Source of the DNA: Octopus vulgaris
Lineage: Eukaryota
Direction of reading: 5' to 3'
Assembly: GCA_951406725.2 (NCBI GenBank)
Contig: OX597833.1
Location: forward strand, 44,950,001 to 45,014,000
DNA: 64,000 bases
The notes under the pieces are model-generated. The model was not told the origin of the DNA. It did no database searches and saw only the letters and a list, made by a program, of their open reading frames with translations. Made by a program: the position numbers and the translations under genes. Of the stretch, positions 1-64,000 are shown in pieces. Numbering within the stretch: position 1 is the stretch's first letter; each line of letters opens with the position of its first letter.

Positions 1-644
1 ATATATATATATACATACATACATATATATACATATATACATACATACATATATATATATACATACATATATATATATATATACATACATACATACATAT
101 ATATATATACATACATATATATATATATACATACATACATATATATATATACATACATACATATATATATATACATACATACATATATATATATACATAC
201 ATACATATATATATATACATACATACATATATATATATACATACATACATACATATATATACATACATACATATATATATATACATACATACATATATAT
301 ATATACATACATATATATATATATACATACATACATATATATATATACATACATACATATATATATATACATACATACATATATATACATACAAACATAT
401 ATATATATACATACATACATATATATATATACATACATACATATATATATATACATACATACATATATATATATACATACATACATATATATATATACAT
501 ACATACATATATATATATACATACATATATATATACATACATACATATATATACATACATACATATATATATACATACATACATATATATACATACATAC
601 ATATATATACATACATACATATATATACATACATACATACATAT

Positions 645-677
<33 letters not shown>

Positions 678-695
678 CAACATACATATACATAC

Positions 696-737
<42 letters not shown>

Positions 738-765
738 ATACATACATATATATACATATATATAT

Positions 766-796
<31 letters not shown>

Positions 797-1287
797 CATA
801 TATATACATATATATACATATATATATACATACATATATATACATATATATATACATATATATACATATATATATATATATACATATCATATATATACAT
901 ATATATATACATATATATATATACATATATATATACATACATATATATACATATATATATATATATACATATATATATACATACATATATATATCATATA
1001 TATCATATATATATACATAGCATATATATACAAATATATATACATATATATAACAACCATATATATACCACACAGGTGCATATATATATACACATATATA
1101 TACACATATATATATACACATATATATATACACATATATATACACATATATATATACACATACATATATATACATATATATATACATATATATATACATA
1201 TATATATACACATATATATATACACATACATATATATACATATATATATACATATATATATACATATATATATACACATACATATAT

Positions 1288-1345
<58 letters not shown>
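1..1345. repeat. (TA)n/(TACA)n compound microsatellite field
   Basis: Almost pure AT/ATAC/ACAT repeats; source of the spurious Y/I/H/T ORFs. Confidence 0.97.
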
Positions 1346-1347
<2 letters not shown>

Positions 1348-1407
1348 CACACATTTTATTTATATTATATGATTGAATGACACGCATCCATTTCCAAGTA
1401 AGTTTAA

Positions 1408-1441
<34 letters not shown>

Positions 1442-1956
1442 TGTGTATGTATGTCCGTACGTACATACGTATGCATGTATGTGTGTGTATGTATAAATGT
1501 GTGTATATGTATAAATGTGTGTGTGTGTCTGTCTGTTACAGTGTCATTATTTAGCATAAACTAAAAACAGCAAATTGAATGAACCATTATAATGTTCCTA
1601 AAACAAAGATTATAATGCACCAAAGAGGAAGCCTCAAAGTGGGAGCTCAACCTGTTAAAAATAGCAGCCAAACTTCTTCATTTAAATTACTGCTTTCTTA
1701 AAGAAGAACGTACTGCATATAACTATATAGTCATAGCTACCCTATGTCTGAAACAACAAAAAGGATAGAATAGCCACAGACTAGTATGCCTTCCATCATA
1801 GGTCTGCTTGATTAAGGATGTCCTAAAACTAAACAACAACTCAACAGAGTAACTGCAGTCAAATTTGAACTCAAAACCTCATAGACATCAATCAGACTAG
1901 TCTCACATTTTGATCACAAAACTAAAAATATCTTTAAAATTCCACATGGAACTTAC

Positions 1957-2123
1957 TTTTCTGGAACAATGAAGTCAAGCAAAGCACCATCAACATTATG
2001 CAAGAATGAGTTGGTGCTTAAAAGTGAATTAGCTAAATTCTTTCTTTTGGTGGCTCCCTCTTCTGATTTGAAATGGTCTGATGTGACAATTTTTCTTGGT
2101 GCAATCCCATGTTCACTAAAGTC
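1957..2123 (-). CDS. GPATCH1: GPATCH1 coding exon 4 (DFSEHGIAPRKIVTSDHFKSEEGATKRKNLANSLLSTNSFLHNVDGALLDFIVPE-K)
   Basis: CAG acceptor (2126-2124) and GTAAG donor (from 1956); open frame, phase 0 in and phase 2 out. Continues the EDFMDxxD-xSExGIAP motif of GPATCH1. The next exon (G-patch) was not found in the window. Confidence 0.92.
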
Positions 2124-2389
2124 CTGAAAGAGAAAGAAATTCTATTAAATTTGATCAAATTCCTAAGAAATATTATTTGTACAACTAAAAGTATCTCCTG
2201 TAATGTTTTATATATTTTTCCCACACAAGTGCATGCATGGCTGTGTGGTTGAGAAGCCCATTTCCCCATACATATACTGTATAGATTTGTGTGTGTGTGT
2301 GTGTGCATACATGCACATGTGTGTGTGTTTGTCCCCTTGTTTTTTTTTTTTTCATCACATGATAGTTGTGCCATCATTATTCAAGCAGT

Positions 2390-2610
2390 GTAAGGCATTG
2401 AGTTGGCAGAATTGTTAGCACACTGGACGAAATGCTTGGTTGTATCTCACCACCACCTTGTTCTTAGTTCAAATTCCGCTGAGGTCAACTTTGCCTTTTA
2501 TCCTTTCAGGGTCAATAAATTAAGAACCAGTGAAACACTGGGGACGATGAAATCGAGTAGTCCCCTCCCACAAAATTTCAGGCCTTGTGCTTTTAGTAGA
2601 AAGGATTATT
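2390..2610 (+). mobile_element. tRNA-derived SINE, family 2 (decayed copy)
   Basis: Matches copies at 8650 and 15405 (GTTCAAATTCCGCYGAGGTCRACTTTGCCTTT). Confidence 0.8.
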
Positions 2611-2859
2611 CAAGCAGTGTCCTTCATTTCCAATCTTATGCAAAATCATGTCCTGCCATGGAGAAATATTACCTTGCCATGAAACAGGTGAGGGTTGGCA
2701 ACAAAAAGGGTATCCAACTTTACAAGATCTGCCTTAAATTCTGTCTGACCCATGTAAGAATGAAAAAGTGGACGTAAAAACAATGATGATGATGATGGTG
2801 ATCGTTGACACTGAATAATCTTCATTAATTGAATCACAACATAAACCTAAATGCAGCCT

Positions 2860-3168
2860 GATATTTTAGTGCTCGCGCCATATAAAAAGTATCTAGTCTA
2901 CACTGTAAAGTGGCTGGCATTTGGAAGGGCATTCAGCTGTAAAAACCTTGCCAAAACTGACCTCGCTTGAGCTTGTGCCACATAGAAAGCACTCAGTCCA
3001 CTCTGCCGGGTGGTTGGTGTTAGTAAGGGCATCCAGCCGTAAAAACTTTGCCAAAACAGACACAGAAGTCTGGTGCAGTCCTCCGCCTAGTTAGCTCCTG
3101 TCAAATCGTCCAACCCATGCCAGCATGGAAGGTAGACATTAAACGATGATGATGATGATGATGATGAT
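2860..3168 (+). mobile_element. RTE-type LINE 3' end fragment with (GAT)n tail
   Basis: GGTTGGTGTTAG.AAGGGCATCCAGC...CCAACCCATGCCAGCATGG..(GAT)n, same layout as the 3' end of the LINE at 5575-8296. Confidence 0.85.
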
Positions 3169-3301
3169 GTGTGTGTGAGTTAACCTGCGTAGATATACAT
3201 AATTTTTCTCTTTCCATATAATTTTAACCCATAAAGGGGAATAACTTCCAAACTGTACATAATTCAAGTTAGCTCTAGTCATGAACAAACTGCAGCCTGG
3301 G

Positions 3302-4096
3302 AGACTTTCTGAATGACAAGCCTAATAGGAAATTACCTTGAATTTTTCTAGTAGTGTAGCTCACCTGATGATGAGCCTTGTCTCATGTGGCCCACACTTC
3401 AAAAAAAGTTGCCTATGCCTGATTTACTTGGTCAATAAATTGAATACCAGGCAAATAAGTAAGATACTAAGCAAAGTGCTGTCTTCAAAAAATTGTTTTA
3501 ACCCTTTCGTTACCAACCCGGCCAAAACCGGCTCTGGCTCTGTAGTACAAATGTCTTGTTTTCATAAGTTTTGCATCAAAATATACCACCAAACCTTAGT
3601 CGCAATTTATATTCCTAACACTAGCTTAATGATAACTAGGTTATTTTACTAAATTCTTTGTTATATTTTAAATAATTGAAAGAAACACAGAGCATCTTAA
3701 AATAAATACAGTAACGAAAGGGTTAAATAACAATAATGGACTGGCATTAGTATATTCGTACAGAAATAATTACTAGTAATTTACTGACTGTAGTTACATC
3801 AATCAGACTTTCTGAATGACAAGCCTAATAGGAAATTACCTTGAATTTTTCTAGTAGTGTAGCTCACCTGATGATGAGCATTGTCTCATGTGGCCCACAC
3901 TTCAAAAAAAGTTGCCTATGTCTGATTTACTTGGTCAATAAATAGAGATCAATAAATTGAATACCAGGCGAATAATTGGGATACTAAGCAAAGTGCTGTC
4001 TTCAAAAAATTGTTTTAAATAACAATAATGGACTGGTATTAGTATATTCGTACAGAAATAATTACTAGTAATTTACTGACTGTAGTTACATCAATC
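3302..4096. repeat. Local tandem duplication of a ~280 bp unit (3302-3804 and 3805-4096)
   Basis: Both copies start AGACTTTCTGAATGACAAGCC and end GTTACATCAATC; only copy 1 carries the TTAA MITE. Confidence 0.95.
3502..3722. mobile_element. piggyBac-like MITE (221 bp)
   Basis: TIRs CCCTTTCGTTAC / GTAACGAAAGGG, TTAA on both sides; empty site visible in the adjacent duplicate. Confidence 0.92.
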
Positions 4097-4156
4097 AGCT
4101 ATATTCATCTTTTATAAATGCTGGAAAATTACAGCAAAGGAAAAAATATTGCATAC

Positions 4157-4242
4157 ATCATCATCCATAAAATCTTCTGCAGTCAGAACTATCTTCTTGT
4201 TTCGATTCTGTCGACTGGATACAAATGTAGTTGGTGCCCATC
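4157..4242 (-). CDS. GPATCH1: GPATCH1 coding exon 3 (G-WAPTTFVSSRQNRNKKIVLTAEDFMDDD)
   Basis: CAG acceptor, GTATG donor, 86 nt, phase 1 to 0; matches the GWxPxTFVSSRQNR...EDFMD motif. Confidence 0.95.
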
Positions 4243-5574
4243 CTGTAGAGAGAAAACAAATGGGAAAATTTCTAGTGACATTACATATCTGTAGAGGCAA
4301 AATATTTATCTGCTTGGGGTGAGAAGAAACCAGAGTCTCTCTTCACCTCAAGTGGTAATATAACATTTATGAAAGAATAGTCGTATTACCTAAAGTTTTT
4401 TTGAGATGCTCTTTATATAAAATAGTTCTTAACTCACTGAAGTCGATAATAAGAAAAATCTAATCAAATACTACAAGTAGGTTTGATTCCAAGCTGTTTA
4501 ATGTTACTAAAGAATCTACTACCAAATCCCTCTTTCTATATAGAATACTCTTGAAAGTATTCTCTTAACAGTTTCTCTTCATATCACAGACAGCCAGTTT
4601 ATTTTCCATAACACTTTCCAGGGCCTCCATGACAGTTGAAATTAAAGGAGGAAATTAACCTCAGAATAAAAAGATAATCCAAATGCTTGCAACAGAATGG
4701 ACTTTGCTAATGGCTGCCAAGGACCAAGTGGTGATGTTAAACCAGGTGATGGATTAAGTCTGCCAACCAAGAATATGAACAGTCCCTCCAATGGGCTTCT
4801 ACAGTTTCCATTTACCTAATTTTACTCACAAGCCTTTGGCCAACTCAAGGCTATTGTAGGAGATATTTGTCCACAGTATCACACAGAGATTGAACCCAAA
4901 ACACATAGCTGCAAAGCAAACTTCTTAACCATACTGTTATATCTGCATGAATACAGTAAAGTACCAGTAATGGAATATGAACTTTTGATCCTTTGGCTCA
5001 TAAGCTGACATTTTACCAACTTAGTCTCTGCAATGTATGCCTTTATTGTTTGCTTATTTATTTTCTGACTCAGCATTTATTAAACTTCAGTACTTTAATT
5101 ACTCATTTTAATTAAAGTGCAACCAAGTTGTTACTCTCCTGATACTGGAGACCTATAACTGTTAACCAGGTCTTGAAGGTCCTGTTTCCTGTCACAAGAA
5201 GAGCAGTGATAAGAGGTGGAATTTGATTTCAGAACATAACTGAGCAGATACCACAAGATAACATCTCATCTGATGCTCTAACAATTCAGACAATCCACTG
5301 CCAGGATTGGAACTTTATTTATAGATCGCAAGATGAAATTCAAGGTTAACCACAGAAGGATTTGAACTCAGAGTGTAGAGAGCCAAATACTGCAATAAAT
5401 TCTATCCAACACTTTAATGACTTAAACAATTTGCTGTCTTCTTAGAATATATTTACTGTCTTCTATTAATCTTTAAACAACACTTGTTTATTTTGTTTTT
5501 CTTTCCAAATTTCTTGTGCATAAAATGTTGAAACAGACATATCAGATATTCTGGTTGATTAAAATCATTTTAAC

Positions 5575-8296
5575 TAACCAAAATGGAAGCTAGGAGACAG
5601 GTATATATAGCCAAGGGAGTAACAGAAAAGAAGAAGTTTACCAATGTTCAGCGACGTGAGGACCAAAGAACTGAAGTATTTTGGATTGTAAGACAATGTG
5701 TGAGATAAAACTGTGATGTCATAGGAGAGAAATGTGTCTACATGGATGATGGTGCCCTTGCGTTTAATGATACTGCAAAGAAAGAGACTTGGAGGTGCCA
5801 TTATGAAAGACTGCTGAATGGGAAGAATGAATGGGAGGAAGAGAGTCTGCCAAAGGTTGACCCAGTTGAAGGACCAGCTACCCGAATTGACAGTACCCTG
5901 GTAGATAAAGCAATTAAGGATATGAAGACAGGGAAAGCATCTGGCCCATCAGGAATCACCGCCGAGATGCTTAAAATATCAGGCGGTGTTGATTATGGTT
6001 TTGTCACCCACATCATAAATCAGGTAGTTCATGAAGGAGTCATACCCAATGACAGGTGTAGCAGCAGCATAGTCAACTGCTACAAGGGTAAATGTAATGC
6101 TTTAGATAGAAATAACTACAGGGGTATCAAATTATTGGATCAGATGATGAAAGTTACAGAGAGAGTCATAGCCCAACTAATTAGGTAGAGAGTTAGCCTA
6201 GATGAGATGCAGTTTGGTTTTGTGACAAGCAGAAGCACCACTGATGCTATATTTCTGATAAGGCAACTACAAGAGAGATATCTAGCCAAAGATAAACCAC
6301 TGAACTTGGCTTTTGTTTTGACTTGGAGAAAGCCTTTGACAGCGTACCCCGATCCCTTATCTGGTGGTCAATGCGGAAACTGGGGATAGACGAGTGGTTG
6401 GTAAGAGCTGTACAAGCCCTGTAGAGGGATGCTGTCAGTAAGGTGAGGGTTGACAACGAGTATAGTGAAGAATTCCGAGTAGAAGTCCTCAGCCCCCTCT
6501 TATTCCTTATAGTCCTCCAACCAATAACAGAGGAATTCAAGACAGGCTGCCCCAGGGAGCTCCTCTATGCTGATGACCTTGCTCTAATAGCCAAGTCACT
6601 GCCAGAACTAGAGACGAAGTTTAGGGTGTAGAAGTAAGGTCTAGAATCAAAGGGCCTTAGGGTTAACCTAGCTAAAACCAAAGTCTTATGTAGGAAGGCT
6701 GTCAAATCAGAAACCCCTTCAGGTAGATGGCCCTGCTCGATTTGAAGAAATGACATGGGTAGAAACTCCATACGATGTACCCTGTGTAAATTATAGACAC
6801 ATAAGAGGTGCAGCAATATCAAAATAAGGTTAACCAAGCAAATTGTATGTGTGTGTAGCAGATGCACAGGGGCAATAAACACTGAAGATGTACAGAAAAT
6901 TGATTCCATCAAATGCCAGGGGAAGAAACTAGAAGTAGTTAATAGCTTCTGCTACCTAGGTGACCAAGTCTGTAGTGGGGGTGGTTGCTCTGAGAGTGTA
7001 CCAGCTAGACTAAGAATAGTCTAGGCAAAGTTCAAGGAGATCCTACCTCTGCTGGCAACTAAGGGCCTCTCGCTCAGGATGAAAGGTAAACTGTATGATG
7101 CATGTGTGTGAACTGTCAAGCTACATGGCAGTGAAACATGGGCCATGACTGCTGAAGACATGCGCAGTCTTGAAAGAAATGAAGTTAGTATGATCCACTG
7201 GATGTGTAATATCAGTGTGCATACACGACAGAGTGTAAGTGCCCTGAGAGAAAAGTTGGGCATAAGAAGCATCAAATGTGGTGTGCAAGAGAGATGACTG
7301 TGCTGGTATGGTCATGTGTTCCGTATGGATGAGGATAGCTGTGTGAGAAAGTGCCACTCCCTAACTGTGGAAGAAATCTGTGGAAGAGGTTGACCCAAGA
7401 AGACATAGGATGAAGCATGACCTTCAAACATTGGGCCTCACAGAGGCAATGACAGGAGATCGAAACCTTTGGAGATATGCTGTGATTGACAAAGCCTGGC
7501 AACTAAAGTGAGATTGCAGCCACACATGTCCAGCCCAGTTAAGAGTACCTCTCATGTGTTGGGTGATTATGATATGCTTGAGAAGACCTGCTGAGCCAAG
7601 TAAAACCAATATTGTAGCTGTGGCCAGTGGCCCCTAACTGGCTCCCATCCCGGTGGAATGTAAAAAGCACCAACTGAACATGGTCAATGCCAGGTCCACC
7701 TGACTGGCTCCCATGCCAGTGGTACGTAAAACGCACCATCCAAACATGACTGATGCTCCTGCCTCATGATGTCCATGACAGTGTCACATAAAAAGTTCTA
7801 TCCAAACATGATCAACGGCAGGACCACCTGACTGGCTCTTGTGCCAGTGGCACGTAAAAAGCACCATCCGAATGTGTGGCCAATGTCAGTACCGCCTGAC
7901 TGGCTCCCGTACCAGTGGCATGTAAAAAGCACCATTCGAACGTAGCCAATGCTAGTACCCACTGACTGGCTCTTGGGCCAGTAGCATGTAAAAATCACCA
8001 TCCGAATGTGGCTGATGTCAGTACTCCCTAACTGGCCTCCGTGCCAGTGGCACATAAAAAGCACTGTCTGAACTTGATCAATGCCAGGCCTGCCAGACTG
8101 GCTCCTGTGCAGGTTGCATGTAAAAAGCACCCACTACACTCATGGAGTGTTTGGTGTTAGGAAGGGCATCCAGCTCTAGAAACATTGCCAGATCAGAGTG
8201 GAGTCTGGTGCAGCCATCTGGCTTTCCAGACCTCAGTCAAACCGTCCAACCCATACCAGCATGGAAAACAGACATTAAACAATGAAGATGATGATG
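5575..8296 (+). mobile_element. 5'-truncated, decayed RTE-clade LINE
   Basis: Frameshifted RT motifs (NYRGIKLL, QFGF..RSTTDAIF, VLSPLLF, LLYADDLAL), tandem 3'-UTR subrepeats at ~7600-8130, (GAT)n tail. Confidence 0.93.
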
Positions 8297-8369
8297 AAAT
8301 AAGATCAGCTAGGGTGTAAAACAAAACAAAAACGAAATGCTTTTGCTAACATTTATGTAATACACTTAC

Positions 8370-8501
8370 CTTCCTTGGAACCAACTGAGTTGAAGTAACC
8401 AGCTGAAAATCCTCCGGTGAATGCACCATGGAATCGAACCCGACCTTGGTTATCTTTAACAGGTAATTCATTTACAGACAGTGGACGTTTCAGTGGTTCA
8501 T
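8370..8501 (-). CDS. GPATCH1: GPATCH1 coding exon 2 ([45 protein letters not shown])
   Basis: CAG acceptor, GTAAG donor, 132 nt, phase 1 to 1; contains the diagnostic GPATCH1/TGH N-terminal motif [23 protein letters not shown]. Confidence 0.97.
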
Positions 8502-8649
8502 CTGAAATAAAGTAAATGGAAATATATCAGATAAGCCTTACATGTGCATAGAATGGAAATACTGCATAATTAGCATATCTATGTGTATCTGTCTAACGAT
8601 CCATGCAAAGGATGGAGAGAAACAAAGCTGGTATACTACACTAGATGTA

Positions 8650-8880
8650 AGGTGGCAAGCTGGCAGAAACGTTAGCACACTGGGCGAAATGCTTAGCGGT
8701 ATTTCGTCTGCCGTTACGTTCTGAGTTCAAATTCTGCCGAGGTCGACTTTGCCTTTCATCCTTTCGGGGTTGATAAATTAAGTACCAGTTATGCACTGGG
8801 GTCAATGTAATCAACTTAATACCTATGTCTGTCCTTGTTTGTTCCCTCTATGTTTAGCTCCTCATGAGCAATAAAGAAAT
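8650..8880 (+). mobile_element. tRNA-derived SINE, family 2
   Basis: TGGCAGAAACGTTAG (A-box-like), GAGTTCAAATTC (B-box), AATAAAGAAAT tail. Confidence 0.85.
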
Positions 8881-8884
8881 AGGT

Positions 8885-9490
8885 ATACTACGCTAGATGT
8901 GCAATGTCAGTGTACACAAGAAACAGAGCATTGATGTATTGAGTGAGAAGTTGGGCATAAGAGGAATTATATGCTGTGTGCAAGAGAGGAGACTGTGCTG
9001 GTTTGGTCATGTAATGCAGATAGATGAGGACAGTTGCATAAAGAAGTGCCAATTACTTAAAGTGGTGGGGGGAGAGTTGTGGAAGAGGGAGACCCAGGAA
9101 GACATTGGATGAAGTATTGAAGGCCAATCTCATAATGCTGAACTTTACTAAGGAAGTGACAGAGGACTGGGATATATGGTGCATTGCTGTACTTGAGAAG
9201 ACCTGGCCACCACAACAGAACTGAGATTCTAAAACTAAGATGTCACATAAAAAGTGCTGGTGTGGGTACTGATGTCACATACAAAAGCACTGGTACTGGT
9301 GCCTCTTAAAAAGCACTGGTGATGGCATCACATAAACAGCACCCAGTACACTGAGGAGTGGCTGGCATTAGGATGGGCACCCAGCTTTAGAAATCAAGCT
9401 AAAACAGAGTATGGAACCTGGTGTGACCCCCTGACCTTGCCAGTTCCTGTCAGGCCGTGTAACTCATGTCAGCAGGGGCAATTAATGTTA
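8885..9490 (+). mobile_element. RTE LINE 3' fragment
   Basis: MCNVSVH..LSEKLGIRGI..QERRLCWFGHVM aligns to the C-terminus of the LINE at 5575-8296. Confidence 0.82.
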
Positions 9491-9604
9491 AATATCTATC
9501 TAGCAGCTTCTCTCATGCTTTTATCCATCTATTGCCTCTTATCTCTAAGCATAAAGTTATTCCCACCAGCGTTCACAGCCTTGCAAACTGCATGACAGCC
9601 TCAC

Positions 9605-9930
9605 TAGTGCATAAAAAAGGCGCCCACTACATGCTGTAATGCGGTTGGTATTAGGAAGGACATCAAGACATAAAAACCATGCCAAAGCAAACTCTGTAGT
9701 TCAATATAGTCTTCTTTGGATCCATCAAATCCTGTCAAACTGTTCAACCCATGACAGCATGGAACATGCACGGTAAATGATATCATCATCATCATCGTCG
9801 TTTAACGTCCGCTTTCTATGCTAGCATGGATTGGACGATTTTACTGAAGTCTGGCGAACCAGATGGCTGCACCAGACTCCAATCTGATCTGGCAGAGTTT
9901 CTACAGCTGGATGCCCTTCCTAATGCCAAC
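9605..9930. mobile_element. Two tail-to-tail RTE 3' end fragments
   Basis: A plus-strand tail ending ~9785 abuts a minus-strand tail starting with (CAT)n. Confidence 0.75.
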
Positions 9931-9970
9931 CTATATATATATACATAATTTGTGGATAATATGATATTAA

Positions 9971-10191
9971 CCCTTTCGTAGCCAACCCGGCTAAAACCAG
10001 CTCTGGCTCTGTAGTATAAATGTCTTCTTTTCATAAGTTTTGAATTAAAATCTTCCACCAAATCTTAGTCACAATTTATGTTCTTAACACTAGCTTAATG
10101 ATAACTAAGTTATTTTACTAAATTCTTTGTTATATTTAAAATAATTGAAAGAGACACAGAGCATCTCAAAATAAATACGGTAGCGAAAGGG
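9971..10191. mobile_element. piggyBac-like MITE (same family as 3502-3722)
   Basis: TTAA-CCCTTTCG ... CGAAAGGG-TTAA, 221 bp. Confidence 0.92.
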
Positions 10192-10316
10192 TTAAAAGTG
10201 CATACAATTAGAGCTCAGGTTGCATTTGTGCCTAAATTCTAACTTTAAATGCAGTGATGTGGGAGCTGCCTAAATGAAGATTGGCTATGTGCATTCTTTT
10301 ATACATATATATATAT

Positions 10317-10673
10317 AACCAAAAAATAAGCAACAAGAATGGATCAGTAGTTTAGTACAATTGTTTTATACTATAAACATTTTATTAAAGCTGCAAAAAT
10401 TACAGCAAATATAATGTCAAGTAATCTTCAGTTAAATTTCATATAGGTTTTCTAAACATCTTAGAGAGTGTAAATATACTTAAAAAGTTATAACATCTAT
10501 AACTTTTTAAGTATATTTACACTCTCTAAGATGTTTAGAAAACCTATATGAAATTTAGCTCAAGATTACTTGACATTATATTTGCTGTAATTTTTGCAGC
10601 TTTAATAAAATGTTTATAGTATGAAACAATTGTACTAAACTACTGATCCATTCTTGTTGCTTATTTTTTGGTT
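10317..10673. repeat. Near-perfect palindrome (176 bp arms, 5 nt loop)
   Basis: 10317-10492 is the reverse complement of 10498-10673 with a few mismatches; loop ACATC. Confidence 0.95.
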
Positions 10674-10766
10674 TTAATCACCCCACATAAATTTATGGGT
10701 AATACCATAAAACAAATTCTGGTGCATCTAAGTACCATATTCATTTGAATCTAAATTGTTTTGCTG

Positions 10767-10814
<48 letters not shown>

Positions 10815-11105
10815 ATGAAACTCAACTAGCATGAAGAAGAATTCAGTTCAAGTGTATATCATATATGGGTTAAACAATGGTTTATTTTGTGGGATATATT
10901 GAGTCCAAGTATTCAATATACTTTCAATGAGTCTCATAAATTATGGTATATCTAACTAGTACCTGCAGTTACTTCTCTATTATGGCTACACACTAACATC
11001 TATGAAAATAGGACACAACAATCTTAGGCAGAATTCTGTATCGCCCGAAGTTATTTGATGTCAAAACTATTGTGGCAGTGTGGTATATATATATATATAT
11101 ATATA

Positions 11106-11491
11106 TACTAGCAGTATCGCCCGGCGTTGCTCAGGTTTGTAAGGGAAATAACTATAAAGCATTTTTAGAGAGTTATAGCCAAAAAATAGCCAAAAAATGG
11201 AAAAAAATGATGGTAAATTTTTTTTGAGAGTTAAAAAAGGTGGAGTTGCGTCCCCTAGACAGTTTGCCGTTTGTGTTTCTGATTCTCGACCCCATGTCGA
11301 ATTTATCGATCGTTTTCAGAACTGGGGGAACTTTACAAAATTTTCGCTGCGTTAGTTTTGAATTATGACATTGGGCTATGTGTGTGTCAAGTTTCATCAG
11401 AATCGGTTGAAAGCCGTGGTCAGGGTGAGGGTACAAGCAAACAGACACACAGAAACACGCACAGACAAACTGCCGTTTATATAGAGAGAGA
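11106..11491 (+). mobile_element. Helitron/Helentron-like non-autonomous element
   Basis: Starts TACTAGC..CCCGGCGTTGCTC.GG, ends AAGTTTCATCAGAATCGGTTG..ACAGACAAACTGCCGTTTATATAG; architecture recalls DINE-1/Lep1-type elements (from memory). Confidence 0.55.
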
Positions 11492-11510
11492 TATATATAT
11501 ATACACACAC

Positions 11511-11846
11511 TTTTACTCTTTCACTTCTTTCAGTCATTTGACTGTGGCCATGCTGGAGCACTGCCTTTAGTTGAACAAATCGACCCCAGGACTTATTATT
11601 TGTAAGCTTAGTACTTATTCTATCGGTTACTTTTGCAGAACCGCTAAGTTATAGGGATGTAAACACACCAGCATCGGTTGTCGAGCGATGTTGGGGGGGA
11701 CAAACACAGGCTTCTTTTAGTTTCCGTCTACCAAATCCACTCACAAGGATTTGGTCGGCCCGAGGCTATGGTGCCACGTAGTGGGACTGAACCTGGAACC
11801 ATGTGGTTCGTAAGCAAGCTACTTACCACACAGCCACTCCTATGTC
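11511..11846 (-). mobile_element. tRNA-derived CORE-like SINE, family 1 (octopus OR-like), internally deleted
   Basis: Head GGAGTGGCTGTGTGGTAAG..GGTTCAGTCCC; tail CCAGCATGGCCACAGTCAAATGACTGAA. Confidence 0.9.
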
Positions 11847-12191
11847 TATATATAACTATTTTTAAATGTTTCAGGAGTAAAGCTGCAGTCATGCTGGAGC
11901 ACCACCTCTCTCTCTCTCTAAATATATATATACGTCTGTATGAGTTAGAGGTTAAGCAACCATCTAAGGGATAATAAATATCCAATATACTACTGGATGT
12001 ATACCTACATATTTATATCCAAGGGTTTAATATTGCAGAGCAGTATCACAAATGAATAACAGGCATGACTAGGGGTAAAACAGAAATTTACCCAGAATTT
12101 ATAAGGCAAATAATAAAATGGACAGGATAATCAATCAACAAAGATCAGCCTGTAAACATTCATTTGTAGCTATTTATTAATTACAATTATA

Positions 12192-12581
12192 TACTCTTTT
12201 ACTCTTTTTCTTGTTTCAGTCATTTGACTGTGGCCATGCTGGAGTACCACCTTTAGTCGAGCAAATCGACCCCAGGACTTATTCTTTGTAAGCCTAGTAC
12301 TTATTCTATCGGTCTCTTTTGCCGAACTGCTAAGTTATGGAGACGTAAACACACCAGCATCGGTTGTCAAGCGATGTTGGGGTGACAAACACACACATAT
12401 ATACATATACATATATACGACAGGCTTCTTTACAGTTTCCGTCTACCAAATCCACTCACAAGGCTTTGGTCGACCTAAGGCAATAGTAGAAGACACTTGC
12501 CCAAGGTGCCACGCAGGGGGACTGAACCTGGAACCATGTTGTTGGTAAGCAAGCTACTTACCCCACAGCCACTCCTGTGCC
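12192..12581 (-). mobile_element. SINE family 1
   Basis: Full-length copy with A/B boxes, TTGGGCAAGTGTCTT core and (AAAAGAGT)n tail. Confidence 0.92.
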
Positions 12582-12694
12582 TATATGTATAAGTATTCAA
12601 AATAAACAAATGAAATAAACAAACAACTAAGTAAACAAATAGATAAATAAAAATAAAGAAATAAATAAGAATAAATGAGTGAAAAAATACTAAA

Positions 12695-13178
12695 CTCATA
12701 CAGCTGTTTCTATTGTGGAGTTGTCCAATTTGCCAAGTTTTCTACATCATACCAGTAATATACTCTTTTACTTGTTTCAGTCATTTGACTGCGGCCATGC
12801 TGGAGCACCGCCTTTAGTCGAGCAAATCGACCCCGGGACTTATTCTATCGGTCTCTTTTGCCGAACCACTAAGTGACGGGGGCGTAAACACACCAGGGGG
12901 ACAAACACACACACATACACATATATACGACAGGCTTCTTTCAGTTTCCGTCTACCAAATCCACTCACAAGGCTTTGGTCGGCCCGGGGCTATAGCGGAA
13001 GACACTTGCCCAAGATGCCACGCAGTGGGACTGAACCCGGAACCGTGTGGTTGGTTAGCAAGCTACTTACCACACAGCCACTCCTGCACCTATACTGGTA
13101 TACAATAATGTACAAAAGTTGAACAAACATTGGACAATTGTTGGACAATGATTGAGCCCCAAAGCTTCATCAGAGAGA
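12695..13178 (-). ncRNA. Penelope-type hammerhead ribozyme motif interrupted by a SINE
   Basis: Minus strand: CTGATGA (13173-13167), long stem II (ATACCAGTA/TACTGGTAT, TTGTCCAAT/ATTGGACAA), then GAAACAGCTGTA (12710-12699). Confidence 0.6.
12761..13090 (-). mobile_element. SINE family 1
   Basis: Same consensus as the other copies, CpG-retaining. Confidence 0.92.
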
Positions 13179-13354
13179 CCATAATGTTAGGAATCTAAGA
13201 TGTGAGGAAGTTATTATTTTTTTTTATTTATCTATTTATTTACCTGTTTATTTTGATTACTTATACATATGATTGTAGTTAATTAATAAATAGATCCAAA
13301 TGAATGTTTACAGGCCGATGTTTGTCGATTGATTATCCTCTCCATTTTCTTATT

Positions 13355-15020
<1,666 letters not shown>

Positions 15021-15404
15021 ATCCACACACACACACTGATATATACATATGTTTTTTAAATGCAGTACTCTCATTTTTAAACTCGGACCACAAGAATGAG
15101 TAGTAAGATAGCGGAAGTAAAGGGAAATAATTTAACAATGAGCTATCCTCAACTATCTTTCGTAGTACACGGTGATAGTCAAGCAACTAGAATATTTGTG
15201 TGTATGCGACAGTGTGCAACGCATTTATAAAACATTTAATTTGAGATTTTAAAATAACATCAAAATGATGTATCCATCCCTTGCTACACACACATATGAC
15301 TATCATCTAAGCCTATCATCGGTGGAACCTTTTCCTTATAAAAATTAATTTTATGTTCTTCTTAAATGTAGTGAGTGCACTGTCAGTTAACGTTTGATTT
15401 CTTT

Positions 15405-15815
15405 GCGAGCTGGCAGAACCGTTAGCACGTCGGGCGAAATGCTTAGCGGTATTTCGGCTGCCGTTACTTTCTGAGTTCAAATTCCGCCGAGGTCGACTTT
15501 GCCTTTCATCCTTTCGGGGTCGATAAATTAAGTACCAGTTACGCACTGGAGTCGATGTGATCGACTTAATACCTATGTCTGTCCTTGTCTGTCCCTTCTA
15601 TGTTTAGCCCCTTGTAGGTAATAAAGAAATAGGTATTTCGGCTGCCGTTACGTTCTGAGTTCAAATTCCGCCAAGGTCGACTTTGCCTTTCATCCTTTCG
15701 GGGTCGATAAATTACGTACCAGTTAAGCACTGGGGTCGATGTAACCGACTTAAGCCCTTCGTCTGTCCTTGTTTGTCCCCTCTGTGTTTAGCCCCTTGTG
15801 GGCAATAAAGAAATA
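15405..15815 (+). mobile_element. SINE family 2 with tandemly duplicated body
   Basis: GGTATTTCGGCTGCCGTTAC..GAGTTCAAATTCCGCC..AATAAAGAAATA occurs twice in tandem. Confidence 0.88.
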
Positions 15816-16392
15816 AATATATGATTATACATATAAACACACACAAATATAAGCTGAAAAGTGTCACGAAATAAAGCAAGTGTGAAGTTGATTAAATCGA
15901 CCCTCGTTTTTGATTAATGGTCATATAACTGGCCTCAGAAGGATGAAAAGTATATCAGGCCTGAAAGGGATTTGAATTCGGAATACGAAGGACACGCAAT
16001 AATCTCGCCAACTTAAACTTTAGATACACACATATACACACAATAAATATTAATGTCTTCTGCACAAGTCAAGCCCAAATTTTTTAAGGTACGATTATTG
16101 TTAATTAAATCGTTAGCATTATATACACTGGTACTTAACTTTCGCTTCAGAGCAGATGAAAAAGAAGTCAACCCTGATGATTTTTTTTTAACTCAACACC
16201 TAGTGAGAAAGAATACGGAATACGATGTCACGTAGCACTGAGTTCCGTACCCGACTGCTCAAACACCTCCATCTTGCAAATGACATGTTTTAAATGAATC
16301 AAAACGATCGAGAAGATGACAACATATGATTTTAGATCAGGTTTCCGCAAGGCCAAATTCTAGAGAGTACAATGTATTCATATTGTATTTAC

Positions 16393-16462
16393 CGGGTAAT
16401 ACAGTGCCAATGGCTTCTCCCAAAACCACATATGAGTCGGTATCTTCGTCCGAGTCCGCCAT
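16393..16462 (-). CDS. GPATCH1: GPATCH1 coding exon 1 (MADSDEDTDSYVVLGEAIGTVLP)
   Basis: ATG at 16462, acidic N-terminus like the GPATCH1 start, GTAAAT donor at 16392; phase 1 joins exon 2 (G+AT = Asp). Confidence 0.88.
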
Positions 16463-16707
16463 GCTTTCGAACAGCAACAAAAACACGCCGCAGTCAGCAG
16501 TGAATGCTATCTGCATCTTCAATTGGCAGAAAATTCGTCTGGAAGCAGCCGCTGCATTACAAATTAAAGGTGCTTTCAACATTAGGTTATTTTCTTCTCG
16601 GTAACTGTAATAATTATTATAGTATAGTTGTCCTTTCAAAAAATATTTGGATCTTTTCGGTTTGAACGGCAGTTTTTTTTAAATAATTTCCACGTAACTA
16701 AACCCGG

Positions 16708-17639
16708 CAAAACAATTAGAAGCATTGGAAAAAAAAAAAGCAAAACAACCTTAAGGACAGTCAAACATTTTTTTTTTTTTTCCAAAGTAGACCATTACCG
16801 GCGATAATTCACTTGTGTTTACTTTGAATAACTACGGCAAACTTCGTTAACCATTCAGCTATGCTCGTTCTCTTTCACCTGGAATTTAACCCCTGACCAA
16901 CCCTAAATTATTAGACATTTTGGTCGTGGCCATCCCGCTTTGTTGTAAATCCAATACTGCATTGTTCAGTTTGACTTTAAAAAAAAATTCGGCTGCTATT
17001 TCTAACAGCTCGGTGGAAGATATCTCTTGACCGAAGTTGTACAAGGTCTGTATTTGCGCCTTGTTTTCAGTTTCTCCAAAGAGCCAACTGAACTCTCGTC
17101 TTTAACTTCAGCTGAACAGTTCCCAGTCCCAAGACTGCCCTGGTCGTGCAGACCCGATCAAAGGAGTTTATTTTTAACCAGACGTAAAGTAACCCTTTAC
17201 TTCATAGAAATGCTGTATTTCTACGTGGGGGAAATTTGGTTACTATAAGTTTACATTGAAGAGACTTGGTCGTTGACAGGAGCCTCATAAGTTAACACAG
17301 TGAACCATTTCATACGAGGCAATTAGTGTTATCTTCGTCTGTGATCTGTCACTGTACTACCCTTCCTCTATCTGCCTGGCAACTAAATTCTGACCCCACG
17401 TTGTTGGCTTGTCACCAGTAACCGATTTTCCTGTTGAAGCCTACAGTAAAATTACCTTGTTGGGGAGGGGTTAAGCCAATTTTTTAAAACTTTTTTTTGA
17501 ATTTTCATGCTGCAGTTTGCCGTAGCTATTCAAAGTAAACACAAGTGAATTGTCGCCTGTAGTGGTCTACTTTGAAAAAAAAATGTTTGACTGTCCTTAA
17601 GGTTGTTTTGCTTTTTTTTCAATGCTTCTAATTGCTTTG
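16708..17639. repeat. Inverted repeat (arms 16708-16843 and 17514-17639) just upstream of GPATCH1
   Basis: CCTTAAGGACAGTCAAACATTT..TTCACTTGTGTTTACTTTGAATA.CTACGGCAAACT is mirrored; probably the remnant of a foldback DNA transposon. Confidence 0.88.
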
Positions 17640-18329
17640 TAACGAAAAAAAAAACGCAATTCTCTTTAAAATAATATACACCGTATATCGTTGAAAAATA
17701 TTTCCTAAGCTTCAGTAGGGGCTCGCTATTAACTTAGTTTTTGCAGTGTTGCGCCAATCAGCTCATTTGCATACGCAAGTCGCTGTAGGATCAACTACCT
17801 ACGACTGGCTAGCGCGGATGCGCGCACCGGGTCCAGTCTACGCGACTAGTACCAAACAATAATATGCCTAAATCGGTCTAGAGTGGGATATGAGGGTACG
17901 CGTGGAGTGTGGGTCGTATTGTAAAAATTTGCGAAATATTTTTTCATAAAAGGATGCCCCAGCTAGTCGGAGGCTGTGATATAAATTGGGGAAAAAATCC
18001 TCGACACCAGTGCGTAATTGGTAATTAATTTATCGACCACGAAACGATGAAACATTGATCCCCCAGACAAAAGTATTAAGTCGATTCTATCGACACTAGT
18101 GCGAACTCACGAACGTGTATATATGCTTGTGTGTGTATGTATATCTCCGTTTCTATGTGGGTACGCTTATATATTAATTATTATGTGCTTGTGCAAATGT
18201 ATATGCATGTGTTTGAGAGAGAGAGAAAGTGACAGAGTGTGTGTGTGCAAGTGTACGTGTGTATGTATCTGAATATATGTGTGTGTGTGTGTATGCGGCG
18301 TGCGTCTCCTCGTTTGTTTATCAATATCG

Positions 18330-18715
18330 ATAACGCAGCAAATGATTTGAGCTCAAATGCTGGCAATTCATTGGTTAAAATTCGAAGAATTAAACTACGT
18401 TAAACTTACAAATTACAATTTCCTCAAAAAAGCCTAATGAAAATAATGTTTTCTTTTGACACATTCTACCAGTATACGAAGTTTCAAATTGTTTAGTTAA
18501 CTAAAAATTCCGTCCATCAAAAGGAAAAGATCCCGCATTTTTATGTTATTGAAATTGCCAAAATTGAAGAAAATATCTTACAAACTATAGAATTTTCTCA
18601 ATAAAGCCAAGAGAAAAGGATGTTTTATAAACATATTCTACCAGTATACGAAGTTTAAAATTTTTTAGTTATCTAGAAATTATGTTAAAAACTGCCGTTC
18701 AAACCGAAAAGATCC
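18330..18715. mobile_element. Two stacked right ends of GGATC-terminal MITEs
   Basis: Ends ..AAGGAAAAGATCC (~18533) and ..GTTCAAACCGAAAAGATCC (18715) match the termini of the elements at 23333-24073 and 22106-22512. Confidence 0.8.
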
Positions 18716-19371
18716 AGATGAATTTCAAAGACGGATTGAGCGTGAAAAATTACTGAATTCTTTGGGAAAAAGGCCGTGAAAAGTGACGTTCTTTGTTCGG
18801 CAATTTCCGTAAAACTTTTTTGCGCGCGTGTGTATGTATATTTATGTATATAAGTATATGTATGTGTTTATGTGCATGTATGCGTTTCACACATGCACAT
18901 AAACACATACATATACAAAAAATTACATAAACATAAGCGGTTCAGCGGAAAAATAAATATTTACGAAAATTCCGAACAAATAGTTTCACTTTTAAGAACG
19001 CGGAAGTGTTGCCAGCATTTACCTGAATATATCTAATTGGAAGGATTCACTTAAATGTAAATTTTCTAAATATCTGTCAGCAAAAGAAAGATCCGCGATA
19101 ACTTGTGTGATAGGCGGACACAGCTTGAGAGAAAGACAAAACGAATTAGAGATTAAAAAGAAAAGATAATGCAATAAACTAGGTCGTTAAGATAATCTCT
19201 GTTGGAGACGGCAGTTATATTTATACTGAGAGGTAATGTTTATCGCCATTTAAATGTGAGTGCCCTTTGAACAGACGATACTGCGCTTTGCACTCTATAT
19301 TGCAAACAGAGATCGAACTATCTACTACTCTGGCTCGGAGATTCTTACACCGGTGACATAACAACAAAATT

Positions 19372-19387
19372 ATGGGTGACGTTATTG
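19372..19387 (+). CDS. Putative first coding exon of the ankyrin-repeat gene (MGDVI-G)
   Basis: ATT ATG G Kozak context, in-frame TGA upstream (19354), GTAAGG donor at 19388; phase 1 matches the exon at 24909. No homology support. Confidence 0.45.
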
Positions 19388-19499
19388 GTAAGGTGTTAAT
19401 TTTCTTAATTTAAACTTTTTATGTAGCAATGGAATTATATGGTTAGTGTTTTTGGGTGGGCTTTCTGCTAGTATATGTAATACTGGTTTTATATATGTA

Positions 19500-21445
19500 C
19501 GAGGGGCGTTCAATAAGTAATGCCCCTGACCCACTTCCCATAGCAGTAGAGCAACGAAACTTGGCACAGTTATTAGTCTTTTTCTACATAGGAACCACCC
19601 AGAGTTACACATTTCTCCCATTGTTTGATGCAGCTCTGGAGACCGTTTTTGTAGAAGACCCCAGCTTGGTCCTCCAACCTGAACGTGACTTCAGAAATCA
19701 AGGCTGCATCATCTGGGAAACGCTTTCCTTTCAAAAACAACTTCGTGACTGGGAAGAGGTGAAAATCAGAGGGTGCAAGGTCAGGAAAGTAGGGGGATGG
19801 GGGAGGAGTTCATAGCCATACGCCTGTGCTTCTGATCTGGCGACAAGCGAGTTGTGGACCGGAGCGTTGTCTTGCAGGAGGAGGATGCCTTTGCTGATCT
19901 TGCCCCGCCTCTTGATTTTGATAACTTCTCTTAATTTCCTCAAAAGTGAAGCATGATAGGCTCCTGCAATTGTGGTACCCTTTGCCAAGAAATCTGTCAT
20001 CACTACTCCGTCCTGGTCCCAGAAGACTGTGTAACGAACTTCGTGTGATGCGCACTGGAGGGGAGCCTGTAGTGATATTATAACGGTGCGCGCTCGCGCA
20101 CCGACCATTTGGATTTCGCGCGTGTTAGTGCCTTCACCAAGGCACAGAAAGGAAGGGCCCTCTCGCGCATGCGCGAACCACCGGTAGCACGACCCTATTG
20201 CCTACGTAGCAGTTAGCGAGGCAAGGGGGTCGTAGAACGTTTGACCGCTAGCGTCCAGCAAGCGGTGACTTGGGACCCAGCGATTGACGGCGACGGTCAC
20301 GCATATATTCTCTCCGTCAGGATTAGATTCTAGCAGTCCTTACCAAAGGGCTTTAACCAAAATTGTTGCAGACCAACATCGTCTCCATTGTTCGACGCCA
20401 TCTTGAATCCTTTCTGTTTTTGGGCTGGAGATTGTAAATATTACAATCTATTAACTTTCAGCCTTGCGCGCCCGAATCAAGGACATCAGATAACCCACTT
20501 ATTGTTATTGTTTACCAAGAAAGAGAATAAAGTAGTTATATGTATATTTCACGTCTGCGTCCTGTTTGTTTCTGACTAGTAGAGATTCTGGATTATTAAG
20601 TAACGGCTAGTGAGTGATTGCTTTGTGCACCCCAAAAGTGCACGAAGATATTCACACCTCACATCAAGTTCGTTTCAACTGTGAGCATGACCTTGCCAGC
20701 GGAGGGCTGCACCCTTGCCTTCTTTGGAGGAGGGGAGTCACGGTGCTTCCACTGCATTGACTGGGCTTTGGTCTCTGGATCATCGTGATGGACCCAGGTT
20801 TTATCCTGTGTAATCAGTCTTTTGAAAAATTTTGACTCATCTTCTTGGCACATCTCCAAATTCACCCTCGAGCACTCGACGCGTTCTTGCTTCTGGAAAG
20901 GCGTGAGCAACCTGGGAATCCATCTGGCAGACACCTTTTGCATATGCAAATGGTCATGAATGATAGTTTCCACAGACCCGGTACTAATCTTGACCTCATG
21001 GGCTATTTGGCGAATAATTATGCGTCGATCTTCCAAAATGGCAGCCTCAACTTGACGGACAGATGCCTCATCAATGGCAGAAGGGACGACCAGATCTGGG
21101 AGCTGTTTCCACAGAGTTCCGACCATGTTTGAATTCACGATGCCAGCGTTTTACAAGGTCATATGATGGGGCATCATCACCATAAGTTACTTTCATTTCA
21201 TGAAAAGTCTCCCGTGGTGTGCGTCCTTTCAAATACAAAAACCGGATCACTACTCGACACTCAACAGGCTCCATTTCACACTTGACTCGGTTCAAACACC
21301 TGTAAATCAGAAACCACAATTAATTCAGAGCTGTAATTTGCCACTTACTTTATAGAGATATAAATGATTGCACATGCAAAATTTCAGCTAGATCAAACAA
21401 ACAACTGCAAGTGGGTCAGAGGCATTACTTATTAAACGTCCCTCG
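19500..21445 (-). mobile_element. Mariner transposon, full length but frameshifted and interrupted
   Basis: TA TSD; TIRs CGAGGGGCGTTCAATAAGTAATGCCCCTGACCCACTT / AAGTGGGTCAGAGGCATTACTTATTAAACGTCCCTCG; transposase 21274 to 19573 with RSGRP, WIPRLL, ITQDKTW, GKVMLTVFWD and LLQDNAPVH. Confidence 0.96.
20030..20677. mobile_element. Solo LTR (648 bp) inserted in the mariner transposase
   Basis: TG...CA ends with short IR TGTAACGAACTT/AAGTTCGTTTCA, 4-bp TSD ACTG (20026-29, 20678-81), AATAAA near 20527; removing it restores MLTVFW. Confidence 0.85.
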
Positions 21446-22019
21446 TATGTTGATTCGCTAGCCTCTGCACGCATTTTTTTCTCTCCTTGTTTCTTTCTGT
21501 GTTTCTTTTCTGTGTATCCATAGGGATGTGAGGGACCATAGATAAAATCAGTTTTGGCTCTAAAACCGCCTTTAAAAAGTGCTAAAAGTATATGATCAGT
21601 CTTTTTAAGATCTTTAGAACCCCAAAACGGTGGACATGGTGGGCCGTCACCCCGTCCATTTTTTTTTTTTTTTGCAGAAACCCACATCGCCGGGTCAGCG
21701 CTCCTTTAGAAACGCACCGCTCCAAGAAAATAAAATGCAATTTTAAAAAAAGCTTTTAAAATGGAAAATATGTACAAAATAAATGATGTAAGCAAAAAAA
21801 TTAGAAAGATTCATCCATTTTTAAATATTTTATACTAAAAAATAAAACAGGAACGGGAAACGGGCTCTGGTGAATACAAACACGTCGGACGATACAAGGG
21901 GCGGTAATTTACTTTTACCAATCAGGTATTATTAATGATACGAGGGACCCGACTATATCGTCTGCAAATTGTAAGAAGGCCGTTTCACAACCTGTCTCTT
22001 GAAATTCAATTTAGATTTC

Positions 22020-22705
22020 GACCGACAGATTTGAAAAATAATTTTTTGTAACTAAACACTTTCAAACTTCGGACACTGGTAAAATGTGTCATATAAAACA
22101 TCTTTGGATCTTTTCGGTTTGAACGGTAGTTTATTAAAATAATTTCAACGTAACGAAACACTTTTAAACTTCATACACTTGTAGAATGTGTTTATAAAAC
22201 ATCTTTTTCTCTTGGCTTTACTGAGAAAATTTTATAGTTTGTAAGATATTTGTTGTTGTTTTTTTCTTCAATTTCTGCAATTTCAACAAATCAATGACGT
22301 CTATTGAGGTGAAAACATTCTGTGCTATATGAATATGTTCCTCGTTTAAGAAACAGATAGGGTTTATTTACATTTCTGAAGAAAAAAAAGATACCCTTCC
22401 CCCCACCCCTAAAACAGATTAAAATGCAATAGATCGATACTAGGGTCATAATTATGGGTGACAATTTCATATGACACCGCTAGAAAAACTGCTGTTCAAA
22501 CCGAAAAGATCCACATCTTTTTTTCTTAGCATTTTAGAGAACAACTTATATTTACGAAGTTATTTCACGTTAAAGTTGTCCTATTTCGGCAATTTCAACC
22601 AATCAATGACGTGTATTCAGCTGAATAAAATTACTGCTGTTGATTGTCAACAACAACTATCGGCGGTGTATTTTTCTTTGTCACATTTATGACATCGTTC
22701 GTGCA
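22020..22705 (+). mobile_element. Older GGATC-family MITE fragment hosting a nested copy
   Basis: After removing 22106-22520 it is collinear with the reverse complement of 47920-48190. Confidence 0.8.
22106..22512. mobile_element. Merlin-like MITE
   Basis: TIRs GGATCTTTTCGGTTTGAAC / GTTCAAACCGAAAAGATCC; 8-bp TSD ACATCTTT. The superfamily is inferred from the GG termini and TSD length. Confidence 0.88.
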
Positions 22706-22982
22706 TTGTAGAAAGGAAAAATAGCAGGAACACGAATCTCCGAACAAATAACAATAATAATTTATTTTCGCCGAAATAAGCATTTCATCTCTGGATATCG
22801 GTAGCCTAGGCGCCTGGGGTGGAAACAGCAGAGTCGGTTTAAATCACAATTGTTGAAAGCATTCTTCACAGCTCACCAAGTCTATTTGCCTTCACAAAGA
22901 GCTTGTCTGGTCACATCTGTTTCTCTCGACAGCAGGAAGCAAAAATAAAGAATAGTGGTAAAAGCTAGCTACTGCTGATTAC

Positions 22983-23100
22983 TGCGCATGTGCATAAGGG
23001 ACTTCCGGCTGGCCTTCCGGAAGACACTAATCCTTTCACATGCACTGATGAACATCCCAAAATGGCGCCTGAAACCTGGCGTCACTACAAGGCTCCCCCT
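22983..23100. promoter_or_regulatory. Cluster of housekeeping-promoter-like motifs
   Basis: NRF1-like TGCGCATGTGCA (22983-94), ETS-like ACTTCCGG (23001) and CTTCCGGAAG (23014), YY1-like CAAAATGGCG (23058). Motif match only. Confidence 0.35.
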
Positions 23101-23176
23101 TGAGTGCGGAGCACGAGAATATAAAGATTGTAATGGCACCAGAAACAACATGGCTACCGATCACCCACAAGATGTG

Positions 23177-24213
23177 TGTACTACTTAAGAAGAGTGGTCC
23201 CGGTGTGTGCACTTGTGTACTCGCCATCCGCGCTAACTAGTCGTGACTAGTCGATCCCTACAACGACTATGTAGCAAAGTAAATAAAACACAAAATAAAT
23301 AATTTTTTTACACAAAGTAAATAAAACACAAAGGATCTTTTCCTTTCGAACGGCAGTTTGTAACATAATTTCTAGGTAACTAAAAAGTTTTAAACTGGTA
23401 GAATGTGTTTATAAAACATCATTTTCTCTTGGTATTATTGAGAAAATTCTATAGTTTGTAAGATATTTCATCTGAAAATCCGAGCATTTCAGCAATTTTA
23501 ACCAATCGATTACCTCCATTGAACTAAAATCATTTGCTGCGTCTAAAACTGAGACAACATCCTGTCACTAACCCTAACTTTTTGTTTCTTAATTGTTAAA
23601 TTAATTTAATTGTTACGCGTGTAAAAAAAAACGAAAGCAGTGGAAAATAATTTAAACAATTAACAAACAAAATAATTCTATAATTTTATACACGCGCTTT
23701 CTGTATGTATACGGAAAGCGTGTGTATAAAATTATAGAATTATTTTGTTTGTTAATTGTTTAAATTATTTTCCATTGCTTTTGTTTTTTTTTACACGTGT
23801 AACAATTAAGAAAAAAAAACAGTTAGAGTTAGGTTGAGGGTTAGTGACAGGATGTTGTCTCAGTTTTAGACGCAGCAAATGATTTTAGCTCAAAAGAGAG
23901 CATAGGATTGATTAAAATTTGAAAAATTAAACTATGTTAAACAAACAAATTACAATTTTCTCAAGAAAGCCAAGAGAAAAAAAATGTTTTATTTTGACTC
24001 ATTCTACCAGTATACGAAGTTTTAAAGTGTTTAGTTAACTAGAAATTGTCTGCTGTTCAAAAGGAATAGATCCAACACAAAAACACAAAGTAAATAATTT
24101 TTTTAAACAAAATAAATGAAACACAAAGTAAGGATCGACTAGTCACGACTAGCTAGCGCAGATGTGTGAGTATGCGAGTGCACACACCGGGACCACTCTT
24201 CTTAAGTAGTACC
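23177..24213. mobile_element. Foldback MITE with long TIRs and 9-bp TSD (Merlin/MULE-like)
   Basis: GTACTACTTAAGAAGAGTGGTCCCGGTGTGTGCAC.. mirrored at the right end; TSD CAAGATGTG (23168-76, 24214-22). Confidence 0.9.
23333..24073. mobile_element. Merlin-like foldback MITE nested in 23177-24213
   Basis: GGATC..GATCC termini, 8-bp TSD AACACAAA; interior ~23530-23885 is a near-perfect hairpin centred near 23706. Confidence 0.9.
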
Positions 24214-24908
24214 CAAGATGTGGCACAAAATATGATAACTCAAAAAGAAATGTAATTACAATATAAATGAGCATGCACAAAAAAAATTTTTTTGTTCCAA
24301 AATGTTCAATAACAAAATATTGATTTGTCCAGTACACATGAGAACGGTATCGAAATTGATCAAGAATGTAGTTGTTTATTACTATTTCCATCACCTTTGA
24401 GAAACTGGAATTAGTGATAGTTGTTGATAAATTTGTTGTCGTTATGTATCCATAGGTAGGTCCTCTTCAAACAGATCTACAGCATGAAGGCAGTCAGTTG
24501 ATTGAATAACTTATGCTCTTTAGATCCATAGCTCAAAATATACTATGTCCAAACCTAGCTGATTTATAATTCACAGATCCACAGCTCAAGACATACAATG
24601 TCTCCATTGCTCTGATCAGCAATACTGAGTATTCCACCATGCAAGAGTTAATTGTAACCAGGCCGACTGTAGAAAGCAGAGTAACTCACCTAACTTACAG
24701 GCAAAATACTTTGGTTAATTGTTTTTTTTAGTATTAAGAAGAATATCCAACTACAAATAAGAGCTGCTTTAGAAAGTCTGAAGTTTTCAATGTTTATGTA
24801 GTTTCATGTTAGGACAATGTAAAAACTATTACAGTTTTTACATATTGTTGTTGAGCTCATTTTATCAGTTTCTTTCAACTCTTTATTTTTGTTTCTTTCT
24901 CTTACCAG

Positions 24909-25015
24909 GTCGGGATATTGATGGTAATACTTATACTCAGTATGATATTTTATATGAGCTTATTCAGGGTGATAGTAGATGGATTAAACAATGTTTTACA
25001 CAAAATCCACGTTTG
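24909..25015 (+). CDS. Ankyrin-repeat gene exon (G-RDIDGNTYTQYDILYELIQGDSRWIKQCFTQNPRL)
   Basis: Long polypyrimidine tract plus CAG, GTAAGC donor; phase 1 to 0, in frame with the exon at 26578. Confidence 0.75.
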
Positions 25016-25499
25016 GTAAGCTGCTCCTTTATTGTTTTCCCCTAATGCATCTATTTATTATTTTATTTTTATGATCAGGTTCACTTCCACCACATGGAAC
25101 ATTGGGCAATTGTCTTTTTGCTATAGCCCTAGAGCAATCAAATCCTTGTGAGTGGATTTGGTAGACAGAAACTGAAAGACACCCATCCCAATATGTATGT
25201 GTGTTTGTGGTTTGTATGCATATATGTGTGCATGTTTGTATCTGGACAACAGTTGTAAACAAATAGTTGTTAGTGAATCTTACCATATTTGAAGCAGTGT
25301 CCTTCATTCCCTATCTTTCATCTTTTGACATCTATTGTCCATGCTGACATGGGTTCTTCTTTATAGCCCTATACAGCTATCAGGAAACTTGCCACCAAAC
25401 ATGGGCATTTTGAACACAGAGTGGTGCTTTCTGTCTAGTGGACTTACAAAGGGATAATTCCCTACGAGTTCCAGATGGCCAAACCATTGTTACTAACCT

Positions 25500-25712
25500 A
25501 TACTCCAAACAGCTGGAGCAGATGTATGCCATTGTATGATAGAAATACCTAGCATTGGTTAAACGACAGTGAGCTTTCCTGCAACAAGACAATGCAGGAC
25601 CTCACACCACTTGAACAAGCTAGAATAAATTCTAGGAATTAGAGGGAATTGAACTGATTCCACATCCAGCTTACAGTTTGGACCCAGCTCCCTCAGATTT
25701 ATTACATTTTTT
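25500..25712 (+). mobile_element. Decayed mariner transposase fragment
   Basis: FLQQDNAGPH ... ELIPHPAYSLDPAPSDYYIF with in-frame stops. Confidence 0.8.
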
Positions 25713-26111
25713 GCTATCCTGAAAGTGCATTCTGCCATCCTAAATATCTCCTTAGGCAAAGCTATGCTGGACAAATGAATTGTGGCTCTTGTCTATAATT
25801 TCAGCTAACAAACTAATTGCTGATACATGCTGATATCTACCAAGTGATAATAAATCACATTATGCACAGTGAAGAACAAGAAACAGAATGATAAGACATA
25901 TATTCATTCTTAATACATTCTGGCCGATTCCAGTTTCAATATAGTAATCACAGTTGTATTTCATTGTTGAAGAACTCACTGCAAATGAGTGTGTGTTCAT
26001 AACAAAAAAAATTAAATTGTAACTAAATTGTCTGCTTGAATTGTACTATCCTACTTACATTGATTTTAAGAGAAGCTATGAATACTCATTACTTATCAGT
26101 TTCCCAATTAA

Positions 26112-26330
26112 CCCTTTCATTACTGTATTTATTTTAAGATGCTCTGTTTCTTTCAATTGATTTTAGATATAACAAATAATTTAGCAAAATAACTTAGTTG
26201 TCATTAAGCTATTGTTAGGAACATAAATTGTGACTAAGGTTTGGTGGAAGATTTTAATTCAAACTTATGAAAACAAGACATTTGTACTCCAGAGTCAGAG
26301 GTGGTTTCAGTCGGGTTGGTAATGAAAGGG
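26112..26330. mobile_element. piggyBac-like MITE, inverted relative to 3502-3722
   Basis: TTAA-CCCTTTCATTAC ... GTAATGAAAGGG-TTAA. Confidence 0.9.
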
Positions 26331-26577
26331 TTAAATAAATAGCTTCACTAACTTTTTTGAAAGATCAGGTCATTATGAAGTTATAATTTTCACAAGTTCA
26401 GCTGCTTCATTTTCTATAAAGAAGCTTTCCCCGACTCTCTTTCTCTTTGTTGTATACCTTCCCTTTGCATCTAATTTATCTCCTACTGTTCTGATCTTTC
26501 TTTTAATATTTTTCCTCATTATCTCACACCCTCTCATATTTAGCAATTTTGACATGCTTTCACTTTAATCTCTGCAG

Positions 26578-26735
26578 ATTCTTCGAAACAGTGTATGTGG
26601 TCTAAGTTACCTGTCTATTGCTTGTCGGCTGGGTGACATAGCTACAGTGAAATTGCTGATAGAAAACAATGATCAATGCAATGTAAATGCATCTGATAAA
26701 AAAGGCTTTACACCGTTACATTATGCTGTGCTTGG
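26578..26735 (+). CDS. Ankyrin-repeat gene exon (ILRNSVCGLSYLSIACRLGDIATVKLLIENNDQCNVNASDKKGFTPLHYAVL-G)
   Basis: TCTGCAG acceptor, GTAAGT donor, ankyrin consensus GxTPLHxA; phase 0 to 2. Confidence 0.92.
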
Positions 26736-27169
26736 GTAAGTTTAGAAGTATTTAAGATCTCCAGATCTATGTTGTTTCAAAATTGGCTTGAATGAAAGAA
26801 AGATTAAATATGCAAAGATGACATAGTAGGAATATGATATGGTAATATATATTCAACAGGACACATCAATACAGGCATTCATCATCATTATCACCATTAT
26901 CATTTTCCATGCTAGCACTAGTCAAATGGTTTGACAGGAACTGGCAAGCCAGAGGAGTGTGCCAAGCCCTACTGTCAGCTTTGGTATGGCTTCTGCAGCT
27001 GGATGCACTTCCTAACGCCTAACCTGAAGGAGAGGGGCTCACTGAGGGGCCTGCAAAACTTGAGCTAGCATGAAAACTGAATCAAACAATACATGTAACT
27101 CTCACTAAATGTGTTGAGTGCCCTTTTCCCTCATTTGGCCACTCATATATTATGTCTCTTCTATTTTTT

Positions 27170-27905
27170 AATTAATATAAACCTTCCACTAGGAGGGAGC
27201 CAGTTTCCAACAAAGATACAAGGCTCCATCTCTGGGATGTAGTTAACACAAACAAATTCACATTTGGAACTTGAGAAAAGGCTTGCATATTTTTATTGTT
27301 CCAATCACAGATTGCACCTGTAATGTACGAATTAGCTGGTTGATTTCCCTTTCTGAAAATCCCAGTTTATCTAGATTCTCCTATAAGCATTTACTAACAA
27401 AACCTAGTGCTCCAATTATTATTGGTATGAATATGAATTCATAGTCTGGATATAGAAGCTGGGGGTTTCGAAGCAGTTGTCCATATATATACTCTTTTTC
27501 TTTGATTTTCAAAGAGATATTTATATCTGCAGGGCAGCTGACCTCTATGATGGTACATACCTTTACCCCTCTGTCCCAAACAACAATGTACAGCCTGTTA
27601 TGTTTATATTTGACAGCTATTTGATGGGAATATTCCACTAGTATTCCTTGAATTGGTGTTTATGAATATACTCCATAACAGAGGGATTTTTAAAGTTTAT
27701 TTCAGGACAGTCTTTTTTGTGGATGGCATAGTATATTGTTTGGGCAATAACATAGTGCCACATAGGGAGATAGCACTGTGACGACATTTTAGGACAGCTG
27801 CTAATAACATGTGTGATGTCTTCTACAGAAACATTTACATAGCCTACACATATGGTTGCACCTTGGGATTACAAGAACGTCACTGTTTTTCTTGTTCACC
27901 AGGTA
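27170..27905 (-). mobile_element. R4/Dong-like non-LTR retrotransposon 3' fragment
   Basis: CRLC..EDITHVISSC zinc motif, RLE-type IIEVSCPAD..KEK..Y..L and IPIIIGALG, with stops and frameshifts. Confidence 0.82.
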
Positions 27906-28419
27906 CTTTGTGGCAACATACATGCATGGGTGGAAAATAAAACACACATTTAGATCAGTCAAATATGCTTGGGACATATCTAATCTGTAGTAAAGAATTT
28001 TCACTGCAGTTTGCAGTAGCAAAATATTTTCTGAAAATTTTAACCAACACATACCCTTATTATAAGTACGTTGACAATAAAAAGCTCACACGCACATACT
28101 AATCAAAAGTTATGTCCCTTGTTTTGGAAACTTCATAAGCAACATGCCTATTTACACATTTAATTCCAAATAGATTAACACATGTCCCTTACTTGTAATG
28201 GAAGAATCACCTAAAGCTATGATGAGCTGAATGACAGCACAAACCTGATCTCAGTCAGTTAAATGTAATTTTTCTTCTATTATAAAATAAATCTCTTATG
28301 CAAAAATTTAATCACTGAGACTTTTTTCACACAGAAAACTTGAATTAAAATGTGATTTTTTTCCTCTCTCTCAAACCCACCACATGAATACACAAACTAA
28401 TATGTTTTCAGTAAAACTA

Positions 28420-28800
28420 TTACATGAAACATGGGCTGTGACTGCAGAAGACATATGAAAGCTTGAAAGAAATGAAGCTAATATGTTTTGCTGGATATGC
28501 AATGTCAGTAAGCACATATGACAGAGTGTAAGCATCTTGAGGGAAAAATTGGGCATAAGAGGCATCAGATGTGCAGGAGAGAAGATTGCACTGGTATGGT
28601 CATGTGATGCATATGGACGGGGATAGTCGTGTAAAGAAGTGCTGATTTCTAACTATGGAGGGATCCTGTGGAAGAGGTAGACCTAGAAAAACATGGGACA
28701 AGGTGGTGAAACATGATCTTCGGATACTAAGTCTCTCAGAGGTGATGACAAGTGATGGAGGCCTTTGGTAATCTGCTGTGATTGAAAAGACTCAAGAAAA
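28420..28800 (+). mobile_element. RTE LINE C-terminal fragment
   Basis: ETWAVTAED..LERNEA..WICNVS aligns to 7130-7500. Confidence 0.85.
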
Positions 28801-28929
28801 CAAATTGAACTCTTGCCTTTTTTTCAAATTTGACTCACCGAGATAAAATTTTCAATAACCCACCATCCATGATAAATTCCCAAGGGAGATGAAAGCCCTC
28901 TGTAAATAGTATTATTGATGCCGTGGTAG

Positions 28930-29670
28930 TGGAACAAGGAGATAGACAGTGGTATAAAAGCAGAGAAACAAGCCTGAAAAGAATTGGAAAACTGGTGGTA
29001 GCAGAGAATTATATCAAGTAACCTGAAGGGAAGCTAGGCAACAAATTTATACAGTGAGTGGAAAAGCAGAAACTAAATTTGCCAATGTTTTACAGTATGA
29101 GGATCAGAGGTATGAGATGTTCTGGATTTCAAAGCAGTGCATAAGAGAAATTTGGGTAATAAATGTGTGAGAATGGATAATGAAATGCTTGCACTTAGTA
29201 ATTCAGAGAAGAAAGCTGCATGGAAGTGCCACTATAAAAGGTTGCTAAATGCATGAGAGAAGGAGAATCTTTCAGATGCGGACCCAACTGAGGGACTGTC
29301 CATCAGAGTTGACAGCAGTATGATAAAGCAATTAAGGATATGCAGACAGGGACAGCCTTTGGACCATCAGCAGTCACTGCTGGGATGCTTAAACGAGTTG
29401 AGATATAGTTTGGTTTTGTGTTTGGGAAGTATACTACAGATGCCATCTTCCTCGTGAGACAGCTGCAGGAGAAATATCTAGTCAAAAGTAAACTTCTGTA
29501 CTTGGCTTTTGTCAATCTGGAGAAAGCTATTGACAGAGTTCCACGCTCTGTTGTCAAGTGGTCTGTAAGGAAGTTAGGAGTAGATGAGTGGCTTCTTAGA
29601 GCTATACAAGCCATGTATAGAGGCGCTGTCAGTAGGGTGAGAGTTGGTCACAAATACAGTGATGAATTTA
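28930..29670 (+). mobile_element. RTE LINE internal RT fragment
   Basis: TTDAIFLVRQLQEKYL..LYLAFVNLEKAIDRVPR. Confidence 0.87.
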
Positions 29671-30054
29671 TTACCTTGCACATGTAAGCAAAAGCAGGGT
29701 ATTGTAGCCACTCATCTTTGTCTGTGCTTGCAAAATTACTGGAAAATAGCTGAACAGATTTTCACCAAATTTAGCAGAATTACTCTGGGTGTATGGCTCA
29801 AAATGAGGAAAATCTGGTTGGATTATCTTCAAAACTGGCAGATGGGTCTTTTACAAAGGAATTTATGTGCATGCAGGGTATGCATCGTTTTGGCATGTTC
29901 TCAGCAAAGAATCTATTACTAGCACATAAAGACATGTATAATGTCTATTAAATACTATTTATCTCTCACCAGATGCAATTACTTTTTTTGTTAATCTTGC
30001 CATCACAGTACAATATATATATATGTGTGTGTATATAAATATATATATATATAA

Positions 30055-30119
<65 letters not shown>

Positions 30120-30422
30120 GATCATGGTGTATCTATGCATGTAGACACATGTGGATACATACATACATATATATCGTTAACCAAATATATTAAATGAGAA
30201 TACATTATACTGAATTTCTAATAAGTGCTCTTGGTAGGGAAATATCTAAAACATTAAAGGTATTTAGACATTTAATAAGAGCGATTATATATTATATTAT
30301 AAAATAAGAGCAGGAAAATTACATCAAAAAATCATCACAGAAGATCTATGTCCACAATAATATTATATTAATAGATAGATGTATAAATACAAAGAGTATG
30401 ATTATTCAAAAAGTTTAAAATA

Positions 30423-30511
30423 TCTTACAATCGTTTCATGAATGTATTACCCTTTGAAATGAAATCTAAAATTGATAATCATTATTAGGTAATACATTCA
30501 CTCACCAGAGA
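30423..30511 (-). ncRNA. Penelope-type minimal hammerhead motif (one core substitution)
   Basis: Minus: TCT-CTGGTGA-GTGAATGTATTACC..GGTAATACATTCAT-GAAAC-GATT-GTA-AGA; 14-bp stem II. Confidence 0.6.
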
Positions 30512-30978
30512 GAAAGATGGTGAATTTCTGTGTAGTCAATTGAATGCTATTTAAAAATATATGGAAAAGATGTTGTTTAAAAAGTTACTGGCATAGATGT
30601 CCATTGGTACAATCTTGTGCTAAAAATTTTGGAGAAATAATATATGTAGATTATTTCTTCAAAATTTTTAGCACACCAAAACACTTCAAACCACTGGTCC
30701 TCATGCTGCAGAACATTAGCAAACTTCTGCTTCACTCAGGGTTAAGTATATCTGCCTTGTATCTTCCCTTCTAGCTGCCTGATATGGCACCTTGCTACTG
30801 CCACCCTTGCAGACCTTCCAAGCCTGTTTCTTTGCTCTAATTGCCCTGTCAATTACACTGTTCCACTACCACATCAACCTAGGTCTTGTTGGGACTTTGC
30901 ATCAACCACAAATTTGGTCTGTGTCTCTCAGCAAATTGTCCTGTAGGAACTTCCAGTTATCAGTCGTTCCATACAAAC

Positions 30979-31012
<34 letters not shown>

Positions 31013-31015
<3 letters not shown>

Positions 31016-31220
31016 AGTGTGCTAAAAAGTTCCTGGCTGTAAGGATATCGTGAAAGACTTGGTTGGAGGCTCAGCCTTCCAATTTCTTTTATAGGCGTAG
31101 GAAAACTGAAGGACTGCTGCAATAAGTGTGTGAATCTGAAAGGGCAACATGTTGAATAATAATTAACTAATCTTCCTGTATTTTCTTTTATCCAAAACCA
31201 GGGATTTTTCAGTACCCACT
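31013..31220. mobile_element. Small mariner-derived MITE (decayed)
   Basis: Degenerate TIRs GTGCTAAAAAGTTCCTGG / CCAGGGATTTTTCAGTAC. Confidence 0.65.
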
Positions 31221-31504
31221 TATATATATAGTTTTATTCTTTATTTCATAAATTGTCCATGCAGCCTTACAAAGATGTAGTTGCGGGCTGGACAAAGACA
31301 CAAATGATAATGAAATGAAAAAATGAAAAGATGGTTGGTTGGGGAAGCAGACAATGTCCGCCAATTGCTGCTTCCCGAAAACATTGCTCTCTTTTTCTTA
31401 ACAACATAAAATGAGGTATTGAACCACTTACCAAAGTTCAAAGAATGGAAGCACAATCATCATTGCAAGTTGAGTTGCTGAGCCTCTTACCAAAAAATAC
31501 AAAT

Positions 31505-33185
31505 TCAAGCTGAGGCACTAAGGCCTCTTACCTTTCCTCCCCGACCACGTAACTTACCTCCTGCAGGCAATCCTGCAGTTCTAAGTCAGGGCTCCAGTAA
31601 GTATAACTGTATTGGTCCCTGGGAAAGGAGTCCATCACCCTAAACATATCATTTTCCATTATAACCTCCGCAGTTTCCTGCAGAGGCCAATCTGGGTCTT
31701 CAGTCCAGGACAGGACTCCCTCCCTCCAACCCTCTAGCTTCTTCACAAAGCTCTGTACAACTCCTCCCTTATTAAAGAAGATCACAAATTCATCCTTCAT
31801 CACAATAGGAGGGGCCACAGTTTCCTCCATCGGTGACATAATTCCCGCTGACAAGGTTTCAGGACATGCCGGCAGTGTACTACTAATCGCCGGCAATGTC
31901 CCATTCTTCTTCTTCATTTTTTCTCCCTTGTGCTACGAGAAGGTGTAGTTCTTCTGCTTTATCTGGTTGATCTTCCTTCCATCCTGCAGCCTTGGAGTCC
32001 TTTGGTGGGCAAAAAGGAAAAAATGGAAGGTGGGCAACAATGGTTGCCCACCTTCCATTTTTTCCCTTTTTTTGAGGAGGTCTCCACCTCCTCGACTGCC
32101 TCCATCTCTCCCTCTGAAGGAGGAGGAGGGGTGCTACTTTTACTAACTGCTCCAGGACCCTACTTTGGTCCTGGGGACAGTTCTTCTTAATATGGCCCCC
32201 TTTCAGGCACAGGTGACTTTGGGTGGTGGGGCATCCCTCAAGTATCACTGGGTACCTGCAACTGGCCATTTTCAAAAAATCTGGAAATACCAGATCTTTA
32301 GTAGTTGATTGGATCCCAAGGGTTAAAACTGCTTTTGACCCCGCCCAATCAGCCGCTGGCAGCAATTTCAGGTTTAAAAGCTTATGCCTGCTGTCACCCA
32401 GACCCCAGTAGATAGTGTCCTCTATCTATTCTGGTTCAATGCTCAGTGGCAGCCCACAGACCCAAGCTCTTGTTAATTTCTTCCCACAATATGTGGGAAG
32501 AAACAGAATCTCTTGCTCTTCTAAGGGCTAGCTTGCTAATTTGCGAGCCACCTTAGGAGTGTCAAATAGCAACCACACTGTTGCATATTTAGCACCTCTG
32601 GAAATAAACTTAATAGTTGGCAGATGCTCTGCCAATTCTTTTTCTATCTCTGTTTTAGGAAAGACAGCGATGGTGTTGAGTGACTTAGAATAAGTCCTCA
32701 ACACCACCATGCTTTCCTCTAAATTCTTTTAGCCATTGCTTGGGTTGGAGGATTTCCCATTCCAATGCAGTGTTCAATTTCTTCGCCATGCTTTGAAAAA
32801 GAAGTTCAGGAAACAGTTCAAAACAACAAAAGTCCAAACAAAGTCAAAAAACACTTTGAAGGAAGACAAAAAGAGCAGAAAGACAAAGAACAGAAAAAGA
32901 AAGAAGGAAGACAGTTCAAGACACGGAAACATACAGTCCCAGGCAAACCGGTACTCCTGGCCAAAAGGTACTCCAAAGGTACTCCCAAAAGTGAACAGGA
33001 ACACAACTTCAAAAAAATCCACCACAAACTGGTAAAAATTCAAAAACATTTTCACGTAAACTTCACAATTTTTGGAGGCGGGATATGCCCCCAAAACAGC
33101 ACTCTTCTCACATCTAAGTGAGACACTTAGCACAACTATAGGCAGACAAATGCCCTGGAATCCAGTGGGGATTTCTTGTTCGAAA
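31505..33185 (-). mobile_element. 5' part of an L1/Tx1-like non-LTR retrotransposon (5'UTR plus disrupted ORF1)
   Basis: Fragmented ORF1 with an RRM-like region and a degenerate zinc knuckle (xHLCLKGGHIKKNCP); ends at a VRGL motif resembling an APE start. Confidence 0.6.
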
Positions 33186-33194
33186 AAAAATGGA

Positions 33195-33367
33195 CAACAG
33201 ACACACACACTCTTCTTTCCGTTTCTGTCTACCAAATCCACTCACAAGGCTTTGGTCAGCTTGAGACTATAGTAGAAGACACTTACTCAAAGTATCACAT
33301 AGTGAAACTAAACCCAGAACCATGTGGTTGGTCAGCAAGCTTCTTACTACATAGCCACACCTGCACC
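33195..33367 (-). mobile_element. SINE family 1, 5' half
   Basis: Head and core match the family consensus. Confidence 0.85.
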
Positions 33368-33383
33368 TATATATATATGTGTG

Positions 33384-33785
<402 letters not shown>

Positions 33786-34074
33786 TATATATATATATAT
33801 ATATATATATTCGCCATGATAGATCGCTAGCCACTACACATGCTTTATTTTCTCTCCTTGTTTCTTACTGTGTTCCTTTCTGTGGAAGAGTATAGGCTTG
33901 AAACGTTAAAGACTTTTTCACTTCCTGAGCATTATACTAATATATCTGTTTGTTGTCTACACCACCTGTCTTCGTCTTTTGTTTTTTTGTGAATTCTCCC
34001 TATATATATATATGTTTATAGGGTGTCTTGGCATCACTCACCAAGTCCTTTGTGAGCCACTCTCTGGCTTTATA

Positions 34075-34660
34075 TAGCTATGGTACGACTTCACATGGAA
34101 TTTGCATCACCGGTCTGGAACCTCTATCTTGCCCAGGACATTAGTCGTCTGGAAGCCGTTCAGCGACATGCAACCAAGAGAATACCCTCCATCAGGCATT
34201 TGCCATATTCTGAACCCCTACTTCCCTGGGCATGGATACATTGAAGCTCCGACATCTGGCGGCTGACCTGGCAGACACCCATAAAATTATTAACCATCTT
34301 ACAAACAATAACTCTGAGCACCTTTTCAACACCCATGGACATGTTTACAAAGTCAGAAAACAGCACAGCTCCCATGACTTTTGGAAACATTTTTTCACGC
34401 TAAGAGTTGCTGCAGTATGGAACAAACTACTGGCATCAGTTGTTAATTGTCGGAGCACTGCATCCTTCAAAACTTCCATGCTTCCTGAGATTCACCAACA
34501 GTACACTTGATTTTCTCCCCTCCATACACACGCAAGGATGTATCTGACTCATACACTGTTCACTTTCCAGACATTTGTTCATTACTACATATACTTTATA
34601 TGCACTTTTGACAAGTTGTGGTGCACCTGAGCACTGTATACAATAATTTCATTATTATTA
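34075..34660 (+). mobile_element. CR1-type LINE 3' fragment
   Basis: DISRLEAVQRHATKRIP..KHFFTLRVAAVWNKL; (ATT)n tail. Confidence 0.85.
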
Positions 34661-35192
34661 TTCTATGTTTGACTTTTGCTTTATATTCCACATTTTGCTT
34701 ATTTCTATTTCAAGATCTTTATATTTGCTCAGTTTTTGGTAGGTCTTGACAGATACGTTTATATTGATTGGGACAGTCATATCAATGAGGAGGCATGTTC
34801 TTTGTCTGAAGTCTTTCAATATGATGTCTGGCCTATTTGCATCTATCTTTCTGTCAGTTTGAATGGTGAAGTTCCAGAGGAGTGAGATGTGGTCATTTTC
34901 AAGCACTGGAGGTGGTTTGTGTTCCCACCAGTTTTTTCATGGGGCAAATCCAGGTTTTTGCAAATTACCCAGTGAATGTATTGTGCAGCTCTATCATGCC
35001 GGTTGAGATACTCTGTAGGCGCTAGAAGACTGCACTTGGAGACAACATGATCAATGGTTTCATTTTGTTGTTGACATGCACGACATGTTGGGCTACTGCC
35101 ATTCTTTAATATGTTGGCCTGGTAGTTTCTTGTTGGTAGGCATTGATCTTGAGCTGCTATGATAAACCCTTCTGTGTCAGATTTTAAGCCGC
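34661..35192 (-). mobile_element. R4/Dong-like retrotransposon fragment (CCHC + restriction-like endonuclease)
   Basis: TEGFIIAAQDQCLPTRNY..CRAC..ETIDHVVSKC..RHD..NRPDIIL..LLIDMTVP..KLSKYKDL; flanked by (TAA/TTA)n. Confidence 0.9.
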
Positions 35193-35321
35193 CGCCGTCA
35201 TAATAATAATATAATGACACACACACACACACTATAGAATCCTGTAAAAATTTATATAATCTAATTTTGTACTATCTCATTGTCTGTGACTTATAATTTT
35301 TACAATTTCTGTAACTTTCAG

Positions 35322-35475
35322 CAACCATCTTGAGGTGATGAGCTTATTGCTGAACTATGGGGCTAATGTCAATATACAAAATGGAAAAGGTCATAGTCCA
35401 CTACATCTGGCCATTATTAAGAACTATATAAATCTGGTTAAGCCGTTACTTGAAGCTGCAAGAAACAGTGTTGAG
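35322..35475 (+). CDS. Ankyrin-repeat gene exon (G-NHLEVMSLLLNYGANVNIQNGKGHSPLHLAIIKNYINLVKPLLEAARNSVE)
   Basis: TTTCAG acceptor, GTGAGT donor; phase 2 to 0 completes GG+C; ankyrin consensus LLxxGANVN..GxSPLHLA. Confidence 0.93.
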
Positions 35476-37010
35476 GTGAGTCAATATATATTATCATCAT
35501 CATCCTCATATGTCTACTTTCTCTGCTGGCATGCATTGAATGGGTTGACTGACTGGAACAGCTCTGAGAAACTCATACCCCCTAACATAAAACACTTTAA
35601 TGAGCACATTGTTTCCAGGTACCATCACTGTAAAGGTTGCTGTACCCTTGACAAGGCAAGTGAACCTGCTTAACCCTGCATTCTCACTGCTTCATTTGAC
35701 AACTATACAGAACATAGGTCTGTTAAGAACCCTTGAATTTCTAAGGTCAGATCTTAACCCAGTTTCTTTGGCATATAGGTGTCTAACATCACAATACAGT
35801 TCATCCCTGTATGGGATGCTGGTCTGTTGCATGGTTAACTTAGCAACTATAGCTGGAGCTAAGTGGTGTAGAGCAGCATGAAATGAAGTGTTTTGCTCAA
35901 GAATGCAACATATGCATGGTTTGGAAATTGAAACCACAATCTTACAATTGTGTGTGTAACACACTCACCACTTGGCCATGAACCTTCTCTGTACAGAATG
36001 CACTCAATACTTTTGTGTGGCACTACCACAAGGGTGGTTATTTTGTAAGGGAGAGTTAAACAAAGGGAGAGTAATGACTTCATGTGGAATAGGGAGAGAA
36101 ATTGAAGTATGATGTGAGGAAGAGATTTGTCATTATGAGAGGATGGTAGCGGGTAGAGTAACAGAGGGGACGGTGCAAGTAGGTTGTATTGGAAAAAGCA
36201 GAGAAAAGGGAAGGGAAAAAGAGTTTAGTCTGGCATACGTACATACTTGTGCTCACCTTAAAATATGTATGTATCTAAATTTTGTACGACTCTTACTCTG
36301 TCTATTAGTCCCCCTTTTATTTTATTTTTTTTTACTTGCTCCTCCTCTTTCTCATATTTCTTGGCCCTCTCTTTCTTTAACTCCCACTATTTCCCACTCA
36401 TTTATCTCCCCTGTACCTTTCTCTTAGATTTTTTTTCTAATTCTTCAATCCCACTGCCTTCCAGTGTGATTGTTATCAGCATTGCCTTACTGGCACCTGT
36501 GACTGGTGTCCAGCCAGCCACAATCTTTCCTTTTTGGCCTGATTGCTGACCACCAACACCCCTTATGTCCATCTCCTATGTTCTTGCCTTTGGGCTTTCA
36601 CTTCATACACGCCAGCTCATACACGCCAGTATATTCAAGATTTTGTGGCGAATGTGAATGTGTTTATGGTTTATGTTTTGTGTATGTGTTTTTATTTGTA
36701 TAAACGTCTATATATATTTGCGAGGATGATTTTGACTACGCATTTATACGTATGTGTGTATATTTGTACATATGTATACATGTGTGGTTTTGTGTATCCG
36801 CATATGTATGTGCATGTGCATATAGAGATATGTACATGAACATAATGATGCGTGCATGGGCACATATAGGTGTGTATGTGTGTGCGTATGTGTATGTATA
36901 TAGGTGTACATATGCAGATTCTATGAACGAAGTTTTACTTTCACTATGCCTATTGGAGTAACTTCCCTTTATTCATCATTTTTTTTTTTCACATAGCGTT
37001 TTTGTCTTAA

Positions 37011-37059
37011 TAACTGATGATATGCCAGAGCATGCTTCAACCCCGGCATCCGAAACTCT
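37011..37059 (+). ncRNA. Hammerhead core, cut off from its cleavage strand by a SINE
   Basis: CTGATGA-T-ATGCC..GGCAT-CC-GAAAC-TCT; GGAGTA follows the SINE at 37481-86. Confidence 0.5.
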
Positions 37060-37063
37060 ATAT

Positions 37064-37265
37064 ATTCATTTACTCATTTATTCATTTACTTGTTTCAGTC
37101 ATTTGACTGTGGCCATGCTGGAGCACCGCTTTTAGTCGAGGAAATCAACCCCAGGACTTATTCTATCGGTTCTTTTGCCGAACTGCTAAGTTACGGAGAC
37201 GTAAACACACCAGCATCAGTTGTCAAGCGATGTTGGGTGGGGGAACAAACACAACACACAAACAT

Positions 37266-37314
<49 letters not shown>

Positions 37315-37479
37315 TACGACGGGCTTCTTTCAGTTTCCGCCTACCAAATCCACACACAAGGCTTTGGTCAGCCTGAGGCTATAGTAGAAGACATATGCCC
37401 AAGCTGCCACGCAGTGGGACTGAACCCGGAACCATGTGGTTGGTAAGCAAGCTACTTACCACACAGCCACTCCTACGCC
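37064..37479 (-). mobile_element. SINE family 1
   Basis: Full-length match to the family consensus. Confidence 0.92.
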
Positions 37480-37613
37480 TGGAGTATATATATATATGTG
37501 TATATCTCTAGCTATCTCTCTATCACTCTCTCTTTCCTTCTCTCTCTGTATATATATATATATATATATATATACACTCTATATATATATGTCTAATCTC
37601 TTTTTCTCCATGG

Positions 37614-37640
37614 GCATCCAGAGAAGAAGCTAAAATCCAG
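37614..37640 (+). pseudogene. Dead micro-exon A (27 nt, ASREEAKIQ)
   Basis: Flanks homologous to the exon at 43946-43969, but the acceptor is CATGG (not CATAG) and the donor GAAGGG (not GTAAGGG). Confidence 0.7.
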
Positions 37641-37734
37641 GAAGGGTACTAATCCTCCACCTGCATGATTAATTCTTATAACTGCATTGTGTTGGCTGAG
37701 AAAAAATATTTTAAACATTTGCATCATCATCTTT

Positions 37735-40000
37735 TGTTACTGGTAGGGGTTGAACGGTTTGATTGTGGACTGGTAAGCCAGGAGGCTGCAACTGGCTCTA
37801 ATTTCATTTAGCATGGTTTCTACAGCTGGATGCCCTTCCTAATGCCAACCACTCCAAGAGTTAATGGGTCCTTTTTACGTACCACCATTATGGGAATCAG
37901 TTAGGTGGCACTGGCATCGAACACGCTCAAATAGTGGTTCTTATGTGCAGCTGGCACAGGTGCCATTCAGGTGGTACTGGTATCGACCACGTTTGAATTT
38001 TCGTTTTTACTACCACCATGGGTGCCAGTCTGGCAGCACTGACATTGGCCACAACTATGATTTCACTTGGTTCAACAAGTCTTCACAACCATGGCATATT
38101 GTCTGATGAATGAAGGGTACTTTTAAATGGGTCAGTTTTGTGACATTGGAATCAGCCACGGCTTTGATCTCACTTTGCTTGCCAGGTTTTCTCAAGCACA
38201 GCATATCTCCAAAGGTCTTAGTCACTTGTCATTACCTCAGTGAGGCCCAACATTCGATGGTCATGCTTCACCAGCTCATCCCATGTCTTGCTCTGTCTAC
38301 ATCTTCCACAGGTTAGGGTGTGACATGTCACAAAGCTATCCTCATTCATATGCAGCACATGACTATACCAGTGTAGCCATCTCTCTTGCACACTACGTTT
38401 GATGCTTCTTAAGTCCAACTTTTCTCTCAGGGTGCTTGCACTTGGTTGTGTATGCACACTCACATTACACATCCAGTGGAGCATAGTAGCTTCATTTCTT
38501 TCAAGCCTATGCATGTCTGCAGTAGTCTCAGCTCATGTTTGACTGCTATGTAGCATGGCTGTTTGTGCACAGGCATTATACAATATAAATTCCACTCTGA
38601 GGAAGAGGCCCTTTGTTACCAGCAGATGTAGGAACTCACTGAACTTTGGTCAGGCTATTCTTATTCTAGCAGCTACACTCTCAGAGTATCCATCTCTGCT
38701 TCTGACTTGGTCACCTAGGTAATGGAAGCTATCAACTACTTCTAGTTTTTCTCCTGGCATATGAAGGGAGTTTTCTGTACATCTTCGGTGTTTATTGCAC
38801 CTGTACATCTGTCACACACAAAAACTATCTTCCCATTTAACCTTCCTTTGATATTGCTGCGGCTTACATGTGTCCATAGCTTATACCAGGTATATCTTAT
38901 GGCGTTTCTACCTATACCTTTTCTACAGCAGGGCCATCTACCTGAAGGGATTTGTGATTTGTTTGCCTTCCTACTTACTAAGACATTGGTTTTTGCTAGA
39001 TCCTTTTGATTCTAGACCTTGCTTCCACACTTGAAACGTCTTCATTAGTTCTCGTAGTGACTCAGAGTTTAGAGCAAGATAATCAGCATAGAGGCAGGGC
39101 AGCCTGTCTTGAATTCCTCTATTATTGCCTGGAGGACTATGATGAATAAGATGGGGTTTAGGACTGATCCTTGGTGAACCCCTACTTGTACCCAGAATTC
39201 TTTACTATACTCATTGACAACTTTCACCTTACTGACAGTATCCCTGTGCTTGAATTGTACAGCTCTTACCAATCAATCGCCTATCCCTAGTTTCCACAGT
39301 GACCACCAGATAAGAGATTGGAGGACCCTGTCAAAGGCTTTCTCCATTTCAACAAAAGCCATGTACAGAGGTTTATCTTTGGCTCAGAATTTCTCCTGCA
39401 ACTATCTTACCAGAAATATAGCATCAGTGCTGCTTCTCCCTGGCACAAACCCAAACTGCATTCATCTAAACTAACTCTCTCCTTAATTAGTTGGGCTGTG
39501 ACCCTCTCAATGAATTTCATCATCTGATAACTCTGTGATTATTTCTATCTAATGTGTCATCTTTACCTTTGTAACAGTTGACTAGGTTGCTGCTATAGCA
39601 GTCATTGGTGTGACTCCTTTGTGTATCACCTGGTTGACTATATTGATGACTAGACTGTAGCCTATGCCACCAGATATTGTAAGCATCTCAGGAGTGATTC
39701 CTGATGGGCTGAGGGGTTTCCCCATTTTCGTACCCTTAATTGCTTTATTTACCAACATACTGTGAATACGAATAGCTGTTCCTTATGTTGGGTCAACATT
39801 TCGCAGACTCTGTTTCTCCCACTCATTCTCTTCATTTCATAGTGGCATCTCCCAGTCTCTTTTTTGCAGCATCATTGAATGCAAGTGAGCCATCGTCCAT
39901 GTGGACACATTTCTCTCCAATGACATCACAATTTTCTCTCACACACTGTCTTACAATTTGAAACACAAGTTTCCAGTCCTCACAACACAGAAGATTGGAA
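37735..40000 (-). mobile_element. Decayed RTE LINE in the ankyrin gene intron
   Basis: Collinear with 5640-8200 in reverse; VGVHQGSVLNPILFIIVLQAIIEEFKTGCP. Confidence 0.92.
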
Positions 40001-40412
40001 AATTCTGTGGTGGGGGTGGGTTTGGGCGGGCGCACAGCGAACAGGTCGGTCGGAATTAAGGGACGATGGTCAGAATTATATCTATGATTATACAAGTCTG
40101 TACTTCTAAATCAAATAAGTGCTGATTGTTTGCTTATATGTGATTCCGTGATTCGGAACTATTTTTATGCTAATTTCAAGTATGTCTTTAGTTTTCACCT
40201 ATCACAGGCAGATTTTCCATAAATGGCTGCTAAAGATATGATGATTTTTCTTGTCATTCATTGCCTTCTGTGGCAGACCTTTAGGTAAAAGTATGATGAA
40301 TTTAAGAACAATAATAAAAAAGATGTGGATAATGTATGTAGGCTACGCAGTTAAGTGAGCTTACAAGAACAAGTCATAGTATTCAATTATTATTATTGTA
40401 TTGTTGTATTTT

Positions 40413-40894
40413 GGGATGGTCATCTTTTTTTCATTTTCATGCCAAATAGACACATGCACTATATATTTGTTCTTCACTTGTTTATTACTCTTGCTATTTT
40501 AACCAACATCCAACGTCCAGAAACCTTTCATCATACATCTGTAACTAACCTCTTCAGCAACACTTTCCATATTTGTGTGTGCTCTTGTTCTGCTTATTCC
40601 ATTCTGTTCTTCTATGATGTGACCCATCATATGTGACCCACGATAGAAGAACAGAATGGAATAAGCAGAGCAAGAGCACACACGAATACGGAAAGTGTCA
40701 CTGAAGAGGTCTTAGAATGGAATAAGCAGAGCACACACAAATACAGTAAGTGCTGCTGAAGAGGTCACAGATGTGTGACAAAAGGTTTCTGGACGATGGA
40801 CATGAGTTAGAGTAAGAACAGTAATAAATGGGTGAAGAACGAATATATAGTGCACGTATCTATTTGGCAAAAAACAAAAAAGTATGACCATCCC
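40413..40894. repeat. ~480 bp imperfect foldback within the intron unit
   Basis: GGGATGGTCAT..ATGACCATCCC termini, centre ~40630; other copies at 49660-50040, half copies at 44145-44355 and 47570-47725. Confidence 0.9.
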
Positions 40895-41201
40895 CATATA
40901 CAGCAATATCTTTCAACACACGGTTTCCCAAAAGGAATCTTGCAACACAAATTCATAAATGTAGAAATTATTATTCTAATTAATTATTAATGCCATATTA
41001 ATACACACGTATATTTTCATCAACATATTTCTTTTTAAACATTATACAAAGAGAAAAGATACTGGCTGATATACATGTGACCTATACATATGAATGCACA
41101 AACACACACATGTGTGTACATGTCTTTATGTATGAGTATATATTTAGCTATATATACACTATATATACATATATGTATATATCACTTCCTTTTCTCCATA
41201 G

Positions 41202-41246
41202 GTATGCATAAGAAACACTGATGACACTCAGGCAGGAATATTCCAG
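41202..41246 (+). CDS. Micro-exon B of the ankyrin gene (45 nt, VCIRNTDDTQAGIFQ)
   Basis: CTTCCTTTTCTCCATAG acceptor, CAG|GTAAGT donor, phase 0-0, no stop. Confidence 0.72.
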
Positions 41247-42319
41247 GTAAGTAGCCATTGACCTGTGTTATTAATATTTATTAATTGCATTGTTTTCACT
41301 TAGAAAAAATATTTAAAACATTTACAGACACACATACAAACACAGTTATTTATAAACATCTGTGATTACACAAGTCTGACATTTTAAATGAAATAAATTA
41401 TGATTGTCTACTTATAGGTGATTCTGAAACATTTTTCATACTGATTTCAATAATGGTTTTAATTTTTGCCTATCACATACAGATTTTTCATAAATGTTTG
41501 CTAAAGATATGATTTTACTGGTCATTTGTTGTTTTGTAGCAGACTTCTAGGTAAAAGTATGATGAAATTAAGAACAAAAGACGAGATCAATAATAAGAAA
41601 TGAAGTTCTAATATCATTCGACCACGGTACTAGCTGAATATATTCTCAAGTCCACCATTTCATCAATCAGAGCAGCTTCCAAGCTTCACCACTATTTCAG
41701 TTCCCAACTAAATTGCAAACTGTTAATAGTTTTAAAGAGGACACCTCCTCAGCTATAGTTTGGCATAAATAGTTTGAGCCTTGGTTCAGTAGAAAAAAGT
41801 TAAAATATAAATATCTCCGACTTCAAGGAGTGGGCAGTAGGTAGATATACATCTTCAGTTAACATAAATTTTTCAATTTTAAATTAAAAGTATACTTTTC
41901 TTAGTCTTAAATGATAGAAAAATGCACAAGGAATTAAGAATCGCTAGTTGCATTGAACGAAAATTAATAGAAAAAGAGTTATGAAGTAAAATGTTAAGAA
42001 ATTTCCAGTCCATAAGTAAGGAAGTAAGGCTTCAGGAATAAGAATAAAGAATATATTTCTAAAATGAATGTTTACCATCTTTTGATACAAACACAACCCA
42101 GGCTATGCTTTCAGAGTTTTTGGATAAAGTTTTCAGAAATAAACCATTAAGTCGTCTATTGATTTTGTGAAATGTTCACAGCACCTGTTAGTTATAATTA
42201 TTACAATAATTAATTCTCAACATATACATTTTACACAGCATGTTTGTATAAACACTGTGCAGTGAGACTGACTAACTAGCTTGTACACATGTGGCCTATA
42301 CATACATACATACATACAT

Positions 42320-42374
<55 letters not shown>

Positions 42375-42435
42375 TACATATACATATCTTCATGCTTGTA
42401 TGTATATATATGTATATCTCAACCTAACTCTATAT

Positions 42436-42588
42436 ATTACACGGAAAAATATGAGGAATAGAAATGGTATTCTTAAGCTTATAAACCTGGAAAATTACAG
42501 GATCTATTATTACATTTGGAAAAGTTCAGGACTAGTTATTACATTTGGTAAAGTACAGAACAAGAAGATTTTGCTTAAAATATTGCAG
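42436..42588 (+). other. Exon-like segment C (153 nt open, phase 0-0) with damaged acceptor
   Basis: CAG|GTAAGG donor; upstream flank homologous to units B/E but the acceptor reads CTCTATAT; an internal in-frame CAG would give a 30-nt exon (42559-42588). Confidence 0.4.
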
Positions 42589-43945
42589 GTAAGGATCATC
42601 ATCATCATCATCGTTTAATGTCCGTTTTCCATGCCAGCATGGGTTAGAAGTTCAAATGACAAATTTAGATTTAGAAAATATTAGCATTCATTAAAACTAA
42701 AAGTTTTATTACACGTTATTACATTTATTTGTTATTGCTTGTTACTTCCTTTAAAAATAAAGAATAATTCAATTAAAATATTTTTTTTAATTATTAATTA
42801 ATAATTAGAAAGTTGAAAATAGTTTATAAAAAATAATTCTAGTACATAATTAGTTAGTACAATAATAATATATTAATTAAAATTAATTAACAAAATAATT
42901 CTATAACGAATATTTTCAAGATAAAAAAACGTTTTATAAATTGCAGAAGAAATTGTGCTATGACCTTTATATTAACAAGCCTAGTAGGAAGAGAGAGAGA
43001 GATGAAAAGTGAAAATTAGAGCAAAAGGCAACTGATTAAAATACAAACGTACATTGTCAATGAAATTATGAATGTGAAAGATTTATGAGTGTGTAAATTT
43101 TATTTTTTAATTGATATACAAAAGCAATAAAAAGAATGTTTAATTTAATGAGATGAAAACTATGAAATTCCTCACTGTGTCATAGAATTATATTATCACC
43201 CTGAAATTTGAGAAACAAACACTCATAACTATTTTCTTTTAGAACTTAATTGCATGAGATTGATACCATGAAATTCCTCGAATTGAGCTCTGTCATTTAA
43301 GCTTTACCCATTCATACTGATTGTCCATTTCAACTGGCACTTAATTTAAAGGGTGTGAAACAAATACTTGATACAAATTGTGATTTCTGTATGATCTGTA
43401 TCACAGTATGGAAGATGTTATTAATGTGTATGCAGTCGGTGTCAAACACATTTCAATGAAATTTTTTTTCAATTGTTATTTAGGTCAAAATAATAGTATC
43501 TGTGAATTTTCAGGCAATTTCATTCTCTAGAAAAATTTCAGCATTTTTGGGTTGATTAAAATATAGCTTGTTTTTAAAACAAAAAAGTTATTTATGCTTA
43601 AATCCAATTTTATGCCTTACTTATATTAATTTTCATATTTTACCTCCCAACTTTTTTAGCATTGAAGCTAAGATGAATATATTTTTTTCTTTATTTAGAT
43701 CTAAACTTGACTGGTGGTGTTACTTAGTCTCCTATAATGTCACTCCAAATTTTATTGTAAACATTGTTCTACTGGACCAATTTTTTTCTACTGGTTTTCC
43801 ATTTAGTTAAGAACTGAATTAGCGACAAGCTCTGAAAGGTGCTGCGTGTGAGTAAATTGCGTCCTTAAGAATATTATTCAGCTACTGCTGTAGTTGAATG
43901 ATACACTATATATACTATATATGTCTCATCTCTTTTTCTCCATAG

Positions 43946-43969
43946 TTATTTGAAAGCAGTCCAATACAG
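43946..43969 (+). CDS. Micro-exon D of the ankyrin gene (24 nt, LFESSPIQ)
   Basis: CTCTTTTTCTCCATAG acceptor, CAG|GTAAGG donor, phase 0-0. Confidence 0.7.
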
Positions 43970-44630
43970 GTAAGGGAACTAATCATCAACCTGTATTATT
44001 GATATTTATAACTGCATTGCTTTGGCTTAGAAAACCTATTTAAAACATTAACATCATCATCAGCATTGTTTAATGTCCACTTTCCTTGCTGGCATGGGTT
44101 GAACAACATGCTCTTTGCAGCATCATTAAATGTTTTTTTTTTATGATGTGACACATCATAGAAGAACAGAATGGAATAAGCAGAGGAAGAGCACACACGA
44201 ATACGGAAAGTGTCACTGAAGAGGTCACAGATGTGTGACATAAGGTTTCTGGTTGATGGACATGAGTTAGAGTAAGAACAGTAATAAATGGGTGAAGAAC
44301 AAATATAGAGTGCACGTATCTATTTGGCAAAAAAACAAAAAAATATGACCATCCCCATCTGCAGCAACTCATGGTATAACACGGGGAATCTTGCAACACA
44401 AATTCATGAAAATAGAATTATTATTCTAATTAATTATTAATACCATGTATATACACATGTATATTTTAATCAGCATATTTATGAAAACGTTATAGAATGA
44501 GAAAGGATACTGGCTGATATACATGTGGCCTATACATATGTATGCACAAACACACACACAGATACACACAAACATGTGTGCATGTTTCTATGTATGTGTA
44601 TATATTTATCTATATATATATATGGATATA

Positions 44631-44669
<39 letters not shown>

Positions 44670-44703
44670 TATGTATATATGTTTCACCTCCTTTTCTCTA
44701 TAG

Positions 44704-44751
44704 GCATATTCAAGAAACTTGCATCACTCTCTGTTCCCAGATTTCTTATAT
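44704..44751 (+). other. Micro-exon E (48 nt, AYSRNLHHSLFPDFLY), ancestral donor lost, in-frame cryptic GT
   Basis: CTCCTTTTCTCTATAG acceptor; paralog of exon B; the position homologous to GTAA reads ATAT, next GT (GTAACC) at 44752. Confidence 0.4.
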
Positions 44752-45249
44752 GTAACCATCAACCTGTGTTATTAAAATTTATAAATTGCATTGTTTGTGC
44801 TTAGAAAAATATTTTAAATGTTTACACACACTCTCTCACACACACACGCACATACACACAGAGTTATTTATATACATCTATTATTTACACAATGTTGATG
44901 AAATAAATTTTAAATGAAATAAATTATGATTGTCTACTTATAGGTGATTCTGAACAATTTTTAATCCTGATTTCAAATATGCTTTTAGTCTTTGCCTATC
45001 ACATGCAGATTTTGCATAAATGGCTGCTAAAGATATGATTTTTCTGGTCATTCGTTGCTTTTTGTGGCAGACTTGTAGGTAAAAGTATAATGAAATTAAG
45101 AACAAAAGACTAGAGCAATAATAAAAAATGATGTGAATAATGTATGTGGGCCATTTATTTGAATGGGCTTGCAAGAAGTTCTAATATTTAATTATTATTC
45201 TCTTATAATAATTCTACTTGTTTCTCCCTTATTTAGCCCGTCCATAATG

Positions 45250-46790
45250 TTTCCATATGTTATTATTGTCAATGAGTCTCTGTCACCTGACATCTACCAA
45301 TAGATTAAAATTGTTCAAAAAATCCGCACACAGAATAGGACATGGGAGATCAGCTATGACAAAAAATCCACCTAAAATCCCAGCGAAGATTGATGTCAAT
45401 ATGTAAGGAAACTTGACCGTAAGTCACAATGAGAGACTAATTGACTGCGTGCAAGGTGTTGGTGATCTCTGAATGCTTTGGCTTGTCTGTAGTGAGACAC
45501 AAAGGCCAAATAGAGCAACTAGAACCTGTGTCAACTATGAATGCCTTGTTAGACATGTGGTCCTTTACAAAAAATGCACAATTTGAGGATAATTGGCTGG
45601 AAGTGCTTGGTGTGCTCAAGCCCTCCACAGGTCGTTTCCTGACAACTGGGAAGAACAAGGCTGAATGCATTTACGGGTGTTATACTGATACCTGGAATGG
45701 TACCAACTAAGACCAGAACTAGATGAAAAGGAATCGGTTGAGCGTGAACGGGACCGGCTTCGACTGCGACAGTGCGAAGAGTTGAAGTGCTCTCCCCAAA
45801 GTGCATCCATCTGGCATGTTAAAGAAGCAAGTTTCTCCAAAATATCATCATGTGATGAGGAAGATGCAGTGGAGGAAATCTCTGAACAAGAGCAGACATG
45901 GTGAGTTGCTGGCTGGACAGAGAACTTATGAGTTTTATCAGCCATGGTAGCTAGTTGATCCACAGTGTTGGTATCAACCACTGTGGCTAAAATGGTTTGC
46001 ACATTGGGAGGTAGCCGGGAGAAGAAAAGCTTCCGTAAGAGCAAGTTGTCCTCAGTCGTGTCACTGAGCTTGTGTAGATGCCGTAAAAATTAAGATGGTG
46101 TCCTGTCTCCTAGCTCCTTGTCCCGCATTAGCTGCTTAAACTTAGACTCCGTGGATTTAGTGTTCTGTCAGAGAACCTTGGATTTGACTACTTCGTAAGT
46201 CGCATCCGGATGAGGATCGGTGATGAGATCCCTGACTAAATTAGCAAATGGTGCAAGAATGCCATAAAAGAGAAGATTTAATTGCCGCTGTGAAGGTCTG
46301 CATGTGCTGCAAAATATGCCTCCAACTGTGCGAAGCAAAGCGTGATGTCACCAGTGAAAGAAGGAAAATTAGGTAAACTTTTTTTTCCTGTCAGAGGAGA
46401 AAAAGAAAAGACCAAAAAACCAACAAAAGTGTTGCTGGAAATGTGTGTGTGAGAAAAAAGTTTTTCCTGAGCAAAATTTATAGAATCATGTACTGTATGC
46501 ACAGACAAAAAAAAATTTCATCACCAAACCTCTTGTTTTGCTGAAAGAAAACAAAAAAAAAAATGCCAAAAAAACTGATTGTATGTGTGCGCTTGTACCA
46601 ATAAATTTTTTTTTTTGTAAGTTGAAAAAGTCACGCGTGGTAAGTAGCTTGCTAACCAACCTCATGGTTCCGGGTTCAGTCCCACTGCGTGGCATCTTGG
46701 GCAAGTGTCTTCTACTATAGCCCCGGGCCGACCAATGCCTTGTGAGTGGATTTGGTAGACGGAAACTGAAAGAAGCCTGTCGTATATATG

Positions 46791-46821
<31 letters not shown>

Positions 46822-47393
46822 GTTGTGTGTCTGTGTTTGTCCCCCTATCATTGCCTGACAACCGATGCTGGTGTGTTTACATCCCCGTCACTTAGCGGTT
46901 CGGCAAAAGAGACCGATAGAATAAGTACTGGGCTTACAACGAATAAGTCCCGGGGTCGATTTGCTCGACTAAAGGCGGTGCTCCAGCATGGCCGCAGTCG
47001 AATGACTGAAACAAGTAAAAGAGAGAGAGTAAGTCTCAAGTAGAAATGCAAATTCACAACACCAGTTTTATTTACATGTGTGTCGCTCTCAGCATACCAT
47101 CTCAAGCTGTGTCCATCTCATTGTATCTCCATTGATGCAGATCCATTACATCTGGAGATATGACTAGCCTGGAGACCCAGCCAGCAAATATGTGCGTGTT
47201 CAGCAGGCACTTGCGATGAAGAAGAGACAGAATCTGTTTGTTGGGCCCTTATATCCAGTTTGCCATCACAAGCCTCGTTGTGATCTCGCGCATGGCGAAT
47301 GGATGCAAGTGAGATCTCACTCCAGTCTTGGAGATAGCAAAGGCTACCAGCGAGATCTCATTCAATATGGCACTGATTGCTTGTGCAGCTACA
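45250..47393 (-). mobile_element. Truncated Gypsy-like LTR retrotransposon (5' LTR ~47040-47393, decayed gag and protease)
   Basis: LTR TGTAGC..AATAAA..TTTCTAC; gag motifs FAQLEAYF, ELGDRTPS, FFSRLPPNVQTIL, WYH..Y...RKC..PC; protease FIVDTGSSCSI. The host unit resumes at 47394. Confidence 0.85.
46635..47031 (+). mobile_element. SINE family 1 nested in the Gypsy leader
   Basis: Family consensus, slightly 5'-truncated. Confidence 0.92.
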
Positions 47394-47759
47394 GATATGA
47401 TGATTTTTCTTGTCATTCATTGCCTTCTGTGGCAGACTTTTAGGTAAAAGTATGATGAATTTAAGAACAATAATAAGAGATATGGATAATGTATGTAGGC
47501 TACACGGTTAAGTGAGCTTACAAGAACAAGTCATAATATTTAATTATCATTATTATATTGTTGCATTTTGGGATGGTCATTATTTTCATTTTTTGGCCAA
47601 ATAGACACATGCACTGTATATTTGTTCCTCATCTGTTTATTGCTCTTCTTATTCTAACTTGCATCCAATTTTTCGTTACAAATCTGTGACCTCTTCAGCA
47701 ACACTTCCTGTATTTGTATGTGCTCTTTTAGTTTTTTATTTCCTGTTTTTCAGCTACTA

Positions 47760-48204
47760 TTTTCGGAAAGACTTTTTTGCCCCCACCATCCTCCCCCTCC
47801 TACTTCTTCATTTTCCATTTTTTCCGTAACTCTAACCCTAAAATCCCAACCCTAACCATAATCCTAAAACCTTAACCCTAACCCGAAAACCTTAAAGCTA
47901 AAACTAGTACAAAAGCACGAACGATGCCATAAATAACAGTGACAAATGAAATATACACCATCGATAGTTGTGGTTGACAAACAATGGCAGTAATGTTATT
48001 CAGCTGAATACAAGTCACTGATTGGTTGAAATTACCAAAATACAGCAACTTTAACACAAAATAACTTTGAAAATAGAAACTATTCTCAACAACACGAAGA
48101 ATAAAAGATGTTTTATATGACACATTCTACCAGTGTCTGAAGTTTGAAAGTGTTTAGTTACAAAAAATAAATTTCTCAATCTGCCTCTCAAAGGGAAAAG
48201 ATCC
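47760..48204 (-). mobile_element. GGATC-family MITE fragment with (CCCTAA)-like internal repeats
   Basis: Ends AAAGGGAAAAGATCC; uninterrupted relative of 22020-22705. Confidence 0.82.
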
Positions 48205-48209
48205 TAAAA

Positions 48210-48636
48210 TTTTCAGAAATAAGCCATGCAGTCAAGTATTAATTCTTTAAAATGGAAGATAAGAAAGTTCATTTTCAGCACTTGATGCTTTGGGAACCAG
48301 ACAAAAATTGCTGCAGCTCAGCTGGGATGTTTTACCCCACCCTCTATATTTACCATATATTGCTCCTTTGTATTTCCACTTATTCAGGTCTCTGCAGAAT
48401 AGTCTTAATGGTAAAAATTTCAATTCTTTGGATGATGTAAAAAGATACCTTGATGAATTCTTTGCCATAAAACCATCTCAATTCTGGGAAGAGGGTATTT
48501 TCAAGTTAAAGGAAAGATGGAGATGCATTGTGCAACGAAATGGTTCATATTTGGTTGATATAAAAATGTAATGGCAAGTATTTATTGACCTTTTTGTTTC
48601 TTTTAATAATCGGCATGAACTTTCCGGACAACCCAA
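48210..48636 (+). mobile_element. Internally deleted mariner
   Basis: MEDKKVHF fused to WDVLPHPLY..IAP..FHLFRSLQN..KLKERW; right TIR ..CCGGACAACCCAA-TA. Confidence 0.87.
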
Positions 48637-48679
48637 TATATGTATACACACACACACACACATATATATACATACATAC

Positions 48680-48872
48680 GTGCGGGTGGCACGTAAAAAG
48701 CACCCACTACACTCACGGAGTGGTTGGCGTTAGGAAGGGCATCCAGCCGTAGAAACACTGCCAGATCTGACTGGGCCTGACGAAGCCTTCCAGCTTCACA
48801 GACCCCAGTTGAACCGTCCAACCCATGCTAGCATGGAAAGCGGATGCTAAATGATGATGATGATGATGATGA
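48680..48872 (+). mobile_element. Young RTE 3' end fragment
   Basis: Same sequence as 33590-33785, (GAT)n tail. Confidence 0.9.
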
Positions 48873-49156
48873 TACACACACACAATTATATATATCTATG
48901 ATTACACAACCCTGCAATTTTAAATGAAATAAATGCTGATTATTTACTTATAGGTGATTTGGTGATTCGGAACTATTTTCTTATGTTCATTTCAAATACG
49001 TTTTTTGTTTTCACCTATCACGGGCAAATTTTCCATAAATGGCTGCTAAAGATATGATGATTTTTCTTGCCATTCATTGCCTTTTGTGACAGACATTTAG
49101 ATAAATGTATGATGAATTTAATAACAATAATAAGAAAGATATGGATAATGTGGATA

Positions 49157-49576
49157 GGCGCAGGAGTGGCTCTGTGGTAAGTAGCTTGCTTACCAACCAC
49201 ATGGTTCCTGGTTCAGTCCCTCTGCGTGGCATCTTGGGCAAGTGTCTTCTGCTATAGCCCCGGGCTGACCAATGCCTTGTGAGTGGATTTGGTAGACGGA
49301 AACTGAAAGAAACCTGTCGTATATATGTATATATATATGTATGTGTGTGTGTTTGTGTGTCTGTGTTTGTTCCCCTAGCATTGCTAGTGTGTTCCCCTAG
49401 CATTGCTGGTGTGTTTACGTCCCTGTCACTTAGCGGTTCGGCAAAAAGAGACCGATAGAATAAGTACTGGGGTTACAAAAAGAATAAGTCCCGGGGTCGA
49501 GTTGCTCGACTAAAGGCGGTGCTCCAGCATGGCCGCAGTCAAATGACTGAAACAAGTAAAAGAGAGAGTAAAGAGT
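49157..49576 (+). mobile_element. SINE family 1
   Basis: Full length; splits the intron unit at GATAATGT..TA. Confidence 0.93.
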
Positions 49577-51718
49577 AATGTATGTAAGCCACAGTTAAAC
49601 GAGCTTACAAGAAGAAATCATAATATTTAATTATTATTATTATTATTATATTGTATTTTGGGAGGTCATTATTTTCATTTTTTGGCCATATAGACACATG
49701 CTCTATATATTTATTCTTCACTTGTTGATTACTCTTCTTATTGTAATTCACATCCATTGTCTGGAAACCTTTTGTCACACATCTGTGGCCTCTTCAACAC
49801 TTTCTGCATTCGTGTTTGCTCTTCTTCCGCTTATTCCATTCTGTTCTTCTATGACGTGACACATCATAGAAGAATAGAATGGAATAAGCGGAGTAAGAGC
49901 ACACACAAATACAGTAAGTGTTGCTGAAGAGGTCACAGATGTGTGACAAAAGTTTTCTGGACGATGGACATGAGTTAGAGTAAGAACAGTAATAAATGAG
50001 TGAAGAATGAATATACAGTGTATGTATTTCTTTGGCAAATAAAAGCAACTATCTTGGGATGGGGAGAGGATGGATGGCATTGGGAGGGGAGGTAGAGGTG
50101 GTGGTGAGTGAAATATGTAATATTTTATTTTTGAACGTAGTTCTTTCTCTCTGTTTCTTTGCCTGTCTGAGATGCTTTCATGTGATTAGTTGATGGGAAA
50201 GGCAAAGCATGAAAGAAAATGGAGTGCGAAAAAGAGGTAAGACAAAGAGTGATAGAAAAAGAGGGCAAGTGCTGTGTATCTTGTCTATGAAGTTGTGCAT
50301 AAAGTATATAGAAGTGTATGTATAAAGTGCATTTAGTAATCATCGTTTTCCAATTTCCTTCACTTTTCAATGATTAGCAAACGAGCGACTGTCTTTTGAT
50401 ACAGACAAAACACAGGCTATGCTTTCAGATGTTTTGGATAAAGTTTTCAGATATAAGCTGTTAAGTCGACTATTAATTATGTGAAATATTCACGGGATCT
50501 ACGAGTTATTATTATTACTATAATTAATTATTTATCTCCTAATATAATAATGAGCGTATTGTCTTTATATTTTTGTATTTACATATATTTCTACAGAATC
50601 ACGCCAGATGCAGAGGAAGAGTTAAAATAGTATTTCACTGAAGGAGAAGTAGTAAGAGTAATAGCCCTGACTGAGGGGGATTGAGAGAAAGTAATAGCAA
50701 TGAGAGAAAGGAAGGGGTAATAGATAAATAAGGAAGTAAGGCATAAAAAAATAAAAATCAACGTTTTTATCTCCTTGTGAGTATATGTGTGTGTACAAGG
50801 GAAGTATGCGAATTTTTGTATATGTGATTACTATGTATCTTATTTTATACCTTATGAAACATCATCATCATCATCGTTTAACATCCGTTTTCCATGCTGG
50901 CACGGGTTGGATGGTTTGACTGAGGACTGGTGAGCCAGAAGGCTGTACCAGGCTCAGTCTGATCTGACAAAGTTTCTACAGCTGGATGCCCTTCCTAACA
51001 CCAACCACTCTGAATTTATGAAACTGCTACAGCCTAGAGATAAATTACTAAACACATACGATGAATGAGGAATCAAATGTGGACACAAAAGTAATTTTAC
51101 CTTTAATAAAATGAAATACTGAACTCCACCCCCTAGAATCTAATAACCACAAACTTTTGATTTCTACAGTACTTGAACAGATTATATAAATAATTAAATA
51201 AATCAATTAATTAAATATTACTAAAAATTCTAACAAATTATATAATCATACCTCCACATAGTTAGATTGGAGATAATAATAGAAGATAATTTAAATTAAT
51301 CTATGCATAGTGGCATTACTCCCCTTAGTACTAATCACACATAAATTCCTGTATTGCTCTGCTATCTTGACTTCCTTTAATAGCCATTTTGAAAGGCATC
51401 TTGGATCCATCAAAGAAGGATATGTATTTTATCTTACTTTTAACATTTAATCACATTTTTATTCTGATGTATATTTTATATCTTATATTTTGTATTTGAC
51501 ATTATATACTTGACTTTATAATTTAGATATATGTATACTAATTCATATATAAAATGTATAATTTATAATTTTTAATTCTTAACTTTATAAAGTATAATTT
51601 TTAATTTTTAATGTTTAATTTAACGCTTAATTTTGAGATTAACAATATCTTGAAAAAGAATTTGTAGATGTGTTGGTAGGATTGTAAATCTGATTATATA
51701 TATGTGTGTGTGTGTATG

Positions 51719-51783
<65 letters not shown>

Positions 51784-52025
51784 CTTAATCTTCATATACT
51801 GAAACATGTGCATTTCATTCATAACTGATACTTTTGACTTAAGTAGGAGATACTTAAGGAAGTATATTTTATACCCTGCTGGTATATTGGATATATCCTT
51901 TAAAATATATTTTGCAATGTGCAAATAGATACCATGATTTTACCATCAGATATACTCATTAGGTTATTTTTTTTAAATATTATCTGATATAGAATACCCG
52001 CATATTTATTAATCCCCAAAACTGA

Positions 52026-52843
<818 letters not shown>

Positions 52844-53350
52844 TCATCATCATCATCATCGTTTAACATCCGCTTTCCATGCTAGCATGGGTTGGACGAT
52901 TTGACTGAGGTCTGGTGAACCAGATGGCTGCACCAGGCTCCAATCTTCATCTGGCATAGTTTCTACAGCTGGATGCCCTTCCTAACACCAACCACTCCAA
53001 GAGTGTAGCAGGTGCTTTTATATGCCACCAGCACGGCAAGGGGCCAGTCAGGCGGTACTGGTAACGACCTCGCTCGAATCTTTTTAAATATGTCACCGGC
53101 ACATGTGCCAGTAAGGCGTTGCTGGTAACGATCACGCTCGAATGGTGCCTTTTATGTGCCACCGGCATGAAAGCCAGTTAGCCGCTCTGGTAACAATCAT
53201 GCTCGGATGGTGCTCTAAGCACCCTACTAGCACGGAGCACAAGTGCCAGTGAGGCAATGCTGGTAACAATCACACTCGAATGGTACCATTTATGTGCCAC
53301 TTGCACAGAAGCCGTTTAGCCACTCTGTCAACGATCACACTTGTATGGTG

Positions 53351-53353
<3 letters not shown>
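52844..53353 (-). mobile_element. RTE 3'UTR fragment with subrepeats
   Basis: (CAT)n, then AACATCCGCTTTCCATGCTAGCATGGGTTGG and tandem GGTAACGATCACGCTCGAATGGTGC units. Confidence 0.85.
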
Positions 53354-53394
<41 letters not shown>

Positions 53395-53399
<5 letters not shown>

Positions 53400-54395
53400 T
53401 AGAAAAAAACCACCTTTTATCAATTCAATAAAGAAAAAATTAAAATTATACCATTTAGAAAAATTAGATCTTATAGAAAGATTAAATATAAGATAAAACA
53501 TATACCAATGATTAAGTAATGTGCAGAATAATAAATAAAACGTATATATTTGATAGAATAACTACACATGTTTCGTGGCTATATTTTAGAAATGATTATA
53601 ATAAAATCACTTCAATATAAATATAGTCACTCTTCAGGTTAAAGATAAAAACAATAAAATAATTAAAAGTTAAAAGAATATCATTACTTTCTTATGATTT
53701 AGAGTTTTTTAATAAGCATACACCTTATTATGATAAAGCCCTGCATGAGGCAGGATATAATAATAATATTAAATTCTTTAATATTTATAAACATAATTAT
53801 AATTTGAAGGAGTATAATATAAATGATTTTTATAATGATAAACCTAATTATCTGAATTATGATAAGTTTTATTTAGGTATCTATCGTCTAAATCATAATA
53901 GATATTTTGATGATGTAAATCATGCATTTAATATTGGAATAAAAAAAAAAAAATAAAAAGATAAAATTTAATTCAATTAATGAAGATAATAAATTTAATA
54001 ATATAAAAGATAAGAATAAAATATGGTTAACTTTTCCTTTTGGGGCTCAGGTTAAAACATTTTTTATTTAACAATATTATTTAACTTTTGAATTGTATTA
54101 TGTTTGATTATTATTATTATTTTTGTTAAAGTATTAATTTATATATAATTTCTTGATAATTATTAGTTATGATATGTATACTTATTTATTTATTATGTTT
54201 ATTATTATTTTTATAATGTGATTTAACATATTACATATAATTTAATTTGAGTAAGAGTTTTATAAGATAATATATTATTTAATAGTTAGGGGGTCTATTT
54301 ATTATGTAGTATTACATTTGACTAAAAAAGTTTAATATTAATTGATATTTTGGTCAACTATATAATTGAGTAAAATATTAAATCTATATTAAATC
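53395..54395. mobile_element. AT-rich Penelope-like element remnant with inverted terminal segment
   Basis: Plus-strand peptide traces HTPYYDKALHEAGY and KIWLTFPFGAQVKT resemble PLE RT C-termini (from memory); a hammerhead lies on the opposite strand at the left end. Confidence 0.55.
53559..53641 (-). ncRNA. Minimal type-I hammerhead ribozyme with intact core
   Basis: Minus: TAAC-CTGAAGA-GTGACTATAT..ATATAGCCAC-GAAAC-ATGT-GTA-GTTA; stem I TAAC/GTTA, palindromic ACATGT at stem III. Confidence 0.72.
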
Positions 54396-54668
54396 TATAT
54401 ATATGTTAAAATATTAAATCTATATATATGTGTATATATATATGTGTATATATATATGTGTATATATATATGTGTATATATATGTGTATATATATATGTG
54501 TATATATATATGTGTATATATATATGTGTATATATATGTGTATATATATATGTGTATATATATATGTGTATATATATGTGTATATATATATGTGTATATA
54601 TATATATATGTATATATATATGTATATATATATGTATATATATATGTATATATATATATATGTATATA

Positions 54669-54723
<55 letters not shown>

Positions 54724-54777
54724 GTATATATATATTGTATATATATGTATATATATATGTATATATATATGTGTATA

Positions 54778-54857
<80 letters not shown>

Positions 54858-54858
54858 G

Positions 54859-54917
<59 letters not shown>

Positions 54918-54922
54918 GTATA

Positions 54923-54983
<61 letters not shown>

Positions 54984-55205
54984 GTATATATATATGTATA
55001 TATATATATGTATATATATATATGTATATATATATATAGTGTATATATATATGTGTATATATATATGTGTATATATATATATATATGTGTATATATATAT
55101 ATATATATATGTGTATATATATATATATATATATGTGTATATATATATATGTATATATATATATGTGTATATATATATATGTGTATATATATATGTATAT
55201 ATATA

Positions 55206-55275
<70 letters not shown>

Positions 55276-55316
55276 TATCTATGTATACATATATATATAT
55301 GTATATATATATATAT
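54395..55316. repeat. (TA)n/(TATG)n microsatellite field
   Basis: Direct inspection. Confidence 0.97.
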
Positions 55317-58300
55317 GATTGATTGATTGATTGATTGATTGATTCTAGTTTCAGCTTATGAGCTGTGGCCATGCTGGGGCACCGCCATTTGGTGTTGCTA
55401 CTTGGTTTCACTTCATGAAGGCTTTCTAGCAACTGCTATTTGGTGCATGAGAGAGTTCGATGCAGCTGCCCTCATCTGCCCCTCCTGCCGTGAAGTTGGT
55501 TCATCTTGGACACCTGACAGGAAGAGATCCAGCTTCATTTTAAAGACATCTGCATCCACCCCATGCAGGTCTCTCAGGTTCTTCGGGAGGATATTGAAGA
55601 GCTGTGGGCCTCGGAAGCCCAGGCTATCACAGAATCTTGTCCTACATCTTGATGGCATGTTTGGAGTCCTAGGCACCACGCAGTGGCACCCAGTTCTGGC
55701 ATTTGCGTAACTCTCGATGCCAAAGTTCAGGACACTTCCCTCCAGGGTCTTCCAGATGTATATTATGGAATATCTTTCCCGCCTGCGCTCAAGGGAATAT
55801 AGTTTTAATCTCTTGAGTCTTTCCCAGTAGCTTACATTCTGCATAGAGGCTATCTTCTTCGTGTAGCTACGTTGGATCGCCTCGAGCTCTGTGATGAACT
55901 TGACACTGGATGGTGACCATAACTTAGAGCAGTAGTCAAAGTGGCTTAGGACAAGTGTCCTCCAGAGGACCATCATGGTTTCTTGTTCTCTTTTTCTAAA
56001 GGTTCTGAGGATCCATCCGGCCAGTCGTCTACATTTCATTGCCAATTTAGCAACATGTACACGAAAGGTCGCGTCATCACTCATGTAAATACCTAGGTCA
56101 CGCACTGATTGTGCCTCTGGGATTGCTATTCCTCCGGGTCCAGTGTATTCATTGGGTATTGCATTTAGTTTTGCATGCTGATAGTATAGAGCTTGAAACT
56201 TTTCAGCATTGAACTGCATGCTATTCTTTTCGGCCCACTTGTATATTTTGTCTAGCTCACATTGCAGGTGTTTAGTGTCCTCAGGGTTCTGTATTGCCTG
56301 TGAAACTTTTGTATCATCTGCATAACTCGTGATCGTGGCTCTCTGCGTGGCTGAGGGCATGTCTGAGAGGGCCATTATGAACAGTAGTGGTCCCAAAACA
56401 GTGCCTTGCGGAACACCGCTCACTATTTGCGTGTTAATGGAAGTGGACCCATTGGCCACTACCACCTGACTTCTATCTTTCAGAAAGTCATGAGGCCATT
56501 CTCCCAGTTTTCCAACCATGTTGAGATCACGCAGTTTGTGACATATCATTCCATGATCGACTTTATCAAAGGCCTTTGCAAAGTCGAGATATACCACTTC
56601 CACATTTGAGTGGTTGAGCAGCCGTTTCAGCACCCAGTCATAGTGTTGTAGGAGCTGAGTTAAACAGCTTCTCCCTGGTCGGAAACCATGTTGGGTGTCG
56701 GGCAGCAAGTCATTCTCTTCAAGGAAGGTGATCAGCTTCCTTCTGACTATTCGTTCCATGACCTTGCTGATGTGTGAGGTCAGAGAGATAGGTCTGTAGT
56801 TCTTGGCTTCCGCTCTGCTACCTCCTTTATGAATGGGGCATATTTTGCCTTCCTTCAGTTTTCTTGGGAGTTTGCCAGCTTCAAGGAAGCTCTGAAAGAG
56901 GAACTGCAGTGGTCTTGCTAGGACTCTCTTACATGCTTTTAGGAGGATTGCCGGGAATCCATCGGGGCCAGTAGCTGAGTCTGTTTTCATTTCATCTATA
57001 GCCTTGATTACATCGTCTTCCTTTATATCGATGTAATCTATCGTCGCCGCCTCTGATTTTATATCTGCAGTGGTAAACAAGTCAGTTGGATTGGTGATTT
57101 GGAGATGTCCAAGGGGTGGAGTGAAAACACTCTTGAATTGCTCATTCAGTATTTCACTTACCCTCATTGGTTTTCCTGTAAGTGTGCCATCCTTTTCGAG
57201 GAGTGGCCCTATTCTACAGTGCACCGTAGCTGTTTCTTTGGCATACCTGTAGAAAGCTCTGGGGTTAGATTTTATGTTGTCTATAGCCCAGGCTTCTTTG
57301 TCTGCTCTTTCCTTTTCATGGGAGAGTTGCAGACATTTTTCGATTTCCAACAGTTTTATTTTTAGGCGGGACTTTTCACTGCTTTCAATCTGTTTGTTTA
57401 GGCGATTTGAAAATTTTGTACGCCGTCTCATTTTCCTCTCTCTGGGGATTTTGTTCTTGTGTACAGTGGCCTTTCTCTCTGGGACACATTTGTAGCATAT
57501 GGCTTGCATTACAGACATGAATTGTTGAAGTTTCACGTCGATGTCTGGCGAGGAGAGACATTTAGGCCAGTTTTGTTTGAGGATCTCTTTTCAATTTGTT
57601 TCCAGTTTGCCTTATGGTAGTTCAAGCTGGAAAGATTCTGGGGTTTCTTGTAGGCTGCATGTCCGTGCTCTCTTTTGGCCCGTACATGGTCAGCTCTATC
57701 ATGTTGTGATCCGAGAGTAGTGTCGGTGTCACTTTCACATTATGGATGAGATCCATGTCATTTGTGAAGCAGAGATCCAGTGTGTTACCTGCCCTGGTTG
57801 GTTGGAGTATTACCTGCTCCATGTACAGGGTGTTGATGAGGTTCTGGAGGGACCTCGCCTGTTCTCGTTCACATCTTGTCATTCCTGGGAGAGAAAGGCC
57901 CTCGGGCCATCTGACATTGGGCAGATTGAAGTCTCCCATAAGAAGCACACCTATGTGTTGTTCTAATGTGGTTAGAATTTCTTCTATTTTTATAAGGCAG
58001 TCTTCAAACTTGCCCACATGGCTTGGGGTATCTGGAGGGCGATATGTAGCACACACAACTACATCACGTTGCCTAATATGTACAATTAGTGTGTCACACA
58101 CCGAGTTTGAGTATGACAAAAAGACCTGGGGTGTGAGGTCCTCACGGATGTACATAGCAACACCTCCATGACTCCTTTCTTTCCTGTCGGTCTGTAGTAC
58201 AGCATACTGTGGTATGTGTAACTCCGCATCTGCTATATCCGGTTTCAGGTGCGTTTCCGTTAGTGCTATGCATAAGGCTTGATTGCATGCAACAAAATCT

Positions 58301-58520
58301 CTCAGGAACGGGATTTTTGTCCTGTTACTGAGTGTTTGCAGTCCTCTGATGTTCAGTAGGAGCATCGAGGTGAGGTGTACGTTGTTGCCGGTGGTGTCCA
58401 TCCTGGGTCTGTTTGCTGTGGTGGTCTGGTATATAGTGGGTAGTCCCACCTGCGGGCTTGGGTTTGATGAAGCCAGGTCAGCTGCTGTATAATCTTTTGT
58501 GCCATGCACAAAAAAGATTG
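55317..58520 (-). mobile_element. Young CR1-like LINE ORF2 (APE endonuclease 58509-57622, RT 57536-55413) with (AATC)n tail
   Basis: NIRGL, LTETHL, YRPP, GDFN, NTLDL, SDH (APE); NYRPISLTS, QHGFRPGRSC, YLDFAKAFDKV, SGVPQGTVLGPLLF, YADD (RT); frameshifts near 57590-57640. Confidence 0.95.
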
Positions 58521-60539
58521 TTGCTCAGCAGCTGCCCTTTCGACAACATCAGTTTGTGGCACGCACAACATCTGCGATGGGACAAGAAGATAGGCTGCGT
58601 ATAGAGTATTATGAAAATATCCCTTTATATGTAAAGTGTTGATGGGCCTAAAAACGTTATATATAATCTGTGTGTATTCGTGTATCTGAAAATATAGTAA
58701 CATCCCCGATATATGCAAAGTGTGCCGCCTGATTATTATATCTGCCAGTAAGGAACCTCTCAGGTAGAAAAAGTCATATACACACCCGTGTGGATATGTC
58801 CGATTTATATATATCTGTAAGGCTAATTAGAAGATAGAGTATGTGAAAATATATCATATATATAGTGTGTAAAAACGTTATTTCACCCTATATACCCTGT
58901 AGCTTAGGCTTTTCCTGTAAGTGTATCCCTTATTAAAGTGTTCTCACGTTATTTAATCTCTACCTCCACACACCGTATCTCCGTCTCCATGGCCTTTGGC
59001 AATATATAGTATGAACTTGCATATGGGGTACACTATATATGTTGTCTCATATAGCCTCGCTAATTGTATATTTGTATATATATATCAATAATATTCATGG
59101 GGGTTTCAGAAAAACGTTATTTCGATATGTAGAAGATAGAGTATCTTGTATGTCTATTAGTGTGTGGGTAAAAACTCGTATTATCAAAGATGGCATCATA
59201 TATAATTATGTATATAGGAGGATAGACCGTATCTGGAAATATATATGTACGAATATATCATGTAGTATATATATATGTATCTGTGGTGTAAAAATGTTAT
59301 ATCTTGAATCTGTACAGCGCAGCCGCAATCACCTCGCTAGGGCTATCTGCCGGCGCATATATATGTGTAAATATTATATCCAGCATATATCTATATGCTC
59401 TGTAAAAATCTGTCTATTGTAATGTATATCTATTTAGAGGATATGTATCTGAGGAGAGACATATGTATATTTAATCTTAAGGTATATTATGTGTGGGATA
59501 TATGTATATAGTATTATTAATATGTAACAATAATATGTTTGAGGATAGAGTATATATAATACATATATTATACAATATCTATATATGGGTAATAGATATC
59601 TGAAAATATGATATTACTGTATATTAAAGTAGGGCATAATAGTATCATAATCTTGGTATATGTATATAGAACAGAAATATTCAACTTTACATATATTAAA
59701 GTTGTGATGTAGAGTTAAAGTGTCGGTGTATTAGGATAATATATACATTGAATGGATGAATGATAGATGTCATTTTTTTGATATATGTAACGGAATATTT
59801 TCCAGAGATGTATATCTAAGTGTGTTAATTCGTTATTTAATCTTGTAGGAGATAAGTTACTTCAGTGAGTATTCCAAAAATATATGTACAGGGTGTTCGG
59901 CGAAATGAAAATATGTATTATATAGTGTAGGGTTCGGCATATATATATATCCTACGTATATATCTTGATATATACATATCCTGGGAAAATATATGTAACA
60001 AATATTTAAAATGTGGGAATTGATAAAAGGCTCCCATATAAGATAGTACATATATTATGTGGGTTATGTTATACCGATGTGTATATAGAACTTATTCTAT
60101 TATTTATAAGGCAAAGGCGATACAAGACTATTTACATGGCTTGGGGCATCTGAATATATGTATATACACATATATATCAACGTTGCCTAATATATATACA
60201 TATATATATGATAGTAATCCTTAGTGGAGTAAGAAAGAGGGGAAATGATTAGTTATCTATATAAAGTATGTATGGGCACCCCTGCATATATACGGATGTA
60301 CATAGCTACACGCACACATACATACACGTGATATACCATATATATGTACAGACGGGGAGAGAAGGCACGTTGTAAAACAGCATAGTGAGTATGTGTATAT
60401 CCGCATATGTATATATGTATATAGGTGCGTTTAAAGTCTGGGAGTGAACAAGAATGAGATCCAGTATGCAACACAATCTCTCAGGAACGGGGATTTTTGT
60501 CCTGTTACCATGTTTGCAGTCCTCTGATGTTCAGTAGGA

Positions 60540-60942
60540 GCCATATATATATATATATATGTATATATAGCTGTGTGTGGTGGTCCTCTGGTATATATAG
60601 TCCCAAGCTATATATACATATATATACATATATATATACATAAAATATATATATAAACAAAATATACATATATATATTTTCCAGGATGTATATATATATG
60701 TATATATACATATATACATATATACATATATATATATACTGATATATATATATAGGCAAAATATATGTATGTATATATATATATATATATGTATATATAT
60801 GTGGTATATATGTATATACACATATATATATACATATATATATATATGTATATATATGTATGTATATATATATATGTATATATATACATATATACATATA
60901 TATATACATACATATACATATACATATATACATATATATATG

Positions 60943-60974
<32 letters not shown>

Positions 60975-61208
60975 TGTATACATACACATATATATATACA
61001 TATATATATATATGTATATATATATGTATATATGTGTATATATATATATATACACATACATATATATATATGTATACATATATATATGTATATATGTATA
61101 TATGTATATATATATATGTGTATATATATGTATATATATATATGTATATATATATATGTATATATATATATGTATGTATATATATATGTATATACATATA
61201 TATACACA

Positions 61209-61251
<43 letters not shown>

Positions 61252-61413
61252 GTATATATACATATATATATGTATATATATATATGTATATATATATGTA
61301 TATATATGTATATATATATGTATATATACATATATATACATACATATATATATGTATATATATATGTATGTATATATATATATATATATGTATATATATA
61401 CATATATATATAC

Positions 61414-61459
<46 letters not shown>

Positions 61460-61502
61460 GTATATATATACATATATATATACATATATATATATGTATA
61501 TA

Positions 61503-61542
<40 letters not shown>

Positions 61543-61776
61543 TATATACACATATATATACATATATATATACATATATATATATACATATATATATATG
61601 TATATATATACATGTATATATATATGTATATATATATATATATATACATATATATACATATATATATACATATATATATGTATATATATATGTATATATA
61701 TATATGTATATATATATGTGTATATATATATATATGTATATATATATATGTATATATATATATATACATATGTATG

Positions 61777-61811
<35 letters not shown>

Positions 61812-61827
61812 GTATATATATTATGTG

Positions 61828-61862
<35 letters not shown>

Positions 61863-61897
61863 GTGTATATATATATATGTGTATATATATATATGTG

Positions 61898-61963
<66 letters not shown>

Positions 61964-61973
61964 TATACATATA

Positions 61974-62052
<79 letters not shown>

Positions 62053-62060
62053 GTGTATAT

Positions 62061-62118
<58 letters not shown>

Positions 62119-62153
62119 GTATATATATATATATGTATATATATATATGTATG

Positions 62154-62202
<49 letters not shown>

Positions 62203-62223
62203 TGTATATATATATATAATATA

Positions 62224-62272
<49 letters not shown>

Positions 62273-62327
62273 GTATATATATATGTATATATATATGTAT
62301 GTATATATATGTATATATATATGTATG

Positions 62328-62358
<31 letters not shown>

Positions 62359-62520
62359 ATATATATATGTATATATAGTATATATATATGTATATATATA
62401 TGTATATATATATGTATGTATATATATATGTATATATATATGTATGTATATATATATGTATATATATATGTATGTATATATATATGTATATATATATGTA
62501 TGTATATATATATGTATATA

Positions 62521-62553
<33 letters not shown>

Positions 62554-62587
62554 TATGTATATATATATGTATATATATATGTATATA

Positions 62588-62642
<55 letters not shown>

Positions 62643-62643
62643 G

Positions 62644-62738
<95 letters not shown>

Positions 62739-62831
62739 GTATATATATGTATATATATATGTATATATATGTGTATATATATGTATATATATGTATATAT
62801 ATATATATATGTATATATATGTATATATATG

Positions 62832-62862
<31 letters not shown>

Positions 62863-62957
62863 GTATATATATGTATATATATATATATATATGTGTATAT
62901 ATATGTATATATGTATATATATATGTATATATATGTATATATATATGTATATATATG

Positions 62958-63053
<96 letters not shown>

Positions 63054-63273
63054 TGTATATATATATGTATATATGCATGTATATATATATGTATATATAT
63101 ATGTATATATATATGTATATATATATATATATGTACATATATATATATGACATATATATGTACATATATATATATGTATGTATATATGTATATATATGTA
63201 TATATATATATGTATATATATATGTATATATATATATATGTATATATATATGTACATATATATATATGTATGT

Positions 63274-63311
<38 letters not shown>

Positions 63312-63414
63312 GTATATATATGTATGTATATATGTATATATATGTACGTATATATGTATATATATGTATGTATATTTGTATATATATGTATGTATATATG
63401 TGTATATATGTATG

Positions 63415-63447
<33 letters not shown>

Positions 63448-63485
63448 GTATGTATATATATATATGTATATATATGTATGTATAT
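60540..63485. repeat. ~3 kb (TA)n-derived microsatellite field
   Basis: Direct inspection; includes (CA)n at ~62064-62110. Confidence 0.97.
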
Positions 63486-63850
63486 CATCATCATCTCCAT
63501 CATTTAGCGTCCATGCTAGCATGGGTTGGACGGTTCTACTGGGGTCTGTGAAGCCAGAAATCTTCATCAGGCCCAGTCAAATCTGGCAGTGTTTCTACGG
63601 CTGGATGCCCTTCCTAACGCCAACCACTCCGAGAGTGTAGTGGGTTATTTTTACGTGCCACCCGCACAGGTGCCAGACAGAGCTGGCAAACGGCCACGAA
63701 CGGATGGTGCTTTTTATGTGCCACTGTCACGAGGACCAGGCGAGGCTGGCAACGGACACGAAACGTTACAGTGCTGGCAACGGCCGCGAAACGGAAGGTT
63801 CTCTTACATGCCACCGGCACTGGTAACACATCTGCAATTTGCATTGATCG
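63485..63850 (-). mobile_element. Young RTE 3' end fragment
   Basis: Reverse complement of 33548-33785 plus an upstream subrepeat. Confidence 0.88.
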
Positions 63851-64000
63851 ATTTCGATTATGTATATATATATGTATATATATGTATGTATATATGTATA
63901 TATATGTATATATATATATATATGTATTTATATGTATATATATATATATGTATATGTATGTATATATATATATATATATGTATGTATATATATATGTATA

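Follow-up and report, generated by a model that had tools for sequence, protein, structure and literature searches.

Host gene 1 and its cassettes

The window, by which we mean the whole stretch of Octopus vulgaris DNA analysed (64,000 nucleotides), holds the first exons of a MIB-like ankyrin gene (gene 1), followed by a series of short duplicated cassettes interspersed with repeats. The exons were located by tblastn with the annotated protein P0001; the donor of exon 1 was taken from the sequence, and exon 4 was also placed by contigs.

19372..19387, + strand: coding exon 1 of gene 1, with the start codon
24909..25015, + strand: coding exon 2, constitutive
26578..26735, + strand: ankyrin exon 3, constitutive
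35322..35475, + strand: ankyrin exon 4, constitutive, with a phase-0 end

The sequence-only reading of this DNA had placed the cassettes at the 3' end of the gene, in the tail of the protein. That placement is wrong, since gene 1 runs on into a large ankyrin exon found by tblastn at G000:C20:45019692, 5.7 kb past the window; a terminal exon candidate at 50597, proposed from the sequence, was dropped when this true next exon was located. The cassettes are mid-gene, between ankyrin repeats of a MIB-like ankyrin-RING gene, and would form an internal loop, not a tail. They and the neighbouring repeats are as follows.

37614..37640, + strand: slot A, a dead D-type cassette of 27 nt, acceptor and donor broken (splice-site reading, slot comparison)
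37740..40006, no strand assigned: interspersed repeat, presumably LINE-like, whose insertion divides the flank downstream of A; another copy lies at 5632-8259
40400..40909, no strand assigned: palindromic repeat within the duplicated unit; more pieces at 44136-44367, 47555-47727 and 49652-50051
41190..41330, + strand: cassette B entire (acceptor, slot, donor and ~80-nt downstream flank), corresponding to a single arm of a foldback, MITE-like element that occurs as a dispersed repeat
41202..41246, + strand: exon B, live, symmetric, 45 nt, open, AG/GT intact, spliced to exon 4
42436..42588, + strand: slot C of the earlier reading, a dispersed repeat and no array exon
43699..43716, + strand: cryptic acceptor within a dispersed repeat upstream of D, joined to B in one contig
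43946..43969, + strand: slot D, an intact, open, symmetric micro-exon of 24 nt, its splicing in gene 1 predicted
44704..44747, + strand: slot E, a B-type cassette of 44 nt, acceptor intact, homologous donor mutated
48872..50529, + strand: what is left of another duplicated unit, its palindromic repeat and downstream flank, without an exon slot

Five slots in homologous flanks had been described. The shared flanks hold for A, B, D and E (74% mean column identity over the four copies), but only B and D are live in the window. The readings of A (27 nt, both splice sites dead), B (45 nt, intact) and D (24 nt, intact and open) stand, and dead and live copies in duplicated units support the proposed birth-and-death duplication of symmetric short exons. 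Slot C does not survive as an array exon: it lacks an acceptor, belongs to a dispersed repeat with 1186 candidates genome-wide (all 40 that were scored match, 37 of them outside the locus at 81-89%), and differs from its gene-2 copy at 11/153 positions, which is the flank rate (190/3112). Slot E had been read as a 48-nt exon with a shifted donor; because its homologous donor is mutated and its slot measures 44 nt, a length of 48 nt needs a weak downstream GT and its divisibility by three is post hoc, and E is probably dead.

Splicing of exon B and of what follows it

Expression was assessed with contigs, at depths of 4-11, from four sequencing runs that are presumed to be RNA, although none is recorded as such. 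Exon 4 is covered in all four, with contigs stopping at 35473. Exon B appears with exact boundaries in contigs of three of the four, from three studies; these span only 41200-41246/49 of the region, with exon-4 letters in front and no flank sequence, which bears out the predicted splice from 35475 to 41202. In run X10 no contig covered B. Exon B is also present in annotated models of two species, which were taken as given.

The expectation of variable exon combinations was likewise upheld, as what follows B differs between contigs and between models. In run X1, B is joined to the cryptic acceptor at 43699 and reads Ile and then a stop (18 letters seen); in runs X3 and X13, from two studies, it is joined to an exon of the EFRGYD type, and a second X13 contig has B running into GTA. 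Two annotated models of O. sinensis (X1 and X2) part precisely at the exons after B, and an O. sinensis model contains the EFRGYD-type exon. The predicted junction of B to D (41246 to 43946) was not seen, the X1 contig passing instead to 43699 and its immediate stop; run contigs over 35200-50850 are swamped by high-copy repeats (at least 470 joints and at least 4513 loose ends) and are uninformative on D, E and A.

The EFRGYD-type exon was unmatched in 244 kb by tblastn and a mismatch scan, and genome-wide at ≤2 mismatches, in an assembly whose incompleteness makes absence unprovable. Expressed exons exist that the reference assembly lacks. For gene 1 itself, tblastn found no RING exons in the assembly beyond a gap that adjoins the gene, and the only gene-1 contig read past B enters the stop exon; on these two grounds gene 1 may be decaying.

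The paralogous gene 2 and the MIB-like family

An inverted paralogue (gene 2) lies nearby, has its own cassette array and continues to two RING fingers. A genome-wide search for the acceptor, 15-45 nt and donor pattern gave six matches, all in the two genes. The six intact cassettes measure 45, 24, 45, 42, 24 and 24 nt, and all six are open and multiples of three in length. B (45 nt) and B' (42 nt) exceed the usual cut-offs for micro-exons.

The least probable explanation of the locus, and in our view a very improbable one, is an artefact, in which intronic transposon copies would carry splice-like motifs by chance and an assembly duplication would account for there being two genes. The unit is indeed repeat-derived, and an assembly gap lies beside gene 1. 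The spliced contigs with exact exon-B boundaries from three studies largely refute it; moreover, the two genes are inverted, carry independent insertions and differ by 35.5 non-synonymous changes in 221 codons, and the O. sinensis protein is identical to gene 2 across a 104-residue stretch in which gene 1 differs.

Pfam places ankyrin repeats and then RING fingers in gene 2 and its O. sinensis counterpart, the arrangement of MIB1 and MIB2. The source annotation labels are MIB2-like, and of all solved structures RING3 of MIB1 matches the C-terminal part best in sequence (E 3e-9). The octopus models differ from canonical MIB1/MIB2 in being without the N-terminal Mib-herc2/ZZ/REP region, which binds substrate and for which Pfam gave no hit in the 722-residue model or in P0002 or P0001. 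The RING domains suggest ubiquitin-ligase activity, no hydrophobic leader is apparent by eye at the N-termini, and the protein is predicted to be a cytosolic E3 ligase.

The octopus MIB-like ankyrin-RING family is large, with 152 matches and a variable number of ankyrin repeats. The micro-exon cassette was absent in all five other paralogue regions examined of these 152; they hold ~100-bp intronic tandem arrays that are rich in simple repeats and non-exon-like by eye. At the equivalent junction in the paralogues at C8 and C29 the repeats are separated by an ordinary phase-0 intron, and O. bimaculoides models have other repeat-derived letters within the corresponding intron. Searching for homologues with the entire protein yielded three close octopus proteins and no others. 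Our literature search found nothing on octopus MIB2-type ankyrin proteins and no publication on this locus, as judged by titles and the starts of abstracts and with subscription literature thinly covered; this strongly expanded, apparently unstudied family is a source of candidate variable recognition proteins.

Probable origin from a dispersed foldback repeat

The cassettes align to the arm of a foldback element over acceptor, slot, donor and flank. The repeat, for which MITE-like is a descriptive label, has long inverted arms and at least 62 matches in the 40 scored of 113 candidates. Thirty-eight arms, from 29 of 29 loci, carry a 45-nt slot with an in-frame stop at codon 3; exon B has the same length and has lost the stop. 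Ungapped, B matches the element slot at 23/45 positions (p=4e-4), and its flank matches the element flank at 45/54. Both AG and GT are kept in 12 of 37 dispersed arms, none of these 12 being symmetric and open. Across the dispersed arms, conservation of the slot is on a par with that of the flank (0.86 vs 0.83).

On these alignments, the exon and both its splice sites appear to derive from a dispersed repeat by transposon exonisation. The sequence-only reading had named, as evidence against itself, a dispersed transposon with splice-like motifs everywhere; the unit does come from a dispersed repeat, proto-splice sites included, but cassettes that are intact, open and symmetric are confined to the two genes.

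Divergence of slots and flanks

Live slots diverge far faster than their flanks; no such excess is seen in dead slots or in dispersed arms. The excess of exon over flank divergence noted earlier within gene 1 is confirmed and becomes far stronger with the gene-2 copies, in comparisons of cassette pairs that are non-independent: D differs from D2 at 14/24 slot positions against 12/347 in the flank and from D1 at 12/24, and B differs from B' at 16/42 against 190/3112. The dead pair x1/x2 differs at 1/29 in the slot and 3/109 in the flank, and B is unchanged between the two genes (0/45). Elsewhere in the gene pair, none of 378 intronic 24-column blocks exceeds 8 mismatches. Between species, 5/37 micro-exon residues changed, against 14/563 elsewhere (p=0.004).

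The form of the change complicates its reading. D versus D1/D2 gives pS of 0.44-0.58 and pN of 0.51-0.59 on ~4.5 synonymous sites, and with the two so alike this is not the classic signal of selection on point mutations; dN > dS is not demonstrable on 8 codons, while the rate excess over the flanks is clear. D1 and D2 differ by three changes, all non-synonymous. Inside the array, three intronic places reach 10-12 mismatches per 24 columns; one is a microsatellite misalignment and two are real clusters (10-11/24), so block replacement occurs in introns as well.

Those two clusters and the similarity of pS to pN are compatible with a near-neutral origin, in which the exons are real, a tolerant loop takes any cassette exon that is a multiple of three, and gene conversion acts among old copies with homogenised flanks. 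The existence of a stop-carrying splice form, the death of several cassette copies, the predicted lack of structure in the insert and the other repeat-derived letters in O. bimaculoides models agree with it too. We nevertheless consider this account unlikely, though worth keeping in view. The replaced block in D stops at the first base of the exon and leaves length, frame and splice sites intact, and both the dead pair x1/x2 and C change at the flank rate. Genome-wide, a search at ≤1 mismatch gave no template for the D core, and locally none for D, D1 and D2 rose above shuffles. Constitutive exons also evolve fast, with pN of 6.8% against an intron divergence of 2.5% (160/6454), and so do the first 8 residues of the following exon (3/8).

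A local mutator acting on the slot irrespective of selection, whether hairpin-related or a hypermutation linked to transcription or splicing, as in the venom 'segment switch', would account for the very high multi-hit codon change, third positions included, and for an expressed exon without counterpart in the assembly at ≤2 mismatches, on which view slots would gain new sequence inside one population or between closely allied ones. It is improbable, given that dispersed arms lack excess slot divergence, dead slots show no acceleration and B is static between the two genes.

Predicted loop and proposed history

The cassettes encode 15-39 of the 273-724 residues in the models. In a fold model of modest quality (mean pLDDT 66, 7 sequences), residues 150-198 are of low confidence and lie between helix 137-150 and helix 200-207; a fold search returned generic ankyrin solenoids only, with the MIB1 ankyrin domain at rank 17. 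The encoded residues are predicted to lack structure and to be inserted at the hairpin that links ankyrin repeats.

We favour, with a probability of roughly 0.6, exonisation of a repeat arm, tandem duplication and likely diversifying selection, together yielding a variable, alternatively spliced surface loop in an ankyrin hairpin. A foldback-repeat arm would have inserted in the phase-0 intron that separates one ankyrin exon from the next, supplying acceptor, slot and donor; the stop would then have been lost, the cassette duplicated in tandem through unequal exchange and shortened in frame from 45 to 42, 27 and 24 nt, before the gene was duplicated and some copies died. B may represent a near-constant first piece and the later cassettes the variable part, with change driven by selection and probably aided by short gene conversions between cassette copies. 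The loop could alter the substrate choice of the E3 ligase, and our preferred candidate for the driver is a host-pathogen contest.

A bolder extension, which we hold to be speculative and rather doubtful, likens the loop to an antibody CDR3 carried by a lineage of octopus E3 ligases on an ankyrin scaffold and arising de novo out of transposon-arm sequence that was non-coding. Its repertoire would differ by gene copy and individual, be combined by splicing and be driven by pathogens; were this true, recognition of substrates (e.g. a viral protein) would be varied somatically by splicing and population-wide through the birth and death of cassettes.

Comparison with known systems

Alu-type exonisation usually yields single exons under weak or purifying selection. 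The octopus cassettes resemble it in that a repeat arm gives both splice sites, inclusion is alternative and some forms carry a stop, and depart from it in their later tandem amplification and strong acceleration. In Dscam-type arrays exactly one array exon enters each transcript, whereas in the octopus models anything from one to three cassette exons can occur together, so that the exons are not mutually exclusive. LoopDARPins are engineered proteins with a long variable loop at the ankyrin inter-repeat turn, a site similar to that of the octopus loop; binding has been shown for LoopDARPins, whereas the octopus loop is a prediction.

The sequence-only reading had invoked schistosome micro-exon genes (MEGs). 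In the published account, these have coding regions made mostly of micro-exons and products secreted with a signal peptide, one exon duplication in MEG-3 is tied to a transposon insertion, and the points shared with the octopus array are short symmetric exons, variable inclusion, transposon-rich surroundings and, judged by the octopus excess over flanks, probably fast evolution (PMC4350168). The pattern of symmetric short exons in varied combinations is found here, in six of six intact cassettes and in the differing exons after B. The label itself does not carry over to a predicted cytosolic E3 ligase in which few such exons make up a lone insert inside a large ankyrin-RING protein; in the octopus, moreover, the exon and both splice sites come from the repeat.

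Duplicated exons, live and inactivated, in one region and differing between recent gene duplicates also occur in the ROCO LRR and NB-ARC TPR arrays of Ectocarpus, for which the source describes whole structural repeats with a conserved framework as exons, positive selection and a proposed role in ligand variability (PMC3341825). The octopus exons, by contrast, encode a framework-free loop between repeats and stem from a non-coding repeat.

Similar in pattern of change are accelerated exon evolution and ASSET in snake venom genes, in which short exon segments are swapped for near-unrelated sequence between highly similar introns; the mechanism is described as unresolved, and most ASSET segments are parts of exons that encode secreted toxins (PMC2711939). 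In the octopus a complete exon, alternatively spliced, of a predicted cytosolic ligase is what has been switched, and the ancestral state is available in the element slot. How a hypervariable exon array came about can be read here from start to finish, a rare case, because the non-coding ancestor is still multi-copy, dead and live copies of equal age act as controls and close octopus species provide time points. Such controls make testable the old question of whether selection, micro-conversion or a mutator replaces short exon segments wholesale while the introns stay alike.

Host genes and cassette inventory

The ankyrin exons of the window (G000:C20:44950001-45014000; genome 2.8 Gb) are identical to Octopus vulgaris protein CAI9737748.1 (P0001). 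This MIB-like gene (gene 1) has a nearby inverted, complete paralogue (gene 2) that encodes ankyrin repeats plus two RING fingers; their introns differ at 160/6454 positions.

Features of genes 1 and 2 (bare five-digit coordinates are window positions)
19372-19387, 24909-25015, 26578-26735, 35322-35475: gene 1 coding exons before the array, matched to P0001 and followed by B; the last is exon 4
37614-37640: slot A
41202-41246: slot B
42436-42588: C
43946-43969: slot D
44704-44747: slot E
C20:45019692: large ankyrin exon of gene 1 after B, outside the window
C20:45020464-45020563: assembly gap directly after the last gene 1 exon seen
C20 about 45118000-45043400, inverted: gene 2
B0: gene 2, exon identical to B
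B': gene 2, 42 nt
D1, D2: gene 2, 24 nt each
x1, x2: gene 2, dead

Flank comparison bore out the common flanks of A, B, D and E reported by the sequence-only reading, as well as the intactness of B and D (splice-competent, open, a multiple of three long) and the death of A, whose acceptor and donor are both broken. The altered donor of E also stood, the homologous donor being mutated, but its homologous slot measures 44 nt rather than 48; C, counted earlier as an array exon, is a dispersed repeat diverging at flank rate. Nor does the array lie at the gene's 3' end, since gene 1 resumes with the large ankyrin exon. The suggested search for paralogous arrays yielded a second, six-cassette array in gene 2; genome-wide, an acceptor + 15-45 nt + donor pattern gave six matches, all within genes 1 and 2, and its reversed control none. 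Inside the downstream flank of E (45200-46600, minus strand) are two open frames, one of 157 codons and one of 79, which we take to resemble an inserted retrotransposon gag fragment. The stretch 53400-54380 is very AT-rich; translated with table 5 as a possible mitochondrial insert, it gave no recognisable frame.

No RING exons of gene 1 were found on the plus strand within the 244 kb examined; a separate O. sinensis model for a MIB2-like C-terminus of 216 residues (P0015) hints that the RING half may be concealed in the gap. Among solved structures the C-terminal part is closest to MIB1 RING3, and a family search of the protein gave no match to Mib-herc2, ZZ or REP. The C-terminal ankyrin + RING part has at least 152 genome matches (150 of 448 candidates scored), in tandem runs clustered on small chromosomes (C29, C31, C30, C27, C26, C8, C1:102.7 Mb, C1:216.9 Mb). 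These matches mark a large expansion of MIB-like ankyrin-RING genes in octopus, on which we found no publication in the open-access literature. In their introns, two C29 paralogues carry ~100-bp tandem arrays that are nearly identical and contain microsatellites (C29:28482624-28484633; C29:29220606-29224880), adjoining duplicated ankyrin exon pairs. Gene 1, gene 2 and the O. sinensis model do not share one repeat number in the large ankyrin exon (C20:45019692-45020030; C20:45063634-45063000); the protein alignment shows jumps of 66 and 99 residues. The first 8 residues of this exon evolve quickly.

Repeat origin of the cassettes

The cassettes derive from a dispersed foldback, MITE-like repeat: on other chromosomes their downstream flank recurs as the terminal part of a long inverted arm, and arm and cassette are homologous across acceptor, slot, donor and flank. 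In 38 arms (29/29 fetched loci, picked from flank/arm matches, short hairpin L008 excluded) the majority slot is 45 nt long and its third codon is a stop; the match of individual arms to this slot averages 0.86, the lowest value being 0.58. B matches the arm slot ungapped at 23/45 positions (chance p=4e-4), and its flank at 45/54, as in any arm. The unit thus derives from a dispersed element with splice motifs, which the earlier account had held against itself; yet AG is kept in 17/37 arms, GT in 21/37 and both in 12/37, and 0/12 of the last are both open and a multiple of three.

In an older O. bimaculoides model (P0018, residues about 197-207) the same-junction insert has FPEE, as does the foldback slot in another frame, and parts of other O. 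bimaculoides models match an interspersed repeat; together these suggest that the same intron may have been repeat-exonised there too.

Splicing and the predicted loop

Splicing was assessed from contigs, mapped to B alone, of runs presumed to be RNA (depth 4-11). Contigs from 3/4 runs (three studies) were confined to the exon and preceded by exon 4 letters, so B is spliced onto exon 4 as predicted; artefact seems a scarcely credible explanation. Continuation is variable. Run X1 joins B to 43699, a cryptic acceptor within a dispersed repeat, and reads Ile-stop; X3 and X13 join it to an exon encoding EFRGYDGQVM, present in O. sinensis model XP_036366777.1 and without a match in this assembly at ≤2 mismatches. 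A second X13 contig continues into GTA + 4 loose letters, compatible with B' and too short as proof. Annotated models, taken as annotated, contain the combinations listed below, and D of gene 1 is a candidate exon seen in none of the observed transcripts. Over 35321-35473, contigs of X2, X3 and X5 are just 3-4 letters off gene 1, and the X3 contig end resembles gene 2; they may represent a third copy, an allele, or a product of recombination of gene 1 with gene 2.

Exon combinations in annotated models
P0001: B alone
P0137: B+B'
P0002: B+B'+D2-type
P0014: B + two EFRGYD-type units

The variable exons had been assigned to the protein's tail. An AlphaFold2 prediction for P0002, built from 7 sequences and averaging pLDDT 66, instead places the insert, at residues 150-198 and with low confidence, in the stretch that joins helix two of a repeat to helix one of its successor; in other repeats this stretch has 14 residues. 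At this junction the paralogues inspected have a plain phase-0 intron, then the hairpin directly, and 0/5 other paralogue regions examined hold cassettes. According to PMC9611651, the loops of ankyrin proteins can accommodate additions and take part in recognition.

Divergence of live and dead slots

Live slots diverge faster than their surroundings. In an alignment of gene 1 with the first gene 2 unit (3331 columns), B and B' differ at 16/42 positions, D and D1 at 12/24, C and its copy at 11/153, and the remaining columns at 190/3112. D and D2 differ at 14/24 against 12/347 in the flank, upholding the by-eye impression of exon excess; B, unchanged between the genes, is the exception. Seven intron stretches, cut into 378 non-overlapping 24-column blocks, showed at most 8 differences per block. 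Within the array itself, 10-12/24 is reached at three intronic sites (one a microsatellite misalignment, two real clusters), which count against slot-specific acceleration. A local mutator is highly unlikely; the dead pair x1/x2 is not accelerated (1/29 in the slot vs 3/109 in the flank). The live pair D1/D2, from the same duplication, shows 3/24 vs 1/110, with 3/3 non-synonymous.

The comparison of D with D1/D2, which offers about 4.5 synonymous sites, gives roughly equal pS and pN and thus does not demonstrate classic positive selection; constitutive exons give pN 0.068 and pS 0.052. A neutral loop altered by gene conversion would accommodate that parity and is possible but doubtful. When the gene 2 protein is set against the O. 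sinensis X2 model, micro-exon residues differ at 5/37 vs 14/563 elsewhere (p=0.004). The background omits 48 residues at the N-terminus and the 8 that open the next exon; with those 8 counted in the loop, 8/45 differ (p=7e-5). We favour a reading in which selection on a putative binding loop would drive slot change, with micro-conversion the likely source of multi-base jumps, and give the whole a probability of roughly 0.6; the anatomy taken alone is very probably right. An immune role would be a guess from family expansion and rate.

The analogy with schistosome micro-exon genes was half right: the array works similarly (PMC4350168) but lacks their defining feature. It also works like Ectocarpus exon arrays (PMC3341825), although the octopus exons encode no repeat framework, and like the venom 'segment switch' (PMC2711939). 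The open-access literature yielded no publication on this locus; genome-paper supplements could mention the family.
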